Origin: Escherichia coli
Lineage (GTDB): Bacteria > Pseudomonadota > Gammaproteobacteria > Enterobacterales > Enterobacteriaceae
Length of the DNA stretch: 64,000 bases
NCBI RefSeq assembly: GCF_036507355.1
Contig: NZ_AP027877.1
Direction: 5' to 3' (one strand)
Shown: one piece after another, positions 1 through 64,000 of the stretch
How the letters are laid out: the number at the start of each line of letters is the position of its first letter
Numbering within the stretch: position 1 is the stretch's first letter
The notes under the pieces: generated by a model
Told to the model about the DNA's origin: nothing
The model's input: only the letters and a program-made list of their open reading frames with translations
Databases searched by the model: none
Translations under genes and position numbers: made by a program

Positions 1-656
1 GCTATTTATCATTACTCGATAATACCGGTGAAATGCTGGTTGCTATAAATGACATGAATATTAGCAACGCTATTACAGCTGAATATCTCGCACAGCACCG
101 TGAATTTATTCAGAGGGCAAAGGTCATTGTCGCGGACTGTAATATCAGTGAAGAGGCACTGGCATGGATTCTGGATAATGCTGCCAACGTACCCGTATTT
201 GTCGATCCGGTTTCAGCGTGGAAATGTGTCAAAGTGCGCGACCGTCTAAATCAGATCCACACTCTGAAGCCAAACCGCCTTGAAGCGGAAACACTGAGTG
301 GGATTGCGCTGTCAGGGCGTGAAGATGTGGCAAAAGTTGCTGCCTGGTTCCATCAACATGGCCTGAACCGACTGGTATTGAGCATGGGCGGCGATGGCGT
401 TTATTACAGCGATATCAGCGGTGAAAGTGGCTGGTCTGCGCCGATCAAAACCAATGTTATTAATGTTACCGGAGCGGGCGATGCCATGATGGCGGGACTT
501 GCTTCGTGTTGGGTAGACGGAATGCCGTTTGCCGAATCTGTTCGTTTCGCACAGGGATGTTCGTCAATGGCGCTCTCCTGTGAATACACCAATAACCCCG
601 ATTTATCGATTGCCAACGTTATATCGTTAGTGGAGAACGCAGAATGTCTGAATTAA
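1..656 (+). CDS. psuK: pseudouridine kinase, PfkB family (partial; 5' end lies outside the window)
   Basis: Frame of ORF 33..656 stays open back to window position 1; ribokinase/PfkB-type C-terminal motif VTGAGDAMMAGL; 13-nt overlap with the following glycosidase gene; synteny with psuG/psuT. Confidence 0.85.
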   Translation, partial: YLSLLDNTGEMLVAINDMNISNAITAEYLAQHREFIQRAKVIVADCNISEEALAWILDNAANVPVFVDPVSAWKCVKVRDRLNQIHTLKPNRLEAETLSGIALSGREDVAKVAAWFHQHGLNRLVLSMGGDGVYYSDISGESGWSAPIKTNVINVTGAGDAMMAGLASCWVDGMPFAESVRFAQGCSSMALSCEYTNNPDLSIANVISLVENAECLN

Positions 657-1582
657 AAATTTCCCCTGAATTATTACAAATTTCCCCGGAAGTGCAGGAC
701 GCTTTAAAAAACAAAAAACCGGTTGTGGCGCTGGAATCGACCATTATTTCTCACGGGATGCCGTTCCCACAAAATGCCCAGACCGCAATTGAAGTTGAAG
801 AAACTATTCGTAAACAGGGCGCAGTACCTGCCACTATCGCCATTATTGGTGGCGTGATGAAAGTGGGTTTAAGCAAAGATGAAATTGAATTACTGGGTCG
901 TGAAGGGCATAACGTGACCAAAGTTAGTCGTCGCGATTTACCTTTTGTTGTTGCCGCCGGAAAAAATGGCGCAACCACTGTGGCTTCAACGATGATTATT
1001 GCGGCGCTTGCCGGAATTAAAGTATTTGCCACCGGGGGAATTGGTGGTGTTCATCGCGGGGCGGAACATACCTTCGATATTTCTGCCGATTTGCAAGAAC
1101 TGGCAAATACTAATGTCACCGTTGTTTGTGCCGGGGCGAAATCTATTCTCGATTTAGGATTAACCACTGAGTATTTAGAAACCTTCGGTGTGCCGTTAAT
1201 TGGCTATCAGACTAAAGCGCTGCCTGCGTTTTTCTGCCGCACCAGCCCGTTTGACGTCAGCATTCGTCTCGACAGCGCCAGCGAAATTGCCCGTGCAATG
1301 GCGGTGAAATGGCAAAGCGGGCTGAACGGTGGCCTCGTGGTAGCGAACCCGATCCCGGAACAGTTTGCTATGCCGGAACACACTATCAATGCGGCGATCG
1401 ATCAGGCGGTAGCTGAAGCTGAAGCGCAGGGTGTTATTGGTAAAGAAAGTACGCCATTCCTGCTGGCGCGCGTTGCTGAGCTGACCGGCGGTGACAGCCT
1501 GAAATTCAACATCCAGCTGGTGTTCAACAACGCCATTCTGGCGAGCGAAATTGCCAAAGAATATCAGCGTCTCGCGGGTTAA
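644..1582 (+). CDS. psuG: pseudouridine-5'-phosphate glycosidase
   Basis: 312-aa ORF, length and sequence match recalled E. coli YeiN/PsuG; overlaps kinase gene upstream (operon). Confidence 0.9.
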   Translation: MSELKISPELLQISPEVQDALKNKKPVVALESTIISHGMPFPQNAQTAIEVEETIRKQGAVPATIAIIGGVMKVGLSKDEIELLGREGHNVTKVSRRDLPFVVAAGKNGATTVASTMIIAALAGIKVFATGGIGGVHRGAEHTFDISADLQELANTNVTVVCAGAKSILDLGLTTEYLETFGVPLIGYQTKALPAFFCRTSPFDVSIRLDSASEIARAMAVKWQSGLNGGLVVANPIPEQFAMPEHTINAAIDQAVAEAEAQGVIGKESTPFLLARVAELTGGDSLKFNIQLVFNNAILASEIAKEYQRLAG

Positions 1583-1675
1583 TTTCTGACGGGCAGAAAG
1601 CCGTCGCCCGTACTGATCATACATACCGAAACCTGGCGCTGACGCCGGGTTTACTGGCATGAAGGGAAAATCATT

Positions 1676-2926
1676 ATGGATATAATGAGAAGTGTTGTGG
1701 GGATGGTGGTGTTACTGGCAATAGCATTTCTGTTGTCGGTAAATAAAAAGAGCATCAGTTTGCGCACGGTTGGAGCCGCACTGCTGCTGCAAATCGCTAT
1801 TGGTGGCATCATGCTCTATTTTCCGCCGGGAAAATGGGCAGTAGAACAGGCGGCATTAGGCGTTCATAAAGTGATGTCTTACAGTGATGCCGGTAGCGCC
1901 TTCATTTTTGGTTCGCTGGTTGGGCCGAAAATGGATGTCCTCTTTGACGGTGCGGGTTTTATCTTCGCCTTTCGCGTACTTCCGGCGATTATCTTCGTCA
2001 CTGCGCTCATTAGTCTGCTGTACTACATTGGCGTGATGGGGCTGCTGATTCGCATCCTTGGCAGCATTTTCCAGAAAGCCCTCAACATCAGCAAAATCGA
2101 ATCTTTTGTCGCAGTCACCACTATTTTCCTCGGGCAAAATGAGATCCCGGCGATCGTTAAACCGTTTATCGATCGCATGAATCGAAACGAGTTGTTTACC
2201 GCAATTTGTAGCGGGATGGCGTCCATTGCTGGTTCGATGATGATTGGTTATGCCGGAATGGGCGTACCAATTGACTACCTGTTAGCGGCATCGCTGATGG
2301 CGATCCCCGGCGGTATTTTGTTTGCACGAATTCTTAGTCCAGCAACCGAGCTTTCGCAGGTCACGTTTGAAAATCTGTCGTTCAGCGAAACGCCGCCAAA
2401 AAGCTTTATCGAAGCAGCGGCGAGCGGTGCGATGACCGGGCTGAAAATCGCCGCCGGTGTGGCGACGGTGGTCATGGCGTTTGTCGCAATTATTGCGCTG
2501 ATTAATGGCATTATTGGCGGAATTGGCGGCTGGTTTGGTTTTGCCAATGCCTCTCTGGAAAGTATTTTTGGCTATGTGCTGGCACCGCTGGCGTGGATCA
2601 TGGGTGTGGACTGGAGTGATGCCAACCTTGCGGGTAGCCTGATTGGGCAGAAACTGGCGATTAACGAATTCGTCGCTTACCTGAGTTTCTCCCCATACCT
2701 GCAAACGGGCGGCACGCTGGAAGTGAAAACCATTGCGATTATCTCCTTTGCGCTTTGTGGTTTTGCTAACTTTGGTTCTATCGGTGTTGTCGTTGGGGCA
2801 TTTTCGGCTATTTCGCCAAAACGTGCTCCGGAAATCGCCCAGCTTGGTTTACGGGCGCTGGCAGCAGCAACGCTTTCCAACCTGATGAGCGCGACCATTG
2901 CCGGGTTCTTTATTGGTTTAGCTTGA
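1676..2926 (+). CDS. psuT: nucleoside (pseudouridine) transporter, NupC/CNT family
   Basis: 416-aa polytopic membrane ORF; paralogous to nupX in this window; operon position after psuK-psuG. Confidence 0.85.
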   Translation: MDIMRSVVGMVVLLAIAFLLSVNKKSISLRTVGAALLLQIAIGGIMLYFPPGKWAVEQAALGVHKVMSYSDAGSAFIFGSLVGPKMDVLFDGAGFIFAFRVLPAIIFVTALISLLYYIGVMGLLIRILGSIFQKALNISKIESFVAVTTIFLGQNEIPAIVKPFIDRMNRNELFTAICSGMASIAGSMMIGYAGMGVPIDYLLAASLMAIPGGILFARILSPATELSQVTFENLSFSETPPKSFIEAAASGAMTGLKIAAGVATVVMAFVAIIALINGIIGGIGGWFGFANASLESIFGYVLAPLAWIMGVDWSDANLAGSLIGQKLAINEFVAYLSFSPYLQTGGTLEVKTIAIISFALCGFANFGSIGVVVGAFSAISPKRAPEIAQLGLRALAAATLSNLMSATIAGFFIGLA

Positions 2927-2993
2927 GTTTCATTGCCGGATGTACTCGCTTATTAAGCGTTGCATCCGGCAATCGCGCTATTGCAAATAATTT

Positions 2994-3653
2994 TTACTGC
3001 ATCATCCCGGAGAATTTATTCTCCGGGTCCATCTCCAGCGCCAGTCCTGACAACTGCTTTCTGTTTTTAATGAGATATCCTTTCTTGCTTTTAATTAATA
3101 AACCGTCGTGAATGAATTGCGCGAGAACATATAAAAGATGTCGATAAGAAACGCCTAAATACTCTGCCGCTTGCGTATGCTTTTCGTGATAAAGATCACC
3201 TTCTTGTGAGAGTAATATAAATGCTGCCAGGCGATTCACTAACGGAAATGATTGATTCTGAGTTAAAGAAACAATATTACGATAATTTTTATGACTTAAG
3301 GTGACGCAAAGTTTTCGTAAAAATAGGGTGTCGTTTAATAACAGCGGACGGTAATGTTTCATAGGGAGCGCAAGGCACCAACACTCTTCAATCGCCTGTA
3401 CTGCACGTGGTTCATGGTCTTTATCGATTAACTCAATCTCGCCAATAAAACAGGGGGCGGCAAAGAAATCGATCAGCGACACGCAACCATTAGCTAGCGT
3501 GGCGTAAAGCCTGGCGCGGCCTCGCGTCAGGTAAAACAGCCAGGACGGCTGTTGCCCTTCCTGCACAATGTAGTCACGCGCTAAAAAATGAAACAGCCGC
3601 GTATCGGCTGAAACATCCGTTAAAAAGCAATCCTTAAACGCGGATTCACTCAT
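2994..3653 (-). CDS. yeiL: CRP/FNR-family transcriptional regulator
   Basis: ORF 2994..3692; start moved to internal Met ([10 protein letters not shown]...) giving 219 aa as recalled for YeiL; cNMP-binding-like N-terminus and C-terminal HTH. Confidence 0.8.
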
Positions 3654-3821
3654 CAATTGCTGCTTAAGATCATTATTGTGGATTTCTTTCACGATGTTTA
3701 TCCGCTATGAGATTTCTCATATTTAGCATACGTACGCTGTTGTTAAGATTCAATCATCGGCCCGGTCGAATTTTCTTTGCTGTAGAAAAAATAACGCAAC
3801 TGGAAACAGAGGAAATAAACA

Positions 3822-4763
3822 ATGGAAAAGAGAAAAATTATTCTGGATTGTGATCCGGGTCATGATGATGCTATTGCAATGATGATGGCAGCGAAACATC
3901 CGGCAATAGATTTATTAGGCATCACTATTGTAGCGGGTAATCAGACGCTTGATAAAACATTAATTAATGGCCTGAATGTTTGCCAGAAACTGGAGATTAA
4001 TGTTCCGGTTTATGCGGGGATGCCGCAACCCATTATGCGTCAACAAATCGTTGCCGATAATATTCACGGTGAAACCGGACTGGATGGCCCGGTATTCGAG
4101 CCGCTGACCCGCCAGGCAGAAAGTACCCACGCGGTGAAATACATCATTGATACCCTGATGGCAAGCGATGGCGATATCACTCTGGTGCCGGTTGGTCCGT
4201 TGTCAAATATCGCGGTGGCAATGCGTATGCAATCCGCAATCCTGCCCAAAATCCGTGAAATTGTGCTAATGGGCGGCGCTTACGGTACAGGCAACTTCAC
4301 GCCATCTGCCGAGTTCAACATCTTTGCTGACCCGGAAGCCGCACGCGTGGTGTTCACCTCCGGCGTTCCATTAGTGATGATGGGCCTCGATCTTACCAAC
4401 CAGACCGTTTGCACCCCGGACGTAATTGTTCGGATGGAAAGGGCAGGCGGCCCTGCCGGAGAGCTATTCAGCGACATCATGAACTTCACTCTCAAAACGC
4501 AGTTCGAAAACTACGGCCTGGCTGGCGGCCCGGTGCACGACGCCACCTGCATCGGTTATCTGATTAACCCTGATGGCATTAAAACCCAGGAGATGTACGT
4601 CGAAGTGGACGTCAACAGTGGCCCTTGCTATGGGCGTACCGTCTGCGACGAGCTGGGCGTTCTTGGCAAGCCCGCTAATACCAAAGTCGGCATCACTATT
4701 GATACCGACTGGTTCTGGGGCTTAGTCGAAGAGTGCGTGCGCGGCTACATCAAAACCCATTAA
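3822..4763 (+). CDS. rihB: pyrimidine-specific ribonucleoside hydrolase
   Basis: 313-aa ORF beginning [17 protein letters not shown] (nucleoside hydrolase DxDxxxDD aspartate motif). Confidence 0.9.
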
Positions 4764-4909
4764 GTGTTGATAACAAGCCGGGTCAGTATCGCAAAATGCA
4801 GGCCCGGCTATTTCTGAGGGGCAGAAAGCCGTCGCCCAATATGACATGAAGAGATAATAACTATGGATGTCATGAGAAGTGTTCTGGGAATGGTGGTATT
4901 GCTGACGAT

Positions 4910-4918
4910 TGCGTTTTT
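4910..4918. repeat. target-site duplication (left copy) TGCGTTTTT
   Basis: Identical 9-mer directly flanks both IS1 ends (4910..4918 and 5687..5695). Confidence 0.8.
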
Positions 4919-4973
4919 GGTGATGCTGCCAACTTACTGATTTAGTGTATGATGGTGTTTTTGAGGTGCTCCA

Positions 4974-5249
4974 GTGGCTTCTGTTTCTATCAGCTGTCCC
5001 TCCTGTTCAGCTACTGACGGGGTGGTGCGTAACGGCAAAAGCACCGCCGGACATCAGCGCTATCTCTGCTCTCACTGCCGTAAAACATGGCAACTGCAGT
5101 TCACTTACACCGCTTCTCAACCCGGTACGCACCAGAAAATCATTGATATGGCCATGAATGGCGTTGGATGCCGGGCAACAGCCCGCATTATGGGCGTTGG
5201 CCTCAACACGATTTTACGTCACTTAAAAAACTCAGGCCGCAGTCGGTAA
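4974..5249 (+). CDS. insA: IS1 InsA (transposition inhibitor / N-terminal part of InsAB' transposase)
   Basis: 91-aa [26 protein letters not shown]..., recognised IS1 InsA zinc-finger/HTH protein; GTG start. Confidence 0.9.
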
Positions 5250-5671
5250 CCTCGCGCATACAGCCGGGCAGTGACGTCATCGTCTGCGCGGAAATGGACG
5301 AACAGTGGGGCTATGTCGGGGCTAAATCGCGCCAGCGCTGGCTGTTTTACGCGTATGACAGGCTCCGGAAGACGGTTGTTGCGCACGTATTCGGTGAACG
5401 CACGATGGCGACGCTGGGGCGTCTTATGAGCCTGCTGTCACCCTTTGACGTGGTGATATGGATGACGGATGGCTGGCCGCTGTATGAATCCCGCCTGAAG
5501 GGAAAGCTGCACGTAATCAGCAAGCGATATACGCAGCGAATTGAGCGGCATAACCTGAATCTGAGGCAGCACCTGGCACGGCTGGGACGGAAGTCGCTGT
5601 CGTTCTCAAAATCGGTGGAGCTGCATGACAAAGTCATCGGGCATTATCTGAACATAAAACACTATCAATAA
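5168..5671 (+). CDS. insB: IS1 InsB reading frame (transposase catalytic part, expressed by -1 frameshift from insA)
   Basis: 167-aa ORF in -1 frame overlapping the insA 3' end, typical IS1 organisation. Confidence 0.85.
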
Positions 5672-5686
5672 GTTGGAGTCATTACC

Positions 5687-5695
5687 TGCGTTTTT
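5687..5695. repeat. target-site duplication (right copy) TGCGTTTTT
   Basis: See left copy. Confidence 0.8.
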
Positions 5696-6945
5696 ACTGT
5701 CAGTAAACAAGAAGAAGATCAGCCTGCGTACCGTTGGCGCGGCGTTAGTGTTACAGGTTGTGATTGGCGGGATTATGCTTTGGTTACCGCCAGGGCGTTG
5801 GGTCGCTGAAAAAGTCGCTTTTGGCGTGCATAAAGTGATGGCGTACAGCGATGCAGGTAGCGCATTTATCTTCGGTTCGCTGGTCGGGCCGAAAATGGAC
5901 ACGCTGTTTGATGGCGCAGGATTTATCTTTGGTTTCAGGGTGTTACCGGCAATTATCTTCGTCACCGCGCTGGTGAGTATTCTCTATTACATCGGTGTGA
6001 TGGGGATCTTAATTCGCATTCTCGGCGGTATATTCCAGAAAGCATTAAATATCAGCAAGATCGAGTCATTCGTCGCGGTCACTACCATTTTCCTCGGGCA
6101 AAACGAAATTCCGGCGATCGTCAAACCCTTTATCGATCGTCTGAATCGCAATGAATTATTTACAGCGATTTGTAGTGGCATGGCCTCGATTGCTGGTTCG
6201 ACAATGATTGGTTACGCCGCACTGGGCGTGCCTGTGGAATATTTGCTGGCGGCATCGTTAATGGCGATCCCAGGCGGGATCTTGTTTGCCCGCCTGCTAA
6301 GCCCGGCTATGGAATCTTCGCAGGTTTCTTTTAATAACCTCTCTTTCACCGAAACACCGCCAAAAAGCATTATTGAAGCTGCCGCGACAGAGGCAATGAC
6401 CGGGCTGAAAATCGCCGCAGGTGTGGCGACAGTAGTGATGGCATTTGTCGCCATCATTGCGTTAATTAACGGTATTATCGGCGGCGTTGGCGGCTGGTTT
6501 GGTTTTGAACATGCCTCGCTGGAATCCATTTTAGGTTACCTGCTGGCCCCACTGGCGTGGGTGATGGGTGTTGACTGGAGTGATGCGAATCTTGCCGGGA
6601 GTTTGATTGGTCAGAAACTGGCAATAAATGAATTTGTCGCTTATCTCAATTTCTCACCCTATCTGCAAACGGCTGACAAGCTGGATGCTAAAACCGTGGC
6701 GATTATTTCCTTCGCGTTGTGCGGTTTCGCTAACTTTGGTTCTATCGGGGTGGTGGTGGGGGCGTTTTCTGCGGTTGCGCCACACCGTGCGCCGGAAATC
6801 GCCCAACTTGGTTTACGCGCGCTGGCGGCGGCGACACTTTCTAATCTGATGAGTGCCACCATTGCCGGGTTCTTTATTGGTTTAGCGTAGTGTGCGATTT
6901 ATGAGCCGGATAATATGCGGTCAAGCGTCGAATCCGGCAACATTG

Positions 6946-8034
6946 TTACACCATTGGCATTAATGAAAGCGCGTTATCGGCAGACAAGGTAGGGTTATTT
7001 AAGCTGCCGCTGGCGCGTGAAATTGCCGCGCAGGCCATCGCAAAACGGGCGCTGTCACGGAAATTGTTTCCTTCCAGAAAGCTATATACCAGGCCCGCCA
7101 TAAAACCATCGTCAGCACCAAAACTGTCTACTGTCGTATGCGCTGGTGCGGTCAGCAAAAATTGTTCTCCATCCTTTTCGCTGCAATAAACTGACTCATC
7201 GGGCAAATAAACAAACAGTTGCTGAACACCTTGCTGATGCAACGCATTCACTGCAGCATTACGGTCAGCATCGCTGGTGATCGCCTGTCCCCATAAAATT
7301 TCCAGCTCCGGTAAAGTGGGTTTCAGGGTGTGAATATGCGCCAGCCAGTGTTTGATTTTGCCCGCTTTGAATTCTGAAACGGTATCGACAAACACCGGGA
7401 TCTCATCAGCGAGGGTAAAGACCCATTCCAGCGCCTCGGCTGTCAGGTTGCAATCAGCCAGTACCACGCCCGCATGACGAAGTAAATCGCGCGACCCGTT
7501 CAGTAGTTGCGGTGTCAACTGTTCCAGCAGATGGGTATCGTTAATCGCCAGCACGGTTTGATCGTCTCGATTGGCAATTGCCAGATACGTCGATGTGCTT
7601 TGACCATGCAAACGAACGCAGCCGGAGACATTCACGCCGGCACGGCGCGTTTCTTCCAGGAGCATTTCGCCATAAAAGTCATCGCCAATCACTGAAAGCA
7701 AATGGACGTCGCGGCCTAACAGCGCCAGATTGTGGGCGATATTGCGTCCAACGCCGCCTGCCGAGCAATGAATTGTACCGGGATGAGAAGCCGATTGCGG
7801 GTAACGGATATCCGCCATCCCGCGAATATCCATATTGATTGTCCCCACCACTACGCAGTATTCCTGCTCGGTGAGAATGTAACCTTTGCCTTTAATCCGG
7901 CCTTTGCGCATTAAATCCATAATATGCGCCGCAACGCGCGAACGGCTGATTTGCAGCATGTCCGCAATTTCGTTCTGCTGAATCAGCGGGTTACGCCGTA
8001 AAATTGCAAGGATCTCCTTTTCCCGGTTATTCAT
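6946..8034 (-). CDS. yeiI: PfkB-family sugar/nucleoside kinase with N-terminal HTH domain
   Basis: 362-aa ORF; N-terminal HTH (EILAILRRNPLIQQNEIADMLQISRSRV) fused to ribokinase-like domain (GADD motif). Confidence 0.85.
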   Translation of the reverse strand: MNNREKEILAILRRNPLIQQNEIADMLQISRSRVAAHIMDLMRKGRIKGKGYILTEQEYCVVVGTINMDIRGMADIRYPQSASHPGTIHCSAGGVGRNIAHNLALLGRDVHLLSVIGDDFYGEMLLEETRRAGVNVSGCVRLHGQSTSTYLAIANRDDQTVLAINDTHLLEQLTPQLLNGSRDLLRHAGVVLADCNLTAEALEWVFTLADEIPVFVDTVSEFKAGKIKHWLAHIHTLKPTLPELEILWGQAITSDADRNAAVNALHQQGVQQLFVYLPDESVYCSEKDGEQFLLTAPAHTTVDSFGADDGFMAGLVYSFLEGNNFRDSARFAMACAAISRASGSLNNPTLSADNALSLMPMV

Positions 8035-8036
8035 CT

Positions 8037-8894
8037 TCAGGCTACCGCTTTTTCAGTTTGTTGCGCTTTCAGCCAGGCGATCTCTTCTGCCCAGATATCC
8101 GGGTTGATGGTTTCGAGGATCAGCGGAATGCCGTCGAAACGGTCGTCCTGCATGATCCAGCGGAACGCATCATGACCGATATTGCCTTCACCGAGGCTAT
8201 GATGGCGGTCAACGCGGCTGCCAAAGGTGCTTTTCGCATCGTTAAGGTGCATCCCGCGCAGATACTTAAAGCCGACAATACGGGCAAAATCAGCGAACGT
8301 TTTCTCGCATTCGGCTGGAGTACGCAAATCATACCCGGCAGCGAAAGCATGGCAGGTATCAATGCAGACGCCGACACGGGATTTATCTTCCACGCCGTCG
8401 ATAATCGCCGCGAGATGTTCGAATTTAAACCCTAAGTTACTGCCCTGACCGGCGGTGTTTTCAATCACCGCGGTCACACCTTGAGTTTTATCCAGCGCAA
8501 TGTTGATGGATTCGGCAATACGCGCAAGGCAATCCTCTTCTGAAATCTGCATCAGATGGCTGCCAGGGTGGAAGTTGAGCAAAGAAAGCCCCAGCTGTTC
8601 GCAACGCTGCATTTCATCTATAAAGGCATCGCGCGATTTTTCCAGAGCTTCAGTGACCGGATGTCCGAGGTTAATCAGATAGCTGTCGTGGGGAAGAATT
8701 TGCGCCGATGTGTAGTGATATTTTTCACAGGCGGCTTTGAATTCATCGATGGTTTGCGTCGTGAGCGGTGCGGCACGCCACTGACGTTGGTTTTTGGTGA
8801 ACAAGGCAAACGCGGTTGCGTCGATTTCGGCGGCGCGAATTGCGGCATTTGCCAGACCGCCAGCAGCACTAACGTGCGCTCCAATGTATTTCAT
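8037..8894 (-). CDS. nfo: endonuclease IV (AP endonuclease)
   Basis: 285-aa [17 protein letters not shown]...; length and sequence as recalled for Nfo. Confidence 0.95.
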
Positions 8895-8967
8895 GCGAGG
8901 ACTCCTGTTAAACCCGCTGGAGGAAAACGGTAATGATAGCGGGTTAACAGGAGCAAGATGTAGTGGT

Positions 8968-10017
8968 TTATGCGATGACGCTTTGAATCACATAGTTAAT
9001 CGCACCACCACCAACAATCAGCCAGGCAAACAGTACCAGTGCCATCAGCAGAGGTTTCGCCCCGGCTTTTTTCAGCGCGCTGACGTGAGTGGTCAGACCC
9101 AGCGCCGCCATCGCCATTGCCAGCAGGAAGGTATCCAGCGTTACCAGCATGTTCACCACGCTCTGCGGTAACAGGTGGAACGAGTTAAAGATGGCAACTA
9201 CGATGAACAAGATGGCAAACCACGGAATAGTGATTTTGCTTTTCTCGCCGCTGTTCGCCCCAGACAGCTGTTTAACACGCGCCGCCAGCAGGATGAGGAA
9301 CGGAGCCAGCATCATCACGCGCAGCATTTTGGAAATAACTGCTGCGTTTTCCGCATCCGGGCTGATGGCATGACCTGCCGCCACCACCTGCGCCACTTCG
9401 TGCACAGTAGAACCAATGTAGATACCGAAAGTTTCCGGACTAAACCATTGAGACATCAGCGGATATATCGCCGGGTAGAGGAAAATCGCGACGGTCCCGA
9501 AGATAACAACGGTTGCAACAGCCACGGTTACTTTACTGGCTTCCGCTTTCACTACCGGCTCAGTCGCCAGTACCGCGGCAGCACCACAAATACTGCTACC
9601 GGCACCGATCAACCAGCTGGTGTGCTTATCCAGACCAAACACTTTCTGCCCCAGGAAGCAAGCCAGCAGGAAGGTACTGGACAGCGTCAGCACGTCAATG
9701 ATGATCCCACTGATACCGACATCGGCAATTTGCGAGAACGTCAGACGGAAGCCATAAAGAATGATACCCAGACGTAATAAATATTGCTTGGCAAACAGCA
9801 CACCACCGTCACAGCTTTTCCAGATGTGCGGATAGATGGTGTTGCCTAAAACCATCCCCAACAAGATTGCGAGGGTGAGGGCACTAAACCCGGCACCCGC
9901 AACCGCGGGAATGGAACCACCCCACAGGGCGACCCCGGTGATAACTGCACTCAGGGCTAACCCCGGAATAAAATGCCACAGTGTACGATGTTGTTTCTGT
10001 AAGGTGATATTCGTCAT
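8968..10017 (-). CDS. yeiH: UPF0324 family inner membrane protein
   Basis: 349-aa polytopic membrane ORF; divergent from the LysR regulator yeiE. Confidence 0.85.
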
Positions 10018-10115
10018 AACCCTCTCCTTTAACCGGGCATAAGGTTACGACTAACTGGTTTAAAAATAAAATTGATTATATATTTATAATTAATCTTTAT
10101 AAGTGGTAAGCGACT

Positions 10116-10997
10116 ATGCACATCACCCTCCGGCAGTTGGAAGTTTTTGCAGAAGTATTGAAAAGTGGATCAACCACCCAGGCGTCGGTGATGCTGGCGT
10201 TGTCGCAATCAGCAGTGAGCGCAGCCTTGACCGACCTGGAAGGGCAACTTGGCGTGCAACTGTTTGATCGCGTGGGGAAAAGACTGGTTGTTAATGAACA
10301 CGGGCGGCTGCTCTATCCGCGTGCGTTGGCATTGCTTGAACAGGCGGTTGAAATCGAACAACTGTTTCGCGAAGACAACGGCGCGATTCGTATCTATGCC
10401 AGTAGTACCATCGGTAACTACATTCTGCCTGCAGTTATCGCCCGTTATCGCCATGATTATCCGCAGTTGCCGATTGAACTTAGCGTTGGGAACAGCCAGG
10501 ACGTGATGCAAGCGGTGCTGGATTTCCGCGTTGATATTGGCTTTATTGAAGGACCGTGCCACAGCACTGAAATCATTTCTGAACCGTGGCTGGAAGACGA
10601 GCTGGTGGTTTTCGCCGCGCCGACTTCGCCGTTGGCCCGTGGTCCGGTCACCTTAGAACAGCTGGCCGCTGCGCCGTGGATCCTGCGTGAACGCGGCTCC
10701 GGCACGCGGGAGATTGTCGATTATCTGTTGCTGTCACATTTACCGAAGTTTGAGATGGCGATGGAATTAGGTAACTCCGAGGCAATCAAACATGCGGTGC
10801 GTCATGGGTTGGGAATTAGTTGCCTGTCGCGACGGGTGATTGAAGACCAATTGCAGGCAGGCACATTAAGTGAAGTTGCGGTCCCTCTGCCGCGCCTGAT
10901 GCGTACGTTGTGGCGTATACATCATCGGCAAAAACACCTTTCCAACGCGCTACGGCGCTTTCTGGACTATTGCGATCCCGCGAATGTACCGTGTTAA
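10116..10997 (+). CDS. yeiE: LysR-type transcriptional regulator
   Basis: 293-aa ORF with N-terminal LysR HTH ([24 protein letters not shown]...). Confidence 0.85.
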
Positions 10998-11201
10998 GTT
11001 GCTGTACAAGAACATGCTGGTGCTGTGTCGATTTCGTGACGCAGCGCCCTCAGCATGCATTCGCCAGAAAAGAGATTGGCTGCTTTACTTATAATCCCTG
11101 GGCGATCATGAAGGTGTCTTATAACCGTGTATTTCTGCCGGAAGGATTGCCAATCGTCTGCTACAATCGCGCCTCATTTTTTAGATGGATAGCATTTTTG
11201 T

Positions 11202-12671
11202 ATGGTTTCCGAAACTAAAACCACAGAAGCGCCGGGCTTACGCCGTGAATTAAAGGCGCGTCACCTGACGATGATTGCCATTGGCGGTTCCATCGGTACA
11301 GGTCTTTTTGTTGCCTCTGGCGCAACGATTTCTCAGGCAGGTCCGGGCGGGGCATTGCTCTCGTATATGCTGATTGGCCTGATGGTTTACTTCCTGATGA
11401 CCAGTCTCGGTGAACTGGCTGCATATATGCCGGTTTCCGGTTCGTTTGCCACTTACGGTCAGAACTATGTTGAAGAGGGCTTTGGCTTCGCGCTGGGCTG
11501 GAACTACTGGTACAACTGGGCGGTGACTATTGCCGTTGACCTGGTTGCAGCTCAGCTGGTCATGAGCTGGTGGTTCCCGGATACACCGGGCTGGATCTGG
11601 AGTGCGTTGTTCCTCGGCGTTATCTTCCTGCTGAACTACATCTCTGTTCGCGGCTTTGGTGAAGCGGAATACTGGTTCTCACTGATCAAAGTCACGACAG
11701 TTATTGTCTTTATCATCGTTGGCGTGCTGATGATTATCGGTATCTTCAAAGGCGCGCAGCCTGCGGGCTGGAGCAACTGGACAATCGGCGAAGCGCCGTT
11801 TGCTGGTGGTTTTGCGGCGATGATCGGCGTAGCTATGATTGTCGGCTTCTCTTTCCAGGGAACCGAGCTGATCGGTATTGCTGCAGGCGAGTCCGAAGAT
11901 CCGGCGAAAAACATTCCACGCGCGGTACGTCAGGTGTTCTGGCGAATCCTGTTGTTCTATGTGTTCGCGATCCTGATTATCAGCCTGATTATTCCGTACA
12001 CCGATCCGAGCCTGCTGCGTAACGATGTTAAAGACATCAGCGTTAGTCCGTTCACCCTGGTGTTCCAGCACGCGGGTCTGCTCTCTGCGGCGGCGGTGAT
12101 GAACGCAGTTATTCTGACGGCGGTGCTGTCAGCGGGTAACTCCGGTATGTATGCGTCTACTCGTATGCTGTATACCCTGGCGTGTGACGGTAAAGCGCCG
12201 CGCATTTTCGCTAAACTGTCGCGTGGTGGCGTGCCGCGTAATGCGCTGTATGCGACGACGGTGATTGCCGGTCTGTGCTTCCTGACCTCCATGTTTGGCA
12301 ACCAGACGGTATACCTGTGGCTGCTGAACACCTCCGGGATGACCGGTTTTATCGCCTGGCTGGGGATTGCCATTAGCCACTATCGCTTCCGTCGCGGTTA
12401 CGTATTGCAGGGACACGACATTAACGATCTGCCGTACCGTTCAGGTTTCTTCCCACTGGGTCCGATCTTCGCATTCATTCTGTGTCTGATTATCACTTTG
12501 GGCCAGAACTACGAAGCATTCCTGAAAGATACCATTGACTGGGGCGGCGTAGCGGCAACGTATATTGGTATCCCGCTGTTCCTGATTATTTGGTTCGGCT
12601 ACAAGCTGATTAAAGGAACCCACTTCGTACGCTACAGCGAAATGAAGTTCCCGCAGAACGATAAGAAATAA
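11202..12671 (+). CDS. lysP: lysine-specific permease (APC family)
   Basis: 489-aa ORF MVSETKTTEAPGLRRELKARHLTMIAIGG...; amino-acid permease signature. Confidence 0.95.
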   Translation: MVSETKTTEAPGLRRELKARHLTMIAIGGSIGTGLFVASGATISQAGPGGALLSYMLIGLMVYFLMTSLGELAAYMPVSGSFATYGQNYVEEGFGFALGWNYWYNWAVTIAVDLVAAQLVMSWWFPDTPGWIWSALFLGVIFLLNYISVRGFGEAEYWFSLIKVTTVIVFIIVGVLMIIGIFKGAQPAGWSNWTIGEAPFAGGFAAMIGVAMIVGFSFQGTELIGIAAGESEDPAKNIPRAVRQVFWRILLFYVFAILIISLIIPYTDPSLLRNDVKDISVSPFTLVFQHAGLLSAAAVMNAVILTAVLSAGNSGMYASTRMLYTLACDGKAPRIFAKLSRGGVPRNALYATTVIAGLCFLTSMFGNQTVYLWLLNTSGMTGFIAWLGIAISHYRFRRGYVLQGHDINDLPYRSGFFPLGPIFAFILCLIITLGQNYEAFLKDTIDWGGVAATYIGIPLFLIIWFGYKLIKGTHFVRYSEMKFPQNDKK

Positions 12672-12690
12672 GTTTCTCCCTTCCTTGCTA

Positions 12691-12716
12691 AGCCCTCTCA
12701 ACCGAGAGGGCTTATT
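12691..12716 (+). terminator. hairpin terminator downstream of lysP
   Basis: Inverted repeat AGCCCTCTC-aacc-GAGAGGGCT followed by T-containing tract. Confidence 0.5.
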
Positions 12717-12768
12717 CAATTCCATTTCCCTGACAAATCATGTGGATATAAAATTTAACATTTGGATT

Positions 12769-12794
12769 GATAATTGTTATCGTTTGCATTATCG
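12769..12794. promoter_or_regulatory. Fur-box-like sequence in cirA promoter
   Basis: GATAATTGTTATCGTTTGCATTATC resembles Fur consensus GATAATGATAATCATTATC; cirA is a classical iron-repressed gene. Confidence 0.45.
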
Positions 12795-12962
12795 TTACGC
12801 CGCAATCAAAAAAGGCTGACAAATCAGAGGCTGGTCCGGTTTTCTGGGATGATCACCTGCATACAAATAAGTCCACCGCGATGCTGCCGTACGCAAGGGG
12901 ACGTGAAGAAGATGTGAGCGATAACCCATTTTATTTTCGTAGTTACCTCATGGAGATATGGA

Positions 12963-14954
12963 ATGTTTAGGTTGAACCCTTTCGTACGGGTCGGGCTGTG
13001 TTTGTCCGCTATTTCTTGTGCATGGCCTGTGTTAGCGGTCGATGATGATGGCGAAACGATGGTTGTCACTGCATCTTCCGTTGAACAAAACCTTAAAGAT
13101 GCACCCGCCAGTATCAGCGTCATTACCCAGGAAGACCTGCAGCGAAAACCGGTACAGAATCTGAAGGATGTCCTCAAAGAAGTGCCTGGCGTACAACTGA
13201 CGAACGAAGGGGATAACCGTAAGGGCGTTAGTATTCGTGGTCTTGACAGCAGCTACACCCTGATTCTCGTCGACGGTAAACGCGTTAACTCCCGCAATGC
13301 CGTCTTCCGCCACAATGATTTCGATCTGAACTGGATCCCGGTCGATTCCATCGAACGTATTGAAGTGGTCCGTGGCCCGATGTCGTCGCTGTACGGTTCC
13401 GATGCGCTCGGCGGTGTAGTGAATATCATCACCAAAAAAATCGGTCAGAAATGGTCGGGTACCGTTACCGTCGATACCACCATTCAGGAACATCGCGATC
13501 GCGGTGATACCTATAACGGTCAGTTCTTTACCAGTGGACCATTAATTGATGGTGTGCTGGGAATGAAAGCTTACGGCAGCCTGGCAAAACGTGAAAAGGA
13601 TGACCCGCAAAACTCAACGACCACCGATACCGGAGAAACGCCGCGTATTGAAGGATTCTCCAGCCGCGACGGCAATATCGAATTTGCCTGGACACCGAAT
13701 CAAAATCACGATTTTACTGCCGGATACGGTTTCGACCGTCAGGATCGTGATTCCGACTCGTTGGACAAAAACCGCCTGGAACGCCAGAACTACTCCGTCA
13801 GCCATAATGGGCGTTGGGATTACGGCACCAGCGAACTGAAATACTACGGTGAGAAAGTCGAGAACAAAAACCCTGGCAACAGCAGCCCGATAACTTCCGA
13901 AAGCAATACGGTCGACGGCAAATACACCTTGCCGCTGACGGCGATTAATCAGTTTCTCACGGTTGGCGGTGAATGGCGTCACGACAAACTTAGCGATGCG
14001 GTGAACCTGACCGGGGGAACCAGCTCCAAAACGTCTGCCAGCCAGTACGCGCTGTTTGTGGAAGATGAATGGCGGATCTTCGAGCCGCTGGCGCTGACGA
14101 CCGGCGTACGTATGGACGATCATGAAACCTACGGTGAACACTGGAGTCCGCGTGCCTACCTGGTTTATAACGCCACCGACACCGTAACGGTGAAAGGGGG
14201 CTGGGCGACGGCATTTAAAGCACCTTCTCTGTTGCAACTTAGCCCTGACTGGACGAGCAATTCCTGCCGTGGCGCATGTAAGATTGTGGGTAGCCCGGAT
14301 CTGAAACCAGAAACCAGCGAAAGTTGGGAGCTGGGGCTGTACTACATGGGTGAAGAAGGCTGGCTGGAAGGGGTTGAATCCAGCGTTACCGTTTTCCGTA
14401 ACGATGTGAAAGATCGCATCAGCATCAGCCGTACGTCTGACGTCAATGCTGCACCGGGCTACCAAAACTTTGTCGGTTTTGAGACGGGCGCTAACGGACG
14501 GCGCATACCGGTATTTAGCTACTACAACGTTAACAAAGCTCGTATTCAGGGCGTGGAAACCGAACTGAAAATTCCGTTCAACGATGAATGGAAACTGTCA
14601 CTCAACTACACCTACAACGATGGTCGTGATGTCAGCAACGGCGAAAACAAACCGCTATCCGATCTGCCGTTCCATACCGCTAACGGTACGCTGGACTGGA
14701 AACCGCTGGCGCTGGAAGACTGGTCATTCTATGTTTCTGGTCACTATACCGGGCAGAAACGAGCCGACAGCGCGACGGCTAAAACACCGGGCGGTTATAC
14801 CATCTGGAATACCGGCGCGGCCTGGCAGGTGACTAAAGACGTCAAACTGCGCGCAGGCGTGCTGAACCTTGGCGACAAGGATCTCAGTCGTGACGACTAC
14901 AGCTATAACGAAGACGGACGTCGTTACTTTATGGCAGTGGATTATCGCTTCTGA
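12963..14954 (+). CDS. cirA: TonB-dependent outer-membrane receptor for catecholate siderophores / colicin I receptor
   Basis: 663-aa ORF with signal peptide, TonB box (ETMVVTAS) and C-terminal aromatic residue (...YRF). Confidence 0.95.
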
Positions 14955-14985
14955 TGAGAAGATGCCCGGCGAACCGGGCGGACTT

Positions 14986-15855
<870 letters not shown>

Positions 15856-16079
15856 TCATCATACCGTTTATTCAATGTGCTGTGAGTAACTTTCACTTCC
15901 GTATTTGCATAACGATGTTTTAACATCTGCTGATGAAAGGCAGCGGCAATTACAATAATTATCGCTGTGAATACTGGATTATGTGCGCCGCCTCACGCAC
16001 AATAATCAGGCTGTAAATCAGCTTAATAACTTTGCCCCCACGCAGGGCGGAGGCGTCACACCTGCAGGAGAAATCATAA

Positions 16080-16748
16080 ATGCCATCACTCAGTAAAGAA
16101 GCGGCCCTGGTTCATGAAGCGTTAGTTGCGCGAGGACTGGAAACACCGCTGCGCCCGCCCGTGCATGAAATGGATAACGAAACGCGCAAAAGCCTTATTG
16201 CTGGTCATATGACCGAAATCATGCAGCTGCTGAATCTCGACCTGGCTGATGACAGTTTGATGGAAACGCCGCATCGCATCGCTAAAATGTATGTCGATGA
16301 AATTTTCTCCGGTCTGGATTACGCCAACTTCCCGAAAATCACCCTCATTGAAAACAAAATGAAGGTCGATGAAATGGTCACCGTGCGCGATATCACTCTG
16401 ACCAGTACCTGTGAACACCATTTTGTTACCATCGATGGCAAAGCGACGGTGGCTTATATCCCGAAAGATTCGGTGATCGGTCTGTCAAAAATTAACCGTA
16501 TCGTGCAGTTCTTTGCCCAGCGTCCGCAGGTGCAGGAACGTCTGACGCAGCAAATTCTTATTGCGCTACAAACGCTGCTGGGCACCAATAACGTGGCTGT
16601 CTCGATCGACGCGGTGCATTACTGCGTGAAGGCGCGTGGCATCCGCGATGCAACCAGTGCCACGACAACGACCTCTCTTGGTGGATTGTTCAAATCCAGT
16701 CAGAATACGCGCCACGAGTTTCTGCGCGCTGTGCGTCATCACAACTGA
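16080..16748 (+). CDS. folE: GTP cyclohydrolase I
   Basis: 222-aa [27 protein letters not shown]...; recalled FolE. Confidence 0.95.
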
Positions 16749-16764
16749 TTAAAAGGCAGGAACC

Positions 16765-17922
16765 ATGGAGCGCAACGTCACGCTCGATTTTGTTCGCGGC
16801 GTCGCCATTCTGGGGATCCTGCTATTAAACATCAGCGCCTTTGGGCTACCAAAGGCGGCTTATCTTAATCCCGCCTGGTACGGCGCTATTACGCCGCAGG
16901 ATGCATGGACCTGGGCATTTCTCGATCTCATCGGCCAGGTGAAATTCCTCACGCTTTTTGCGCTGCTGTTTGGTGCTGGCCTGCAAATGTTGCTGCCCCG
17001 TGGCAGACGCTGGATCCAGTCGCGGTTAACGCTGTTAGTCTTGCTGGGCTTTATTCACGGTTTATTGTTCTGGGACGGCGATATTCTGCTGGCTTACGGG
17101 CTGGTGGGCTTAATCTGCTGGCGGCTGGTGCGCGATGCGCCATCGGTAAAAAGCCTGTTTAATACCGGCGTCATGCTTTATCTGGTGGGGCTTGGCGTTT
17201 TGCTGTTATTGGGGTTGATTTCCGACAGCCAGACCAGCCGCGCCTGGACGCCGGATGCATCGGCTATTTTGTATGAAAAATACTGGAAGCTTCACGGCGG
17301 CGTTGAAGCGATCAGTAATCGTGCCGATGGTGTTGGCAACAGTTTACTGGCACTGGGCGCACAGTATGGCTGGCAACTGGCTGGGATGATGCTCATTGGT
17401 GCCGCATTGATGCGCAGTGGCTGGCTGAAAGGGCAGTTCAGCTTACGTCACTATCGTCGTACTGGTTTTGTGCTGGTGGCGATTGGGGTGATCATTAACC
17501 TTCCTGCCATCGCCCTGCAATGGCGGCTGGACTGGGCATATCGCTGGTGCGCCTTCTTACTTCAGATGCCGCGGGAACTGAGTGCGCCGTTTCAGACGAT
17601 TGGCTATGCGTCGCTGTTTTATGGCTTCTGGCCGCAATTGAGCCGCTTTAAGCTGGTGCTTGCGATCGCCTGCGTCGGACGGATGGCGCTGACCAACTAT
17701 CTATTGCAAACGCTGATTTGTACCACGCTTTTTTACCACCTCGGTTTGTTTATGCATTTTGACCGCCTGGAGCTGCTGGCGTTTGTTATTCCGGTATGGC
17801 TGGCGAATATCCTCTTCTCTGTTATCTGGCTGCGTTACTTCCGCCAGGGGCCGGTGGAATGGCTCTGGCGTCAGTTAACTTTGCGTGCTGCCGGACCGGC
17901 AATATCTAAAACATCAAGATAA
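16765..17922 (+). CDS. yeiB: DUF418-family inner membrane protein
   Basis: 385-aa polytopic membrane ORF immediately downstream of folE. Confidence 0.85.
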   Translation: MERNVTLDFVRGVAILGILLLNISAFGLPKAAYLNPAWYGAITPQDAWTWAFLDLIGQVKFLTLFALLFGAGLQMLLPRGRRWIQSRLTLLVLLGFIHGLLFWDGDILLAYGLVGLICWRLVRDAPSVKSLFNTGVMLYLVGLGVLLLLGLISDSQTSRAWTPDASAILYEKYWKLHGGVEAISNRADGVGNSLLALGAQYGWQLAGMMLIGAALMRSGWLKGQFSLRHYRRTGFVLVAIGVIINLPAIALQWRLDWAYRWCAFLLQMPRELSAPFQTIGYASLFYGFWPQLSRFKLVLAIACVGRMALTNYLLQTLICTTLFYHLGLFMHFDRLELLAFVIPVWLANILFSVIWLRYFRQGPVEWLWRQLTLRAAGPAISKTSR

Positions 17923-17952
17923 CGATCTGGATCACATTCGTTAACAAAACGG

Positions 17953-17988
17953 CTGTAACCGTTTCCATTGCTGTGACTCGATTCACGA
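17953..17988. promoter_or_regulatory. galS promoter region: GalR/GalS operator-like site plus CRP-like site
   Basis: CTGTAACCGTTTCCAT resembles gal operator GTGTAAACGATTCCAC; adjacent TGTGA-N6-TCACG resembles CRP consensus. Coordinates approximate. Confidence 0.4.
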
Positions 17989-18063
17989 AGTCCTGTATTC
18001 AGTGCTGACAAAATAGCCGCCAGCAAGCAGTCATTTACTGCAATCTCATAACAGGTAGTGAAT

Positions 18064-19104
18064 ATGATCACCATTCGTGATGTAGCGCGTCAGGCTGGCG
18101 TCTCTGTGGCAACGGTTTCCCGGGTGCTCAATAACAGCACGCTGGTCAGTGCCGATACGCGTGAAGCAGTAATGAAAGCCGTGAGTGAGCTGGATTATCG
18201 GCCAAACGCCAATGCCCAGGCGCTGGCAACTCAGGTTAGCGACACCATTGGCGTGGTGGTGATGGACGTTTCTGATGCGTTTTTCGGCGCGCTGGTAAAA
18301 GCGGTGGATCTGGTCGCTCAGCAGCATCAGAAATACGTGCTAATCGGCAATAGCTATCATGAAGCGGAAAAAGAGCGTCACGCCATTGAGGTGTTAATTC
18401 GCCAGCGTTGTAATGCGTTGATTGTTCACTCAAAAGCATTGAGTGACGATGAACTGGCGCAATTTATGGATAACATTCCCGGTATGGTGTTAATCAACCG
18501 CGTTGTGCCGGGGTACGCCCATCGTTGCGTTTGCCTGGATAATCTCAGCGGTGCCCGAATGGCGACGCGCATGTTGCTGAATAACGGTCATCAACGTATT
18601 GGTTATCTTTCTTCCAGCCACGGCATTGAAGATGACGCCATGCGTAAAGCAGGCTGGATGAGTGCGTTGAAAGAGCAGGATATTATTCCGCCGGAAAGCT
18701 GGATTGGCACTGGTACGCCGGACATGCCGGGCGGTGAGGCGGCGATGGTTGAACTGCTGGGGCGCAATCTACAACTTACCGCTGTATTTGCTTATAACGA
18801 CAATATGGCTGCTGGCGCACTGACAGCATTAAAAGATAATGGCATTGCGATTCCGTTACATCTCTCAATCATCGGTTTCGATGATATTCCCATCGCCCGT
18901 TACACCGACCCGCAATTAACGACCGTGCGTTATCCCATTGCTTCAATGGCGAAATTAGCCACCGAACTGGCCTTGCAGGGGGCAGCAGGCAATATTGATC
19001 CTCGTGCCAGCCACTGTTTTATGCCGACGTTAGTGCGTCGCCATTCTGTCGCAACACGCCAGAATGCGGCGGCGATCACTAACTCAACAAATCAGGCGAT
19101 GTAA
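18064..19104 (+). CDS. galS: galactose/methyl-galactoside operon repressor (LacI/GalR family)
   Basis: ORF 18058..19104; start placed at [23 protein letters not shown] (LacI-type HTH), 346 aa. Confidence 0.9.
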
Positions 19105-19132
19105 CCGCTTTCAATCTGTGAGTGATTTCACA
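19099..19132. promoter_or_regulatory. mgl promoter control region: gal operator-like site and near-consensus CRP site
   Basis: TGTGAGTGATTTCACA (TGTGA-N6-TCACA, perfect CRP core) preceded by ATGTAACCGCTTTCAA operator-like sequence; ~250 nt upstream of mglB. Confidence 0.5.
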
Positions 19133-19384
19133 GTATCTTAACAATGTGATAGCTATGATTGCACCGTTTTAACGTTGTAACCCGTATGTAACAGTGAATA
19201 ATCACTTTCACCGAGGTAATAGCGTCATAACAACAATTAAAGCCGTTTTCTGGAGCGTTACCGGGCATGGAAGAACGAATTTTTAAAAAGTGAGCTTCGG
19301 CGTTCAGTAACACTTCATTAACTCTACTGCCCCGCCGAGCATTTATCTCAAGCACTACCCTGCATAAGAAAAACCGGAGATACC

Positions 19385-20383
19385 ATGAATAAGAAGGTGT
19401 TAACCCTGTCTGCTGTGATGGCCAGCATGTTATTCGGTGCCGCTGCACACGCTGCTGATACTCGCATTGGTGTAACAATCTATAAGTACGACGATAACTT
19501 TATGTCTGTAGTGCGCAAGGCAATTGAGCAAGATGCGAAAGCCGCGCCAGATGTTCAGCTGCTGATGAATGATTCTCAGAATGACCAGTCCAAGCAGAAC
19601 GATCAGATCGACGTATTGCTGGCGAAAGGGGTGAAGGCACTGGCAATCAACCTGGTTGACCCGGCAGCTGCGGGTACGGTGATTGAGAAAGCGCGTGGGC
19701 AAAACGTGCCAGTGGTTTTCTTCAACAAAGAACCGTCTCGTAAGGCGCTGGATAGCTACGACAAAGCCTACTACGTTGGCACTGACTCCAAAGAGTCCGG
19801 CATTATTCAAGGCGATTTGATTGCTAAACACTGGGCGGCGAATCAGGGTTGGGATCTGAATAAAGACGGTCAGATTCAATTCGTACTGCTGAAAGGTGAA
19901 CCGGGCCATCCGGATGCAGAAGCACGTACCACTTACGTGATTAAAGAGCTGAACGACAAAGGCATTAAAACTGAACAGTTACAGTTAGATACCGCTATGT
20001 GGGATACCGCTCAGGCGAAAGATAAGATGGACGCCTGGCTGTCTGGCCCGAACGCCAACAAAATCGAAGTGGTTATCGCCAACAACGATGCGATGGCAAT
20101 GGGCGCGGTTGAAGCGCTGAAAGCACACAACAAGTCCAGCATTCCGGTGTTTGGCGTCGATGCGCTGCCAGAAGCGCTGGCGCTGGTGAAATCCGGTGCA
20201 CTGGCGGGCACCGTACTGAACGATGCTAACAACCAGGCGAAAGCGACCTTTGATCTGGCGAAAAACCTGGCCGATGGCAAAGGTGCGGCTGATGGCACCA
20301 ACTGGAAAATCGACAACAAAGTGGTCCGCGTACCTTATGTTGGCGTAGATAAAGACAACCTGGCTGAATTCAGCAAGAAATAA
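19385..20383 (+). CDS. mglB: periplasmic D-galactose/D-glucose-binding protein
   Basis: 332-aa ORF with signal peptide [23 protein letters not shown]. Confidence 0.95.
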
Positions 20384-20443
20384 GACTGATTGGGCGCAGT
20401 CTATTACTGCGCCCTTATTGTATGGCCAACAAGGTAAAATTAT

Positions 20444-21964
20444 ATGGTCAGCTCAACGACTCCGTCTTCCGGGGAATACTTGTTGGAAATGAGCGGTATC
20501 AACAAGTCTTTTCCTGGTGTTAAGGCACTGGATAACGTTAATTTAAAAGTCCGGTCACATTCTATCCATGCATTAATGGGGGAAAACGGTGCAGGAAAAT
20601 CAACATTATTAAAATGCCTGTTTGGTATTTATCAAAAAGACTCCGGCACCATTTTATTCCAGGGTAAAGAGATCGATTTCCATTCTGCAAAAGAAGCCCT
20701 GGAAAATGGTATTTCGATGGTACACCAGGAGTTAAACCTGGTATTACAACGTTCGGTGATGGATAACATGTGGCTGGGGCGATATCCCACCAAAGGCATG
20801 TTTGTCGATCAGGACAAAATGTACCGCGAAACCAAAGCGATTTTTGATGAACTGGATATTGATATCGATCCGCGTGCGCGCGTCGGCACATTATCTGTTT
20901 CGCAAATGCAGATGATCGAAATCGCCAAAGCGTTTTCCTATAACGCGAAAATTGTGATTATGGATGAACCGACTTCTTCGTTAACCGAAAAAGAGGTCAA
21001 TCATCTGTTCACTATTATTCGTAAATTAAAAGAGCGCGGCTGCGGTATTGTTTATATCTCGCATAAAATGGAAGAAATCTTCCAGTTATGTGATGAAGTT
21101 ACCGTATTGCGCGACGGTCAGTGGATCGCCACCGAACCGCTGGCAGGGCTGACGATGGACAAGATTATCGCCATGATGGTTGGGCGTTCTCTTAACCAGC
21201 GTTTTCCTGACAAAGAAAACAAGCCGGGCGAAGTCATCCTCGAGGTGCGTAACCTGACGTCACTGCGCCAGCCGTCGATTCGCGATGTCTCGTTTGATCT
21301 GCATAAAGGGGAGATCCTCGGTATTGCCGGTCTGGTGGGGGCGAAACGTACCGATATTGTTGAGACGTTATTTGGTATTCGCGAGAAATCGGCTGGCACC
21401 ATTACGTTGCACGGCAAAAAGATCAATAACCATAATGCCAATGAAGCCATAAACCACGGATTTGCACTGGTAACTGAGGAGCGCCGCTCAACGGGAATTT
21501 ATGCCTATCTGGATATTGGTTTTAACTCGTTAATTTCCAATATTCGCAACTACAAAAATAAAGTTGGTTTACTGGATAACTCGCGGATGAAAAGCGATAC
21601 CCAGTGGGTGATTGATTCGATGCGGGTAAAAACACCGGGGCATCGGGCGCAAATTGGTTCGCTCTCAGGTGGTAATCAGCAAAAGGTGATTATTGGGCGC
21701 TGGCTACTAACGCAACCGGAAATATTAATGCTCGATGAACCGACGCGCGGTATTGATGTCGGGGCGAAGTTTGAGATCTATCAGTTAATTGCCGAACTGG
21801 CGAAGAAAGGCAAAGGGATTATTATTATCTCCTCTGAAATGCCTGAGTTGTTAGGGATAACAGACCGTATTCTGGTCATGAGCAATGGTCTCGTTTCCGG
21901 AATTGTCGACACAAAAACAACAACGCAAAACGAAATTCTGCGTCTTGCGTCTTTGCACCTTTAA
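20444..21964 (+). CDS. mglA: galactose/methyl-galactoside ABC transporter ATP-binding protein (duplicated ABC domain)
   Basis: 506-aa ORF with Walker [10 protein letters not shown] and a second ABC domain. Confidence 0.95.
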
Positions 21965-21979
21965 GATTAGGGGCTTCCC

Positions 21980-22990
21980 ATGAGTGCGTTAAATAAGAAA
22001 AGTTTTCTTACTTACCTGAAAGAGGGCGGTATTTACGTCGTTCTTTTAGTTTTGCTGGCGATTATTATTTTCCAGGACCCAACATTTTTAAGTCTGTTGA
22101 ACTTAAGTAATATTCTCACCCAGTCATCGGTGCGTATTATTATCGCGCTCGGCGTGGCAGGGTTAATTGTCACCCAGGGGACCGACCTTTCTGCAGGTCG
22201 CCAGGTGGGGCTGGCGGCAGTAGTAGCGGCGACGTTATTGCAGTCCATGGATAACGCCAACAAAGTGTTCCCGGAAATGGCGACGATGCCGATTGCGCTG
22301 GTTATTCTGATTGTCTGTGCCATTGGTGCGGTGATCGGTTTGATCAACGGTCTGATTATCGCTTATCTCAACGTTACGCCGTTCATTACCACGCTCGGCA
22401 CGATGATCATCGTCTATGGCATCAACTCGCTCTATTACGACTTTGTCGGGGCGTCGCCAATTTCTGGTTTTGACAGTGGCTTCTCTACCTTTGCTCAGGG
22501 CTTTGTCGCGCTGGGGAGTTTCCGTCTCTCTTACATCACCTTCTACGCGTTGATTGCGGTGGCGTTCGTCTGGGTGTTGTGGAACAAAACCCGCTTCGGT
22601 AAGAACATTTTTGCCATTGGCGGTAACCCGGAAGCGGCAAAAGTATCTGGTGTCAACGTCGGCCTGAACCTGCTGATGATCTACGCGTTGTCTGGTGTGT
22701 TCTATGCCTTCGGCGGGATGTTAGAAGCCGGACGTATCGGCTCTGCCACCAACAACCTCGGCTTTATGTATGAACTGGATGCTATCGCGGCGTGCGTGGT
22801 AGGCGGTGTATCGTTCAGCGGCGGTGTGGGGACGGTGATTGGCGTGGTGACCGGGGTAATTATTTTTACCGTCATCAACTATGGCCTGACGTACATCGGC
22901 GTAAACCCATACTGGCAGTACATCATCAAAGGGGCGATTATTATCTTCGCCGTGGCACTGGATTCACTGAAGTACGCGCGTAAGAAGTGA
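21980..22990 (+). CDS. mglC: galactose/methyl-galactoside ABC transporter permease
   Basis: 336-aa polytopic membrane ORF downstream of mglA. Confidence 0.95.
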   Translation: MSALNKKSFLTYLKEGGIYVVLLVLLAIIIFQDPTFLSLLNLSNILTQSSVRIIIALGVAGLIVTQGTDLSAGRQVGLAAVVAATLLQSMDNANKVFPEMATMPIALVILIVCAIGAVIGLINGLIIAYLNVTPFITTLGTMIIVYGINSLYYDFVGASPISGFDSGFSTFAQGFVALGSFRLSYITFYALIAVAFVWVLWNKTRFGKNIFAIGGNPEAAKVSGVNVGLNLLMIYALSGVFYAFGGMLEAGRIGSATNNLGFMYELDAIAACVVGGVSFSGGVGTVIGVVTGVIIFTVINYGLTYIGVNPYWQYIIKGAIIIFAVALDSLKYARKK

Positions 22991-23047
22991 TATGATTGTG
23001 GTCCGCATTCGGTCATAAACGCACATAACATCATGATCTGTGTGGTT

Positions 23048-23232
23048 TTGTAGGCCGGATAAGGCGTTCACGCCGCATCCGGCGACAGGAGCCAAATGCC
23101 GGATGCAACGCTGGCGCGTTTTATCCGGCCTACAATGAGCTCAACATACTGATTTGTATGGTTTTGTAGGCCGAATAAGGCGTTCAAGCCGCATCCGGCG
23201 ACAGGAACCAAATGCCGGATGCGTCTCTGGTT
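23048..23232. repeat. cluster of REP (repetitive extragenic palindromic) units / BIME
   Basis: Four units of GCCGGATAAGGCGTTCACGCCGCATCCGGC-type palindromes in alternating orientation between the convergent mglC and preA. Confidence 0.8.
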
Positions 23233-24468
23233 TTACAACGTTACCGGGTGTTCTTTCTCGCCTTTCTTAAACTTCACTTCCCCGAGCTCAATACAACCCA
23301 CCGGGCAGACGTGACCACAAAGCAGGCAACCAACACATTTCTCGGTATTACAATACGGTGTACGGGTTTTCTCGCTCCATTCCATCGCCTGGTGACCGCC
23401 GTCGTAACAGGAAATATAACAGCGTCCACAGCCAACACATTTATCAAGATTGATACGGGGATAGACAATATAACTGCGGTCTAAATCTTCCGCCGGGACA
23501 ATATTGTTATTCGCCAGACCTACCATCTCCTGCAACGAATCAAATCCCTGATCGGCGAGATAATGCGACAACCCGCTCGCCATATCTTCCACTATCCGAT
23601 AGCCGTACTGCATAATGCCGGTGGTGACCTGTAACGTTGCTGCGCCGAGCAATAAAAACTCCGCCGCATCCTCCCAGGTTTCAATGCCGCCGATACCGCT
23701 GATTGGGAAATCGCGCAGTTCTGGATGGGTGCGCATTTGCTGAATGAAGCGCAGGGCGATCGGTTTTACCGCTTTACCGGAATATCCGGAAATACTCGAT
23801 TTTCCGTTAACGATCGGCATACCGATTTTCTGATTAAGATCGATATTGGTGATGGATTTAACGGTGTTAATCGCCGCAATGCCATCTGCGCCGCCGCGCT
23901 TCGCCGCCAGCGCCACTTCGCACATATCACCGATATTCGGCGTCATCTTCGCCAGCATTGGCAGCGTGGAACCCCGTTTCACTGCCCGACAATATTTTTC
24001 TACTAGCTCCGGGCTTTGCCCGACATCGCTACCCATCGCATGAGAAGTCATTTGCGGACAGGAGAAGTTACACTCGATCATATCCGCGCCAGCTTCTTGC
24101 ACCAGGCGCGCCAGCTCCTCCCATTGCTGCTCATTTTCCCCCATGATCGAAGCGATCAATACTTTGTCCGGGTAATCTTCCTTCAGCCGACGCAGGGCGG
24201 CCAGATTCTCTTCCAACGGATGTTCAGCAATCTGCTCCATATTTTTGAAGCCGATAAAACCGGTATCTTCTTTCACCAGATGATCAAAACGCGGCGAGAC
24301 TTCGTTGGCGATAAAAAAGCCGATCGTTTTAAACACCACACCGCCCCAACCTGTGTCGTAGGCTTTGGCACACATCTCATAGCAGTTGCCTACCGGCGAA
24401 GAAGAGAGGCAGAATGGGTTGGGAAACTTCACGCCGCAAAAAGTAATCGAAAGATCTTTCGTTAACAT
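23233..24468 (-). CDS. preA: NAD-dependent dihydropyrimidine dehydrogenase subunit PreA (4Fe-4S, FMN)
   Basis: ORF 23233..24474 trimmed to [10 protein letters not shown]... (411 aa); C-terminal double ferredoxin CxxCxxCxxxCP motifs. Confidence 0.9.
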
Positions 24469-25700
24469 GAGCAAGCTCCCTCTAAATAGTAATGAATCGC
24501 CTCGGCGGCTTCTTTCCCGGTTTTCACGGCATAGACCACGGTTTTGTCACCCTCAACAATATCGCCAGCAGCAAAGACTTGCGGATCGCGGGTCTGATAA
24601 TTTTGTGTTTTGATGGTGTTACGCTGCGGCTCTAACTCCGCAAAGGCATCCAGTCTGGCATGCTGACCGACGGCGAGAATAATTTTATCTGCCACCATCG
24701 TCAGTTCGCCCGATAACCGTACATGCTTAAACGTGACTTTATTGCCTTCCACGGCTACTGGCGTGAATCCATCGATGATCGAAACGCCCAGCTCCCGGGC
24801 GCTGGCAAACTCTTTTTCGCTTGCCGGAAACTCATCTAACTCTTCACGCGCTACGCAAGTTACCGCCTGACAGCCGAGAACTTTCAGCGTGCTGGCTACG
24901 TCCATCGCGACATCACCGCCGCCGATAATTAATGCGCTTTGTGGAATGCTGATATCGCCTTGCACCTGTCGTGCACGTTGCAGGAAGTCCACGGCAATCT
25001 CAACGTCGCTATGCTCAAACAGCGGTAGCCCGGAACCGCTTGATAACCCCACGGTGACCAGTACCGCGCGGTTTTCCGCTTTCAGTTGCTCCAGGGTTAG
25101 TGTTTTACCGACTTCGTTGTTGCACTTAATGGTCACGCCCATTTTTTCAATACGGGCGATCTCTGCATCCAGTACTGATTGCGGTAACCGGAATTGCGGA
25201 ATGCCGTTACGCAACCAGCCACCGGGTTGTGCTTCTTTCTCATAGATCGTGACGTCATAACCCTGGTTTGTCAGTGTCACACTGGCCTGCAATCCGGCAG
25301 GACCTGCGCCAATAATCGCGACTTTGCCGAGCGTTTTAGTACCGGGCTGATAAATTTCCATCCCGGTTTGTTGTTCAAAATCAGTAACAAAACGCTGTAA
25401 GCGGCCGATATCAATGGGAGCATCAACACCGGCACGGGTACAACCGCTTTGGCATAATTTCTCCGTCGGGCACACTCTGGCACAAACGGCACCGAGGGCA
25501 TTATTTTCGCGAATTGTCTCGGCAGCGCCTTTAAAATTACGAAAGTAGATTGAGCGAATAAATTTCCCCGGATCGGTCTGTGCCGGGCAAGCCTGACTAC
25601 AGGGAGCGTCGTGACATAATAAACAGCGAGAGGCTTCTTTAATCGCCAGTAACGGCGTAAAAGCCGGAGTGAGTTCATCCAGATAATTTTGTTGCGGCAT
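24462..25700 (-). CDS. preT: NAD-dependent dihydropyrimidine dehydrogenase subunit PreT
   Basis: ORF 24462..25754 trimmed to [10 protein letters not shown]... (412 aa); FAD/NAD dinucleotide-binding GAGPAG motif; overlaps preA start. Confidence 0.9.
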
Positions 25701-25743
25701 GTGATCTTCCTTAATGCTATGAGTAATTAAGGCGAACGCTAAT

Positions 25744-25869
25744 ATACTCGTCATACTTCAAGTTGCATGTGCTGCGTCTGCGTTCGCTCACCCCAGTCAC
25801 TTACTTATGTAAGCTCCTGGGGACTCACTCACTTGTCGCCTTCCTGCAACTCGAATTATTTAGAGTATA
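25744..25869. repeat. ERIC / IRU intergenic repeat element (~126 bp)
   Basis: Contains the ERIC core in reverse orientation (CGCTCACCCCAGTCACTTACTTATGTAAGCTCCTGGGGA) flanked by TATACTCG...GAGTATA terminal inverted repeats. Confidence 0.8.
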
Positions 25870-26017
25870 AATATTGCGTGCTGATATTAAGGCTATGCGC
25901 GTGGGGAAATTTAAACTGTGAAAGGATTCACAAATAGCTGCGGTTCAGAATGTTATATCCGCAGCTTATTGAGTGAAGTAATAATTATTCTCAATAATTA
26001 ACAGAAAAGAGAAAATA

Positions 26018-28013
<1,996 letters not shown>

Positions 28014-28142
28014 GGCGTTGCCTCATAATCATGTAATGGGATAACAGTTTACGAACCCGTTATGGCTTTATATGTGATCTGAATCTCATTAATTATGCAA
28101 CGCGTGAAACTTACATCAAAAATGCGCGACGCATCGCAAATT

Positions 28143-29269
<1,127 letters not shown>

Positions 29270-29363
29270 TTAATTCGTAAAACGTGCTACCGATCACATT
29301 AAGAATTCTCAGCATAGTTGAATTTTAGGGAGGTAACCTCGGGCGAGCGCCCCGTTCAGCACA

Positions 29364-30272
29364 CTAATTCTGCTGTAAAAAGTGCAGAAACTGACTTAAA
29401 GCATAAGAAGGCGTTTCGTTATTGCGCCAGAACACACCGACGCTACCTTTCTGTTCTATCTTTGGCAGGTTGAGTATCACCAGTTGTCCCTGGCTGGCAT
29501 AACGTTGCGCCAGGCGTAATGACAAAATAGAGATCATATCGCTGCTTTGTAACAGGTTGGTACTGACGTTCATCGACGCCGACTCAATCGTGTTTTCTGG
29601 CAGCATTACGCCGTGGTCTACCAGCGCATTATCAATACTAATGCGAATGGGGGTACCCGTCGGCCAGACGATCCAGCGCCAGTTGGCAAGATCATTCCAG
29701 CTGAGGGTGGCGTATTTCGCCAGTGGGTGCTCAGGGCGGGCGACAAAGCATACTGGCTCGGTGTACAGCACCTGATAATTCAGTGGCAGCTGCAATGCGC
29801 GACCGCCAATTCGCCCAACGACCACATCGACAGAACCTGCCAATAGATCTTGCAGCAATGGGGTCATCACCTTCTCTTCGATATTCAGGTGTAGAGTTGG
29901 CATCTTCGTAAGCAAATGCAAAATCGCCTGGGATACGCAGTCAGTGGCGACGGGAGAACAGCCAATTTTCAGACTGCCGACCAGTCCACCTTGTTTAAAA
30001 CGGGCCAGTTCATGTTGCGATCGCTCCATGTCATTGATTAACCGTTGGGCATGTTGCAATAACAATTTGCCGCCTTCAGTCGGACGTAATCCTTTGCTGT
30101 GCCGCTCAAAAAGTGTGATTCCAATCTCATCTTCGAGTTGTGACAACCATTTCGAAAGCGCAGGTTGGGTGATATTCATCATTCGTGCGACATGGGTTAG
30201 ATTGCCCTGTTCACCCAGCGCCACCAGCATTTCAAGGTGATGTAGTTTTAATTTTTGCGCCCAGTTCGCCAT
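29364..30272 (-). CDS. mhbR: LysR-type transcriptional regulator of the gentisate cluster
   Basis: ORF 29364..30320 trimmed to MANWAQKLKLHHLEMLVALGEQGNLTHVARMMNITQPALS (LysR HTH); divergent from the catabolic operon. Symbol by analogy to the Klebsiella mhbRTDHIM cluster. Confidence 0.75.
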   Translation of the reverse strand: MANWAQKLKLHHLEMLVALGEQGNLTHVARMMNITQPALSKWLSQLEDEIGITLFERHSKGLRPTEGGKLLLQHAQRLINDMERSQHELARFKQGGLVGSLKIGCSPVATDCVSQAILHLLTKMPTLHLNIEEKVMTPLLQDLLAGSVDVVVGRIGGRALQLPLNYQVLYTEPVCFVARPEHPLAKYATLSWNDLANWRWIVWPTGTPIRISIDNALVDHGVMLPENTIESASMNVSTNLLQSSDMISILSLRLAQRYASQGQLVILNLPKIEQKGSVGVFWRNNETPSYALSQFLHFLQQN

Positions 30273-30398
30273 TTGCCATAACCTCCAGGTTATCTCTCTG
30301 CCCGAAATGCCATTGTACATCTCATCTCTTTAATCACAATATCGCAACATATACAAAACAAAAGAAACATCTACCTTACCTGCACTGAGGCATTTACT

Positions 30399-31757
30399 AT
30401 GACTCAACGACGTGATTTACAAGCACTTATCGATGCTGCTCCGGTCGGCAAGATGCAGTGGCGCGTTATCATCTGCTGTTTTCTGGTGGTAATGCTCGAT
30501 GGTTTTGACACCGCGGCTATCGGATTTATCGCCCCTGATATTCGCACTCACTGGCAACTCACCGCAGGCGATCTCGCCCCGCTTTTTGGCGCGGGTCTGC
30601 TAGGATTAACCGCAGGCGCACTGCTTTGTGGCCCGTTGTCCGATCGCTTTGGTCGCAAGCGGGTGATTGAGCTGTGCGTCTTTTTGTTTGGCGCGTTAAG
30701 CCTCGCCTCGGCTTTCTCACCGGATCTGCAAACGCTGGTCTTCCTGCGCTTTCTCACCGGCCTGGGTCTGGGCGGCGCGATGCCGAACACCATCACCATG
30801 ACCTCGGAGTATCTGCCTGCCCGCCGCCGCGGCGCGCTGGTGACGCTGATGTTTTGCGGCTTTACGCTGGGTTCGGCGTTTGGCGGGATTGTCAGTGCGC
30901 AGCTGGTGCCGGTGATTGGCTGGCACGGCATTCTGGTGTTGGGGGGCGTGTTACCGCTGATGCTGTTTGTCGCACTGCTGGTAGTTCTGCCGGAATCGCC
31001 ACGCTGGCAGGTGCGCCGCCAGCTACCGCAGGCGGTGATTGCGAAAACCGTCAGCGCCATCACCCGCGAGCGTTATGTCGATACCCACTTTTATCTCATT
31101 GAATCAGCCTCCGTTACAAAAGGCAGCATTCGTCAACTGTTTATGGGACGTCAGTTACCCATCACGTTGATGCTGTGGGTAGTGTTCTTTATGAGCCTGC
31201 TGATTATTTACCTGCTCTCAAGCTGGATGCCGACGCTACTGAACCATCGCGGCATCGACCTGCAACACGCGTCCTGGGTCACCGCCGCGTTCCAGATTGG
31301 TGGTACGTTAGGCGCGCTGGCGCTGGGTGTGCTGATGGATAAGTTCAATCCTTTCCGCGTGCTGGCGCTGAGCTATGCCATAGGCGCTATATGCATCGTG
31401 ATGATTGGCTTAAGCCAGGATGGATTATGGTTGATGGCGCTGGCGATTTTCGGCACTGGCATTGGCATTAGCGGATCGCAGGTGGGGCTGAATGCGCTGA
31501 CCGCAACACTTTATCCAACACAAAGTCGCGCCACGGGCGTGAGCTGGTCAAATGCTATCGGCCGCTGCGGCGCGATTGTTGGTTCGCTGTCTGGCGGCGT
31601 GATGATGGCGATGAATTTCTCTTTCGACACCCTGTTTTTCATTATCGCTGTGCCTGCGGCGATCAGTGCGGTGATGTTAACCCTGCTGATTACCGTGGTT
31701 CGCCAGTCGACCTCTGTCCCTGACTCACTGCCTCGCGCAGGCGTTGTGAACGAATAA
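30399..31757 (+). CDS. mhbT: MFS transporter (aromatic acid/H+ symporter family), probable 3-hydroxybenzoate/gentisate uptake
   Basis: 452-aa 12-TM ORF; first gene of the operon. Confidence 0.75.
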
Positions 31758-31768
31758 GGAGCATCCCA

Positions 31769-32797
31769 ATGACTGATAACAATCAAAATAGCCGCGAGCA
31801 ATTTTATCAGCATATTTCCGGGCAAAACCTGACCCCGCTGTGGGAGTCACTGCACCATCTGGTGCCGAAAACGCCCAACGCTAACTGTGCGCCAGCGTAC
31901 TGGAATTATCAGGAGATCCGCCCGCTGCTACTGGAGAGCGGCGGCCTGATTGGTGCGAAAGAGGCCGTGCGCCGCGTGCTGGTGCTGGAAAACCCGGCGC
32001 TGCGCGGGCAGTCTTCCATTACCGCGACTTTATATGCCGGTTTGCAACTGATCATGCCGGGCGAAGTGGCACCGAGTCATCGTCATAATCAGTCGGCGCT
32101 GCGTTTTATTGTTGAAGGCAAAGGGGCATTTACCGCCGTTGATGGCGAACGCACGCCAATGAATGAAGGCGATTTTATCCTGACCCCGCAGTGGCGCTGG
32201 CACGATCACGGTAACCCTGGCGACGAACCGGTTATCTGGCTCGATGGGCTGGATCTGCCATTAGTGAATATTCTGGGCTGCGGTTTTGCCGAAGATTATC
32301 CGGAAGAGCAACAACCGGTAACGCGTAAAGAGGGAGATTATCTGCCGCGTTACGCTGCCAATATGTTGCCGCTGCGGCATCAGACGGGGAACTCCTCGCC
32401 GATCTTTAACTATCGTTATGACCGCAGCCGCGAAGTGCTGCACGATTTAACCCGACTGGGCGATGCCGACGAGTGGGATGGCTACAAAATGCGCTACGTC
32501 AACCCGGTCACCGGCGGCTATCCGATGCCGTCGATGGGCGCTTTCCTGCAACTGCTGCCGAAAGGGTTTGCCTCACGCGTTGCGCGTACCACTGACAGCA
32601 CCATCTACCATGTGGTGGAAGGTAGCGGGCAGGTCATCATCGGCAATGAAACCTTCAGCTTTAGTGCAAAAGATATCTTCGTGGTGCCGACCTGGCATGG
32701 CGTGTCGTTCCAGACCACGCAAGATTCCGTTTTATTTAGTTTTTCGGACAGACCGGTACAAGAAGCCCTGGGGCTGTTCCGCGAAGCGCGTTATTAA
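31769..32797 (+). CDS. mhbD: gentisate 1,2-dioxygenase (bicupin)
   Basis: 342-aa ORF with cupin His motifs ([17 protein letters not shown]); typical gentisate dioxygenase length. Confidence 0.8.
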
Positions 32798-32811
32798 TTT
32801 AGGAGAGAAAA

Positions 32812-33513
32812 ATGACTCAATACGTATTCGAACCGCAAGCGCCCGTTACCGTACCGGTTGTTGGCAGTGATGAACAATTCCCCGTGCGCCGCGTTTACTG
32901 CGTCGGACGTAACTATGCCGCTCACGCCCGCGAAATGGGCTTTGATCCGGATCGTGAACCGCCATTCTTCTTCTGCAAACCGGCGGATGCCGTTGTTCCG
33001 GTTGCCGCTGGTGAAACGCTGGCGCTGCCGTATCCGGCACAGACCGATAACTACCATTACGAAATTGAACTGGTGGTGGCGATTGGTAAAAAAGGCAGCG
33101 ATATCCCGCTGGAACACGCCCATGAATATGTCTGGGGTTATGCCACGGGTCTTGATATGACTCGGCGTGACCGTCAAATGGAAATGCGCCAGATGGGCCG
33201 CCCGTGGGAAATCGGTAAAGCGTTTGATCTCTCAGCGCCCATCGCGCCGCTGCACAAAGCCCGCGATATCGGCGGTATTGATAATGCGCCAATCTGGTTA
33301 CAGGTTAACGGCGAAGATCATCAGCGCAGCGATATTCGCCATCTCATCTGGTCGGTGAATGAAACCATCAGCTATCTGTCAGGCTTCTTTGAGCTGCAAC
33401 CGGGCGATCTGATCTTCACCGGTACGCCGGAAGGGGTTGGCCCGGTAGTGAAAGGTGATGTGATCACAGGCAACGTCGAGGGCTTAACGCCTATCGCGGT
33501 GAAGATTGTCTGA
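32812..33513 (+). CDS. mhbH: fumarylpyruvate hydrolase (FAH family)
   Basis: 233-aa ORF with FAH-fold signatures ([14 protein letters not shown]; [10 protein letters not shown]). Confidence 0.75.
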
Positions 33514-33518
33514 GGTGC

Positions 33519-34166
33519 ATGATGAAGCTGTACAGTTTTTTTAATAGTTCAGCGTCGTACCGGGTACGCATTGCGCTGGCGCTGAAAGGCATTAATTACC
33601 AGACCGAAGGGGTGAATATCCGTATTGGTCAGCAAAATGAACTGGCCTATCGGCGGATGAATCCGGTCGGGCTGGTGCCGACGCTGCTGACTGACGAGGG
33701 CGAATCACTCGGACAATCGCTGGCGATTATTGACTGGCTGGAGAGGCACTACCCGCAAGTTCCGCTGGTGCCGCAGGAAGAGCCGGCCCGCAACAAGGTG
33801 CTGGAAATTGTCTATGCCATCGCTTGTGATATTCATCCATTGAATAACTTGCGCGTGCTGCGCTACCTGACCGAAGAACTGAACGTCAGTGAAGAAGAAA
33901 AAAAACGTTGGTATGCGCACTGGATCCAGCAAGGGTTAAGCGCGGTGGAACAACTGTTGCGCCAGAACCAGTCGGGGCAATTTTGTGTGGGCGAGACGCC
34001 GACGCTGGCAGATTGCTGCCTTGTCCCGCAGTGGGCGAACGCGCTACGCATGAACTGCGATTTGAGCGGGTATCCACGCTGCAAAGCGGTGTACGACGCC
34101 TGCACACAGCTGCCAGCGTTCATTGCCGCAGCGCCAGAAAATCAACAAGATAAAATTTCAGCCTGA
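33519..34166 (+). CDS. mhbI: maleylpyruvate isomerase (glutathione S-transferase zeta-like)
   Basis: 215-aa ORF with GST N-terminal fold (MKLYSFFNSSASYRVRIAL). Confidence 0.75.
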   Translation: MMKLYSFFNSSASYRVRIALALKGINYQTEGVNIRIGQQNELAYRRMNPVGLVPTLLTDEGESLGQSLAIIDWLERHYPQVPLVPQEEPARNKVLEIVYAIACDIHPLNNLRVLRYLTEELNVSEEEKKRWYAHWIQQGLSAVEQLLRQNQSGQFCVGETPTLADCCLVPQWANALRMNCDLSGYPRCKAVYDACTQLPAFIAAAPENQQDKISA

Positions 34167-34180
34167 CCAGGAGAACTATA

Positions 34181-35374
34181 ATGACGAAAGTGACACGCGC
34201 AGTAATTGTGGGAGGCGGGATCGGCGGTGCGGCAACTGCGCTGTCACTGGCCCGCCTGGGGATCAAAGTGGTGCTGCTGGAAAAGGCGCATGAGATCGGT
34301 GAGATTGGCGCGGGCATCCAGTTGGGGCCAAATGCGTTTTCGGCGCTGGACAGCCTCGGCGTCGGCGAAGTTGCCCGCCAGCGCGCGGTGTTTACCGATC
34401 ACATTACCATGATGGATGCGGTGAACGCCGAAGAAGTGGTGTGCATTGAAACCGGGCAGGCTTTTCGTGACCATTTCGGCGGCCCTTACGCGGTGATCCA
34501 CCGGGTTGATATTCACGCCTCGGTGTGGGAAGCGGTACTGACGCATCCGGACGTGGAATATCACACCTCCACCAACGTCGTGGATATTCGCGAGACGGAA
34601 GACGATGTCACCGTGTTTGACGATCGCGGCAATAGCTGGACCGGCGATATTCTGATTGGCTGTGACGGCGTGAAGTCAGTGGTGCGCCAGAGCTTATTGG
34701 GCGATGCGCCGCGTGTCACCGGACATGTTGTCTACCGTGCGGTTATCGATCGTGCCGATATGCCGGAAGATTTGCGCATTAACGCACCGGTACTGTGGGC
34801 GGGGCCGCATTGTCACTTGGTGCATTACCCTTTGCGCGGCGGCAAGCAGTATAACCTGGTGGTAACATTCCACAGCCGCCAGCAGGAAGAGTGGGGCGTG
34901 AAGGATGGTAGTAAAGAGGAAGTGCTCTCTTACTTTGAAGGGATTCACCCCCGTCCGCGCCAGATGTTGGATAAACCGACTTCATGGCGACGCTGGTCAA
35001 CCGCTGACCGTGAACCGGTGGCGAAGTGGGGAACGAAGCGCATAACGCTTGTGGGCGATTCGGCCCATCCGGTGGCGCAATATATGGCGCAGGGAGCCTG
35101 TATGGCGCTGGAAGATGCAGTAACGCTGGGTAAGGCGCTGGCGCAGTGTGAGGGTGATGCGGCGCAAGCCTTTGCGCTGTATGAGTCGGTACGAATTCCG
35201 CGCACCGCGCGCATCGTCTGGTCGACCCGTGAAATGGGGCGGGTTTACCACGCCGCAGGGGTAGAACGCCAGGTACGTAATCTGCTGTGGAAAGGGAAAT
35301 CGCAGGCAGAATTTTATCGCGGCATGGAGTGGTTGTACGGCTGGAAAGAAGATAACTGTTTGCAACCACGCTAA
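34181..35374 (+). CDS. mhbM: 3-hydroxybenzoate 6-hydroxylase (FAD-dependent monooxygenase)
   Basis: 397-aa ORF with N-terminal FAD-binding GxGxxG (VIVGGGIGGAATAL) and flavin monooxygenase core. Confidence 0.8.
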   Translation: MTKVTRAVIVGGGIGGAATALSLARLGIKVVLLEKAHEIGEIGAGIQLGPNAFSALDSLGVGEVARQRAVFTDHITMMDAVNAEEVVCIETGQAFRDHFGGPYAVIHRVDIHASVWEAVLTHPDVEYHTSTNVVDIRETEDDVTVFDDRGNSWTGDILIGCDGVKSVVRQSLLGDAPRVTGHVVYRAVIDRADMPEDLRINAPVLWAGPHCHLVHYPLRGGKQYNLVVTFHSRQQEEWGVKDGSKEEVLSYFEGIHPRPRQMLDKPTSWRRWSTADREPVAKWGTKRITLVGDSAHPVAQYMAQGACMALEDAVTLGKALAQCEGDAAQAFALYESVRIPRTARIVWSTREMGRVYHAAGVERQVRNLLWKGKSQAEFYRGMEWLYGWKEDNCLQPR

Positions 35375-35394
35375 GCACTTCTTCACCCAATCAG

Positions 35395-35450
35395 GCGCAC
35401 GGGCGGTCCCCTCGCCCCTTCGGGAGAGGGTTAGGGTGAGGGTAAAAATC
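35395..35450. repeat. GC-rich imperfect palindromic element at the gentisate-cluster/dusC junction
   Basis: GGCGCACGGGCGGTCCCCTCGCCCCTTCGGGAGAGGGTTAGGGTGAGGGT: CCCTCGCCCC/GGGAGAGGG imperfect inverted repeat. Confidence 0.4.
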
Positions 35451-35533
35451 TTGCCCGAATTAATCAGTAAGTCAGTTTGTCTGCAAACACAGGAGGCGCT
35501 AACATAGCGCCTCATTTTTTTGCGGGTGATGAT

Positions 35534-36484
35534 ATGCGTGTGTTACTGGCTCCGATGGAGGGAGTGCTTGACTCTCTGGTGCGTGAATTGCTGACCGAAG
35601 TTAACGACTACGATCTGTGCATCACCGAGTTCGTCCGCGTGGTGGATCAACTGCTGCCGGTGAAAGTCTTTCATCGCATTTGCCCTGAGCTACAAAACGC
35701 CAGCCGGACACCATCCGGTACGCTGGTGCGCGTGCAGTTGTTGGGTCAGTTCCCACAATGGCTGGCAGAGAACGCCGCCCGTGCGGTGGAATTAGGTTCC
35801 TGGGGCGTGGATCTCAATTGCGGCTGCCCGTCGAAAACGGTTAACGGTAGCGGTGGTGGGGCGACGTTACTCAAAGATCCTGAACTCATCTACCAGGGTG
35901 CAAAAGCGATGCGTGAAGCTGTACCGGCGCATTTGCCCGTCAGCGTGAAAGTGCGTCTGGGCTGGGACAGCGGTGAGAAGAAATTTGAAATCGCCGATGC
36001 GGTTCAACAGGCTGGTGCTACGGAGCTGGTGGTGCATGGACGGACAAAAGAGCAGGGTTACCGCGCGGAGCATATTGACTGGCAGGCGATTGGCGAGATT
36101 CGCCAGCGGCTGAATATTCCGGTGATTGCCAACGGCGAAATCTGGGACTGGCAGAGCGCGCAACAATGCATGGCGATCAGCGGCTGCGACTCAGTGATGA
36201 TTGGTCGCGGGGCGCTCAATATTCCCAACCTGAGCCGGGTAGTAAAATATAACGAACCGCGAATGCCGTGGCCGGAGGTGGTTGCTTTGCTGCAAAAATA
36301 TACCCGTCTGGAAAAGCAGGGCGATACCGGGTTATATCACGTAGCGCGGATTAAACAGTGGTTGAGTTATTTGCGTAAAGAATACGATGAAGCAACAGAA
36401 TTATTTCAGCATGTTCGTGTGTTGAATAATTCCCCTGATATTGCAAGGGCTATTCAGGCAATTGATATCGGTAAGCTGCGATAA
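35534..36484 (+). CDS. dusC: tRNA-dihydrouridine(16) synthase
   Basis: ORF 35477..36484 trimmed to [21 protein letters not shown]... (~316 aa); Dus-family TIM barrel. Confidence 0.9.
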
Positions 36485-36871
36485 TAGTGGAATCGCAGTT
36501 TATCAGAGACAATGAATCGCTTATTCAGCTTCATCATCTTGTTGCGCTCCTTTCATGAGCTAAGCCACATATTGCCACTGGCGCAAGGAGCGCGCAGGGG
36601 GAGGACAATCGCCTCCTCCCCCTGCACCCCCGGGCTCTGGCGAACAAAATCGCCGCTGCGCGGTACCTTCAGCTTATCCCCTTCGGCTACCGGGTCGGGC
36701 GCGAGGAAACGTCCTTGTAAGACGCGCCCTCAGCCCACATCCATGTGGGCTGCCCCGGCCTTCGGGGAACGCTTCAGCGATTTTGACGCCACCAACACCG
36801 GAGCTGTTTGCAAATCAAGTACACAAAATATCTAGTTCCTGACCTGACAACTTATATGTCATATCTGATTT

Positions 36872-36955
36872 TTAAAATATCATCTTAAATACGCCAGTCA
36901 CCACCAGTAGCCCAATCAGGAAAATAATCAATACAGCCCAGAGTATAATTTTCAT
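36872..36955 (-). CDS. yohP: small single-TM membrane protein (27 aa)
   Basis: Read from sequence: MKIILWAVLIIFLIGLLVVTGVFKMIF with RBS-like AAGGAACGCC upstream; below the 60-aa track cutoff; matches recalled YohP. Confidence 0.8.
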   Translation of the reverse strand: MKIILWAVLIIFLIGLLVVTGVFKMIF

Positions 36956-37178
36956 TGGCGTTCCTTTATTTGTGAGTGCTGAATAAGTATAGGAAAAAAC
37001 GAAGCCCTTTGCCGTTATCCATAAACGATTAAGATAAATCGGAAGATATCATTCACTTAGTGTATATTTTTCTGGATATGTCGTTTTATTGCTACTGATG
37101 TATTGCCACGCGAAACTAAAAAATATATCGCAACACACGGTAATCTCCGCGCACCTTTTCTTACCTGATTATTCCCCC

Positions 37179-38615
37179 ATGAATCGTGATTCCTTTTATC
37201 CAGCCATCGCCTGTTTTCCGCTGTTACTGATGCTGGCCGGGTGTGCGCCTATGCATGAAACCCGCCAGGCGTTAAGCCAGCAAACGCCCGCTGCACAAGT
37301 TGACACCGCATTACCCACGGCGCTGAAAAATGGTTGGCCAGACAGCCAATGGTGGCTGGAGTATCACGATAATCAACTCACTTCCTTAATTAACAATGCA
37401 CTACAGAACGCACCGGATATGCAGGTGGCTGAACAGCGCATTCAGTTAGCTGAAGCCCAGGCGAAGGCAGTTGCTACTCAGGATGGTCCGCAGATCGACT
37501 TTTCTGCGGATATGGAGCGGCAAAAAATGTCGGCAGAAGGGCTAATGGGGCCGTTTGCTCTGAACGATCCGGCCGCAGGTACGACCGGTCCGTGGTACAC
37601 CAACGGAACTTTTGGCTTAACGGCGGGCTGGCATCTCGATATCTGGGGAAAGAATCGGGCGGAGGTTACTGCCCGCCTGGGTACGGTTAAAGCACGGGCG
37701 GCGGAACGCGAGCAAACCCGCCAATTGCTGGCTGGCAGCGTAGCCCGCCTGTACTGGGAGTGGCAAACCCAGGCGGCGTTAAACACGGTCTTGCAGCAAA
37801 TCGAAAAAGAGCAGAACACCATTATCGCGACCGATCGCCAGCTATATCAGAACGGGATTACTTCTTCAGTTGAAGGTGTGGAAACCGATATTAATGCCAG
37901 CAAAACCCGGCAGCAGCTCAACGATGTCGCGGGGAAAATGAAAATTATTGAGGCACGGTTAAGCGCACTTACAAATCACCAGACAAAGTCATTGAAGCTT
38001 AAACCGGTCGCGTTGCCGAAAGTGGCAAGCCAGCTTCCTGATGAACTGGGGTACTCCTTACTGGCCCGGCGGGCAGATTTGCAGGCGGCGCACTGGTACG
38101 TTGAGTCATCGCTAAGCACCATTGATGCGGCAAAAGCGGCATTTTATCCTGACATCAACCTGATGGCCTTCCTGCAACAGGATGCGTTGCACTTAAGCGA
38201 TCTGTTCCGTCATTCCGCGCAGCAAATGGGCGTTACGGCAGGCCTGACGCTACCCATTTTCGATAGTGGTCGTCTTAACGCCAATCTCGATATCGCAAAA
38301 GCTGAAAGCAACTTGTCTATCGCCAGCTACAACAAAGCGGTGGTTGAAGCGGTGAATGACGTGGCGCGGACAGCCAGTCAGGTTCAGACACTTGCGGAGA
38401 AAAACCAGCATCAGGCGCAAATTGAGCGCGATGCCTTGCGTGTGGTAGGTCTTGCGCAGGCGCGCTTTAACGCGGGCATCATTGCTGGTTCCCGCGTCAG
38501 CGAAGCCAGAATCCCCGCGTTGCGTGAGCGGGCCAATGGCCTGTTATTGCAAGGGCAGTGGCTGGATGCCTCCATTCAACTCACTGGTGCGTTGGGCGGG
38601 GGTTACAAACGCTGA
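37179..38615 (+). CDS. mdtQ: outer-membrane efflux lipoprotein (OMF/NodT family), apparently intact
   Basis: ORF 37089..38615 trimmed to MNRDSFYPAIACFPLLLMLAGC (lipoprotein signal, LAGC lipobox), 478 aa, uninterrupted. Confidence 0.8.
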   Translation: MNRDSFYPAIACFPLLLMLAGCAPMHETRQALSQQTPAAQVDTALPTALKNGWPDSQWWLEYHDNQLTSLINNALQNAPDMQVAEQRIQLAEAQAKAVATQDGPQIDFSADMERQKMSAEGLMGPFALNDPAAGTTGPWYTNGTFGLTAGWHLDIWGKNRAEVTARLGTVKARAAEREQTRQLLAGSVARLYWEWQTQAALNTVLQQIEKEQNTIIATDRQLYQNGITSSVEGVETDINASKTRQQLNDVAGKMKIIEARLSALTNHQTKSLKLKPVALPKVASQLPDELGYSLLARRADLQAAHWYVESSLSTIDAAKAAFYPDINLMAFLQQDALHLSDLFRHSAQQMGVTAGLTLPIFDSGRLNANLDIAKAESNLSIASYNKAVVEAVNDVARTASQVQTLAEKNQHQAQIERDALRVVGLAQARFNAGIIAGSRVSEARIPALRERANGLLLQGQWLDASIQLTGALGGGYKR

Positions 38616-38667
38616 TGATATGCGCCTTCTATACTTAACGTTTATTCAGCGTTAAGTGGAGAACTCG

Positions 38668-39429
38668 ATGGCACAGGTTGCGATAATTACCGCCTCCGAT
38701 TCGGGGATCGGCAAAGAGTGCGCATTATTACTGGCGCAGCAGGGGTTTGATATTGGCATTACCTGGCACTCTGATGAAGAAGGGGCAAAAGACACCGCGC
38801 GTGAGGTGGTTAGCCACGGCGTACGTGCGGAGATCGTGCAACTGGATCTCGGCAATCTGCCAGAAGGTGCGCAGGCGCTGGAGAAACTCATTCAACGGCT
38901 GGGGCGTATTGATGTGCTGGTGAATAATGCGGGCGCAATGACCAAAGCGCCGTTTCTTGATATGGCTTTCGATGAGTGGCGCAAGATTTTTACCGTTGAT
39001 GTCGATGGTGCATTTTTATGTTCGCAAATTGCTGCCCGCCAGATGGTGAAACAAGGGCAGGGTGGTCGCATCATCAACATTACGTCGGTACATGAACATA
39101 CGCCGCTGCCGGATGCCAGCGCCTACACAGCCGCTAAACATGCGCTCGGCGGGTTAACCAAAGCAATGGCGCTGGAGTTGGTCAGGCATAAGATTTTGGT
39201 GAACGCAGTCGCACCTGGGGCGATCGCTACGCCAATGAACGGCATGGATGATAGCGACGTGAAGCCCGACGCGGAGCCTTCGATTCCTCTGCGGCGTTTT
39301 GGCGCAACGCATGAGATTGCCAGCCTGGTGGCGTGGCTTTGTTCGGAGGGTGCAAATTACACCACCGGGCAGTCGTTGATAGTGGATGGCGGCTTTATGT
39401 TGGCGAATCCGCAGTTCAACCCAGAATAG
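38668..39429 (+). CDS. yohF: short-chain dehydrogenase/reductase (SDR)
   Basis: ORF trimmed to MAQVAIITASDSGIGKECA (Rossmann TGxxxGxG-like), 253 aa; catalytic YxxxK (YTAAK). Confidence 0.85.
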   Translation: MAQVAIITASDSGIGKECALLLAQQGFDIGITWHSDEEGAKDTAREVVSHGVRAEIVQLDLGNLPEGAQALEKLIQRLGRIDVLVNNAGAMTKAPFLDMAFDEWRKIFTVDVDGAFLCSQIAARQMVKQGQGGRIINITSVHEHTPLPDASAYTAAKHALGGLTKAMALELVRHKILVNAVAPGAIATPMNGMDDSDVKPDAEPSIPLRRFGATHEIASLVAWLCSEGANYTTGQSLIVDGGFMLANPQFNPE

Positions 39430-39460
39430 CGCAGTGAGGTGCGTAGTTATTTCAATGGGT

Positions 39461-39540
39461 TAGGCCAGATAAGACACGCCAGCGTCGCATCAGGCATGGA
39501 ACACCCGGCGCCGGATGTGGCGTGAATGCTTATCTGTGGC
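39461..39540. repeat. REP elements (pair)
   Basis: TAGGCCAGATAAGACACGCCAGCGTCGCATCAGGC and inverted partner CGGCGCCGGATGTGGCGTGAATGCTTATCTG between the convergent yohF and yohD. Confidence 0.65.
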
Positions 39541-39547
39541 AACTGCT

Positions 39548-40126
39548 TTACGCCTGATTATCCGGCTTTTTCTTCCCGCGTCGTTTCAGCCACCAGCGCA
39601 CGCCTACCACCAGAACCACGACCAGAATCAACCAGACCCAGTGCTTCAAATGCTGGTCGAGATTGTGCAACCACGGCGCAATCACCTGACCACCAGCGTA
39701 ACCGATAGTGGTAAAAATCAACGCCCAGGCAAATGCGCCGAGAATATTCAGCGGCAGAAAGATTTTCGGCGGCAGCTGGCTGGCACCAATCAGCGTCGGG
39801 CCAATCACCCGAAAGCCATACATAAAACGCGTACCAATGACAAACAGATACGGATGGCGTTGGATCAGTTTCTGCGCCCGCTCAATTTTATCCTGATGTT
39901 TCGAGAAACGGCGTAACAGCTTGCCGCCAAACCGCCGCCCGCACAGATAAAGCACCTGGTCGCCAATCATGCCGCCAAGCGCTACAGAAAGTACCACCAG
40001 CGGGAACTTTAATAGCCCCTGATGTGCCGCAACGCCTCCCAGCAAAGTCACGGTTTCACCTTCCGCCAGGCTACCGATCACCAGCGCGGCATAACCATAT
40101 TGTGAGATGAGTGTATTGAGATCCAT
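39548..40126 (-). CDS. yohD: DedA-family inner membrane protein
   Basis: ORF 39548..40162 trimmed to MDLNTLISQYGYAALVIGSLAEGE (192 aa); DedA signature. Confidence 0.85.
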   Translation of the reverse strand: MDLNTLISQYGYAALVIGSLAEGETVTLLGGVAAHQGLLKFPLVVLSVALGGMIGDQVLYLCGRRFGGKLLRRFSKHQDKIERAQKLIQRHPYLFVIGTRFMYGFRVIGPTLIGASQLPPKIFLPLNILGAFAWALIFTTIGYAGGQVIAPWLHNLDQHLKHWVWLILVVVLVVGVRWWLKRRGKKKPDNQA

Positions 40127-40295
40127 AGGCCAGTCTGTCTCCCTTTGGTTGCCTGTAAGCATACACCCTGTAAATCATTCACGCTGAAAAAGGACATACA
40201 TAAGACGGTGCAAATCACATGAGCGAACAAAAAATAATCACAAGCTGACTTATACTTGAACTGTCAGGTTCATGAACTCACAACAAGGGGGCGGT

Positions 40296-40883
40296 ATGAG
40301 CCATGTCTGGGGACTGTTTTCCCATCCCGATCGTGAAATGCAGGTGATTAATCGCGAAAACGAAACGATTTCTCACCATTACACCCACCACGTTTTGCTG
40401 ATGGCGGCGATTCCGGTGATTTGCGCCTTCATTGGCACTACACAGATTGGCTGGAATTTTGGCGATGGCACTATCCTGAAGTTATCCTGGTTTACCGGAC
40501 TGGCGCTGGCTGTCCTGTTTTATGGCGTTATGCTCGCTGGGGTCGCGGTGATGGGGCGGGTCATCTGGTGGATGGCGCGTAATTATCCGCAGCGTCCGTC
40601 ACTTGCGCACTGCATGGTCTTCGCGGGCTACGTTGCAACTCCGCTGTTTTTAAGCGGTCTGGTGGCGCTTTATCCGCTGGTCTGGTTGTGTGCGCTGGTC
40701 GGCACGGTGGCGCTGTTTTACACCGGCTACCTGCTTTATCTCGGTATTCCGAGCTTCCTGAATATCAACAAAGAGGAAGGCCTTAGCTTCTCCAGTTCGA
40801 CGCTGGCGATTGGCGTGCTGGTACTGGAAGTGCTGCTCGCCCTAACCGTTATACTATGGGGCTACGGTTATCGTTTGTTCTAG
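40296..40883 (+). CDS. yohC: Yip1-family inner membrane protein
   Basis: ORF 40272..40883 trimmed to MSHVWGLFSHPDRE... (195 aa). Confidence 0.85.
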   Translation: MSHVWGLFSHPDREMQVINRENETISHHYTHHVLLMAAIPVICAFIGTTQIGWNFGDGTILKLSWFTGLALAVLFYGVMLAGVAVMGRVIWWMARNYPQRPSLAHCMVFAGYVATPLFLSGLVALYPLVWLCALVGTVALFYTGYLLYLGIPSFLNINKEEGLSFSSSTLAIGVLVLEVLLALTVILWGYGYRLF

Positions 40884-40899
40884 AAAGTTCTTTGACGTT

Positions 40900-40927
40900 G
40901 CATTGCTGGCGTAAATGTCAGCAATGC
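40900..40927 (+). terminator. hairpin downstream of yohC
   Basis: GCATTGCTG-N10-CAGCAATGC 9-bp stem. Confidence 0.4.
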
Positions 40928-41056
40928 AGCATTTCCTCACGATTCTCCTTTGACGATCGCACTTTTTGCTCGTTATGATGGCGTCGCTAGCCTCAGTAAA
41001 TCCTTACTCCGGCGGTGCGCAACCCGTGCGCGTGAACCACTATCTGAATGCTCATC

Positions 41057-41989
41057 ATGCCGAAATTTCGAGTTTCTTTATTTAGCCTGGCCCTGATGCT
41101 GGCTGTGCCTTTGGCACCGCAGGCCGTTGCGAAAACGGCAGCCGCTACCACCGCTTCACAACCGGAAATTGCCTCCGGTAGCGCGATGATTGTTGATCTG
41201 AATACCAACAAAGTGATCTATTCGAACCACCCGGATCTGGTGCGTCCGATTGCGTCTATCAGCAAATTAATGACCGCGATGGTTGTGCTGGATGCACGAC
41301 TGCCGCTGGATGAAAAACTAAAAGTGGATATCAGCCAGACGCCGGAGATGAAAGGGGTCTATTCGCGCGTACGACTGAACAGCGAAATCAGCCGTAAAGA
41401 TATGCTGTTGCTGGCGTTGATGTCTTCAGAAAACCGCGCGGCGGCAAGCCTTGCGCACCATTATCCCGGTGGTTACAAAGCCTTTATTAAGGCGATGAAT
41501 GCGAAAGCGAAATCGCTCGGAATGAACAACACGCGCTTTGTTGAACCGACCGGATTGTCGGTGCATAACGTTTCAACCGCCCGTGACTTAACCAAACTGC
41601 TCATTGCCAGCAAACAATATCCGTTGATCGGGCAGTTAAGTACTACCCGGGAAGATATGGCAACCTTCTCTAACCCGACGTATACGCTGCCGTTCCGCAA
41701 TACTAATCATCTGGTGTATCGCGATAACTGGAATATTCAGTTAACCAAAACCGGCTTTACCAATGCGGCGGGCCATTGTCTGGTGATGCGTACGGTTATC
41801 AATAATAAACCGGTGGCGCTGGTAGTGATGGATGCGTTTGGCAAATATACCCATTTTGCCGATGCCAGCCGCCTGCGTACCTGGATTGAAACCGGTAAAG
41901 TGATGCCTGTTCCGGCAGCAGCGTTGAGCTATAAAAAACAAAAAGCCGCCCAAATGGCGGCGGCGGGGCAGACGGCACAGAACGATTAA
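41057..41989 (+). CDS. pbpG: D-alanyl-D-alanine endopeptidase (PBP7)
   Basis: ORF trimmed to [25 protein letters not shown] signal peptide (310 aa); SxxK (SISK), SEN and KTG motifs. Confidence 0.9.
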
Positions 41990-42027
41990 GTGAATTACGG
42001 ATGGCGATACTCTGCCATCCGTCATTT

Positions 42028-43743
42028 TTACTCCACTTCCTGCCAGTTTTTCCGCTTACTGGTTTTACCGATCCCCGGATTCATACTGTTGGTCGGATCG
42101 TTCTCGCGATAAAACTTCTGCAACGTCTCCGGTGCTTTATACAAATGACCGACGTTATGTTCGGCAGGATATTGCGCGCCACGCTGCTGCAGCAGTTCCA
42201 GCATCTGTTCTTTCAACGCATGCACATCCACGCCTTTTTTAACGATGTAATCCTGATGGAAGACATAGCACATAAAATGGCCGTAATAGAGCTTGTGCAC
42301 CAGCTGGCTGTCGATCTCCGGCGGTAAATGCTCATACCACTCGGTGTCGTTACGCCGCAGAGCGATATCCAGCGCCAGAATGTCTTCGACTTCATCGGAA
42401 TGCACCGCCTGATAACGAATTGCTGCGCCCGCAGCGGCGAAACGGTGTAAAAACGCTTTGCTGCCTTCCTCCGGCGTACAGACAAAGAAATCGCCTTCGG
42501 CCTGTTTGAAATAATCCACCAGCCACGATTTGGCTTCGCCCACGCCATCGCCCGCCATTTTTAACAGCAGATGATGCTCGTATTTATCGCGCCAGTTTTT
42601 CATGCGCGGCGGTAAATGGCTGGGGAACAGGTGACCGAATTTTTGCATCGCACGGTCAGTAAAATGCGGACGGAAGAATTTCACTTTCTCCAGCATCGCA
42701 TCGGTGCGTCCCTTGAGATTAAAGAAGAACGGCATCTTGTCGGTGCCTAACTTATCAATCATCAGGAAGGTGTCTTTGCCGTATTTTTCCGCAATATCGT
42801 AGATATCCCGGTGCATATATTCCCCGGCAACCGGCAGATTTTCGAAGTTAGCCAGAATATGACGGCGGATTTCGGTCAGCACTTCCGGCTGGTTGGTGCC
42901 GATATAAAACACCTGCTGATTTTTTTCCGCTTCGAAGGTATCAAGACGTACTGCAAAGACGGCCAGCTTCCCGGCGCAACCAGAAGATTCAAATAACCGA
43001 TCCGGATCGGCGTTATAACGTGCGGGCGTGTCGGCTTCAATATCACGAACGCGGTGGACATAGTCATAATCGTGGGCGTGACGACCATCGTGACGCACAT
43101 CGTCATCTTTGATGCGATCGTCATCCAGCTTGCTAAGGATCTGCTCCGGCGTTTCGCCCAGATCAATCCCGAGATGGTTCACCAGCGTCAGCTTGCCATC
43201 TTCATTTATACGCGCGAATAACGACATTTCGGTATACGCCGGGCCACGTTGCACCAGCGAGCCGCCGGAGTTGTTACAAATACCGCCGATGACCGATGCG
43301 CCAATGCACGATGAACCAATCACCGAGTGCGGTTCGCGTCCCAGCGGTTTGAGGGCTTTTTCCAGCGAATAAAGCGTGGTGCCCGGATAGGCCAGCACCT
43401 GTTCGCCCTTGCCGAGAACGTGCAGCTTGTCGAGACGCAGGGTGCTGATGATCACGATATCGCGATCATAGTCGTTACCGTTTGGCGTCGATCCTTCGGT
43501 CAGGCCTGTATTGGCAGCCTGCATCAGAATAATTTTGTCGGCGGTGACGCAGGCTTTCAGCACCCGCCACAATTCCAGTAGTGAGCCAGGGAAAACGACA
43601 GCCAGCGCGTCGCCCTGACCAGAACGGAAGCCCTTGCGATAGCGGGCCGTTTTTGCGGGATCGGTGAGCAGGTGTGAATGACCGACCAGACGGGCAAGTT
43701 CATTCAAAAAGGCTTTATTATCAGTTGTTGTCATGGAAGACAT
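42028..43743 (-). CDS. dld: FAD-dependent D-lactate dehydrogenase (membrane-associated)
   Basis: ORF 42028..43776 trimmed to MSSMTTTDNKAFLNELARLVG... (571 aa). Confidence 0.95.
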   Translation of the reverse strand: MSSMTTTDNKAFLNELARLVGHSHLLTDPAKTARYRKGFRSGQGDALAVVFPGSLLELWRVLKACVTADKIILMQAANTGLTEGSTPNGNDYDRDIVIISTLRLDKLHVLGKGEQVLAYPGTTLYSLEKALKPLGREPHSVIGSSCIGASVIGGICNNSGGSLVQRGPAYTEMSLFARINEDGKLTLVNHLGIDLGETPEQILSKLDDDRIKDDDVRHDGRHAHDYDYVHRVRDIEADTPARYNADPDRLFESSGCAGKLAVFAVRLDTFEAEKNQQVFYIGTNQPEVLTEIRRHILANFENLPVAGEYMHRDIYDIAEKYGKDTFLMIDKLGTDKMPFFFNLKGRTDAMLEKVKFFRPHFTDRAMQKFGHLFPSHLPPRMKNWRDKYEHHLLLKMAGDGVGEAKSWLVDYFKQAEGDFFVCTPEEGSKAFLHRFAAAGAAIRYQAVHSDEVEDILALDIALRRNDTEWYEHLPPEIDSQLVHKLYYGHFMCYVFHQDYIVKKGVDVHALKEQMLELLQQRGAQYPAEHNVGHLYKAPETLQKFYRENDPTNSMNPGIGKTSKRKNWQEVE

Positions 43744-43938
43744 TTTCCACTCCTTGTGGTGGCGAAAAAATATCACAAACTAGAATAGCGCCTTGTATGA
43801 CAATTCAGCGAGTGAATATTTTGAAAATTCAGACAATAAACTGAGCATTCTTTTTCTCTCTCCATCATGCTTATGGCAAACTACGGTTTTTGCACCATTT
43901 TCGCTGCCACGTCGGGCAACAAAGGAAGAAAAATCCAT

Positions 43939-46236
43939 ATGAAATGGCTATGTTCAGTAGGAATCGCGGTGAGTCTGGCCCTGCAGCCAGCACTGGCGGA
44001 TGATTTATTCGGTAACCATCCATTAACGCCTGAAGCGCGGGATGCGTTCGTCACCGAACTGCTTAAGAAAATGACAGTTGATGAGAAAATTGGTCAGCTG
44101 CGCTTAATCAGCGTCGGCCCGGATAACCCGAAAGAGGCGATCCGCGAGATGATCAAAGACGGTCAGGTTGGGGCGATTTTCAACACCGTAACCCGTCAGG
44201 ATATCCGCGCCATGCAAGATCAGGTGATGGAATTAAGCCGCCTGAAAATTCCTCTTTTCTTTGCTTACGACGTGCTGCACGGTCAGCGCACGGTGTTCCC
44301 GATTAGCCTCGGTCTGGCCTCGTCTTTTAACCTCGATGCAGTGAAAACGGTCGGACGTGTCTCTGCTTATGAAGCGGCAGATGATGGCCTGAATATGACC
44401 TGGGCACCGATGGTCGATGTCTCGCGCGATCCGCGCTGGGGACGTGCTTCCGAAGGTTTTGGCGAAGATACGTATCTCACCTCAATAATGGGTAAAACCA
44501 TGGTGGAAGCGATGCAGGGAAAAAGCCCGGCAGATCGCTACTCGGTGATGACCAGCGTCAAACACTTTGCCGCATACGGTGCGGTAGAAGGCGGTAAAGA
44601 GTACAACACCGTCGATATGAGTCCGCAGCGCCTGTTTAATGATTATATGCCGCCGTACAAAGCGGGGCTGGACGCAGGCAGCGGCGCGGTGATGGTGGCG
44701 CTGAACTCGCTGAACGGCACGCCAGCCACCTCCGATTCCTGGCTGCTGAAAGATGTTCTGCGCGATCAGTGGGGTTTTAAAGGCATCACCGTTTCCGATC
44801 ACGGTGCAATCAAAGAACTGATTAAACATGGCACGGCGGCAGACCCGGAAGATGCGGTGCGCGTGGCGCTGAAATCCGGAATCAACATGAGCATGAGCGA
44901 CGAGTACTACTCGAAGTATCTGCCTGGGTTGATCAAATCCGGCAAAGTGACGATGGCAGAGCTGGACGATGCTGCCCGCCATGTACTGAACGTTAAATAT
45001 GATATGGGGTTGTTTAACGACCCATACAGCCATTTGGGGCCGAAAGAGTCTGACCCGGTGGATACCAATGCCGAAAGCCGCCTGCACCGTAAAGAAGCGC
45101 GTGAAGTGGCGCGCGAAAGCCTGGTGTTGCTGAAAAACCGTCTCGAAACGTTACCGCTGAAAAAATCCGCAACCATTGCGGTGGTTGGCCCGCTGGCAGA
45201 CAGCAAGCGTGACGTGATGGGAAGCTGGTCGGCGGCAGGTGTTGCCGATCAATCCGTGACCGTGCTGACCGGGATTAAAAATGCCGTCGGTGAAAACGGT
45301 AAAGTGCTGTATGCCAAAGGGGCGAACGTTACCAGTGACAAAGGCATTATCGATTTCCTGAATCAGTATGAAGAAGCGGTCAAAGTCGATCCGCGTTCGC
45401 CGCAAGAGATGATTGATGAAGCGGTGCAGACGGCGAAACAATCTGATGTGGTGGTGGCTGTAGTCGGTGAAGCACAGGGGATGGCGCACGAGGCCTCCAG
45501 CCGTACCGATATTACTATTCCGCAAAGTCAACGTGACTTGATTGCGGCGCTGAAAGCCACCGGTAAACCGCTGGTGCTGGTGCTGATGAACGGGCGTCCG
45601 CTGGCGCTGGTGAAAGAAGATCAGCAGGCTGATGCGATTCTGGAAACCTGGTTTGCGGGGACTGAAGGCGGTAATGCAATTGCCGATGTATTGTTTGGCG
45701 ATTACAACCCGTCCGGCAAGCTGCCGATGTCCTTCCCGCGTTCTGTCGGGCAGATCCCGGTGTACTACAGCCATCTGAACACCGGTCGTCCGTATAATGC
45801 CGACAAGCCGAACAAATACACTTCGCGTTATTTTGATGAAGCTAACGGGGCGCTTTATCCGTTCGGCTATGGTCTGAGCTATACCACTTTCACCGTCTCT
45901 GATGTGAAACTTTCTGCGCCGACCATGAAGCGTGACGGCAAAGTGACGGCCAGCGTGCAGGTGACGAACACCGGTAAACGCGAAGGGGCCACGGTAGTGC
46001 AGATGTACTTGCAGGATGTGACGGCTTCCATGAGCCGTCCAGTGAAGCAGCTGAAAGGCTTTGAGAAAATCACCCTGAAGCCGGGCGAAACTCAGACCGT
46101 CAGCTTCCCGATTGATATCGAGGCGCTGAAGTTCTGGAATCAACAGATGAAATATGACGCCGAGCCTGGCAAGTTCAATGTCTTTATCGGCACTGATTCC
46201 GCACGCGTTAAGAAAGGCGAGTTTGAGTTGCTGTAA
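43939..46236 (+). CDS. bglX: periplasmic beta-glucosidase (GH3)
   Basis: ORF 43867..46236 trimmed to MKWLCSVGIAVSLALQPALA signal peptide (765 aa); GH3 domains. Confidence 0.9.
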   Translation: MKWLCSVGIAVSLALQPALADDLFGNHPLTPEARDAFVTELLKKMTVDEKIGQLRLISVGPDNPKEAIREMIKDGQVGAIFNTVTRQDIRAMQDQVMELSRLKIPLFFAYDVLHGQRTVFPISLGLASSFNLDAVKTVGRVSAYEAADDGLNMTWAPMVDVSRDPRWGRASEGFGEDTYLTSIMGKTMVEAMQGKSPADRYSVMTSVKHFAAYGAVEGGKEYNTVDMSPQRLFNDYMPPYKAGLDAGSGAVMVALNSLNGTPATSDSWLLKDVLRDQWGFKGITVSDHGAIKELIKHGTAADPEDAVRVALKSGINMSMSDEYYSKYLPGLIKSGKVTMAELDDAARHVLNVKYDMGLFNDPYSHLGPKESDPVDTNAESRLHRKEAREVARESLVLLKNRLETLPLKKSATIAVVGPLADSKRDVMGSWSAAGVADQSVTVLTGIKNAVGENGKVLYAKGANVTSDKGIIDFLNQYEEAVKVDPRSPQEMIDEAVQTAKQSDVVVAVVGEAQGMAHEASSRTDITIPQSQRDLIAALKATGKPLVLVLMNGRPLALVKEDQQADAILETWFAGTEGGNAIADVLFGDYNPSGKLPMSFPRSVGQIPVYYSHLNTGRPYNADKPNKYTSRYFDEANGALYPFGYGLSYTTFTVSDVKLSAPTMKRDGKVTASVQVTNTGKREGATVVQMYLQDVTASMSRPVKQLKGFEKITLKPGETQTVSFPIDIEALKFWNQQMKYDAEPGKFNVFIGTDSARVKKGEFELL

Positions 46237-46246
46237 TGCTTTAGTA

Positions 46247-46270
46247 AGGGCGCGACGTTTGCGCCCTTTG
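46247..46270 (+). terminator. rho-independent terminator downstream of bglX
   Basis: GGGCGCGACGTTTGCGCCC hairpin followed by TTTG. Confidence 0.5.
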
Positions 46271-46310
46271 CCTGATGTTCATATCTTAATTTGCTGAATT
46301 TTCGCCCTTT

Positions 46311-46360
46311 GTAGGCCGGATAAGGCGCTTGCGCCGCATCCGGCAGGAAACGCCGGACCG
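46311..46360. repeat. REP element
   Basis: TGTAGGCCGGATAAGGCGCTTGCGCCGCATCCGGCAGG. Confidence 0.7.
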
Positions 46361-46487
46361 AATATGCCTCTTAAGTATTTATCTGATTCTGCAACTGAAT
46401 CCGTCCGCTCAGGCTAATCCCGCCATTATCAACTATGCTTTTCTCTTAATTCGCTGAAAACAACAGTAAAAGAATGAGGAAAGCATC

Positions 46488-47405
46488 ATGCCACTCTCAA
46501 AGGTCTGGGCAGGTTCACTGGTTTTGTTGGCAGCCGTGAGCCTGCCGCTGCACGCGGCTTCCCCCGTTAAAGTCGGTTCAAAAATCGATACCGAAGGCGC
46601 GCTGCTCGGCAATATCATTTTGCAAGTACTGGAAAGCCACGGCGTACCGACGGTCAATAAAGTGCAACTCGGAACGACTCCTGTGGTGCGCGGGGCGATT
46701 ACTTCCGGTGAACTGGATATCTATCCGGAATATACCGGCAATGGCGCGTTTTTCTTTAAAGATGAAAACGATGCAGCGTGGAAAAACGCGCAGCAAGGTT
46801 ACGAGAAAGTCAAAAAACTCGATGCAGAGCAAAACAAGTTAATCTGGCTGACGCCCGCACCTGCAAATAACACCTGGACCATCGCCGTGCGTCAGGATGT
46901 GGCAGAGAAAAACAAACTCACTTCGCTTGCTGACCTGAGTCGTTATCTGAAAGAGGGCGGCACCTTCAAACTGGCAGCCTCGGCAGAGTTTATCGAACGC
47001 GCCGATGCGTTACCCGCGTTTGAAAAAGCCTACGACTTTAAACTCGATCAGGATCAGTTACTGTCACTGGCTGGCGGCGACACGGCGGTAACGATTAAAG
47101 CCGCTGCCCAGCAAACTTCTGGCGTTAATGCCGCAATGGCTTACGGCACTGACGGTCCGGTCGCGGCGCTGGGGCTGCAAACCTTAAGCGATCCGCAAGG
47201 CGTGCAACCTATCTACGCGCCTGCACCAGTGGTGCGTGAGTCGGTGTTGAAAGAGTATCCGCAAATGGCACAGTGGCTACAGCCAGTCTTCGCCAGCCTC
47301 GATGCAAAAACATTGCAGCAACTGAATGCCAGCATTGCAGTGGAAGGACTGGATGCCAAAAAAGTGGCTGCCGACTACCTGAAACAAAAAGGGTGGACGA
47401 AGTAA
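46488..47405 (+). CDS. osmF: periplasmic glycine betaine-binding protein of the YehZYXW ABC transporter
   Basis: 305-aa ORF with signal peptide; first gene of a four-gene ABC transporter operon. Confidence 0.9.
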   Translation: MPLSKVWAGSLVLLAAVSLPLHAASPVKVGSKIDTEGALLGNIILQVLESHGVPTVNKVQLGTTPVVRGAITSGELDIYPEYTGNGAFFFKDENDAAWKNAQQGYEKVKKLDAEQNKLIWLTPAPANNTWTIAVRQDVAEKNKLTSLADLSRYLKEGGTFKLAASAEFIERADALPAFEKAYDFKLDQDQLLSLAGGDTAVTIKAAAQQTSGVNAAMAYGTDGPVAALGLQTLSDPQGVQPIYAPAPVVRESVLKEYPQMAQWLQPVFASLDAKTLQQLNASIAVEGLDAKKVAADYLKQKGWTK

Positions 47406-47411
47406 TTTCCC

Positions 47412-48569
47412 GTGACTTATCTACGTATTAATCCTGTTCTGGCGCTGCTGCTGTTGCTGACGGCAATCGCAGCAGCGCTGCCGTTTATCAGCTACGCGCC
47501 TAATCGTTTAGTCTCGGGTGAAGGGCGACATCTCTGGCAGCTGTGGCCGCAAACGATTTGGATGCTGGTGGGCGTTGGTTGCGCCTGGCTGACAGCCTGT
47601 TTTATTCCCGCTAAAAAAGGCAGCATTTTTGCACTCATTCTGGCGCAATTCGTCTTCGTATTGCTGGTGTGGGGAGCAGGAAAGGCGGCGACCCAACTGG
47701 CGCAAAATGGCAGTGCGCTGGCGCGTACCAGCCTCGGCAGTGGTTTCTGGCTGGCCGCGGCGCTGGCATTGCTGGCCTGTAGTGATGCCATCCGCCGAAT
47801 CTCCACGCATCCGCTGTGGCGCTGGTTGTTGCATATGCAGATTGCCATTATACCGCTGTGGTTGCTGTACTCCGGCACGCTTAACGATCTCTCACTAATG
47901 AAAGAATACGCCAACCGTCAGGATGTGTTTGACGACGCACTGGCACAACATCTGACGTTGCTGTTTGGTGCGGTGCTGCCTGCGTTAGTGATTGGTGTGC
48001 CGTTGGGCATCTGGTGCTACTTTTCCACCGCGCGGCAGGGGGCGATTTTTTCTCTGCTCAATGTCATTCAGACCGTGCCTTCGGTGGCGCTCTTTGGCCT
48101 GCTGATTGCGCCGCTTGCCGGACTGGTTACGGCCTTTCCGTGGCTGGGGAAGTTCGGCATAGCAGGAACCGGAATGACACCCGCACTGATTGCGCTGGTG
48201 CTCTATGCCTTGCTGCCGCTGGTGCGCGGCGTGGTAGTAGGCTTGAACCAGATCCCGCGCGATGTGCTGGAGAGCGCCAGAGCGATGGGGATGAGCGGGG
48301 CGCAGCGATTCCTGCATGTTCAGTTACCGCTGGCGTTACCGGTATTTCTGCGCAGCCTGCGGGTGGTGATGGTGCAAACTGTAGGCATGGCGGTGATTGC
48401 GGCGTTAATCGGCGCAGGCGGTTTTGGTGCGCTGGTTTTCCAGGGGCTGCTAAGCAGCGCCATTGATTTAGTGTTGCTGGGGGTGATCCCGGTAATTGTT
48501 CTGGCGGTGCTGATCGATGCGCTGTTCGATTTACTTATCGCACTGCTGAAGGTGAAACGTAATGATTGA
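47412..48569 (+). CDS. yehY: ABC transporter permease
   Basis: 385-aa membrane ORF; GTG start; overlaps yehX. Confidence 0.9.
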
Positions 48570-49488
48570 ATTTAGCCATGTCAGCAAACTGTTCGGCGCA
48601 CAAAAAGCCGTTAACGATCTCAATCTCAATTTTCAGGAAGGGAGTTTTTCGGTGCTGATTGGCACATCTGGCTCCGGTAAATCCACCACCCTGAAAATGA
48701 TTAACCGCCTGGTGGAGCATGACAGCGGAGAGATCCGCTTTGCCGGAGAAGAAATTCGCTCGCTGCCAGTACTGGAGTTGCGCCGCCGGATGGGCTATGC
48801 CATTCAATCTATTGGCCTGTTCCCCCACTGGAGCGTGGCGCAAAATATCGCTACCGTGCCGCAATTACAAAAATGGTCGCGGGCGCGGATTGACGATCGT
48901 ATCGACGAATTAATGGCGCTACTGGGGCTGGAGGCGAATTTGCGTGAGCGTTATCCGCATCAGCTTTCCGGCGGTCAGCAGCAACGTGTGGGAGTGGCAC
49001 GCGCACTGGCTGCCGATCCGCAAGTCTTACTGATGGATGAACCCTTTGGCGCGCTGGACCCGGTAACGCGTGGCGCGTTGCAACAAGAGATGACGCGCAT
49101 TCACCGTTTGCTGGGGCGTACCATTGTGCTGGTCACTCATGATATTGATGAGGCGCTACGGCTGGCAGAACATCTGGTATTGATGGATCACGGTGAAGTG
49201 GTGCAGCAGGGGAATCCGCTGACGATGCTGACTCGTCCGGCGAATGATTTTGTCCGCCAGTTTTTTGGACGTAGTGAACTGGGTGTGCGCCTGCTTTCGT
49301 TACGTAGTGTGGCGGATTACGTGCGTCGCGAAGAACGGGCAGAAGGTGAGGCACTGGCAGAAGAGATGACGCTGCGCGATGCGCTCTCCCTGTTTGTCGC
49401 GCGGGGATGCGAGGTGCTGCCGGTGGTGAACACGCAGGGCCAGCCTAGCGGCACGCTGCATTTTCAGGATCTGCTGGTGGAGGCGTAA
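48562..49488 (+). CDS. yehX: ABC transporter ATP-binding protein with C-terminal CBS-like domain
   Basis: 308-aa ORF, Walker [13 protein letters not shown] signature LSGGQQQRV. Confidence 0.9.
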
Positions 49489-49492
49489 GCGT

Positions 49493-50224
49493 ATGAAGAT
49501 GTTGCGCGATCCGCTGTTCTGGCTCATTGCTCTTTTTGTGGCGCTGATTTTCTGGCTACCTTACAGCCAGCCGCTTTTTGCTGCCTTGTTCCCACAACTG
49601 CCACGACCCGTTTATCAGCAAGAAAGTTTTGCCGCTCTGGCACTGGCTCATTTCTGGCTGGTGGGAATTTCGAGTTTGTTTGCGGTGATCATTGGTACTG
49701 GTGCCGGAATTGCAGTCACTCGCCCGTGGGGCGCGGAATTTCGCCCACTGGTGGAAACTATTGCTGCCGTTGGACAGACTTTTCCGCCCGTCGCGGTGCT
49801 GGCGATCGCCGTTCCGGTGATCGGGTTTGGTCTGCAACCAGCGATTATCGCCTTGATCCTTTACGGTGTGCTGCCCGTCCTGCAGGCGACACTTGCCGGG
49901 CTGGGAGCGATTGATGCCAGCGTGACAGAAGTTGCGAAAGGTATGGGAATGAGTCGAGGTCAGCGACTGCGTAAGGTCGAGCTACCGCTGGCGGCTCCGG
50001 TGATTCTGGCGGGCGTGCGAACTTCGGTGATTATCAACATTGGTACGGCGACGATCGCCTCAACGGTAGGGGCCAGCACGCTGGGTACGCCCATCATCAT
50101 CGGGCTTAGCGGATTTAATACCGCGTATGTGATCCAGGGGGCGTTACTGGTGGCACTGGCGGCGATCATCGCAGACCGCCTGTTTGAAAGGCTGGTGCAG
50201 GCGCTTAGCCAGCACGCAAAATAA
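49493..50224 (+). CDS. yehW: ABC transporter permease
   Basis: 243-aa membrane ORF. Confidence 0.9.
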
Positions 50225-50312
50225 AGGTATAACCTGCGAGCATGACGCCACCAATTCCGCCTAACGCCATAAACAGGAACAGGGCGATGACCCCAATTTT
50301 AGCTATGCGCAT
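50205..50312 (-). CDS. yohO: small membrane protein (35 aa)
   Basis: Read from sequence: [35 protein letters not shown]; below track cutoff; 3' end overlaps the yehW 3' end by ~20 nt (convergent). Confidence 0.75.
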
Positions 50313-50371
50313 AATGCACTCCTTATGTTAACGAAAGGATTGTACAGTAAAGCGCATTTGTTAACGAATCA

Positions 50372-51103
50372 TTAAATGTCGAGTGGGAAAATATCATGGC
50401 CTTGTTCTTGCCAACTGGTGAGTTGCTGCTGTTGGGCGGAGGTTCGATTTTCACCGCACCACACCAGCAATGTACGGCCTTCGAATAGTTCAGGGCGTAG
50501 TTGATTGAGCGAATGGGCGAGGACATCAATGCGCCATCCTTGTTGACTGGCAATCCAGCCCTCCAGCCACAGACGGATGGTATCCTGAATATTCCAGCCA
50601 ACCACCAGCGCATCTTTACCCTGTTTTTTACGTGCCGAAGCCAGACAAATGGCGATGTAGTTGATCAGTACGCCGTCGAGGATCGCCAGCAGCGCCTGGA
50701 GAGTCGGTTGTTGGCACTGAAGCCGTCGGCGCAGAGGAATAAACAGATGTGTGGTGAGCGTCTGGGCGGGGTAATCCTGACCGCGCTCTTTGATCCACGT
50801 TCGCAGGCTATGCAGATTGCCGCTTTGCAGGTAGGTCAGTAATGTTTCTTGCTGATCGCGCCAGCCGTTCTGCACATCAACATTTTCATTACTGAGCAGC
50901 ATTTTAACTTTGCTGACCTGCACGCCGTTGTCGATCCAGCGTTTGATCTCGCGGATACGGTCAATATCGGCATCGTTGAACAGCCGATGACCGCCGTCTG
51001 TCCGTTGCGATTTCAGCAATCCGTAACGCCTCTGCCACGCGCGTAACGTGACAGGGTTAATATCACAAAGCAACGCCACTTCACCAATTGTGTAAAGCGC
51101 CAT
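50372..51103 (-). CDS. mlrA: MerR-family transcriptional regulator (curli/csgD activator)
   Basis: 243-aa ORF with N-terminal MerR HTH (MALYTIGEVALLCDINPVTLRAWQRRYGLL). Confidence 0.9.
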   Translation of the reverse strand: MALYTIGEVALLCDINPVTLRAWQRRYGLLKSQRTDGGHRLFNDADIDRIREIKRWIDNGVQVSKVKMLLSNENVDVQNGWRDQQETLLTYLQSGNLHSLRTWIKERGQDYPAQTLTTHLFIPLRRRLQCQQPTLQALLAILDGVLINYIAICLASARKKQGKDALVVGWNIQDTIRLWLEGWIASQQGWRIDVLAHSLNQLRPELFEGRTLLVWCGENRTSAQQQQLTSWQEQGHDIFPLDI

Positions 51104-51324
51104 CGTCTCACCCTTGCTCGCGAGGTCCCAGTTTAACTTTAGACGCAGTTTTGCGAACCAGGTAGTTTTGCCCGTTTTTTGTGCATTTATAGGGTGATTT
51201 TATTTTTGCCAGGCGATTTTGAGTGATCGTACTCACGAATTCTCATTTTTCTGCAAGAGTTCAAAGAAAGTTAAACGCAGGCAATGTATGTTACGCGTTT
51301 TAAAGGGAAGTGTGGTTTGCGGGT

Positions 51325-53010
51325 ATGTACGATTTTAATCTGGTGTTGCTGCTGCTTCAGCAGATGTGCGTTTTTTTAGTCATTGCGTGGTTAATGAGTA
51401 AAACGCCATTATTCATACCGTTAATGCAGGTCACGGTTCGTCTGCCGCATAAATTTCTCTGCTACATCGTCTTTTCCATCTTCTGCATCATGGGCACCTG
51501 GTTTGGGTTGCACATTGACGATTCTATTGCCAATACCCGTGCGATAGGCGCGGTAATGGGCGGCTTACTCGGCGGTCCGGTCGTCGGTGGGCTGGTTGGC
51601 CTAACCGGCGGGTTACATCGATATTCGATGGGGGGCATGACCGCGCTAAGTTGCATGATCTCGACCATCGTTGAAGGATTGCTCGGCGGCCTGGTACACA
51701 GCATCCTGATCCGTCGCGGGCGCACTGATAAAGTCTTTAACCCCATTACCGCCGGTGCCGTCACGTTCGTCGCTGAAATGGTGCAAATGTTGATCATCCT
51801 GGCGATCGCCCGACCTTATGAAGATGCGGTGCGTCTGGTGAGTAATATTGCTGCGCCAATGATGGTCACCAATACCGTCGGCGCGGCGCTGTTTATGCGT
51901 ATATTGCTCGATAAACGCGCGATGTTTGAAAAATACACTTCAGCTTTTTCTGCCACTGCGCTGAAAGTGGCGGCCTCGACGGAAGGCATTTTGCGCCAGG
52001 GGTTTAACGAAGTGAACAGCATGAAAGTGGCACAGGTGCTGTATCAGGAGCTGGATATTGGTGCAGTCGCGATTACCGATCGAGAGAAATTGCTGGCCTT
52101 TACCGGAATTGGTGACGACCACCATTTACCCGGCAAACCGATTTCTTCGACTTACACCTTAAAAGCGATTGAAACCGGTGAAGTGGTCTACGCTGATGGC
52201 AACGAAGTACCTTATCGTTGCTCTTTGCATCCGCAATGCAAATTGGGGTCGACGCTGGTAATTCCGTTGCGTGGTGAAAATCAGCGGGTGATGGGCACCA
52301 TCAAATTGTATGAAGCCAAAAACCGTTTATTCAGTTCAATCAACCGCACGTTGGGTGAGGGGATTGCGCAATTGCTTTCGGCGCAGATCCTTGCCGGGCA
52401 ATATGAGCGGCAAAAAGCGATGCTCACCCAGTCAGAGATCAAACTGCTTCACGCCCAGGTGAATCCCCATTTTTTGTTTAATGCGCTTAACACCATTAAA
52501 GCGGTGATCCGCCGCGACAGCGAACAGGCCAGCCAGCTGGTGCAGTATCTTTCCACTTTTTTCCGCAAAAACTTAAAGCGGCCTTCGGAGTTTGTTACTC
52601 TCGCCGACGAAATTGAACATGTGAACGCTTATCTGCAAATTGAAAAGGCGCGCTTCCAGTCGCGGTTGCAGGTCAACATTGCTATTCCGCAAGAATTATC
52701 CCAGCAGCAATTGCCCGCGTTTACCCTGCAACCGATAGTGGAAAACGCCATTAAACATGGGACATCACAACTGCTGGATACAGGGCGAGTGGCAATCAGC
52801 GCCCGACGTGAGGGGCAACATTTAATGCTGGAGATCGAAGACAATGCCGGTTTGTATCAACCGGTAACCAATGCCAGTGGGCTGGGGATGAATCTGGTGG
52901 ATAAGCGTTTACGTGAACGGTTTGGCGATGACTATGGGATAAGCGTCGCCTGTGAGCCTGATAGTTACACCCGAATAACGTTACGACTACCATGGAGGGA
53001 CGAGGCATGA
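51325..53010 (+). CDS. btsS: LytS-type sensor histidine kinase (pyruvate-responsive)
   Basis: ORF 51310..53010 trimmed to [11 protein letters not shown]... (561 aa); 5TM-LytS N-terminus, GAF and His-kinase domains. Confidence 0.85.
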
Positions 53011-53726
53011 TTAAAGTCTTAATTGTCGATGATGAACCGTTAGCACGGGAGAACCTGCGCGTATTTTTGCAGGAGCAGAGCGATATTGAAATCGTTGGAG
53101 AGTGTTCAAACGCCGTGGAAGGGATCGGCGCGGTGCATAAACTGCGCCCGGATGTGCTGTTTCTCGATATCCAGATGCCGCGCATCAGTGGTCTGGAAAT
53201 GGTGGGGATGCTTGACCCGGAACATCGCCCGTATATCGTTTTTCTCACCGCGTTTGACGAATACGCTATTAAAGCCTTTGAAGAACATGCCTTTGATTAT
53301 CTGCTGAAGCCAATTGATGAAGCGCGACTGGAGAAAACGCTGGCGCGATTGCGTCAGGAGCGCAGCAAGCAGGATGTTTCGTTGTTACCGGAAAATCAAC
53401 AGGCGCTGAAATTTATCCCTTGTACGGGGCATAGTCGGATTTATTTGCTGCAAATGAAAGATGTGGCATTTGTCAGCAGTCGGATGAGCGGTGTCTACGT
53501 TACCAGCCACGAAGGGAAAGAGGGCTTTACCGAATTGACATTACGTACCCTGGAAAGTCGTACACCACTACTGCGCTGCCATCGTCAGTATCTGGTTAAC
53601 CTCGCGCATTTACAGGAGATTCGTCTGGAAGATAACGGCCAGGCCGAGTTGATTTTGCGTAATGGCTTAACCGTGCCGGTCAGCCGCCGTTATCTGAAAA
53701 GCTTAAAAGAGGCGATTGGCCTGTAA
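53007..53726 (+). CDS. btsR: LytTR-family response regulator
   Basis: ORF 52992..53726 trimmed to [16 protein letters not shown] (239 aa); ATGA overlap with btsS stop. Confidence 0.85.
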
Positions 53727-53772
53727 AAGACTGCTAAAATGGCTTTTTGCCTCATCAACACCTGAAGGCCTC

Positions 53773-54243
53773 ATGCTAAGTAACGATATTCTGCGCAGCG
53801 TGCGCTACATTTTGAAAGCCAATAATAATGACCTGGTGCGTATTCTGGCGCTGGGTAATGTCGAAGCCACCGCGGAACAGATCGCCGTCTGGCTACGTAA
53901 AGAAGACGAAGAGGGTTTTCAACGTTGTCCGGACATTGTTTTGTCGTCATTCCTCAATGGCCTGATTTATGAAAAACGCGGCAAGGATGAGTCTGCTCCG
54001 GCACTGGAGCCGGAACGTCGCATTAATAACAACATCGTGCTGAAAAAATTACGCATCGCGTTTTCGCTGAAAACCGATGACATTCTGGCAATCCTCACCG
54101 AACAGCAGTTCCGCGTTTCGATGCCGGAAATTACAGCGATGATGCGTGCACCGGATCATAAAAACTTCCGCGAATGCGGCGATCAATTTTTACGTTATTT
54201 TCTGCGTGGACTGGCAGCGCGCCAGCATGTGAAGAAAAGCTAA
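53773..54243 (+). CDS. yehS: DUF1456-family protein
   Basis: ORF 53716..54243 trimmed to MLSNDILRSVRYILK... (156 aa). Confidence 0.8.
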   Translation: MLSNDILRSVRYILKANNNDLVRILALGNVEATAEQIAVWLRKEDEEGFQRCPDIVLSSFLNGLIYEKRGKDESAPALEPERRINNNIVLKKLRIAFSLKTDDILAILTEQQFRVSMPEITAMMRAPDHKNFRECGDQFLRYFLRGLAARQHVKKS

Positions 54244-54251
54244 GACGGGTA

Positions 54252-54278
54252 TGGCGGCCATGCGAAACATGGCCGCCG
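54252..54278. terminator. bidirectional hairpin between the convergent yehS and yehR
   Basis: TGGCGGCCATG-cgaaa-CATGGCCGCCA 11-bp perfect stem. Confidence 0.5.
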
Positions 54279-54283
54279 ACAGA

Positions 54284-54745
54284 TTATTTCACTTCTTTAA
54301 AACCAGCGGCTTTCATCACCAGTTCCATTTGCGCCATAGTGATACCTTTTTTTGCATCTTCAGCAGAAACGTTGATTCCTGAAATACCCTGCAGGGCTTT
54401 AAAATCCACTTTTTCCATATCGATAGTCACGTTTTCCTGCGCGTAGGTATCGGTATAGGTTAATTTTTCTTCAACACCCGGGATGTTTTTGTATTTGGCG
54501 CTTAACGGCTCAAGTGTCTTGGCAGCATCTTCTTTGGTGGTTGCACCAATGGAGGCAAATTGAATTTTGGTTTCAGAAGATTGCTTAAGCACCTTGTCAC
54601 CTTTGTAGACATAGGTAATGGCAATTTCAGTGCCGTTCAGATTGGCGCTGAATTTCTTCGATTCTTCTTTGTCACCGCAGCCAGCAAGAGAGAAAACCAG
54701 AACAGATGCAACAACAAGGGAAAACAGCTTATTGAAAGCCTTCAT
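54284..54745 (-). CDS. yehR: lipoprotein (DUF1307)
   Basis: ORF trimmed to MKAFNKLFSLVVASVLVFSLAGC (lipobox LAGC), 153 aa. Confidence 0.8.
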   Translation of the reverse strand: MKAFNKLFSLVVASVLVFSLAGCGDKEESKKFSANLNGTEIAITYVYKGDKVLKQSSETKIQFASIGATTKEDAAKTLEPLSAKYKNIPGVEEKLTYTDTYAQENVTIDMEKVDFKALQGISGINVSAEDAKKGITMAQMELVMKAAGFKEVK

Positions 54746-54869
54746 GTAAAACTCCATTTTATTTAATCAAGGAACTGGTGACTCTCACCAGGGGCTATAT
54801 AGGATATGCCTAATACCGTGGCGTGAGCAGTCCGGAACTGGAGTAGAACTCTTAGTAAAAAGCACTATT

Positions 54870-56870
54870 TCATCCTTGTTGCTGAAGCATGGGGAATAAT
54901 TGTTCGCAAAGCAAAACACCGTTATTCATTGCTTCTACCCGTGCCCCGCTTTCTGTATTACGAAATTGTCCCAACACATGTGCCAGCCGATAAAAACCCA
55001 CCGCGGTGAGGTCATTCGCCAGCAATTCTGCCTGACTAATAGCGCTCTGTTCCTGATAGCGCCAGCCGTTATGGAGCAGCTGAATAAGTAACGCCTGGCA
55101 GCGTATCAGCAACTGATGAGCAGTAGACTGCACAGGCAAAACGCTGGCAGAAGGTAGCGGTGCCACAGGCGTAGTTTCTGCGTCCAGCGCCCAGGCACGA
55201 GTCTTTGTCATCATTACCTGTGGTTCCAGTGTCAATTGCCCATCAACAAAACTGACAAAGCCAGAAACCAGACACACGGGGTCGTCTGTTTGTTGCAAAA
55301 GCGCCGCCATGCGTTCAACGGCATAAGGCGCGCTGGCTGAGGCTGGCAGTGATAACGTCAGCAGATTATCTTCACCTTCGCCGCTGATTACCTGCGCATC
55401 CAGCGTCTGGCGGCTGCTATCCCAACCGAGCGAAATACACTCAGCGACCGGCAGAATAAATAAGTTATCGACCTGATTAAGAGGCCGTATGCAGGCGGGG
55501 GGACGCTGGCGTAAATATTCCCGCAAAGCCACAATGCCCGGCTGGCGTAACGGCGCGCTCAACATTCGCCAGGCATCAGGCGACAGCGGCACAACGCTGC
55601 TTAAGCGGTTGCGGGTAGCTAACAGCAGCTCGCCATCGGCACTGCGTTTTGCTGCTTGTGAAACAATTTGCCCACCCGCCAGTGCGCCAGCCTGAAAACT
55701 AAACAGCCGACGCGTAGCTGCCGGTGAGTTTTCCTGTTCACTTCGCGGCCAACTGCGCGAAAGGTGCAAAATACTGCCGGTGTCGGGATCGGTAAACCAG
55801 ATGCGTAAACCATAATGCTCAATATCCTGCCAGCAACGCATACCTAAAGACACCAGCCGCAGATGATCAAGCTTTGCTTCTCCGGCAATGCCAGAGCCAA
55901 CGACCGTGCGCCACGGCACAGGAGGAACTTCACCAACACTGTCGCGCCGGGCCATCTCTTGTGCGCAATTTAATCGACTGTTTAATGCCGCAAGCTGACG
56001 TAAGCATTCTCCGGCATGATAGTGGCTGGCGCGAGTGTGGAAGGCATCAACGCTTGCCCGTAGCTGTCGTAGTGATTCACTCACCCATCGCCAGTTGCAG
56101 CGTTCCGCTGCTTGCTGCGCGCGGCTGAAAGCGGCCTCGTAGTGAATAAGCGGCTGGCTGATGCCGCCAAACCATAATGCCTGGCTTAATTGCTGAACAT
56201 ATTGACGACACGTTTGGCCTTCTTCGCTGGCAAACGGGTCGTCAGATGATGTGACGTGTTCGCTGCGCATCTGCCAGATTAAATGAGTAAATTCCGCTTG
56301 CTGAGTTTTGGCCTCGACGAAGGCCTGCACAGCCAGTACGACATGTTCGCAAAGTGTGCCTTCAATACAATCACAACGGGCGAAACGAATGCTGCTACGG
56401 GAATAAAAACGCACATCGCTCATCGGTAAGCGGGCAGAGGGAATTTCGCCCGGCGTACAGAACAACTCAATGGTGATGCCTTTAGCGACCAGCGCCTGCG
56501 CGCGTTTGCGGGTGGCATCGGGCAGGGTAGCCAGTTCTTCCAGCCAGATTGCCGGATCCCACTCTTCTTCTTTTTCTGTGGGCTGGACGGTGGCACAAAG
56601 TCGTTGATAACTTAACACCAGCATCACGCGATGACGGCACATGCCGCTGGCCCCGCAGCTGCACTGAGCCTCTTTCAGTGCCTGGCCGTTCGCCAGCTGG
56701 GTACGGACACCGTCACTGAAGGTGGCGATTAAAGCGCCGTTCTCATGGCTGATCTCCGGGACGTTGCCATTTTCCAGTTCCTTAAGACTGCGCTTAACAA
56801 AACCGGCATTGCTTAACGCTGTCAGGGCCTGCGGTGTCAGTTCTAATAATTCCGGACGTAGTGAATTCAT
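54870..56870 (-). CDS. yehQ: SWIM zinc-finger domain protein, last gene of the yehLMPQ operon
   Basis: ORF 54870..56894; start placed at Met9 where ATG overlaps the yehP stop (ATGA); two CxC-Xn-CxH motifs (CSCGASGMCRH; CDCIEGTLCEH). Start uncertain. Confidence 0.75.
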   Translation of the reverse strand: MNSLRPELLELTPQALTALSNAGFVKRSLKELENGNVPEISHENGALIATFSDGVRTQLANGQALKEAQCSCGASGMCRHRVMLVLSYQRLCATVQPTEKEEEWDPAIWLEELATLPDATRKRAQALVAKGITIELFCTPGEIPSARLPMSDVRFYSRSSIRFARCDCIEGTLCEHVVLAVQAFVEAKTQQAEFTHLIWQMRSEHVTSSDDPFASEEGQTCRQYVQQLSQALWFGGISQPLIHYEAAFSRAQQAAERCNWRWVSESLRQLRASVDAFHTRASHYHAGECLRQLAALNSRLNCAQEMARRDSVGEVPPVPWRTVVGSGIAGEAKLDHLRLVSLGMRCWQDIEHYGLRIWFTDPDTGSILHLSRSWPRSEQENSPAATRRLFSFQAGALAGGQIVSQAAKRSADGELLLATRNRLSSVVPLSPDAWRMLSAPLRQPGIVALREYLRQRPPACIRPLNQVDNLFILPVAECISLGWDSSRQTLDAQVISGEGEDNLLTLSLPASASAPYAVERMAALLQQTDDPVCLVSGFVSFVDGQLTLEPQVMMTKTRAWALDAETTPVAPLPSASVLPVQSTAHQLLIRCQALLIQLLHNGWRYQEQSAISQAELLANDLTAVGFYRLAHVLGQFRNTESGARVEAMNNGVLLCEQLFPMLQQQG

Positions 56871-58003
56871 GACTGAAGATTCTCCGCAAGCCATGATGCC
56901 AGCTCGCCCGGTGTCATGGCGGCTATTTGTGCGCCGACATTTACCAGCGCCTGGGCCGTATCGTGGTCATAGCAAGGTGTTGCGGTGCTATCGAGCGCCG
57001 CCAGTCCCAGCACTTTGATGCCGCTCTGGACACACTTTTTCACCTGATGCGTCAGTAATGATGATGAACCCCCTTCGTAAAAATCGCTCACGAGGATAAT
57101 GACGCTTTTCGCTGGTTGTTCAATAAGTTGCCGACCATACTCCACGGCACTGGCGATATTGGTTCCGCCGCCTAATTGCACTTTCATTAATAACTCTACC
57201 GAATCGGCAACGTCTGCCGTGAGATCAACCACACTGGTGTCAAAAGCGACCAGATGGGTACGAATGCCGGGTAACTGCCATAAACAGGCCGCCATCACCG
57301 CAGAGTGGATCACCGAATCGACCATCGAGCCGCTTTGATCAACCAGTAAGACCAGTTGCCATTGTTCGCTTTGGCGTTTAATGCGGCTGTTAAAGCGGGG
57401 GGATTCGATATACAACTTGCCGTGTTGTGGGTGCCAGTGTTGCAGGTTGGCGCGCAGAGTACTTTTGAAATCAAAGTTTCGCGCCAGTGGAATAAATGAG
57501 CGGCGACGGCGATCGCGGACACCAGAAAAAGCCTGACGAACTTCCTTTGCCAGTCGAGCCATAATTTCTTCAACAACCTGGCGCACTATCCGGCGGGCGG
57601 CAGCCAGTACTTCGGGATTCATCAGATGTTTGGTGTGCAAAACGGCGCGTAGCAGGCTTTCAGACGGTTGCATACGTTCCAGCACGTCGAGATTCGTCAC
57701 CACATCTTCAATGCCATAGCGCAGTACGGCATCGCTTTCCAGCCGCTCAATCACCTGTTGCGGAAACAGCGTGTGAATACTGTTGATCCACTCAGGGGTG
57801 GTGAGATTTGAGCCACCTAATCCACCAGAGCGTTCACCACGCTGGAGCCGTTCAGGATCGCGCCCATACAGCCACTCCAGCGCGTGGTCTATCTGCCGGG
57901 CGTTGTCATCCAGCCCACAAAGCGTCGTTTCTGCCGCTTCGCCAAGAATTAATCGCCAGCGTTGTAGCTCACGGGTGGTCAGAAGATCGTTCAGTTCAGA
58001 CAT
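56867..58003 (-). CDS. yehP: von Willebrand factor A (VWA) domain protein
   Basis: ORF 56867..58231 trimmed to MSELNDLLTTRELQ... (378 aa); MIDAS motif DQSGSM in a hydrophobic beta-strand context (LVLLVDQSGSMVDS); start overlaps yehM 3' end by 8 nt. Confidence 0.8.
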   Translation of the reverse strand: MSELNDLLTTRELQRWRLILGEAAETTLCGLDDNARQIDHALEWLYGRDPERLQRGERSGGLGGSNLTTPEWINSIHTLFPQQVIERLESDAVLRYGIEDVVTNLDVLERMQPSESLLRAVLHTKHLMNPEVLAAARRIVRQVVEEIMARLAKEVRQAFSGVRDRRRRSFIPLARNFDFKSTLRANLQHWHPQHGKLYIESPRFNSRIKRQSEQWQLVLLVDQSGSMVDSVIHSAVMAACLWQLPGIRTHLVAFDTSVVDLTADVADSVELLMKVQLGGGTNIASAVEYGRQLIEQPAKSVIILVSDFYEGGSSSLLTHQVKKCVQSGIKVLGLAALDSTATPCYDHDTAQALVNVGAQIAAMTPGELASWLAENLQS

Positions 58004-60275
58004 GGAAAACTCCCCAGTTTTGCAGCGATGCCAGTGCCTGCTGTTCGAGTTGTTGATGATGTGCAATGGCTTGTGGTGGGCAATGCAACGGCATTTGCAG
58101 CGCCGAAACGGGAAGTTGCGCCAGTTGATAATGTTCAAGCACCTGATGCGCCAGCGTCCCGCGTTCTCGTGGTGGTAGCCAGGCCATCGCCGCGCGTAAA
58201 TCGGGCAGGGCATTGATAAAATCGGCATCACTTAGTTGATTTAAATGACTGCTGAAACCGGCGATAAATGCCGGCTGACAGGCCAGTTGATGGCGGGCCA
58301 GCGCCAGCAAACCGTGCAGCGCTTCGCTGGATTGTGCCGGGGATAACTGCGCCAGCATCGTCAGCGCCGCTTCGGCACTAGCGTTGGGATGTTCCAGACG
58401 CATCAGTGCGCCAAGAGCCGCGCCGCGATCCAGCGCCGGGGCATGATTCGCATGACTGCGGCGCTCCAGTAAGGCTACCGCCGCAGAAAGCGAAACGCCG
58501 GATAAATTAACGCCGCTATGTAGATCGCGCAGAATATGGCAAAGCGCTTGCCAGCTATGCAGGTGAGCGTGAAACTCCTTTTCATCCGGTCTGCCGTTAG
58601 ATTCACACAGCCACAGCGTGCGATCGATAGCCGCGCATAACGTCGTCTGTAATATCTGCGCGCCTTGCATACCGCTGATTTCATCCAGCCGCCATAAGGC
58701 ATATAGCACTTCCAGCGCCTGGCCCATTTCGGCAAATTGATTTTCCTGGGCTATTAATAATGTGAGTTGTTCCAGTAATTGTTGACTGAAGGACGCCAGA
58801 CCCGCTAACGCTGCCTGGCTAAGACATGTGGTGATACTGCCGATTCCACCCGCGTCCAGCATATCGGCTTCTAATTTATGGCGTGCGGCTTCCTGGAGTG
58901 TGGCACCAAAGCAGGCGGCCTCAATCAATGCCGCATGCTGGCTAAGCGGGCGGGTTAATTTCCAGCGTTCTTCACCATTGCCTGCAAGTGTCAGTGTACT
59001 TCCCTGCTGGCGTACAATCCCTGGGATCTCCAGTATTGCCAGCCGATGTAACACCTGACTTTGCGCTAGTCCATTGGGGTTAAAGCGATTTAAGGTAAGC
59101 TCCGCCGGAAGAGAGATTGTGGTACGTTCCAGTTCGCAGGTGACATCTTTTGGCAGAGGCGGTTGTGGCGTGGAGGGGGCAAGTTTACCGAATCCGTCAC
59201 CCGCTAATGTGTCTATCAACGTTAGCAGAATCGGATCGGTGTCGGGATGAATAACTCCGCGATAACTCCACGGCAACGGCGCATTCAGGGCTTCTTTAAT
59301 CAGCGAGCCTGCTATGGCATCCAGCCAGTCAGTGCGTAACGGTAGTTTATGTCCGCGCAACTGTGCCAGCGCCATCGCATGCAGATGAGCGGCAGCCATA
59401 TCCGCGGTCGAAGCAGGCAAGTGGTGTTGGCGCAAACGGGTAAGAACCGTTTTTAGCAGTTGTTCTCCCGCCTGCTGTAAGCCCCACTGCCAGCACCAGC
59501 TTTGCCAGACCGGGGCAGGCATTCCGGAAAGGTATCCTGCCAGCACATCAAGGCGCTTTTCACTGTAGGGTGTGAGATAACAACCTGTAACGGCATCTGC
59601 CAGCGACGGCAATTCTGGCGTGTTAATTTCCTGCGGACATTCGCGCCACATTTTTGCCAGTGCCGGAGCGTGCCAGCCACCGCAGACAACTAACACGTCG
59701 CCATTATTTTGCTGCATCGCCCATCCAATCCAGCGGGCCATAAAGGCTTCGCGCTGACGATTGAGTGCATCTCCGGGGGAGTCGCCCCGCAGTTGGGCAA
59801 AATAGTGCGCCAGCGCAGAGGGTAATGCAGTTTGCTGGCTTTCATCTTCGAACAAGTGATCCCACAGGGTATCGCTGTTATCCATGCGGGTGGCACGCAG
59901 CAGTAAGGCCTGGCTTTCATCTTGCGTATCAGGCGAATCGTCCTCTTCTTCACTCTGTGCCCAGCAAGGCAAATCGATGAAGTAAGTTTGTGCCTGAATA
60001 CGACGTGCGGCTTGTAGCGCCTGCCACTCCGGCGAAAATTCAGCAAATGGCGTCCAGGCACCGCGCCCGGGGGCCGTACCGTCCTGATACTGGCAATAAC
60101 TGTAAATAGCTACCGGAAGCTGGTGGGCTAAAAACAGTTCGTCTACCAGGTCATTAAAATCAGCCGGGCCTTCAATCAACACGTATCGTGGCCGCTGGCT
60201 TTCGATTAACGATTTCACCAGCCGGGCGCAGGCCGGGCTATGATGCCGGATGCCGACAATTAACGGCTCGCTCAT
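57996..60275 (-). CDS. yehM: large protein of unknown function (DUF5682-like)
   Basis: ORF 57996..60449 trimmed to MSEPLIVGIRHHSPACARLV... (759 aa); no catalytic motif recognised by eye. Confidence 0.8.
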   Translation of the reverse strand: MSEPLIVGIRHHSPACARLVKSLIESQRPRYVLIEGPADFNDLVDELFLAHQLPVAIYSYCQYQDGTAPGRGAWTPFAEFSPEWQALQAARRIQAQTYFIDLPCWAQSEEEDDSPDTQDESQALLLRATRMDNSDTLWDHLFEDESQQTALPSALAHYFAQLRGDSPGDALNRQREAFMARWIGWAMQQNNGDVLVVCGGWHAPALAKMWRECPQEINTPELPSLADAVTGCYLTPYSEKRLDVLAGYLSGMPAPVWQSWCWQWGLQQAGEQLLKTVLTRLRQHHLPASTADMAAAHLHAMALAQLRGHKLPLRTDWLDAIAGSLIKEALNAPLPWSYRGVIHPDTDPILLTLIDTLAGDGFGKLAPSTPQPPLPKDVTCELERTTISLPAELTLNRFNPNGLAQSQVLHRLAILEIPGIVRQQGSTLTLAGNGEERWKLTRPLSQHAALIEAACFGATLQEAARHKLEADMLDAGGIGSITTCLSQAALAGLASFSQQLLEQLTLLIAQENQFAEMGQALEVLYALWRLDEISGMQGAQILQTTLCAAIDRTLWLCESNGRPDEKEFHAHLHSWQALCHILRDLHSGVNLSGVSLSAAVALLERRSHANHAPALDRGAALGALMRLEHPNASAEAALTMLAQLSPAQSSEALHGLLALARHQLACQPAFIAGFSSHLNQLSDADFINALPDLRAAMAWLPPRERGTLAHQVLEHYQLAQLPVSALQMPLHCPPQAIAHHQQLEQQALASLQNWGVFHV

Positions 60276-60285
60276 GCATCTTTCC

Positions 60286-61374
60286 TCACGGCAGGCGGTG
60301 ACGGGCTTGATAATAAGCCTGCCAGTGAGCTTCTTTATGTGTGGCGACACGCTGTTCGAAGTAACGGCGCAGACGAGCGCGATCTTCTTCGTTATCTTTG
60401 ACGATGGTTCCGGCAATACAGTCCACCAGGTCGGCAGGCTCCCCCGCACGATTCGCTAAAAACCAGGCGCGGACGCCCACAGCGTGAGCCACATTCACGG
60501 CTTCAGCGGTGGACATAATTGCCGTCAGTGTATCCATTGACGTTTTCTTTTCGCCGTTGGCACGCAGATCGCGGAAGGTGCGGACCAGTAACTCCAGTAC
60601 CGCGTCAGGCACTTTATGCGGAATACCGCTATGGGCCAGCAAACGCGCCGAAGCACTGGCGACAAGCTCCAGCTCCTGGGCGAAATCCATAATCGGAAAG
60701 ACAGTTTCAAAATCGAAGCGACGCTTTAGCGCAGCACTCATTTCATTGACGCCGCGATCGCGGGTATTGTCAGTGGCAATAATATTAAAGCCTTCTCGCG
60801 CATAGAGCTGACTGGCTTCACCAGTGAGTTCCGGCACCGTCATCACCCTGTCAGAAAGCATACCTAACAGACAGTCTTGCACTTCCAGCGGTGTACGCGT
60901 TATCTCTTCAAAACGGACGATTTTGCCGTCGCGCATTCCCTGGTAAAGCGGGGCTGGGACCAGCGCTTCCGTTGATGGACCATGATTGATAAGCAGGGCG
61001 TAGTTCCAGCCGTACTTGATTTGATCTTCGGTAGTAGATGCGCCGTCCTGGATGGTTAACCCGGCATCGCCGCTAATAGCGGTTGCCAGTAATTCAGACA
61101 GGAGAGATTTTGCGGTGCCAGATTCCCCCACCAACATCAAACCGCGTCCGGTGGCAAGAGTGACTAACATACGTTCGACAGCGGAGGGACTAATCACCAC
61201 TTTACGGCTAATATTTTGCGCGCTATCGCCAAGGATAAAAGCACGGGCCGCAGGCAAACTTAACTGCCAACCGGGCGGGCAAGGTGCGTTATCATTTTGT
61301 TTTAATTTTGCCAGTTCATCGGCGTATAACACAGCAGCAGGCGGACGCTGCAGATGATTATTCTGCGGTGACAT
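60286..61374 (-). CDS. yehL: MoxR-like AAA+ ATPase
   Basis: ORF 60286..61440 trimmed to MSPQNNHLQRPPAAVLYADE... (362 aa); Walker A GESGTAKS at nt 61105..61128; AAA+ core. Confidence 0.85.
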   Translation of the reverse strand: MSPQNNHLQRPPAAVLYADELAKLKQNDNAPCPPGWQLSLPAARAFILGDSAQNISRKVVISPSAVERMLVTLATGRGLMLVGESGTAKSLLSELLATAISGDAGLTIQDGASTTEDQIKYGWNYALLINHGPSTEALVPAPLYQGMRDGKIVRFEEITRTPLEVQDCLLGMLSDRVMTVPELTGEASQLYAREGFNIIATDNTRDRGVNEMSAALKRRFDFETVFPIMDFAQELELVASASARLLAHSGIPHKVPDAVLELLVRTFRDLRANGEKKTSMDTLTAIMSTAEAVNVAHAVGVRAWFLANRAGEPADLVDCIAGTIVKDNEEDRARLRRYFEQRVATHKEAHWQAYYQARHRLP

Positions 61375-61484
61375 ATATTCATCCCTGAAATGTATTAATG
61401 AAATAAACGATATTTTACGTGCAATAAATGTTTGGCGCATTAGTTGTTTGAGCGAAAAATATCTGGAAAGCAGATCACAGTAAA

Positions 61485-61568
61485 TAAAAAAACCTGCTGG
61501 TGAGGCAGGTTCTTTTATTTACTATTTTCAGGCCTAACACCACAGCCTGTGCAACATCGTGTTCCAAC
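61485..61568 (-). ncRNA. orzO: candidate OrzO-like antitoxin sRNA of the zor/orz type I TA locus
   Basis: Minus-strand sigma70 promoter (-35 TTGCAA 61603..61598, 17-nt spacer, -10 TATAAT 61580..61575) precedes a region whose transcript would be complementary to the zorO 5' UTR (direct DNA repeat 61549..61573 vs 61715..61739), ending at a minus-strand hairpin plus U-tract (stem 61492..61510, A-run 61485..61491 on plus strand). Boundaries approximate. Confidence 0.45.
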
Positions 61569-61574
61569 GAACGA

Positions 61575-61625
61575 ATTATAACCACGGCTGGACCCCGTTG
61601 CAATTAAGATAATGAGATTTATAAT
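61575..61625. promoter_or_regulatory. back-to-back divergent promoters for zorO (+) and orzO (-) sharing one palindromic -35 hexamer
   Basis: Plus strand: TTGCAA (61598..61603), 16-nt spacer, TATAAT (61620..61625). Minus strand: the same self-complementary TTGCAA, 17-nt spacer, TATAAT (61580..61575). Predicted zorO TSS gives a ~174-nt 5' UTR. Confidence 0.45.
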
Positions 61626-61806
61626 CCAGACCGTTGGGACGTTGCGCCGGATCGGACCAATTTTAAGTCCTGGCTACCGGACGGGTGGTGCTGCAGGTGG
61701 TGCCCTGATCCGGAGTGCAACATCGTGGTCCAACATACGTAAACCAGTATCGACAGGCAGTGTAAGGGTAAGGTGCTGGTGTTGCGCTCCTTAATAAGGA
61801 GAGCGG

Positions 61807-61896
61807 ATGGACACGCTGACACAAAAGTTAACCGTGCTCATTGCTGTACTGGAGCTATTAGTAGCTCTGTTACGGTTGATTGATTTGTTGAAGTAA
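61807..61896 (+). CDS. zorO: type I toxin ZorO (29-aa hydrophobic membrane peptide)
   Basis: Read from sequence: AAGGAG RBS then ATG...MDTLTQKLTVLIAVLELLVALLRLIDLLK; matches recalled ZorO of enterohaemorrhagic E. coli; below track cutoff. Confidence 0.8.
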   Translation: MDTLTQKLTVLIAVLELLVALLRLIDLLK

Positions 61897-61919
61897 CGGG
61901 CAAATTGAAACGCATCTAA

Positions 61920-61942
61920 GGGGGAAAACCGCTTCCCCCTTT
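61920..61942 (+). terminator. rho-independent terminator of zorO
   Basis: GGGGGAA-aaccgc-TTCCCCC hairpin followed by TTT. Confidence 0.5.
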
Positions 61943-61950
61943 AATAAAGC

Positions 61951-62005
61951 TATACTCGTCATATTTCAAGTTGCATGTGCTGCGACTTGAATTATCTAGA
62001 GTATA
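61951..62005. repeat. short ERIC-like element (terminal arms only)
   Basis: TATACTCGTCATATTTCAAGTTGCATGTGCTGCG...GAATTATCTAGAGTATA matches the outer arms of the full ERIC at 25744..25869 but lacks the central core. Confidence 0.5.
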
Positions 62006-62323
62006 TTATTCTATTTCTTGGTTGAATATATTCTGTAGTTCACGATTAAAAATTGCTATTACAGTTTCAGGTGATTCACCTCGTAATTTCCGCTCATCAA
62101 TACACTCATCTCTTATATAAATCAACGCATCATTTATTAGCGGGTCAGCATCTTCTCGATCACGTTGATGAAATGTTGGATGTAGCCGGAATCGCTCCAG
62201 TCGATAGACGGAACCTGTAAATAATTCAGAGCATTTATGGATCTCAAGTCTGAAGGAAAACGGATCTTCAGGTACAGGGACCTCATAATCGTAAATAGCA
62301 ACTAGCTCTTTTTGCACGATCAT
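62006..62323 (-). CDS. yehK: small protein of unknown function
   Basis: 105-aa ORF MIVQKELVAIYDYEVPVPEDPFSF...; sits between yehI and the zorO insertion. Confidence 0.8.
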   Translation of the reverse strand: MIVQKELVAIYDYEVPVPEDPFSFRLEIHKCSELFTGSVYRLERFRLHPTFHQRDREDADPLINDALIYIRDECIDERKLRGESPETVIAIFNRELQNIFNQEIE

Positions 62324-62383
62324 CGCTTTCCCCGCTGGTAAGTCGTGTAGATAACGGGCAGTCGCATCACTGCCCGCTGTGTT

Positions 62384-64000
62384 TTAATGGAAAATGACGT
62401 CAGGTGCGCTTAACGCCTCACTCAAATCAAACACATCAAGTTCGGCAAAAGTGACGGATTTATTGTCACGGTACACTCGAAGAGAACGGAAGCTCATTAA
62501 CGCTTTGCTATCAACATTGTAGTGGTTAAAACCGGGTGAAAACTTAAGGACCAGCCGGTACTCGCCCAGGTCATAGACAAATGCGTCCTCATAGCCTGAC
62601 TCCCAGCCTTTGTATCGCATTCCCATAAGTTGCCCAACGGTAGCGGATTTACCTTCCCAGCGAGTCAGGCTGTTACTGGTTGACTCGTCAGGTGTGAGCA
62701 GCACCGTGCGGCGCGACAACTGGCGAAAAGGCGGCATAATTTCGTAATCGGCAAAAAGCTGTGCAAATTCACTGCGCATTTCTGCTGTCATTTCTAACGG
62801 GTGGGCAATGCCAATCAGAGCGTCCGCAGGCAGGTCAATTGGCTCATCTTGCGCATTGCAGAACTCCCCCTCTGCGGCCACACGAAAGGCGTTGAGTAAA
62901 CAACGCGGTTCATTTGCCGGATAAACCCCCCATATTAATCGCTGGGTAACCAGACGGGTAAAGGGATGATTAACAAACAGAGAATGAAAATCTGCCAGCG
63001 ACCAGCGTCGGGTGGTACGTAGGGCAGCTTCAAGACGCGGGAGCAGGTTTTTGCTCACCTGAGTAGCATCTTTTTTTAGCCCTTTTAGTCGGGCCAGTGC
63101 CTCGGGCGCTTTCAGTTGATCGTCATCGGCGCGCAACCGGGGAACGCTTTTCTGGTGAACGTTTTGCTGATCAAAGATAACCGGGTTGAGGTTTTCATCG
63201 AAGCGAACGGTAAACTGCCGGGGACCAAAATCAAAACTCAACGCCTGCGGATCATCAAGGCCCAGGGTTGGGACTAATCTGTCCGCTAGCTCTTCCTGGC
63301 TTAGCCCGCGATTTTCTGCGACCACCTGAAGAAATTCCGCCGCGTTATCACGTAAGGGGCGGGATTTAGCCCGTTGCGATATATGATGCAGCTGTATCAG
63401 CGCCATATCATTATTCATCAGGGTAAGGATGTTCAGGCCGCTGACAGCACGGGCAGATTTGCCTTCTTGTGGCCAGGCGAGGATCTGTGTCGTCAGATCC
63501 CGTGCCGTGCTTTCGTCACCAAAGAGACTTAACGCCAGAAATGCCCAGTTGTCTTTTGCGGGGGCACCAGCTTGTTGCCACGCAGTGAAGAGATCCCAGG
63601 CAAAAGCTGCCAGCGTTTGTGGCTGGCAGAACGTTTTCAGTTGTTCCAGCCCGCTATAAAAACGTCCCCCCTGGGTAAAGCGCAGCATTTCGCCGATAAT
63701 TTCCAGAGCGTCATCGGTAACAGTTTGATTATTAGTGATAAGGCGCGGCCTGGACCACATTTGCGGATGCCAGAAATCAGGGGCTTTTGGAATGCGTGCC
63801 GGGTAAATCTCTATTGGACTCTGTTTAAGTAATTGTTCCAGGGCAGGCCATAGATCTGTACGCTGCCAACGATTGGCTACAGTTTGTAGCAATTCGCCAT
63901 GCCCATGTTCGTAAAGTAAACGCAGGGCAAGTAATGCATCTTCGCTTTTATCGCTAGATTTGGTGAAGACAAGAGGGATAAGTGCAGTAGCCGTATGTTC
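62384..64000 (-). CDS. yehI: DUF4132-family large protein (partial; N-terminal part lies beyond the window end)
   Basis: Track ORF 62384..63892 (502 aa) is an internal-Met artefact; the frame remains open to the window end. Confidence 0.8.
   Translation of the reverse strand, partial: EHTATALIPLVFTKSSDKSEDALLALRLLYEHGHGELLQTVANRWQRTDLWPALEQLLKQSPIEIYPARIPKAPDFWHPQMWSRPRLITNNQTVTDDALEIIGEMLRFTQGGRFYSGLEQLKTFCQPQTLAAFAWDLFTAWQQAGAPAKDNWAFLALSLFGDESTARDLTTQILAWPQEGKSARAVSGLNILTLMNNDMALIQLHHISQRAKSRPLRDNAAEFLQVVAENRGLSQEELADRLVPTLGLDDPQALSFDFGPRQFTVRFDENLNPVIFDQQNVHQKSVPRLRADDDQLKAPEALARLKGLKKDATQVSKNLLPRLEAALRTTRRWSLADFHSLFVNHPFTRLVTQRLIWGVYPANEPRCLLNAFRVAAEGEFCNAQDEPIDLPADALIGIAHPLEMTAEMRSEFAQLFADYEIMPPFRQLSRRTVLLTPDESTSNSLTRWEGKSATVGQLMGMRYKGWESGYEDAFVYDLGEYRLVLKFSPGFNHYNVDSKALMSFRSLRVYRDNKSVTFAELDVFDLSEALSAPDVIFH

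Follow-up and report, generated by a model that had tools for sequence, protein, structure and literature searches.

An intact zor/orz type I toxin-antitoxin module between yehK and yehL in Escherichia coli DNA of 64,000 nucleotides

Positions 61486-61942 of the analysed Escherichia coli DNA (one stretch of 64,000 nucleotides, in the following called the window) are an intact zor/orz type I toxin-antitoxin module located between yehK and yehL. With a probability of about 90%, the module is present as an intact single copy, belongs to the zorP/orzP specificity type, encodes a peptide with the sequence of ZorO and would act by the mechanism published for the EHEC orthologues. The locus is already known and ordinary; the family is well studied, and the site between yehK and yehL is the canonical one. 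The zor/orz family was described by Fozo et al. (2010) and dissected in later work (Wen et al. 2014, 2017; mSystems 2024). Its distribution, its copy-number variants and the orphan antitoxin of K-12 have been published already. For EDL933, Z3289 and Z3290 were located between yehI and yehL (Fozo et al. 2010). Published experiments identified Z3289 and Z3290 as toxic, detected sRNAs of about 85 nt and mapped the transcription start sites. The pairs were named zorO/orzO (Z3289) and zorP/orzP (Z3290) (Wen et al. 2014). The value of the present analysis lies in annotation and in the design of experiments: a peptide match alone leads to the wrong paralogue name, and the choice of antitoxin is set by the RNA specificity type, which is P and not O here.

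The features of the locus and its flanks are listed below with coordinates, strand and the basis of each assignment.

60286..61374, minus strand: yehL (MoxR-like AAA ATPase), downstream of orz and on the same strand (RefSeq annotation of syntenic genomes, ORF list)
61479..61523, no strand assigned: orz intrinsic terminator (terminator scan, inverted repeat, ViennaRNA fold of the sRNA)
61486..61568, minus strand: orz sRNA gene of OrzP type, about 83 nt (Rfam, identity to O157:H7 orzP, V1)
61575..61603, minus strand: orz promoter TTGCAA-17-TATAAT (promoter scan, 10/12 consensus)
61598..61625, plus strand: zor promoter TTGCAA-16-TATAAT (promoter scan, 10/12 consensus)
61633..61942, plus strand: predicted zor mRNA, about 310 nt (UTR length computed from the sequence)
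61705..61734, plus strand: EAP or standby region, +73..+102 (mapped from Wen et al. 2017 and mSystems 2024)
61716..61734, plus strand: Orz target box, +84..+102, UGCAACAUCGUGGUCCAAC (direct repeat, complementarity, duplex energy)
61784..61804, plus strand: RBS-sequestering hairpin GCGCTCCTTA / TAAGGAGAGC (10-bp inverted repeat, predicted fold)
61807..61896, plus strand: zor toxin ORF, 29 aa (ORF list, identity to Swiss-Prot ZORO_ECO57)
61920..61942, plus strand: zor terminator hairpin GGGGGAAAACCGCTTCCCCC followed by TTT, zorP-type (sequence, fold)
61951..62005, no strand assigned: internally deleted ERIC element abutting the yehK stop codon (inverted repeat, comparison with a full ERIC)
62006..62323, minus strand: yehK, upstream flank (RefSeq annotation of syntenic genomes, ORF list)

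When the sequence was re-examined, every feature listed in a preliminary description of this DNA was present at its coordinates. The zor/orz locus between yehK and yehL, which had been proposed there, could be confirmed by the ZorO-identical peptide, the Rfam OrzO-P match, the 174-nt UTR and the flanking genes. The gap between yehL and yehK comprises 631 bp and houses the whole locus. The published elements (-35/-10 hexamers, 174-nt UTR, RBS at +164..+169 and EAP at +73..+102) were found in the window at their published offsets. The names yehL and yehK were taken from the RefSeq annotation of K-12, O157:H7 and E105. The zor/orz locus was unannotated by RefSeq/PGAP in every genome sampled, and NCBIfam contains no Zor model.

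The antitoxin gene was identified with the Rfam model RF02083 (OrzO-P), which matched positions 61486-61561 on the minus strand with 99.9 bits (gathering score 60, E = 1.5e-16). This match spans the full model (1-76) and is the only one of its kind in the window. Weak Rfam matches to Thr/Trp leaders and to isrH were below their gathering scores and were rejected as terminator or ERIC look-alikes. Together with the promoter TTGCAA-17-TATAAT and the terminator, the RF02083 match verifies the divergent small-RNA gene described previously, with a predicted length of about 83 nt. The transcription start at about 61568 was derived from the spacing to the -10 hexamer, together with the 5' end published for OrzP. 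The 5' end of the sRNA reads GUUGGAACACGAUGUUGCA and carries ACG at V1 (+9..+11). The hexamers TTGCAA and TATAAT are conserved in more than 99% of the published zor/orz loci. A minus-strand hairpin with U-tract had been suggested as the end of orz and was recovered, with a G+C core stem at 61491-61511 and a tract of seven U on the minus strand from 61492 to 61486. The inverted repeat of this terminator has 19-nt arms with 95% complementarity. Flanked by A-rich and T-rich extensions, the core stem has the shape of a bidirectional terminator.

The promoter of zor is arranged divergently to that of orz, and the palindromic -35 hexamer at 61598-61603 is common to both. The start of zor at about 61633 is a G seven bases 3' of the promoter and results in a leader of 174 nt (61633-61806), in agreement with the UTR length given before. 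This 5' UTR is 97.7% identical to that of zorP. The part that is processed off in EHEC zorO is equivalent to the first 28 nt of this leader (61633-61660); for EHEC zorO, a delta-28 form and two transcripts, of about 310 and 280 nt, were published (Wen et al. 2014, 2017). The 29-aa hydrophobic ORF with a strong RBS, also part of the preliminary description, was found at 61807..61896; its product MDTLTQKLTVLIAVLELLVALLRLIDLLK is identical to ZorO (Swiss-Prot ZORO_ECO57). The RBS AAGGAG (61796-61801, +164..+169) is located 5 nt before the ATG and inside the hairpin, and its unpaired probability is 0.07 in the predicted full-length fold. The EAP region contains the conserved GGAGTG (61712-61717) and pairs with the 5' end of the mRNA in the same predicted fold. 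Its predicted unpaired probability is 0.30 for the full-length and 0.40 for the delta-28 form, and the same trend was obtained for zorO. Loss of the 28 nt is predicted to open the EAP to a modest degree, as much as the same calculation gives for the experimentally probed zorO. The separate terminator ascribed to zor is present as a hairpin with the arms GGGGGAA..TTCCCCC at 61920-61939 followed by TTT. It was not called by a consensus terminator scan because its U-tract is short.

The paralogue was determined by alignment of the window unit (61455-61944) to both units of one O157:H7 genome. The identities were as follows.

Whole unit: zorP/orzP 482/490 (98.4%); zorO/orzO 88.6%
sRNA: orzP 84/84; orzO 76%
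EAP/target stretch: zorP 41/41; zorO 83%
CDS: zorP 89/90; zorO 87/90

The preliminary description had assigned the locus to zorO/orzO, with EHEC zorO/orzO as the reference for a nucleotide comparison. This comparison supports the assignment for the peptide, which is identical, but not for the RNAs, which are closer to zorP/orzP; as the name of the paralogue, zorO/orzO had to be given up. The only difference from the CDS of zorP is codon 3, ACG (Thr) here versus TCG (Ser), and this exchange yields the ZorO peptide. Residue 3 is threonine and not the serine that marks the ZorP peptide. The marks of type O, GAA at V1 and a zorO box, were not found in this locus, whereas those of type P were: ACG at V1, highest identity to zorP/orzP and the yehL-proximal position. 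By these comparisons the locus is classified as P-type in its RNAs and ZorO in the sequence of its peptide. In the census of 2024 (mSystems), the ZorO sequence was reported for 72.5% of all zor ORFs. P-type boxes together with Thr3 were found in all sampled single-copy genomes (E105, 2022H047, RIVM_C037166 and Escherichia sp. MOD1-EC7003). The combination of P-type RNA and ZorO peptide is ordinary, and Ser3 looks like a feature of tandem-copy lineages and not of P-type RNAs. That the locus represents the zorO/orzO paralogue proper has next to no probability left. This reading is based on the peptide with Thr3, but the ZorO peptide is the majority across locus types and does not identify the paralogue. 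In addition, the V1 triplet, the sRNA, the target box, the whole-unit identity, the synonymous sites of the CDS and the terminator are all of P-type. At the level of sequence the zorO/orzO reading is refuted already.

The first 19 nt of the sRNA form 18 of 19 possible pairs with the target box, which is identical to the zorP box, in the pattern 6(1)12 with one internal A.G mismatch. The calculated duplex energy is -28.1 kcal/mol with the own sRNA versus -18.5 kcal/mol with EHEC OrzO. According to the published rule, at least 15 continuous base pairs, or at least 17 discontinuous base pairs with one mismatch, are needed. The 18/19 pairs of the window locus satisfy this rule, and the pairing of its target with EHEC OrzO (15/19, longest run 8) falls below it. 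No other site complementary to the sRNA 5' 19-mer was found within two mismatches in the 64-kb window; by shuffles of the window, zero such matches are expected by chance. A duplex calculation with the whole sRNA and the whole mRNA (RNAduplex, -61.5 kcal/mol) was discarded, since it ignores intramolecular structure and shuffled sequences reach -60.9 kcal/mol; the analysis of the 19-nt 5' box was used instead. The 5' ends of the leader and of Orz both start with GUUGG and share the same box. Their similarity scored about 2-2.6 standard deviations above shuffles, and we make no claim of an origin by inverted duplication.

Target choice depends on the triplet V1, which is GAA in OrzO and ACG in OrzP. 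OrzP was unable to repress zorO, and OrzO with swapped V1 failed on wild-type zorO (Wen et al. 2014). In the zor/orz literature consulted, direct repression of zorP by OrzP was not shown, and the V1-swap experiments were performed in the zorO/OrzO background only. From the pairing rule of Wen et al. (2014), EHEC OrzO should fail against the P-type target in the window. Hence, a rescue assay with EHEC orzO would probably fail for this locus. Among the loci fetched, three chromosomal box types occur, namely P, O and a third one in strain 1105. Each chromosomal sRNA fits its own leader by two-sided changes at positions 6 and 9-11. Including the island-borne relative described below, four specificity types keep their pairing by compensatory changes on both RNAs. 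The co-variation of box and sRNA across the types requires selection on the interaction.

The steps of the mechanism were shown for the EHEC orthologues and are transferred to the window copy on the basis of near-identity. The zor promoter would give rise to an mRNA of about 310 nt, in which the 5' end of the leader pairs with the EAP (+73..+102) and the RBS is held in a hairpin. Once the first 28 nt are removed, the EAP region would be exposed as a ribosome standby site, and translation would become possible. For EHEC zorO, Wen et al. (2017) reported that the 28-nt removal activates translation and defined the RBS (+164..+169) and the region "exposed after processing" (EAP, +73..+102). The RBS hairpin and the pairing of the 5' end with the EAP were reproduced by our own structure predictions. 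When overproduced, the 29-aa inner-membrane peptide is expected to depolarise the membrane, deplete ATP and stop growth; membrane depolarisation by ZorO has been shown in the literature. Through its 5'-terminal 19 nt, the sRNA of about 83 nt would pair with the mRNA at +84..+102 and thereby block standby loading, followed by RNase III-dependent and Hfq-independent decay. OrzO was demonstrated to rescue from ZorO toxicity in an RNase III-dependent manner (Wen et al. 2014). Specificity would come from sRNA positions 6 and 9-11, and the window copy is predicted to answer to an OrzP-type and not to an OrzO-type RNA. Concerning the physiological role, multicopy zor-orz was reported to improve growth in aminoglycosides independently of toxicity. 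A single chromosomal copy of zorO-orzO gave no kanamycin phenotype. Thus, the module may contribute little in single copy.

Among 5426 complete E. coli genomes, 5232 matched the zor/orz interval at least in part. A coverage of 80% or more of the locus was reached in 3392, so that at least 3392 contain the full pair, and the EHEC-type spacer between tandem units was detected in 1799. In about one third of the E. coli genomes the toxin is lost and orz is kept. These counts agree with the published census, which gives two copies for 42%, one copy for 25%, orz only for about 30% and no copy for 3%. When one genome of each prokaryotic species was scanned for the orz terminator 21-mer, the locus turned up in three other species, with two units in E. 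whittamii, a single P-type unit in Escherichia sp. MOD1-EC7003 and a single O-type unit in Escherichia sp. E1V33, each time adjoining yehK and yehL. The preliminary description had placed the locus among those known from pathogenic strains; with full pairs in such a number of E. coli genomes and in other Escherichia species, it is not specific for pathogens.

The K-12 strain MG1655 matches positions 61441-61666 of the window with 98.7% identity over 226 nt. It retains the orz gene with promoter and terminator, the zor promoter and the first 34 nt (approximately) of the leader. Target box and toxin ORF are missing owing to a deletion that starts at about +35 of the leader, takes in the left ERIC arm and has its right end inside the right arm of the remnant. 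The retained gene is the published and expressed orphan OrzPmg. The earlier statement that the locus is absent from K-12 is therefore correct for the toxin ORF and the target box, but a complete orzP gene and the zor promoter are kept. The same note had also regarded the locus as inserted between yehK and yehL, which reverses the direction of the event. Since K-12 keeps the orz remnant and other Escherichia species share the site, K-12 is a deletion derivative and the state in the window is ancestral-like.

The ERIC remnant mentioned in the preliminary description was found again at 61951-62005. Relative to the full ERIC at 25743-25870 of the window, only the two termini are present in it, and about 72 bp were lost internally. 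On the other side of the locus, a simple promoter scan of the 110 nt between orz and yehL gave no sigma-70-like candidate. From this geometry, an effect of the orz terminator on yehL transcription, including an insulation of yehL, is a possible candidate idea. A disrupted yehI, considered for the 502-aa ORF from 63892, was rejected: the frame is open to 64000 and the gene runs off the window.

A divergent relative of the module was observed outside the yehK-yehL site. Two unverified low-coverage wastewater contigs designated as "phage" contain a unit with 70-80% identity to that of the window and with an intact ORF encoding MDMLMRKLIVLIAVLELLLALLRLIDLLK. This peptide occurs exactly on 313 contigs with Salmonella enterica source names, and a close variant beginning with MDMLTRKL occurs on 238 contigs with E. 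coli names. Hence, the wastewater contigs are probably host DNA. Among complete E. coli genomes, the divergent unit was found in strain G4/9 only. There, it is located in a tRNA-Asn integrative island and is convergent with the integrase; the island also holds a DRT4/DRT6-type reverse transcriptase, which is split in two ORFs. The island unit has all parts of the zor/orz module and its own pairing box, which is longer and of entirely different sequence but still forms 21 bp, at the leader position where the chromosomal boxes lie. In a limited literature search no paper describing this unit was found. Exact patterns of the family and of the island branch gave no match in IMG/VR or in JGI metagenomes.

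The locus could be a largely silent relic, whose toxin is effectively never made and in which selection acts on the orz sRNA or on the terminator; orz could regulate trans targets or set the transcription into yehL. We consider this possible but unlikely. The third of E. coli genomes that keeps orz with promoter and terminator after deletion of zor agrees with it, as do the expression of OrzPmg in MG1655, the position of orz, terminator and yehL on one strand with a gap in which the scan found no sigma-70-like promoter, and the lack of a phenotype of a single zorO-orzO copy. However, all zor elements (promoter, leader, RBS hairpin, ORF and pairing box) are intact here, in thousands of genomes and in sister species, the pairing box co-varies with the sRNA in a way that points to selection on their interaction, and the window offers no other complementary site for the Orz 5' 19-mer. 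A related idea, to which we give a still lower probability and which is quite doubtful, is that the yehK-yehL pair descends from a mobile addiction module and became domesticated, in view of the island-borne branch of the family with its own pairing specificity, and that the retained orz and its terminator have a second job in yehL transcription or on trans targets. If true, this second job would be the reason why orz is kept after the loss of zor.

The preliminary description had further suggested a connection to a defence locus. A guard of the abortive-infection type, associated with defence and functionally tied to yehLMPQ, would fit the adjacency to yehL and the divergent relative beside the DRT4/DRT6-type reverse transcriptase, the latter being one context and a different locus. 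PADLOC-DB v2, however, gave no match for YehI, YehK, YehL, YehM, YehP, YehQ or the Zor peptide, and nothing tying yehLMPQ to defence was found in the searchable literature. Moreover, the toxin is gone from about a third of the genomes while yehL-Q remain, and phage records are without the locus, except for the two contigs of probable host DNA. The window locus is chromosomal and not phage-borne. The defence connection is thus highly improbable. The preferred reading remains the intact single-copy module with P-type RNAs.

Compared with known systems, the locus is closest to zorP/orzP of O157:H7 EDL933 (Z3290 / sRNA-2). Both have the yehL-proximal position in common, and sRNA, target/EAP box and terminator are identical. 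Besides codon 3, seven further substitutions separate them, none of which is located in a promoter hexamer, the pairing box or the RBS. In the window the unit is the sole copy and abuts the flank of ERIC and yehK, whereas in EHEC the zorO/orzO unit follows next after zorP/orzP. With zorO/orzO (Z3289 / sRNA-1 of EDL933), the experimentally dissected pair, the locus shares the peptide, the architecture, the UTR length and the positions of the RBS, EAP and GGAG motifs. It differs in nucleotide sequence as given above, most clearly in the 5' half of the sRNA (58% identity) and in V1 (GAA versus ACG in the window). The systems tisB/istR-1 and shoB/ohsC resemble zor/orz in the divergent antitoxin, whose 5' end is complementary over a short stretch, and in the long structured leader, the activating 5' processing and the logic of a standby site. 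Their sequences are unrelated to zor/orz, and tisB is under control of LexA, while no such control is known for zor. For dinQ/agrB, a stretch of about 113 nt of the zor leader was published to be 71-74% identical to plasmid dinQ leaders. In an IncX1 plasmid from Salmonella, we found this match with 74% identity immediately before an annotated dinQ; the toxin ORF and the antitoxin of dinQ/agrB differ from those of zor/orz.

A unit resembling zor/orz, the toxin gene with its divergent antitoxin RNA gene, was identified outside the yehK-yehL interval. It was located in three sequences:

E. coli G4/9 (NZ_CP060073.1), ~8990-9500: divergent zor/orz-like unit
L012, wastewater contig labelled as phage, probably host DNA, 1002-1457: divergent zor/orz-like unit
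L013, contig of the same kind (OR851665.1), 179-510: divergent zor/orz-like unit

The nucleotide identity of this unit to the window is 70-80%. Its 29-aa ORF reads MDM[LT/LM]RKLIVLIAVLELLLALLRLIDLLK, and it carries an Orz/zor pairing box of its own with a length of 21 bp. The G4/9 copy lies inside a tRNA-Asn integrative island, where it and the integrase gene converge; a split reverse transcriptase of the DRT4/DRT6 type is located in the same island. Exact variants of the peptide were detected in 238 contigs named E. coli and in 313 named Salmonella enterica. This suggests a mobile zor/orz branch beyond the yeh locus of E. coli and Shigella.

The copy in OR851665.1 lacks the segment that separates the orz box from the zor target box, a gap that takes out both promoters together with the start of the leader. 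Exactly this gap would be produced by recombination between the two boxes, which are direct repeats.

Furthermore, a third pairing type was found in E. coli 1105, which has a single-copy locus (908-1100 of the sampled sequence). Here, Orz 5' GUUGGGGCGCCAUGUUGCA is opposed to the target UGCAACAUGGCGACUCAAC. The mismatch at position 7 is shared with the P type, the type of the window. The locus may represent the published zorQ/orzQ type, despite a peptide with the ZorO sequence. The yehK-yehL interval can also be replaced, as in E. coli SW07091, where only 60 nt of the query remain. An IS1 element adjoins yehL in this strain, and on the yehK/yehI side a truncated WGR-domain pseudogene was found in its place.

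Both divergent promoters of the zor/orz locus in the window use the same -35 hexamer, the self-reverse-complementary TTGCAA at 61598-61603. The zor and orz transcripts both start with GUUGG, and each 5' end can pair with the same CCAAC in the EAP region of the leader; statistically, the two 5' ends resemble each other weakly. On the minus strand, a simple scan detected no sigma-70-like promoter in the stretch from the orz terminator to the start codon of yehL (61375-61485). Thus, yehL may be expressed by read-through or from a promoter that departs from the consensus.

Both zor and orz lack a RefSeq/PGAP annotation in all genomes sampled. This was checked for 61441-62005 of the window and for all sampled RefSeq genomes, and no annotated features were present under the match. 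No NCBIfam model matching the Zor peptide was found. Three other elements were located in the window:

25743-25870: full-length ERIC element, containing the exact ERIC2 primer sequence
23053-23130, plus strand: naRNA4/CssrE (Rfam, 85.8 bits, above the gathering score)
40972-41052, plus strand: Peptidase-S11 RNA motif (Rfam, 72.8 bits, above the gathering score)

Positions ~206-318 of the zor/orz unit, within the zor leader, matched the Salmonella IncX1 plasmid NZ_CP039600.1 at 601-715 with 74% identity, about 35 nt upstream of the annotated toxin gene dinQ. This match reproduces the resemblance between the zor and dinQ leaders already noted in the mSystems 2024 paper.

Follow-up and report, generated by a model that had tools for sequence, protein, structure and literature searches.

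A zorP/orzP-type toxin-antitoxin locus in Escherichia coli and the fixed internal mismatch of its antitoxin pairing site

The zor/orz type I toxin-antitoxin systems were first described in E. coli O157:H7 (PMC2887945, PMC3919570), in which the Orz antitoxins, sRNAs of ~85 nt (PMC2887945), are transcribed divergently and carry complementarity to both toxins (PMC2887945). Overexpression of ZorO is toxic and is rescued by OrzO, and toxicity of Z3290 has likewise been published (PMC2887945). Recognition is governed by a specificity determinant, V1, at sRNA nt +9 to +11, which reads GAA in OrzO and ACG in OrzP (Wen et al., PMC3919570), and OrzP cannot repress zorO (PMC3919570). The published pairing criterion is complementarity over at least 15 nt if continuous, or over at least 17 nt if a single internal mismatch interrupts it (PMC3919570, PMC11264685); engineered OrzO duplexes of the patterns 6(1)11 and 5(1)12 repress fully, whereas 8(1)9 does not (Wen 2014). 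For zorO-orzO, both RNase III dependence and a block of translation at the 'exposed after processing' (EAP) region of the toxin mRNA leader have been published (EAP/standby mechanism, PMC5397157). A third type, zorQ-orzQ, and genomes that carry orz only have also been described, with 99.8% of loci meeting the pairing criteria (PMC11264685). Outside the family, a likeness by description exists to tisB-istR-1 and shoB-ohsC of E. coli K-12, in which a divergent sRNA pairs through its 5' end over ~19-21 nt with a long, processed 5' UTR, at a site far upstream of the RBS, and in which the tisB target is a ribosome standby site and its duplex is cleaved by RNase III (PMC3919570, PMC5397157), although these systems differ in having unrelated sequences and toxins at other chromosomal loci. 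Earlier publications cover the pairing site, the V1 triplet, the fact that one mismatch is tolerated, the existence of three locus types and the orphan antitoxins (Fozo 2010; Wen 2014, 2016/17; 2024 mSystems survey), and the locus examined here is an ordinary, already described member of this known system.

The locus lies in a 64-kb stretch of the E. coli chromosome (64,000 nt, hereafter the window), in which the zor/orz unit is single-copy and is flanked by the yehL and yehK ORFs; the same flanks were present in every homologous E. coli region compared, and the yehI/yehK-yehL interval is the position expected for the family. That it is a zor/orz type I toxin-antitoxin locus is evident from this position, from the score against the family sRNA model, from a 29-aa toxin ORF with an AAGGAG RBS and from TTGCAA/TATAAT promoters. 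The Rfam model OrzO-P (RF02083) matched over its full length (model positions 1-76) at 61486-61561 on the minus strand with 99.9 bits, the gathering score being 60, and was the sole OrzO-P match in the window. With the transcription start placed by the position of V1, this match delimits an orz gene of the OrzP type, ~85 nt long, at 61484-61568 on the minus strand, whose product is predicted to end in a Rho-independent terminator hairpin (~61485-61512, minus strand) with a U-run, preceded by an internal hairpin and, at the 5' end, by the pairing domain. The RF02083 model begins at Orz nt 8, so that the first seven transcribed nt, including part of the pairing domain and the mismatch position discussed below, are absent from it. 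Two further Rfam families matched above their gathering scores in the window, namely naRNA4 (nucleoid-associated ncRNA, REP-like) at 23053-23130 (plus strand, 85.8 bits) and the Peptidase-S11 cis-regulatory RNA at 40972-41052 (plus strand, 72.8 bits). Weak sub-threshold matches to the Thr leader, the Trp leader and isrH overlapped the Orz terminator or the spacer downstream and were rejected as terminator-like noise.

One palindromic TTGCAA (61598-61603) serves as the predicted -35 box of both back-to-back sigma-70-like promoters. On the minus strand, the orz promoter (61575-61603) joins it by a 17-nt spacer to a -10 TATAAT at 61575-61580, and on the plus strand the zor promoter (61598-61625) joins it by a 16-nt spacer to a -10 TATAAT at 61620-61625, each scoring 10/12 in the promoter scan. 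The same hexamers, TTGCAA/TATAAT, are listed for zor and orz in Table 3 of PMC11264685, where those of orz are at least 99% conserved. By homology and the published numbering (PMC5397157), the zor mRNA would start at 61633 and carry a 174-nt 5' UTR (61633-61806, plus strand), which places the RBS AAGGAG at +164 to +169 (61796-61801), in agreement with published zorO. The EAP region, a putative ribosome standby site, would correspond by homology (PMC5397157, PMC11264685) to +73 to +102 (61705-61734, plus strand), including GGAGTG at 61712-61717. The toxin ORF (61807-61896, plus strand, from the ORF list) encodes 29 aa and a stop, MDTLTQKLTVLIAVLELLVALLRLIDLLK, and is identical letter for letter to the published ZorO peptide, which was synthesised in PMC6669753; ZorP of EDL933 differs from ZorO by T3S (PMC11264685), a substitution also present in the O157-type loci compared here. 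Downstream of the ORF, the predicted MFE fold of the mRNA contains a terminator-like hairpin, AAGGGGGAA...TTCCCCCTT, followed by TAATAAA (61918-61948, plus strand), which a simple terminator scan missed because its T-run is short.

The initial annotation had named the pair orzO/zorO, a name that needs to be corrected at the level of the subtype. V1 in the window is ACG, not GAA (61558-61560, minus strand), and over the stretch bounded by the orz and zor terminators the unit shares 98.1% identity with the O157:H7 P unit, as against 88.7% for O and 89.8% for Q, so that 'orzO/zorO' should read orzP/zorP type. By sequence, the window pair is thus of the orzP/zorP subtype; its longest continuous pairing is 13 nt, against the 18 nt required of the orzO/zorO subtype, and the O-type arms (TTCGTAC core) were not found in the 64-kb window. 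Only the toxin protein sequence matches ZorO, the regulatory region being P-type, and single-copy P-type loci generally encode the ZorO protein sequence (in the loci compared; also PMC11264685). An O157:H7-type strain among the compared loci carries two units, of which the yehL-proximal one, with GTGCAACATCGTGTTCCAAC in orz and GTGCAACATCGTGGTCCAAC in zor, is identical to the window in these arms, and the yehK-proximal one has GTGCAACATTTCGTACCAAC in orz and GAGCAACGTTTCGTACCAAC in zor. With +1 set at the G that follows each -10 box by seven nt, the sRNA starts were reconstructed as GUUGGAAC-ACG-AUGUUGCAC for OrzP and GUUGGUAC-GAA-AUGUUGCAC for OrzO. The reconstructed RNAs match the published pairing counts: OrzO:zorO has 18 paired nt, with one G·U among them, OrzP:zorO has 15, and the OrzP V1 mutant has the pattern 5(1)12. 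They also agree with a gene order in which z3289 is zorO and z3290, adjoining yehL, is zorP.

Compared with zorP-orzP of O157:H7 EDL933 (z3290/sRNA-2), the window unit shares both 20-nt arms including an A·G mismatch, the ACG triplet, the promoters and the position on the yehL side, and differs in having a toxin with Thr3, as in ZorO, rather than the Ser3 of EDL933 ZorP. Unlike the EDL933 unit it adjoins yehK directly, because it is single-copy and has no zorO-orzO downstream. With zorO-orzO of O157:H7 (z3289/sRNA-1) it shares the divergent sRNA, whose 5' end pairs with an EAP/standby region in a leader of 174 nt, and the identical 29-aa toxin, but that system has GAA at V1 and an 18-bp continuous duplex with one G·U and no internal mismatch. 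The zorQ-orzQ type (PMC11264685) has the same architecture and the same 6(1)13 duplex, with a mismatch at +7 (A·A), but differs in its core (GGCATCT / GGCGACT) and in an extra G·U at +8.

The feature that had drawn attention to the locus is a direct repeat of 19-25 nt with one internal mismatch, which the initial annotation placed at the 5' end of a divergent orz sRNA gene and in the zor 5' UTR, and from which it argued that divergent transcription makes the two RNAs complementary. Most of this stands. A repeat search returned the copies with the claimed coordinates and T/G difference, at 61549-61573 (GTGCAACATCGTGTTCCAACGAACG) and 61715-61739 (GTGCAACATCGTGGTCCAACATACG), 166 nt apart and identical at 22/25 positions (88%); they differ at repeat positions 14 (T/G), 21 and 22, and 19 of the first 20 positions are alike. 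The OrzO-P match and the ZorO-identical ORF bear out the placement of the two copies, and reading them from opposite strands does yield 19/20 paired nt. The part that falls away is the upper end of the claimed length, the complementarity in RNA being 20 nt with one mismatch. From the published V1 numbering and homology with the mapped O157:H7 (EDL933) starts, Orz +1 would lie at 61568, and repeat positions 21-25 on the orz side (61569-61573) are probably untranscribed because they are upstream of this start, between it and the -10 box at 61575-61580; the zor-side positions 21-25 (ATACG, 61735-61739, plus strand) would then be without an sRNA partner. In the O-type pair, repeat positions 21-25 do not match between the copies.

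The resulting RNA duplex joins Orz nt 1-20 (5'-GUUGGAACACGAUGUUGCAC-3', 61549-61568, minus strand), the segment that would pair with the toxin mRNA, to its target in the zor 5' UTR at 61715-61734 (plus strand, +83 to +102), in a 6(1)13 pattern with 19/20 nt paired at 73-92 nt upstream of the ATG. As had been anticipated, the T/G difference at repeat position 14 becomes a mismatch in this duplex, Orz A7 (from T61562) lying opposite zor G96 (G61728, +96); it is a true mismatch and not a wobble pair, and V1 (+9 to +11) excludes its position.

The repeat is very probably an OrzP/zor-leader pairing site of the published type, with a mismatch that is fixed and tolerated. Read across from the homologous systems, the shared -35 TTGCAA would drive both an Orz of ~85 nt (minus strand, from 61568) and a zor mRNA (plus strand, from 61633) with its ORF for a 29-aa membrane toxin. 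In the full-length leader the EAP region would be occluded, the first 24 nt of the zor mRNA being complementary to it with a predicted energy of -27.8 kcal/mol (z = -3.8), and 5' processing (delta-28) would open the region and so permit translation from the putative standby site. By pairing with +83 to +102, the 3' part of the EAP region, Orz nt 1-20 would block ribosome preloading and translation and trigger RNase III-dependent decay of the toxin mRNA, with the variable duplex core, including V1, deciding which paralogue is recognised. The sequence anatomy, the assignment to a paralogue, the fixation of the mismatch, the covariation between paralogues and the predicted energies come from the present analysis, and the transcription starts, the mechanism of repression and the repression of the window zor by OrzP are all inferred here by homology; in the literature searched, no experiment was found in which OrzP represses or rescues zorP, the published mutagenesis being all on zorO/OrzO. 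The mismatch of the engineered OrzO 6(1)11 duplex is at the same position as that of the P pair, +7, and with 19 paired nt against a stated rule of at least 17 with one internal mismatch, the +7 mismatch of the P pair should allow repression.

The 5' end of the zor mRNA (61633-61656, GUUGGGACGUUGCGCCGGAUCGG) begins like Orz, with GUUGG...GUUGC. Its predicted pairing with the EAP region (61705-61734) has an energy of -27.8 kcal/mol for the P type, -26.8 kcal/mol for O and -24.2 kcal/mol for Q. The zor 5' end has the appearance of a cis-acting mimic of Orz because this pairing engages the conserved sequence on either side of the Orz target's variable core and passes over the core itself. The predicted pairing agrees with the published finding that the EAP region is closed in full-length mRNA, and a statement of the resemblance between the zor 5' end and Orz was not found in the literature searched.

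Across the 35 loci compared, only three types of target were found, P, O and Q, and the arms of these types differ at repeat positions 10, 11, 12, 15 and 16, at each of which a change in orz is accompanied by one in zor. The published compensatory mutagenesis of the O pair agrees with this natural covariation, which is evidence for pairing as the selected function of the repeat. Predicted energies follow the same division, with cognate duplexes at -30.8 (P), -29.6 (O) and -30.0 (Q) kcal/mol and non-cognate duplexes at -14.0 to -21.2 kcal/mol. An improvement of orthogonality was considered as a role for the mismatch and rejected, as a G to U change in the target shifts the predicted off-target energy from -21.2 to -20.7 kcal/mol for OrzO and from -18.2 to -19.7 kcal/mol for OrzQ.

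The Q type was seen independently in two loci (L007, L015) and an orphan antitoxin in E. coli K-12 MG1655 (L003), both of which are rediscoveries of published types. The K-12 locus (1430-1745) retains an intact P-type orz, both promoters and ~30 nt of the zor leader, without target or toxin ORF, and corresponds to OrzPmg, the published expressed antitoxin of MG1655 (PMC11264685). Two metagenome contigs carry mixed arrangements, one (L019, reverse strand, 6965-7590) with orzP, then zor with a Q-type target, then orzQ, and the other (L027, reverse strand, 936-1120) with orzQ, then zor with a P-type target; either recombination has built these arrays and the cognate sRNA acts from the next unit, or the assemblies are chimeric. 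Two variants of Orz itself were also observed, both altered at +7. In E. coli strain A4 from a possum (L034, ~95-305), GUUGGGGCGCCAUGUUGCAU stands opposite a Q-type target, and the duplex has G·A at +7 and two G·U pairs (predicted -30.2 kcal/mol). In two further loci (L014, L022) the O-type target is unchanged and stands opposite GUUGGUGCGAAAUAUUGCAU, which gives G·U at +7 and A·C at +14 (predicted -24.1 kcal/mol).

Orz +7 is therefore outside Watson-Crick pairing in the P type (A·G), the Q type (A·A) and the A4 variant of Q (G·A), is a G·U wobble in the O-variant, and is Watson-Crick paired (A-U) in canonical O only. That Orz nt 7 lacks a Watson-Crick partner in several specificity classes may be new, this recurrence not having been found spelled out in the literature searched. 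A possible explanation is that the discontinuity at +7 is no tolerated relic but recurs in zor/orz duplexes as a design feature under selection, whether because duplex stability is held near -30 kcal/mol for reversible repression, because RNase III cleavage is shaped to one strand or a defined site, or because Orz nt 7 is kept for the 5' hairpin of the sRNA and the target base for the standby site. Besides the recurrence itself, both mismatched bases are invariant, and four cognate duplexes have predicted energies of -29.6 to -30.8 kcal/mol against -35.1 or -37.5 kcal/mol for a repaired P duplex. In each of the three types, the fold predicted for the sRNA also has Orz nt 7 paired, and the substitution A7C destroys the P hairpin, such that pairing within the sRNA could explain the constancy of A7. 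Against this, only three to five partly related lineages are involved, for which two hits at one site would be expected about once in 8 to once in 20 cases, the canonical O pair is Watson-Crick paired at +7 and functional, and the predicted -24.1 kcal/mol of the O-variant duplex shows that the energies do not all converge on one value. In an over-expression assay no effect of an engineered +7 mismatch could be detected, a result equally compatible with neutrality, and all of the energies and folds are predictions. Selection for the discontinuity is consequently considered unlikely, a low estimate that reflects the small sample and the relatedness of the lineages. The structure of the mRNA was rejected as a reason for G96, which is unpaired in the predicted folds of the full-length as well as the delta-28 form. 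The invariance of zor G96 found no explanation in the mRNA fold or in the orthogonality tests, and 'tolerated' does not account for it. Position +7 could either be free of pairing constraint or be one at which a discontinuity is selected.

The initial annotation had suggested instead that the mismatch might mark a diverged or cross-talking antitoxin variant, and had named zorP/orzP of other strains as a comparison; that comparison goes against it, as O157:H7 has identical 20-mers, mismatch included. The reading at issue is that the antitoxin is diverged, decaying or non-cognate, either through drift of orz or through recombination with a foreign orz. The frequency of each allele was obtained by megablast of 45-nt queries centred on the variable base, with a 28-nt seed, against 5426 complete E. 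coli genomes; because the query is centred on the mismatch, any 28-nt seed includes the variable base, and the counts rest on an exact 28-nt seed, so that alleles combined with other nearby changes are missed. The native toxin-side G was present in 2803/5426 genomes and toxin-side T, A and C in none, while the native antitoxin-side T was present in 4682/5426 and the compensating antitoxin-side G in none (0/5426). The excess on the antitoxin side (4682 versus 2803) is due to orz-only genomes such as K-12. Escherichia whittamii and a further Escherichia sp. also carry the identical pair of 20-mers, with its mismatch, as do metagenome contigs from gut and environmental samples; a scan of species-representative genomes returned three Escherichia genomes only and thus gives little outgroup depth. 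Among 15 distinct P-type units, 55/469 alignment columns were variable, none of them within the two 20-mers (hypergeometric P = 0.005). A looser search returned ~60 records with some other change near the site, and ~65 records have a single change in the 30-nt target window; one of these was resolved. In E. coli EM10-18-28 (L035, 301-330), the P-type target has CCAGC for CCAAC, an A to G change at repeat position 19 that turns an A-U pair with Orz U2 into G·U and keeps the pairing, and two matches of 97.8% that were checked for target-site variants had their changes outside the duplex.

Divergence would draw some support from the occurrence of non-cognate neighbours elsewhere, namely the P-type orz beside a Q-type target in L019 and the reverse in L027, and from the combination of a ZorO toxin protein with a P-type regulatory region in the window. 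However, the ZorO protein sequence is the usual one in P-type single-copy loci, the whole unit is uniformly P-like, and OrzP is predicted to pair far better with the window target (-30.8 kcal/mol) than with the other two target types, O and Q (-17.2 and -18.1 kcal/mol). With the same pair in O157:H7 and in thousands of genomes and a repaired allele in none, a diverged or non-cognate antitoxin is very improbable, the population counts having effectively refuted it. The mismatch is instead fixed in every P-type pair, where it is ancestral and tolerated, and is not specific to this strain. Chance similarity, or a functionless leftover of a duplication behind the divergent promoters, has next to no probability, because even though the like starts of the two divergent transcripts (GUUGG...GUUGC) hint at an old inverted duplication near the promoters, chance is excluded by the occurrence of the 20-mer GTGCAACATCGTGKTCCAAC (K at position 14) at two sites only in the 64-kb window with up to 3 mismatches allowed (0.01 expected) and of a 19/20 direct repeat in 0/200 dinucleotide shuffles of the 565-nt intergenic region or a 2.5-kb region (shuffle maximum 17/20), both arms are invariant against 12% variable columns elsewhere, and the covariation of the arms across the three specificity types, together with the published compensatory mutagenesis and probing of the homologous O pair, refutes both forms of this reading.

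In standard annotation the locus is invisible, because RefSeq leaves the genes out and the toxin has no Pfam or NCBIfam model: RefSeq/PGAP records homologous to the window have no feature between yehL and yehK (61441-62005 in the window, and homologues), leaving both zor and orz unannotated, and neither Pfam nor NCBIfam has a model for the 29-aa Zor toxin. The appropriate label for this single-copy type I toxin-antitoxin locus is zorP/orzP-type rather than zorO/orzO. As regards the biology of the family, these results add little beyond the published knowledge of zor/orz, except that a natural mismatch recurs at the same sRNA position, which, if selected, could bear on the tuning of duplex strength or RNase III cleavage in short trans-acting antitoxins.

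Follow-up and report, generated by a model that had tools for sequence, protein, structure and literature searches.

Does a single −35 hexamer serve the divergent promoters that drive a toxin gene and the corresponding antitoxin RNA in Escherichia coli, and what would such sharing do to their expression? A preliminary description of the 64,000-nucleotide stretch of E. coli DNA analysed here (the window) had proposed that the promoters of zorO and orzO use one self-complementary −35 hexamer, at which they would compete for RNA polymerase, and that this could couple their expression ratio. We refer to the toxin promoter as Pzor and to the antitoxin promoter as Porz.

The locus is the zor-orz type I toxin-antitoxin pair of Escherichia, located between yehL and yehK; it is known from the work of Fozo et al. 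2010 (PMC2887945) and of Wen et al. 2014 (PMC3919570). The flanks were assigned as yehL and yehK/yehI from the ORFs of the window and the RefSeq annotation of homologous stretches. A match was found in 5232 of 5426 complete E. coli genomes. The ORF list starts yehL at an upstream ATG (61440, giving 384 aa), and RefSeq homologues start at the equivalent of 61376 (362 aa). The extension, which would leave 45 bp between it and the Orz 3' end at 61485, is probably not real.

The orz antitoxin sRNA gene is of the P type and 84 nt long (61485–61568, minus strand, +1 at G 61568), as delimited by Rfam, the cloning primer EF541 and a mapped 3' end. The Rfam family RF02083 (OrzO-P) matched over its full length at 61486–61561 on the minus strand, with 99.9 bits (gathering score 60). 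The mapped Orz 3' end of MG1655, 2204485(+) (PMC7815308 supplement), corresponds to 61485 in the window when converted through the K-12-type locus L005. The length of 84 nt from 61568 to 61485 fits the ~85-nt band in Northern blots (PMC2887945). A second mapped 3' end lies inside Orz, at MG1655 2204446(+), equal to 61524 in the window and ~45 nt from the start (PMC7815308 supplement), which points to a site of processing or pausing or to a shorter form of Orz. The intrinsic terminator is a strong hairpin, AACCTGCCTCACCAGCAGGTT, followed by a U run (61491–61511, minus strand), and was seen in the terminator scan, the Rfam structure line and the fold. The terminator scan listed this hairpin on the plus strand; its stem is palindromic.

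The zor transcript has a 5'UTR of 174 nt (61633–61806, plus strand, +1 at G 61633; PMC5397157 and cloning primer EF531). The RBS is AAGGAG at 61796–61801 on the plus strand (direct reading, PMC5397157 and PMC11264685 Table 3). The toxin ORF of 29 aa follows at 61807–61896 on the plus strand and encodes MDTLTQKLTVLIAVLELLVALLRLIDLLK, a hydrophobic ZorO-type peptide with T3, according to the ORF list and the homologues; ZorO and ZorP are distinguished by T3S (PMC11264685). The peptide is identical to that of the O copy in a two-copy strain (L001) and to most homologues. Toxicity of Zor and rescue by Orz were shown for the EDL933 genes (PMC3919570). NCBIfam holds no model for ZorO. A putative zor terminator was read directly as the hairpin GGGGGAAAACCGCTTCCCCC followed by TTTAAT (61920–61939, plus strand), and the terminator scan missed it because its T run is short. 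An isrH-like Rfam match at 61951–62005 (20.4 bits, gathering score 45) was taken as chance.

The 5' end of Orz (61549–61568, minus strand) pairs with the zor 5'UTR over 20 nt with one mismatch. Reading and alignment placed the target site at 61715–61734 on the plus strand (+83 to +102), within the published EAP region from +73 to +102 (PMC5397157). The two stretches are direct repeats whose sole difference is T at 61562 against G at 61728, and their alignment score was 35, compared with a shuffle maximum of 22. The pairing is arranged as 6(1)13 with one internal A-G mismatch, which keeps the window locus within the published limit of 15 or more contiguous nt, or of 17 nt if a single mismatch is allowed (PMC11264685). 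The mismatch is native to the P type, as the P copy of L001 carries the identical one. We rejected an origin of orz as a long inverted copy of the leader of zor: RNAduplex gave −61.5 kcal/mol, but beyond nt 20 the z-score was +0.56 against shuffles.

We compared the segments of the window locus with both copies of L001. The orz RNA was identical to the P copy at 84 of 84 positions and to the O copy at 67 of 84. The corresponding values were 62 and 48 of 64 for the promoter region, and 170 and 163 of 174 for the leader. Hence, the single copy in the window is P-type in all three segments. The names zorO and orzO used in the preliminary description are therefore right for the family, and as allele names they do not hold, as orz is the P type. 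As a whole, 61485–61960 is a mosaic: the P type accounts for orz, the promoter and most of the leader, whereas the peptide is ZorO (Thr3) and the 3' flank is that of the yehK-side (O) copy. The mosaic is consistent with deletion or recombination between tandem copies.

The start sites were originally mapped by primer extension in EDL933 (PMC2887945), and the sites given for the window are these, carried over by sequence identity. For zor, the 5'UTR of 174 nt has been published with the RBS at +164 to +169 (Wen et al. 2017, PMC5397157). As AAGGAG at 61796–61801 must occupy these positions, the +1 is G 61633. The cloning primer EF531 (pEF21-zorO) opens its insert at GTTGGGACGTTGC, which is the same base. 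For orz, the cloning primer of orzP, EF541, reads CCAGCCGTGGTTATAAT-[AatII]-GTTGGAACACG, and the start of the insert, GTTGGAACACG, is the Orz 5' end. EF541 matches the minus strand of the window except for six bases swapped for the restriction site, and the orz +1 is therefore G 61568. This position is supported by published deletions: OrzO pairs over 18 nt, and over 15 or 12 nt when it lacks its first 3 or 6 nt (PMC3919570). The accessible part of the Cappable-seq supplement contains none of the coordinates expected for the orz-only locus of MG1655; only Orz 3' ends were recovered elsewhere.

The two start sites are 65 bp apart, so that TTGCAA at 61598–61603 forms positions −35 to −30 of both promoters. 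Direct reading confirmed that this hexamer is its own reverse complement, as the preliminary description had stated. Reading and a consensus scan also bore out its two −10 elements: a TATAAT on the plus strand at 61620–61625 (−13 to −8 of zor), separated from the hexamer by a 16-bp spacer, and a TATAAT on the minus strand at 61580–61575 (ATTATA on the plus strand; −12 to −7 of orz), with a 17-bp spacer. The distance from −10 to +1 is 7 nt for zor and 6 nt for orz. Both promoters thus have the 16–18 bp spacing and the start 5–9 nt past the −10 that are asked of a sigma-70 promoter. The preliminary description had named mapped start sites as the check on these hexamers, and the published sites, transferred by sequence identity, fit them.

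The consensus scan found two sigma-70-like sites here, one per strand, each agreeing at 10 of 12 consensus positions and neither with a TG extension. Promoter-like sites as such were not enriched between 60500 and 63000 (3 found, 3.4 expected). The composite ATTATA-N16-18-TTGCAA-N16-18-TATAAT was present a single time in the 64-kb window, and 100 dinucleotide-preserving shuffles yielded no instance of it. Read by eye, no sequence at 16–18 bp from either −10 matched TTGACA better than TTGCAA did; the alternatives reached 1–3 of 6 positions. TTGCAA itself agrees with TTGACA at 4 of 6 positions, which is the ceiling for any of the 64 self-complementary hexamers. Among those that reach 4 of 6, only TTGCAA keeps TTG in both directions.

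The A/T-rich −10 of the opposite promoter lies at −58 to −53 or −57 to −52 of each promoter, at about the position of the distal UP-element subsite. It is speculation that the −10 boxes might give alpha-CTD contacts to the opposite promoter.

That one −35 hexamer is common to both divergent promoters can also be read from the literature. Table 3 of the 2024 E. coli survey gives "-35 (TTGCAA)" for Zor and Orz alike, with frequencies of 99.4% for each in 2439 full loci and 99.7% for each in 656 orz-only loci; the −10 frequencies of Zor and Orz differ from each other (PMC11264685). Equal −35 frequencies next to unequal −10 frequencies are what would be expected if one hexamer was counted twice. 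Predicted −35 and −10 elements are marked in Fig. 1A of both Wen 2014 (PMC3919570) and Wen 2017 (PMC5397157). In the accessible texts and supplements of the zor-orz papers, there is no comment on a shared −35 or on competition, and the accessible supplement of PMC11264685 does not mention TTGCAA, sharing or overlap. The accessible text of the zor-orz papers reports neither mutagenesis of the hexamer or either −10 nor a measurement of one promoter without the other. The promoter anatomy is thus already known, being implicit in published annotation, and its mechanistic reading is undiscussed there. The finding adds no new element to the characterised zor-orz locus.

The orz-only locus L005 keeps the full zor promoter (TTGCAA and TATAAT) and ~30 nt of the leader at 1629–1727, equal to 61568–61666 in the window. 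In such toxin-less strains, the retained zor promoter faces antisense into the 3' end of yehK.

The promoter itself was not used to collect homologues. Five stretches of E. coli were taken across the identity range, and the 20-nt Orz terminator served as the query of exact-match scans that covered a single genome of each species as well as metagenomes. The sources outside E. coli were E. whittamii (two copies), two further Escherichia species and metagenomes. Three metagenome 20-mer matches (L017, L025 and L033) were discarded as unrelated chance matches.

ATTATA-N17-TTGCAA-N16-TATAAT was found exactly in 37 of 38 complete promoter regions, all three hexamers being invariant in these 37 copies. 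Among 20 distinct start-to-start sequences, 0 of 18 hexamer columns were variable, compared with 23 of 33 spacer columns (Fisher p = 6e-7). The spacer lengths were constant although the O-, P- and other-type spacer sequences have diverged: on the zor side, 10 of the 16 positions vary, and the length is 16 bp in 37 of 37 copies. The pattern speaks well for constraint on the hexamers and on their register. It says less about a need for the −35 at both promoters, because Porz alone could account for the hexamer and indels are rare among close relatives.

The remaining promoter region belongs to a metagenome contig (L012; 336–410 of OBVG01003148.1). It carries a 20-bp insertion directly after TTGCAA and is otherwise identical to another homologue (L032, 1771–1825). 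The insertion puts the zor −10 at 36 bp from TTGCAA. It also supplies TACACA (16-bp spacer) or CTTACA (18-bp spacer) before the zor −10, each agreeing with the consensus at 4 of 6 positions, so that Pzor is apparently still preceded by a −35-like box. As this allele splits the promoters naturally and its zor ORF is intact (MDTLTQRLTVLITVLELLVALLRLIDLLK), sharing is not indispensable. The allele is a natural "uncoupled" control.

These data bear on the question of whether Pzor uses the hexamer at all. A consensus −10 may drive activity with little help from the −35. The use of TTGCAA by Pzor, with its 16-bp spacer, is therefore probable rather than certain. TTGCAA could then be the −35 of Porz only, with Pzor run essentially by its −10 and no functional sharing. 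The suboptimal spacer of 16 bp would fit such a division, as would the published weak expression of zor mRNA, with protein undetectable from a single copy, and the fact that Porz by itself explains the conservation of the hexamer. The zor-side spacer is, however, exactly 16 bp in every copy despite its variable sequence, the L012 insert sets a new 4/6 hexamer before the zor −10, and Pzor lacks a TG extension to offset a missing −35. Overall, we regard use by Porz only as unlikely.

The TT at 61604–61605 was also invariant in all 20 distinct sequences, which extends the conserved block to 8 bp, TTGCAATT. CytR and other repressors of the LacI family use half-sites of the TGCAA type. It could be argued from this that TTGCAA(TT) is conserved as a transcription-factor operator and not as a −35, and according to an unpublished observation that PMC3919570 cites, zor/orz expression responds to carbon source. 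However, conservation extends neither to a longer palindrome nor to a second half-site, the flanking sequence differs freely from one locus type to another, and the exact placement at −35 to −30 of two mapped starts is fully explained by promoter function. As conservation ends at 8 bp, the operator was set aside as very improbable.

We consider it likely that zor and orz are driven by back-to-back sigma-70 promoters on one symmetric −35, with mutually exclusive initiation that favours the antitoxin. Porz would fire leftward from G 61568 and yield the 84-nt antitoxin RNA; Pzor would fire rightward from G 61633 and yield the toxin mRNA with its 174-nt leader. The symmetry of TTGCAA would present TTG to sigma region 4 in either orientation, so both promoters could use the hexamer. 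The −35 hexamer is where sigma region 4 docks, and the polymerase covers at least −40 to +10. As two holoenzymes cannot dock in opposite orientations on the same six bp, formation of closed or open complexes at Pzor and Porz should be mutually exclusive. On this structural argument, one polymerase would be docked at a time, and initiation at one promoter would exclude initiation at the other at any instant.

The spacer of Porz, at 17 bp, is optimal, whereas that of Pzor is 16 bp; the discriminator measures 6 nt in Porz and 7 nt in Pzor, where it is GC-rich. Because of these differences, Porz is expected to win more often, which would favour the antitoxin. Frequent wins of Porz would be consistent with the abundance of Orz RNA in exponentially growing cells (PMC2887945). 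Competition of this kind implies mutual repression or anticorrelated initiation and not a fixed expression ratio, which differs from the coupled ratio suggested in the preliminary description. How far Pzor and Porz lower each other depends on occupancy, and the effect is probably modest. The toxin is held back mainly after transcription, by the published mechanisms of leader structure, processing and Orz pairing. If the promoters exclude each other, a link between toxin and antitoxin at the level of transcription would be added to this RNA-level control.

The dependence on occupancy leaves considerable room for a more neutral account. Both promoters may use the hexamer at such low occupancy that the overlap has no regulatory effect, as a frozen accident kept since an indel would break one promoter. 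The zor-orz papers do assign toxin control to RNA-level mechanisms (PMC5397157, PMC11264685), and the separated promoters of L012 occur in nature. The model of overlapping promoters by Bendtsen et al. 2011, in which each promoter is cut by the fraction of time that the other is occupied and not by its strength, predicts interference only at a high "aspect ratio" (PMC3167631). In the sole direct experimental analogue found, the basal activity of five natural bidirectional promoters that share a −10 was too low for polymerase competition, and none was measurable; competition became strong once one direction was improved or activated (PMC12825309). Against this, a consensus −10 and a TTG-containing −35 at near-optimal spacing make Pzor and Porz stronger than typical basal promoters, so that occupancy may not be low, and Orz is abundant in exponential phase. 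We give the frozen accident somewhat less than an even chance.

The opposite effect, a positive coupling, would arise if divergent transcription from starts 65 bp apart produced negative supercoiling and the −10 boxes, at the opposite distal UP subsites, led to mutual stimulation. The twin-domain supercoiling model is established and lends itself to this account, and each TATAAT is placed in the upstream region of the other promoter, as described above. Reciprocal stimulation of divergent starts has been reported for promoters that share a −10 (bioRxiv 10.1101/2020.01.31.928960). But sigma region 4 cannot hold the same six bp both ways, and on this structural reasoning stimulation could act only between successive initiations. 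Positive coupling seems improbable to us.

The literature search for a shared or overlapping −35 returned nothing relevant. Overlapping promoters as such have precedents in lambda PR/PRM and pBR322 P1/P2, and aroP P1/P3 is a further one (PMC3167631).

The closest relatives are zorO-orzO and zorP-orzP of EDL933. The window locus has the same family, yehL-yehK site, 29-aa toxin, divergent sRNA of ~85 nt, 174-nt leader and −10/−35 hexamers. It differs in that it has a single copy, which combines P-type orz, promoter and UTR with a ZorO-type peptide and the yehK-side flank.

In tail-to-tail overlapping promoters, the reverse start lies within −80 to +20 of the forward start (Bendtsen et al. 2011, PMC3167631). 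The reverse start of zor-orz, at −65, falls within this class. The class is defined by footprint overlap in general, whereas zor-orz shows an exact register of two −35 hexamers on a dyad-symmetric sequence.

The bidirectional promoters that share a −10 (Warman et al.; PMC12825309) have in common with zor-orz a symmetric core element, two polymerase orientations and mutually exclusive binding. Their starts are 7–25 bp apart with a mode of 18 (bioRxiv 10.1101/2020.01.31.928960; PMC12825309), while those of zor-orz are 65 bp apart, with the −35 as the element in common and a −10 box for each promoter. This category expressly leaves out separate divergent promoters (PMC12825309), and zor-orz, with its distant starts and separate −10 boxes, is not a bidirectional promoter in the sense of Warman and Grainger. 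A bolder proposal is that bacteria have a second and as yet uncatalogued kind of bidirectional promoter, defined by a dyad-symmetric −35, which shares the −35, has starts ~65 bp apart and initiates toxin or antitoxin as strict alternatives. We put this forward tentatively and think it doubtful. If true, toxin and antitoxin bursts would be anticorrelated in single cells, and the toxin:antitoxin transcription ratio would be hard-wired by the spacer and discriminator contexts together with the concentration of free polymerase. This could be a transcriptional path to occasional toxin-high cells. Mutual exclusion of the promoters would in itself make zor-orz a clean natural model for back-to-back promoters that share a −35, outside the current work on shared −10 elements.

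The archaeal divergent promoters of T. kodakarensis around a shared TATA box, with starts 52 bp apart, resemble zor-orz in that a symmetric upstream element serves both directions. They use TBP/TFB and not sigma-70, and the analogy is a conceptual one.

Among type I pairs, tisB/istR-1 and shoB/ohsC have, like zor-orz, a divergent antitoxin sRNA with short complementarity (18–21 nt) to a long toxin 5'UTR. The −35 of shoB is GTGACC and that of ohsC TTGTAA/TTGTAC; tisB has none and istR-1 has TTGCGC (PMC11264685). The −35 elements of toxin and antitoxin thus differ in these two pairs, which have no common self-complementary hexamer, unlike zor-orz. According to the tables of PMC11264685, the shared −35 is peculiar to zor-orz among the divergently encoded type I pairs of E. 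coli.

Follow-up and report, generated by a model that had tools for sequence, protein, structure and literature searches.

The window analysed here is a 64,000-nucleotide stretch of Escherichia coli DNA (NZ_AP027877.1), in which the spacer between yehL and yehK carries one zor/orz toxin-antitoxin unit, with zor convergent to yehK, and a 55-bp palindromic element, a shortened ERIC, wedged between the two (Table 1). The element starts 8 nt (AATAAAGC, 61943-61950) past the end of the zor terminator, and its last nucleotide, 62005, abuts the yehK stop codon TAA (the reverse complement of 62006-62008), which is the position given in an initial annotation of this DNA. The zor/orz unit (61486-61942) is identical at 450 of 457 positions (98.5%) to the yehL-proximal zorP/orzP copy of O157, as compared with 407 of 455 (89%) for the O157 zorO/orzO copy. 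It is therefore zorP/orzP-like in RNA and regulatory sequence, yet the encoded peptide is that of ZorO (Thr3). The neighbors had been correctly named, zorO among them as far as the peptide is concerned, with the refinement that the unit as a whole is of the zorP/orzP kind. It looks like a one-unit allele akin to the two-unit array of O157. The mechanically called yehL ORF, which starts at 61440 and encodes 384 aa, is longer by 22 codons at its 5' end (61375-61440) than the RefSeq gene, a 1,089-nt CDS in matching loci. A literature search on yehK and yehL in connection with repeats found nothing relevant.

Table 1. Features of the yehK-yehL spacer and its surroundings, with the reference ERIC copy of the window (window coordinates).
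Feature	Position	Strand	Basis or remark
Internally deleted ERIC (IRU/RU-1), 55 bp	61951..62005		Imperfect palindrome, hairpin on either strand
Retained left arm including the single surviving 8-bp repeat	61951..61987		35/37 identical to the copy at 25743; split ambiguous, k = 29-37
Deletion junction CTGCGACT	61980..61987		Two copies in full-length alleles at the site, flanking the missing 72 bp
Retained right arm with terminal inverted repeat TGAATTATCTAGAGTATA	61988..62005		In K-12-type orz-only genomes only GAATTATTTAGAGTATA is left
Left TA of the target-site duplication	61951..61952		Partner TA at 62004-62005; empty versus filled sites
Full-length 127-bp ERIC, in-window reference	25743..25869		Sequence comparison, fold
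Interval missing in K-12-type genomes, relative to the single-copy allele of the window	61664..61988		325 bp, TT microhomology
yehK, 105 aa	62006..62323	-	Stop TAA 62006-62008 against ERIC; ORF and RefSeq annotation of matching loci
yehI	63892..62384	-	ORF and RefSeq annotation of matching loci
yehL	from 61440	-	ORF and RefSeq annotation of matching loci
zor toxin ORF, 29 aa, MDTLTQKLTVLIAVLELLVALLRLIDLLK	61807..61896	+	Peptide identical to ZorO; convergent with yehK
zor terminator hairpin and TTT	61920..61942	+	Ends 8 nt before ERIC
orz antitoxin sRNA	61486..61561	-	Rfam OrzO-P, 99.9 bits, E = 1.5e-16; orzP-type by sequence
zor promoter-like site TTGCAA, 16-nt spacer, TATAAT	61598..61625	+	Hexamers match those in PMC11264685
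Divergent orz promoter-like site	61603..61575	-	Promoter scan; hexamers match PMC11264685

The 55 bp read TATACTCGTCATATTTCAAGTTGCATGTGCTGCGACTTGAATTATCTAGAGTATA and are composed of the left and the right arm of an ERIC. The left 34 nt agree with the full ERIC of the window at 33 of 34 positions and the right 21 nt at 19 of 21, while the central 72 bp of that 127-bp copy are missing, which bears out the initial description of an ERIC-like element with terminal arms and no core. The full copy cited there for comparison is present, although it begins at 25743 and not at 25744. Within the 64 kb, the 34-nt left-arm pattern occurs in two places only, the short and the full ERIC, and 100 shuffled sequences gave 0 matches. 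A terminal inverted repeat, TATACTC...GAGTATA (61951-61957 and 61999-62005), places a TA at both termini. The RNA of the minus strand, which is the yehK-sense strand, is predicted to fold into a hairpin of -19.1 kcal/mol (z = -5.5) and that of the plus strand into one of -22.8 kcal/mol (z = -6.1); 0 of 200 shuffles folded as well, and the base of the stem is AU-rich. A chance resemblance, or an unrelated small palindrome, could be suspected from the short length alone, but a near-perfect match over 34 nt has a chance expectation of 0 and other strains and species have orthologous full-length ERICs at precisely this nucleotide, so that this explanation has a vanishingly small probability.

An Rfam scan of positions 60000-64000 at a permissive E-value yielded no family for the short ERIC, the only match being a partial, sub-threshold one to isrH (RF01391) on the minus strand of 61951-62005, which scored 20.4 bits against a gathering threshold of 45, covered only positions 161-216 of the 280 in the model and falls short of isrH membership. 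The match lies exactly on the ERIC stretch. ERIC-like sequence and this segment of the model are thus similar, and weak isrH matches elsewhere could be spurious for that reason.

ERIC, also called IRU or RU-1, is reportedly a 127-bp enterobacterial MITE known from the work of Sharples and Lloyd in 1990 and of Hulton and colleagues in 1991. With it the short element has in common the terminal sequences, the 7-bp inverted repeat TATACTC/GAGTATA, TA ends together with a TA duplication, an intergenic position 3' of a gene, an imperfect palindrome forming a stem-loop, and derivation from a full-length ERIC present at this locus. Unlike ERIC, it measures only 55 bp and has lost the 72-bp center together with the conserved core to which ERIC-PCR primers are designed, and its similarity to the 127-bp consensus is confined to the arms instead of extending over the whole length. 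Judged by its sequence, it is a deletion derivative and not a full member of the ERIC family. As such it is an ordinary feature, and the literature had already pointed to ERICs with internal deletions.

The 1.26-kb spacer, used as a query, matched 5,255 of 5,426 complete E. coli genomes in several length classes, representatives of which were then compared. Alleles in the same 5,426 genomes were counted with queries specific to each junction, at a query cover of 80% or more. These queries were centered on the junctions with halves shorter than the 28-nt megablast word, and queries containing the core were used for the full and insert-bearing forms. Counting by coverage with long queries was dropped because split pieces are joined to one place, by which full and short forms both score 100%. 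The short 55-bp form, detected by its junction 55-mer, was found in 934 genomes and the full 127-bp ERIC in 905, a number that includes a form with a 78-bp insert (at most 375 of the 905, as an upper bound). Two types lack the element, namely E1 (...AAAGCTATTTTTC...) in 685 genomes and E2 (...AAACTAATATTC...) in 698, and a K-12-type deletion junction was counted in 1,845 (34%). These classes sum to 5,067 of the 5,426 genomes, and about 170-190 genomes have unclassified arrangements at the site. The same allele proportions were obtained in an evenly spaced independent sample of 60 records.

All alleles sit at exactly the same nucleotide position, at the yehK stop. The full 127-bp ERIC is present at the site in, for example, the E. 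coli loci L001 and L009, whereas the 78-bp insert lies within the left half of the ERIC in L002 and, at this site, in the type strain ATCC 11775. The short form adjoins either one zor/orz unit (the window and strain 2013C-4465) or two (O157:H7, L005). Its majority variant is of the O157 type, ATACTTCAAG...ACTTTAATT, while the window carries ATATTTCAAG...ACTTGAATT, for which strain 2013C-4465 (NZ_CP015241.1) was the only perfect match in the sampled rows. This exact variant looks rare among genomes, and identity to the window of 99% or more across the 1.26-kb spacer was reached by only 12 records.

The 78-bp insert (GGGTTATTCGGCCC...GGATTTGTC, approximately positions 1148-1225 of L002) is also present, in some genomes, within ERICs located elsewhere on the chromosome, which suggests that it is itself a recurrent or mobile insert of a "long ERIC" class. 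Long ERICs with internal insertions of about 70 bp are said to have been described by Cromie, Collins and Leach in 1997. At the present site, the insert-bearing form (L002, ATCC 11775 and Escherichia sp. MOD1-EC7003) constitutes a sister allele, the window having a deletion instead.

The origin of the short form can be read from the full allele of L001, in which the sequence ...GTG-CTGCGACT-GCGTTCG...CTTC-CTGCGACT-TGAATT... shows a pair of 8-bp direct repeats exactly flanking the 72 bp that are missing from the window. The window allele equals this full allele minus one CTGCGACT and the intervening DNA, and every placement of the breakpoint within the 8 nt fits equally well. The full ERIC is predicted to fold such that the lost part corresponds to the distal hairpin and the retained arms to the basal stem. 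As the repeats flank the missing 72 bp in the full alleles, the short form is best explained by a slippage deletion across the ERIC hairpin, and we infer that slippage was the probable mechanism of the loss. In each of the 934 genomes the junction 55-mer occurs in one place, which is always yehK, and this single site argues for a local deletion and against a transposing or otherwise mobile subfamily of short elements. Deletions of this type, in which the center of an ERIC palindrome is lost, the ends are kept and short direct repeats mark the deletion boundaries in the progenitor, were reportedly described by Sharp and Leach in 1996. Removal of the center and direct repeats in the progenitor are both found for the short ERIC and nothing essential differs, with progenitor (full) and product (short) here both present at one orthologous site. 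The term "palindrome-induced deletion" itself appears in the title of that paper (Sharp and Leach, 1996, as cited in PMC3696847).

Comparison of empty and filled sites indicates how the progenitor arrived. Empty sites read AAAGC-TA-TTTTTC (L003, L008) or, in E. whittamii (L013), AAAC-TA-TTATTC, and the filled site reads AAAGC-TA[ERIC]TA-TTATTC, which amounts to the empty site of E. whittamii or of E1 plus the element and one extra TA. A TA target duplication has been described for ERIC (PMC2759123; PMC2229807). Outgroups were sought with a YehK-based scan of one genome per species, which returned three non-coli loci, a thin outgroup sample, and recovered no locus from E. fergusonii, E. albertii, E. 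marmotae or E. ruysiae; E. fergusonii has been reported to possess zor (PMC2887945) and was listed by Fozo et al. (2010). The most distant relative recovered, E. whittamii, whose YehK is 78% identical, has two tandem zor/orz units and no ERIC. Its site, ...TTTAATAAACTATTATTC..., gives GAA TAA TAG on the yehK strand, a tandem stop, and equals the predicted pre-insertion sequence. The other two loci each have one zor/orz unit, accompanied by a full 127-bp ERIC at the site in Escherichia sp. E1V33 (L011) and by the insert-bearing ERIC in Escherichia sp. MOD1-EC7003 (L012). That three Escherichia species other than E. coli have zor/orz in the yehK-yehL spacer indicates that the locus is old at this site. 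In the simplest history, zor/orz would predate the ERIC there, a polarity given by E. whittamii as the single ERIC-less outgroup and by the diversity of the empty-site alleles.

The genealogies of the flanks are mosaic. The left flanks of the alleles ST2747_E1 and 5132_full are 0.0% divergent while their right flanks are 8.1% apart, and the right flanks of ECO8855_E2 and K-12 are 0.0% divergent. Recombination has thus shuffled the spacer, and the flanks do not allow independent events to be counted. The history could also be read in the opposite direction, with the ERIC ancestral in Escherichia and the empty alleles (E1, E2 and E. whittamii) arising from precise excisions that restored a single TA. 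Indeed, the element is present in the two unclassified species that, among those scanned, are nearest to E. coli, and ERIC-less and ERIC-bearing E. coli alleles can have identical flanks on one side. However, at least three independent precise excisions would be needed. Moreover, E1 and E2 differ from each other and from the filled sites by several substitutions and an indel at the junction, and E2 is nearly identical to the empty site of E. whittamii, a pattern that suggests ancient allelic lineages reshuffled through recombination and not recent excision. Ancestral presence followed by excision is therefore considered unlikely.

The favored course of events is insertion followed by decay. 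A 127-bp ERIC would have inserted, with TA duplication, at the TA directly 3' of the yehK stop, in the tandem TAA-TAG stop region that E. whittamii still has, as the empty and filled sites suggest, that is, into the gap of about 12 nt between yehK and the terminator of a convergent zor/orz that was presumably already resident. In one lineage, the 72-bp center was then lost between the two copies of CTGCGACT near the base of the hairpin, for which replication slippage across the hairpin is the simplest mechanism, and what remained was a mini-hairpin of 55 bp consisting of both arms. At the same site, some lineages kept the full ERIC and some gained the 78-bp internal insertion, and in K-12-type lineages a deletion of about 325 bp (or larger), reaching from the zor 5' UTR into the right arm of the ERIC, left an orphan orz. 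That the short ERIC is a decayed copy which lost its center by slippage after such an insertion is, taken jointly, very probable. The locus thereby offers a one-site picture of ERIC evolution, comprising the empty site, TA insertion, internal insertion, deletion of the hairpin center and near-total loss.

In the initial annotation, the truncated element was suggested to mark a scar of the acquisition of zor/orz. Under this explanation it would be a boundary of the insertion between yehK and yehL and would travel with zor. At most about 10 nt separate the ERIC from the right-hand end of the zor/orz repeat unit, and MG1655 has been described as lacking zor and as having a spacer of 0.3 kb instead of 1.2 kb (PMC2887945), both of which would fit. 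A comparison across genomes with and without zor, of the kind recommended as a check, shows, however, that ERIC status is independent of zor among zor-positive genomes. The element is absent from 1,383 of the 3,222 zor-positive complete E. coli genomes (~43%) and from E. whittamii in spite of its two zor/orz units, and full, insert-bearing and short ERICs are all found beside the same zor terminator. Conversely, the 1,845 zor-negative genomes of the K-12 type retain the right end of the ERIC together with orz and part of the zor 5' UTR and are deletion derivatives. One breakpoint of the K-12-type zor deletion, a loss event, lies inside the right arm of the ERIC, and a zor-less ancestral yehK-yehL spacer that would define a boundary of acquisition was found neither among the E. 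coli alleles nor at the three non-coli loci. The location exactly between zor and yehK, on which the suggestion was founded, results from the fact that only about 12 nt, which hold the target TA of the ERIC, separate the zor terminator from the yehK stop. An acquisition scar is accordingly highly improbable, and the case illustrates that a repeat beside an accessory-looking locus need not be a scar of integration.

A connection between ERIC and zor exists in the reverse sense. In K-12-type (orz-only) genomes zor is gone, and the remaining parts are orz, a zor 5' UTR stub of about 27-30 nt and, from the right arm of the ERIC, its final 17-19 nt; the junction reads ...GGACCAATTT|GAATTATTTAGAGTATA|TTATTC..., where GAATTATTTAGAGTATA is the right end of the ERIC. 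The breakpoints lie at 61661-61663 on the left and, within the right arm, at 61986-61988 on the right. Every one of the 1,845 genomes retains a piece of ERIC, and the combined retention of orz, UTR stub and ERIC end identifies them as products of zor loss, not as loci that never gained it. To judge from these junctions, the only real link between the two elements is this loss with one endpoint in the ERIC, which concerns about one third of E. coli. Orz-only loci, with the orphan antitoxin OrzPmg and 27-29 nt of the zor 5' UTR left, have been described for K-12 and ~30% of strains (Shore et al., 2024; PMC11264685). The locus is the same, the present count of 34% (1,845 of 5,426) is in line with their ~30%, and the length of the 5' UTR stub agrees. 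ERIC is not mentioned in PMC11264685, and the distal breakpoint is placed within its right arm here. Unlike these loci, the window has an intact zor. A mildly useful new point is that the orz-only allele of K-12 is a deletion from the zor 5' UTR into an ERIC, with zor/orz being old and the toxin having been lost by K-12.

The right end of the 72-bp deletion (61979-61987) lies within a few nucleotides of the right breakpoint of the K-12-type deletion. It might be asked whether the ERIC hairpin at the yehK stop is a local deletion hotspot that was also behind the K-12-type deletion of zor and hence the orphan OrzP. This has a rather low probability, and whereas the position of the breakpoint is observed, a causal role of the ERIC in the loss of zor is speculation. 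If true, a MITE would have directly caused the loss of a toxin in about one third of E. coli.

In MG1655 (NC_000913.3, ~2204290-2204595; L004, L014), the yehK-yehL spacer holds orz, the zor 5' UTR stub and the 17-19 nt ERIC remnant, and no feature is annotated there in the RefSeq record. The K-12 remnant has a T where the other E. coli alleles examined have a C (GAATTATTTAGAG versus GAATTATCTAGAG), and this T agrees with the ERIC consensus and with both unclassified Escherichia species.

With regard to function, the short ERIC is most likely a neutral relic without a selected role. Its sole probable molecular effect would be to open the yehK 3' UTR with a stable predicted stem-loop. A promoter and terminator scan called nothing in or at the ERIC, and the idea that the element serves as the yehK terminator was dropped, as no terminator-like site was called there. 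ERICs of Yersinia modulate the stability of co-transcribed mRNAs in an RNase E-dependent manner, an effect described for complete elements that lie in one particular orientation (De Gregorio et al., 2005, as summarized in PMC2229807). They likewise lie directly 3' of a stop codon on the transcribed strand. By analogy, it might have been co-opted as an RNA element that acts on yehK mRNA stability or buffers convergent transcription of yehK and zor. The hairpin is stable on the yehK-sense strand and is followed there by the complement of the zor terminator hairpin, and orientation-dependent effects of ERICs on the stability of upstream mRNAs are on record (De Gregorio et al., 2005, as relayed in PMC2229807 and PMC3184786). 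Yet a quarter of E. coli genomes have no ERIC at all here and another third keep only 17-19 nt of it. The coexistence of five alleles of different structure at high frequency speaks against constraint, the base of the stem is AU-rich and no terminator-like site was called there, and some full-ERIC lineages have a yehK annotated as frameshifted. Co-option is thus quite improbable, and a measurable effect of the short ERIC at the RNA level is equally doubtful.

Several minor variations at the junction concern yehK itself. RefSeq treats the gene as a frameshifted pseudogene in L001 (strain DETEC-S566, full ERIC) and in L002 (strain MS20658, insert-bearing ERIC). The C-terminus and the stop codon of YehK (62006-62020 in the window) vary with the junction allele: in ERIC-bearing E. 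coli alleles the protein ends ...EIE-TAA (105 aa), in the E1 type ...EIEK-TAG and in the E2 type ...LIEY-TAG (106 aa each). In ETEC4075, yehK reads through to the zor terminator, and the resulting 117-aa product is labeled hypothetical; in Escherichia sp. MOD1-EC7003 the gene runs four codons into the ERIC (...EIELYSK). Insertions of IS1 were seen at the yehK-yehL spacer of strains 2EC1 (L010) and 98193. In 2EC1, yehK is apparently deleted beside an IS1A, past which the annotation shows a truncated "WGR domain-containing protein", and only some 38 nt surrounding the ERIC's right end are left.

Follow-up and report, generated by a model that had tools for sequence, protein, structure and literature searches.

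Introduction

Among the described systems that come closest to the locus reported here are the MoxR AAA+/VWA remodellers, of which CoxD/CoxE, NorQ/NorD and RavA/ViaA mature an enzyme complex or insert a cofactor into it. To our knowledge, Escherichia coli K-12 has only two MoxR systems, YehLMPQ being one of them. In the scheme of Snider and Houry, as cited in PMC3893208, the YehL subfamily takes its name from E. coli YehL. The same chromosomal site also harbours a described zor/orz type I toxin-antitoxin locus (Fozo 2010; Wen 2014; PMC11264685), a kind of module confined to Escherichia and Shigella (PMC3919570). Our literature search returned nothing relevant on a unit composed of yehI and yehLMPQ, and almost nothing on these proteins themselves.

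Here we analyse a 64,000-nucleotide stretch of E. coli DNA (contig NZ_AP027877.1), referred to as the window, whose end carries these genes (Table 1). An earlier note had placed yehK and an open-ended yehI on the same strand upstream of yehLMPQ, separated from it by a zorO/orzO locus and an ERIC-like element. All of the coordinates hold, and the separation is a 631-bp spacer between yehK and yehL that contains a mini-ERIC, a hairpin, one zor ORF and the Orz sRNA. None of this is a new element, as every E. coli genome annotation includes the genes and publications already describe the zor/orz insertion; what our analysis adds is a delimitation of the cassette to five components rather than four, with DUF4132 included and yehK left out.

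Table 1. Features of the yehI-yehLMPQ region, in window coordinates
Feature	Position	Strand	Basis or remark
yehQ, SWIM zinc-finger protein	54870-56870	minus	Pfam; CxC...CxH motifs
yehP, VWA (CoxE-like), MIDAS motif DQSGS	56867-58003	minus	Pfam and motif alignment
yehM, DUF5682	57996-60275	minus	Pfam, 328 bits
yehL, MoxR-class AAA+ ATPase (AAA_5)	60286-61374	minus	Pfam, RefSeq annotation
Orz antitoxin sRNA with intrinsic terminator	61486-61561	minus	Rfam RF02083
orz promoter-like site	61603-61575	minus	TTGCAA-16/17-TATAAT, 10/12 matches
zor promoter-like site	61598-61625	plus	TTGCAA-16/17-TATAAT, 10/12 matches
zor toxin ORF, 29 aa, MDTLTQKLTVLIAVLELLVALLRLIDLLK	61807-61896	plus	opposite to yeh genes, convergent with yehK
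Hairpin terminating zor toxin mRNA	61919-61943		region fold z-score -4.95; sequence
mini-ERIC, 55 bp	61951-62005		begins directly after yehK stop codon
yehK	62006-62323	minus	105-aa ORF; "protein YehK" in RefSeq E. coli genomes
G+C-rich hairpin	62355-62376		in 60-nt yehI-yehK spacer; terminator-like scan and sequence
yehI, C-terminal 538 codons and stop	62384-64000	minus	open at window edge
DUF4132 domain (PF13569) of YehI	62603-63154	minus	fragment residues 283-466

Results

The four genes yehL, yehM, yehP and yehQ are all intact and share their strand with yehI and yehK. YehL matches AAA_5 at 119 bits in Pfam, with the Walker A sequence GESGTAKS and a VRFEEITR motif that is invariant in 82/82 family members, while YehP belongs to the VWA_CoxE family (243 bits, Pfam) and its MIDAS motif is invariant in 79/79. 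Together the pair displays the Walker A motif and the adjacent VWA domain with a DxSxS MIDAS that mark a MoxR-VWA system. The invariance of the MIDAS and ATPase motifs argues that the machine is under selection, and the dN/dS of yehL, 0.03-0.05, indicates purifying selection. The nearest solved relatives of YehL are the AAA modules of Midasin; no solved structures were found for YehM, YehP or YehQ. A classical MoxR-VWA chaperone would use such a pair to mature a particular enzyme complex or to load it with a cofactor, and the old name of MolR, the product of a gene upstream of yehI, hints at a molybdoenzyme client. The CoxE-like family of YehP and the general tie of the MoxR family to complex maturation (PMC3893208) agree with this. 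However, no client enzyme is conserved beside the cassette in 80 loci, the flanks of which vary by genus, and WGR and SWIM domains suggest recognition of nucleic acid or protein rather than of metal centres; we consider a chaperone of this kind quite unlikely.

The part of yehI within the window is an open frame from 64000 to its stop, with no internal stops, that encodes the C-terminal 44% of a protein of 1210 aa (full length in related genomes) and is 98% identical in nucleotide sequence to annotated yehI. The DUF4132 match scores 162.9 bits for the window fragment (Pfam cut-off 27) and 160.1 bits for the full-length protein (Pfam), and the AlphaFold2 model of YehI, with a mean pLDDT of 94, consists of helical repeats and beta/alpha modules. 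The gene is under purifying selection (dN/dS 0.10-0.14). Unlike most DUF4132 proteins of the cassette, YehI has no WGR domain in Pfam and has evidently lost it. The G+C-rich hairpin downstream of yehI is not followed by a good U-tract on the yeh strand.

The suggestion that the system extends beyond the window was borne out upstream, where related genomes carry, up to metG, the remaining 672 yehI codons and then molR, a second DUF4132 gene (WGR+DUF4132) and upstream paralogue of yehI. The old name of MolR is "molybdate metabolism regulator". A LexA box, CTGGATATAAATACAG, stands immediately upstream of the molR ATG in locus L001, where AACTGGATATAAATACAGGG has the CTG-N10-CAG form with an AT-rich spacer, and PMC6590174 lists molR with the genes whose SOS box is known. 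In a scan of all loci LexA boxes were found in E. coli and Klebsiella grimontii only, with none near yehL; this restriction to Escherichia and Klebsiella led us to reject a general SOS link of the cassette. Signs that the E. coli copy is dispensable come from molR, which is a pseudogene in K-12, from yehM, which is a pseudogene in one O157:H7 strain, and from an ST131 sublineage that has a transposon within the DUF4132 region (PMC9334617).

Conservation of the gene string was assessed at 75 YehM (DUF5682) loci from gamma-, beta- and delta-proteobacteria and from actinobacteria. An adjacent, co-oriented DUF4132 gene is present in 69/75, in one to four copies per locus that mostly carry a WGR domain, and shares the gene string with the AAA+, DUF5682, VWA and SWIM genes. 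It lies upstream of the AAA gene in 64 of the 69 loci and downstream of the SWIM gene in 5 (Burkholderia), and four different positions in the string are occupied in all, including those between AAA and DUF5682 (L089) and between DUF5682 and VWA (L091, a Sinorhizobium plasmid). Start/stop overlaps of 4 bp with neighbouring genes are often seen, and such overlaps or permuted positions are found at L089, L091, L092 (a Streptomyces plasmid), L094 and L096; outside Escherichia, mostly fewer than 100 nt separate the DUF4132 stop from the start of the YehL profile match. As judged from gene order, the five gene families travel as one tightly packed string, on plasmids as well as in four or more bacterial classes, and in Escherichia alone this string is interrupted, the break falling between yehL and the DUF4132 gene. 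Six YehM loci (L052, L059, L066, L067, L071 and L080) have no DUF4132 gene within 10 kb, and a divergent copy hidden in them was rejected, since the large ORFs beside them matched unrelated families in Pfam.

The association is not reciprocal. DUF4132 genes without yehLMPQ, either solitary or in tandem arrays, are common, which indicates that DUF4132 proteins can act independently; in a sample of 10 DUF4132 representatives, 3 adjoin the cassette and 2 clearly stand by themselves, and the others either have unrelated genes downstream or lie on contigs whose length does not permit a decision. Among the matches listed for Enterobacterales, YehI and YehM occupy overlapping, patchy sets of genera, which supports their belonging to one unit: both occur in Escherichia, the Klebsiella oxytoca group, Intestinirhabdus and Serratia fonticola, YehM is also listed for Erwinia and Edaphovirga, and none of the 120 matches listed for YehI or YehM is from Salmonella, Citrobacter or Enterobacter. 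The 10-kb stretch has a match, at 90-99% identity, in 5425/5426 complete E. coli genomes, and the two halves also stand side by side in other Escherichia species; co-occurrence within E. coli, where the two halves belong to the core genome, carries no information. A search of 50,697 phage records with YehM gave one weak, partial match only.

The distribution of yehK is of a different kind. The gene is found in 5234/5426 E. coli genomes, yet every one of its 74 homologues that carries an organism name is from Escherichia or Shigella, and it is missing from 77/77 non-Escherichia YehM loci. Its dN/dS of 0.16-0.20 between Escherichia clades indicates purifying selection. YehK matched no family in Pfam, NCBIfam or PADLOC, and its AlphaFold2 model (pLDDT 68) gave no convincing match in fold comparison. 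Descent from the C-terminus of DUF4132, whether as fragment or relative, was ruled out at a profile-profile probability of 0.1%, and PHROG matches of YehK and YehI were judged to be chromosomal sequence swept into prophage calls. We infer that yehK is a real, selected and lineage-specific gene that would lie outside the conserved machine; on its distribution it is an Escherichia-restricted orphan gene, an add-on to the cassette. The earlier note had proposed yehIK plus yehLMPQ as the functional unit, a proposal to be given up should the two assort independently. Its yehI part is supported, with DUF4132 genes at 69/75 loci, but its yehK part is not (0/77). Independent assortment is indeed seen for yehK and not for DUF4132 given yehLMPQ, although in the reverse direction, from DUF4132 to yehLMPQ, many genes do assort on their own.

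Within the spacer, the mini-ERIC joins the left 34 nt and the right 21 nt of the ERIC termini without the centre; set against the ERIC palindrome of ~126 bp, it retains both termini, lacks the central ~70 nt and is a short derivative. Its termini show 0-1 mismatch to a full-length ERIC at 25743-25868 in the same window, and it folds into a hairpin. The separate hairpin at which the zor toxin mRNA ends has no U-tract on the yeh strand. The Orz sRNA scores 99.9 bits against its Rfam family (gathering score 60) and, with the divergent, hydrophobic toxin ORF, constitutes a zor-orz type I module; the two promoter-like sites stand back to back (61575-61625), and the zor 5' UTR, read from the sequence, is complementary to the 5' part of the sRNA over 13 nt. 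A 321-nt query spanning the toxin ORF (61640-61960) matched 3397/5426 genomes. In MG1655 the corresponding block of ~325 nt is absent, whereas the Orz terminator is retained and the sRNA copy is 100% identical. As this copy has been named OrzP/OrzPmg (PMC11264685), the pair, rightly recognized earlier as a zor/orz locus, may be better called zorP/orzP-like than zorO/orzO.

On the yeh strand the U-run of the Orz terminator ends at ~61484, which leaves 110 nt to the downstream yehL ATG, and a consensus promoter scan between this terminator and yehL found no promoter. The sRNA is expressed in MG1655 as a discrete band (PMC11264685), which implies that its terminator works in vivo. With a convergent toxin gene and this intrinsic terminator in the 631-bp gap, a single transcription unit from yehI through yehK to yehLMPQ is doubtful. 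Co-transcription of yehIK with yehLMPQ in E. coli thus appears unlikely, and the two halves are most likely separate transcription units. In such an arrangement molR-yehI-yehK would be transcribed from the LexA-box (SOS) promoter and yehLMPQ, downstream of the Orz terminator, as a unit of its own, so that any link between the halves would be at the level of protein rather than mRNA.

It could be argued that the halves are linked at no level, and that Escherichia molR, yehI and yehK are an independent SOS-regulated unit whose function is free of yehLMPQ and whose place beside it is left over from an ancestral operon. The spacer with its convergent gene and functional terminator would fit such a history, as would the LexA box at molR with none near yehL, the frequency of free-standing DUF4132 genes elsewhere and the independent pseudogenization of either half (molR in K-12, yehM in the O157 strain). 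Mere historical neighbours would, however, hardly be expected to stay together in all but one of the E. coli genomes and also in further species of the genus, with purifying selection on both yehI and yehL, when the cassette is so strongly conserved as a unit elsewhere, and we give this explanation little credence.

Discussion

Our findings favour the interpretation, which we regard as probable, that yehI and molR supply the DUF4132 component to an ancient cassette of five parts, whose halves have been split in Escherichia and in which YehL and YehP form a remodeller. The components would be a DUF4132 protein with or without WGR, the MoxR-class AAA+ ATPase YehL, the DUF5682 protein YehM, the VWA/MIDAS protein YehP and the SWIM protein YehQ. 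The material inserted in Escherichia consists of the genus-specific yehK, the mini-ERIC and the zor/orz type I toxin-antitoxin module. YehL and YehP, by their motifs, would form an ATP-driven remodeller of the MoxR-VWA or Midasin type. The DUF4132 proteins (1200-1450 aa), predicted to be HEAT-like solenoids that end in beta/alpha modules and usually begin with a nucleic-acid-binding WGR domain, could serve as its scaffold, sensor or client subunits, with YehM and YehQ as further subunits.

A further alternative is that the whole cassette is an NTP-dependent conflict system, directed against phages or plasmids, in which duplicated and diversifying WGR-DUF4132 proteins sense foreign nucleic acid and the AAA+ and VWA proteins transduce the signal. 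DUF4132 tandem arrays range from one to at least four copies and differ between close relatives, the taxonomic distribution is patchy, conjugative and other plasmids carry the cassette, a WGR domain is present and a type I toxin-antitoxin module adjoins the cassette in Escherichia. Nevertheless, 0/7 proteins matched PADLOC-DB 2.0 at E <= 0.01, no effector domain of the nuclease, protease, NADase or pore-forming kind was recognized, the cassette is essentially absent from phage genomes, and in E. coli it is a core gene set at a fixed chromosomal position rather than a variable island. We therefore judge a conflict system to be unlikely. Membership of a known defence system was rejected for want of PADLOC matches.

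More speculatively, the cassette may be an undescribed and widespread Midasin-like AAA+/MIDAS machine in which WGR-bearing, HEAT-like DUF4132 proteins recognize damaged or foreign nucleic acid; in Escherichia this sensor half would have come under LexA control, and the toxin-antitoxin insertion would have cut its physical link to the motor half. We regard this as unlikely; if true, the cassette would be a new DNA-damage or conflict-response system. For the five-component cassette that we favour, the practical consequences are more immediate: studies of YehLMPQ should include yehI and molR, those who use K-12 should keep its broken molR in mind, and the SOS box at molR makes DNA damage a concrete condition for a phenotype search.

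Of the described systems, the E. coli zor/orz type I locus is an exact match to the spacer element, with the 29-aa toxin, the divergent sRNA and the site between yehK and yehL in common; it is absent from all non-Escherichia loci, as judged by their short gaps, and represents an insertion into the yeh string rather than a conserved part of the cassette. The cassette DUF4132 proteins resemble WGR proteins (PARP1-3 and the bacterial MolR-like proteins) in that a WGR domain usually forms their N-terminus (71 ORFs), and the alignment profile has further matches in the WGR domain of PARP3 and in the Bacteroides protein 2ra8; they differ in having no PARP catalytic domain, and YehI itself is without WGR. 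With the MoxR AAA+/VWA remodellers (RavA-ViaA, CoxD-CoxE, NorQ-NorD and CbbQ-CbbO) the cassette shares an AAA_5 ATPase and a VWA protein with intact MIDAS in one string. It departs from them in its three additional large partners (DUF5682, SWIM and WGR-DUF4132), in encoding no client enzyme nearby, and in the Walker-B-like motif of the YehL family, which reads FEE rather than DE in 82/82 members. Midasin (Rea1/Mdn1), the eukaryotic ribosome-assembly remodeller, is a single chain of 4700-4900 aa with several AAA modules, whereas the yeh parts are separate proteins, and its similarity to YehL does not go beyond the AAA module (E of ~1e-9 to 1e-10). It is nonetheless the best solved sequence relative of YehL and, like the yeh cassette, combines AAA_5 modules and a MIDAS domain with helical-repeat scaffolds.

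The yeh genes in the window

Of 5426 complete E. coli genomes, 5425 contain a match of 90-99% identity to the final 10 kb of the window. The RefSeq annotations in this segment are yehQ, yehP, yehM, yehL, yehK and yehI, all six on the minus strand. An earlier note had placed yehI and yehK on this strand upstream of yehLMPQ, and coordinates, frames and annotations show that placement to be correct (table). The genes yehL, yehM, yehP and yehQ are intact in the window, and their products keep a MoxR-type Walker A motif (GESGTAKS), a MIDAS motif (DQSGS) and the SWIM pattern CxC...CxH. YehL also carries a Walker-B-like motif, VRFEEITR, in which Glu-Glu replaces Asp-Glu and which is invariant in all 82 YehL-type sequences compared (the window and 81 homologues). 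Full YehI has 1210 residues in related genomes, so 672 codons lie outside the window; the fragment inside it contains the Pfam domain DUF4132 at residues 283-466 (162.9 bits against a cut-off of 27). The suggestion that the system reaches past the window was also correct; in related genomes the rest of yehI and then molR, the first gene of the array, lie beyond the edge. The hairpin between yehI and yehK might stabilise the mRNA or act as a weak attenuator.

Coordinates of features around the yehI-yehL region (window positions unless a locus is named)
Feature	Position	Strand	Remark
yehI, partial	64000 (window edge) to stop at 62384	-	open frame, 538 codons
hairpin, 8-bp, G+C-rich	62355-62376		within the 60-nt gap from yehI stop to yehK start; without U-tract on yeh strand
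yehK	62006-62323	-	ORF, 105 aa
mini-ERIC, 55-nt	62005-61951	read along yeh strand	directly 3' of yehK stop codon
G+C-rich hairpin	61943-61919		terminator of oppositely oriented toxin gene; no U-tract on yeh strand
zor toxin ORF, 29-aa	61807-61896	+	convergent with yehK
promoter-like sites, back-to-back	61575-61625		
Orz antitoxin sRNA	61561-61486	-	Rfam RF02083, 99.9 bits vs gathering score 60
yehL	60286-61374	-	Walker-B-like motif VRFEEITR
ERIC, canonical, full-length, 126 bp	25743-25868		both ERIC-PCR primer sites inside
LexA box, CTGGATATAAATACAG	27838-27853 of comparison locus L001		directly before molR start codon

DUF4132 genes accompany the yehLMPQ string

YehM (DUF5682), the most specific protein of the operon, served as the marker with which 80 loci were fetched from a one-genome-per-species collection, and all of their ORFs were searched with iteratively built profiles, one per E. 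coli protein. Five loci cut too close to yehL were left out, leaving 75 that could be assessed; among their source organisms are gamma-, beta- and delta-proteobacteria and actinobacteria. In 64 of these 75, the AAA+ gene is immediately preceded, on its own strand, by one to four DUF4132 genes; in loci from outside Escherichia, mostly fewer than 100 nt separate the DUF4132 stop from the start of the YehL profile match. In five more, all from Burkholderia, the DUF4132 gene comes immediately after the SWIM gene. In loci looked up separately from this set, the order is AAA - DUF4132 - DUF5682 - VWA - SWIM-like on a metagenome contig (L089), AAA - DUF5682 - DUF4132 - VWA - SWIM on a conjugative Sinorhizobium plasmid, where DUF4132 and VWA overlap by 4 bp, and DUF4132 - AAA - DUF5682 - VWA, with 4-bp overlaps, on a Streptomyces plasmid; the comparison loci L094 and L096 are two further cases with DUF4132 upstream. 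Retention of the gene in the string, although its position there is shuffled, is strong evidence at the level of gene order that DUF4132 is functionally linked to yehLMPQ-type strings. The proposal that yehI belongs with yehLMPQ is thus borne out, with an adjoining DUF4132 gene in 69 of the 75 assessable loci.

The remaining six (L052, L059, L066, L067, L071 and L080) have no DUF4132 gene within 10 kb. Divergent DUF4132 genes were sought by Pfam scans of the large neighbouring ORFs in L059, L066, L067, L071 and L080, and the ORFs proved to belong to unrelated families. L052 and L059 look degraded. Both come from Betaproteobacteria bacterium MS502, with a Bro-N domain gene between yehL and yehM, a PT-HINT gene downstream and no yehP, yehQ or DUF4132 gene, and look like a disrupted cassette copy.

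Within the Enterobacterales, the genera with a YehI homologue and those with a YehM homologue form patchy sets that overlap. Escherichia, the Klebsiella oxytoca group, Intestinirhabdus and Serratia fonticola have both, and YehM is also listed from Erwinia and Edaphovirga. None from Salmonella, Citrobacter or Enterobacter was among the 120 matches listed for either protein.

The genomic context of ten of the 5697 relatives of the YehI C-terminal half (counted at the 50% identity cluster level) indicates that the link is one-way, since three adjoin an AAA_5 - DUF5682 - VWA string and two clearly stand alone, flanked on each side by 9-10 kb of unrelated genes (L082 and L090). For the others, the contig is short or a tandem array of DUF4132 genes gives way to unrelated genes. 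Operons of the yehLMPQ type almost always bring a DUF4132 gene, and DUF4132 genes also exist alone. Two metagenome contigs (L087 and L088) carry tandem arrays of at least four DUF4132 or WGR-DUF4132 genes with no AAA+ or VWA gene directly after them, which suggests paralogue expansion independent of the cassette.

Most cassette-linked DUF4132 proteins (71 ORFs) have an N-terminal WGR domain. Escherichia and Klebsiella have two paralogues, MolR with WGR and YehI without it, which are 38% identical over their whole length. Parts of the cassette are broken in individual lineages: molR of K-12 is split into yehF and the pseudogene yehH (2475-6270 of the MG1655 locus, L086), yehM is interrupted by a stop codon in one O157:H7 strain, PV15-279 (L093, 4001-6280), and a resistance transposon lies inside the DUF4132 region of an ST131 sublineage (PMC9334617).

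yehK is a lineage-specific addition

yehK is a real gene. A Shine-Dalgarno-like GGGGA precedes its ATG, 5234 of 5426 E. coli genomes carry the gene, and its dN/dS between Escherichia clades (0.16-0.20) is similar to that of yehI (0.10-0.14). Its product matches no Pfam, NCBIfam or PADLOC family; AlphaFold2 models it with low confidence (pLDDT 68), and no convincing structural relative of the model was found. YehK was found in none of 77 non-Escherichia loci, all 74 database homologues carrying an organism name are from Escherichia or Shigella, and comparison ruled out kinship with DUF4132 proteins. yehK is thus a lineage-specific addition, gained together with, or close to, the ERIC and zor/orz insertions by which the ancestral DUF4132-yehL junction was opened, and the view of it as part of a conserved unit was wrong. 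Two PHROGs families, phrog_36295 and phrog_20839, match YehK (62009-62323) and YehI (62387-64000) over their full length; YehM found one weak, partial match in a phage genome collection, and both families probably stem from chromosomal DNA inside prophage predictions.

The yehK-yehL spacer and transcription

The spacer spans 631 bp. The element after yehK combines both termini of the canonical ERIC, a full copy of which the window also holds, and by sequence is a centre-deleted derivative of that type. A 2010 paper already placed the zor genes between yehI/K and yehL (PMC2887945). A search of 5426 complete E. coli genomes found the zor toxin segment in 3397 (median two copies), and this count agrees with the 25% one-copy and 42% two-copy genomes reported previously (PMC11264685). 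Alignment with MG1655 shows a gap of about 325 bp in K-12, which takes out the toxin ORF together with most of its 5' UTR and of the mini-ERIC; orz itself, with promoter and terminator, is 100% identical there (the sRNA at about 10400-10480 of L086). This 'orz-only' state is found in about 30% of E. coli, and the MG1655 copy, OrzPmg, is identical to EDL933 OrzP and expressed as a discrete sRNA (PMC11264685).

The 3' end of Orz is a canonical intrinsic terminator (stem AACCUGC/GCAGGUU, then U7). With Orz encoded on the minus strand, this terminator lies on the yeh strand, 110 nt ahead of the yehL ATG. To reach yehL, a yehI-yehK transcript would have to get past the mini-ERIC and the zor terminator hairpin, cross zor in antisense and read through the Orz terminator. 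Given the discrete sRNA that this terminator produces in vivo, most transcripts from yehI-yehK should stop there. The cassette outside Escherichia looks like one operon; if the earlier note is read as proposing a single yehI-yehK-yehLMPQ transcript in E. coli, it was probably wrong. In a consensus scan, the stretch from the Orz terminator to yehL showed no sigma-70-like promoter; yehLMPQ might be transcribed from a weak promoter or by read-through from the strong orz promoter. Through its position, Orz may either insulate the yehLMPQ genes or, if read through, drive them. Full functional independence in Escherichia is possible, beside the functional link that the shuffled neighbourhoods favor.

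In related genomes, a LexA box, AACTGGATATAAATACAGGG, lies directly upstream of the molR ATG, outside the window, and molR is among the genes with a known SOS box (PMC6590174). The DUF4132 array is on this evidence probably SOS-induced in E. coli. The only other locus with a similar box was that of Klebsiella grimontii, which makes SOS control a local feature.

A proposed molecular machine

The yeh genes, the YehL subfamily of MoxR ATPases (PMC3893208), the zor/orz module and the orz-only state of K-12 are already published or annotated. We found no paper treating DUF4132 as part of a YehLMPQ system, and the association is plain at the level of gene neighbourhoods. The locus is ordinary as a genome feature and points to a widespread cassette. 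A defence system is possible, though the cassette has no PADLOC match; a classical cofactor-insertion role is also possible, though no client enzyme is conserved nearby. In the most economical reading, DUF4132 proteins would be large scaffold, sensor or client subunits of a machine, with the WGR domain supplying nucleic-acid recognition. The high-confidence structure model of the YehI C-terminal half (pLDDT 94.3, pTM 0.84) has helical repeats followed by beta/alpha modules; no solved structures of YehM, YehP or YehQ exist. YehL is a MoxR-class AAA_5 ATPase whose nearest solved relatives are Midasin AAA modules, and YehP, a VWA protein of the CoxE type, has an invariant MIDAS motif. By analogy, YehL and YehP should form an ATP-driven remodeller that grips its partner via the MIDAS site, a pairing for which RavA-ViaA, CoxD-CoxE and Midasin serve as models.
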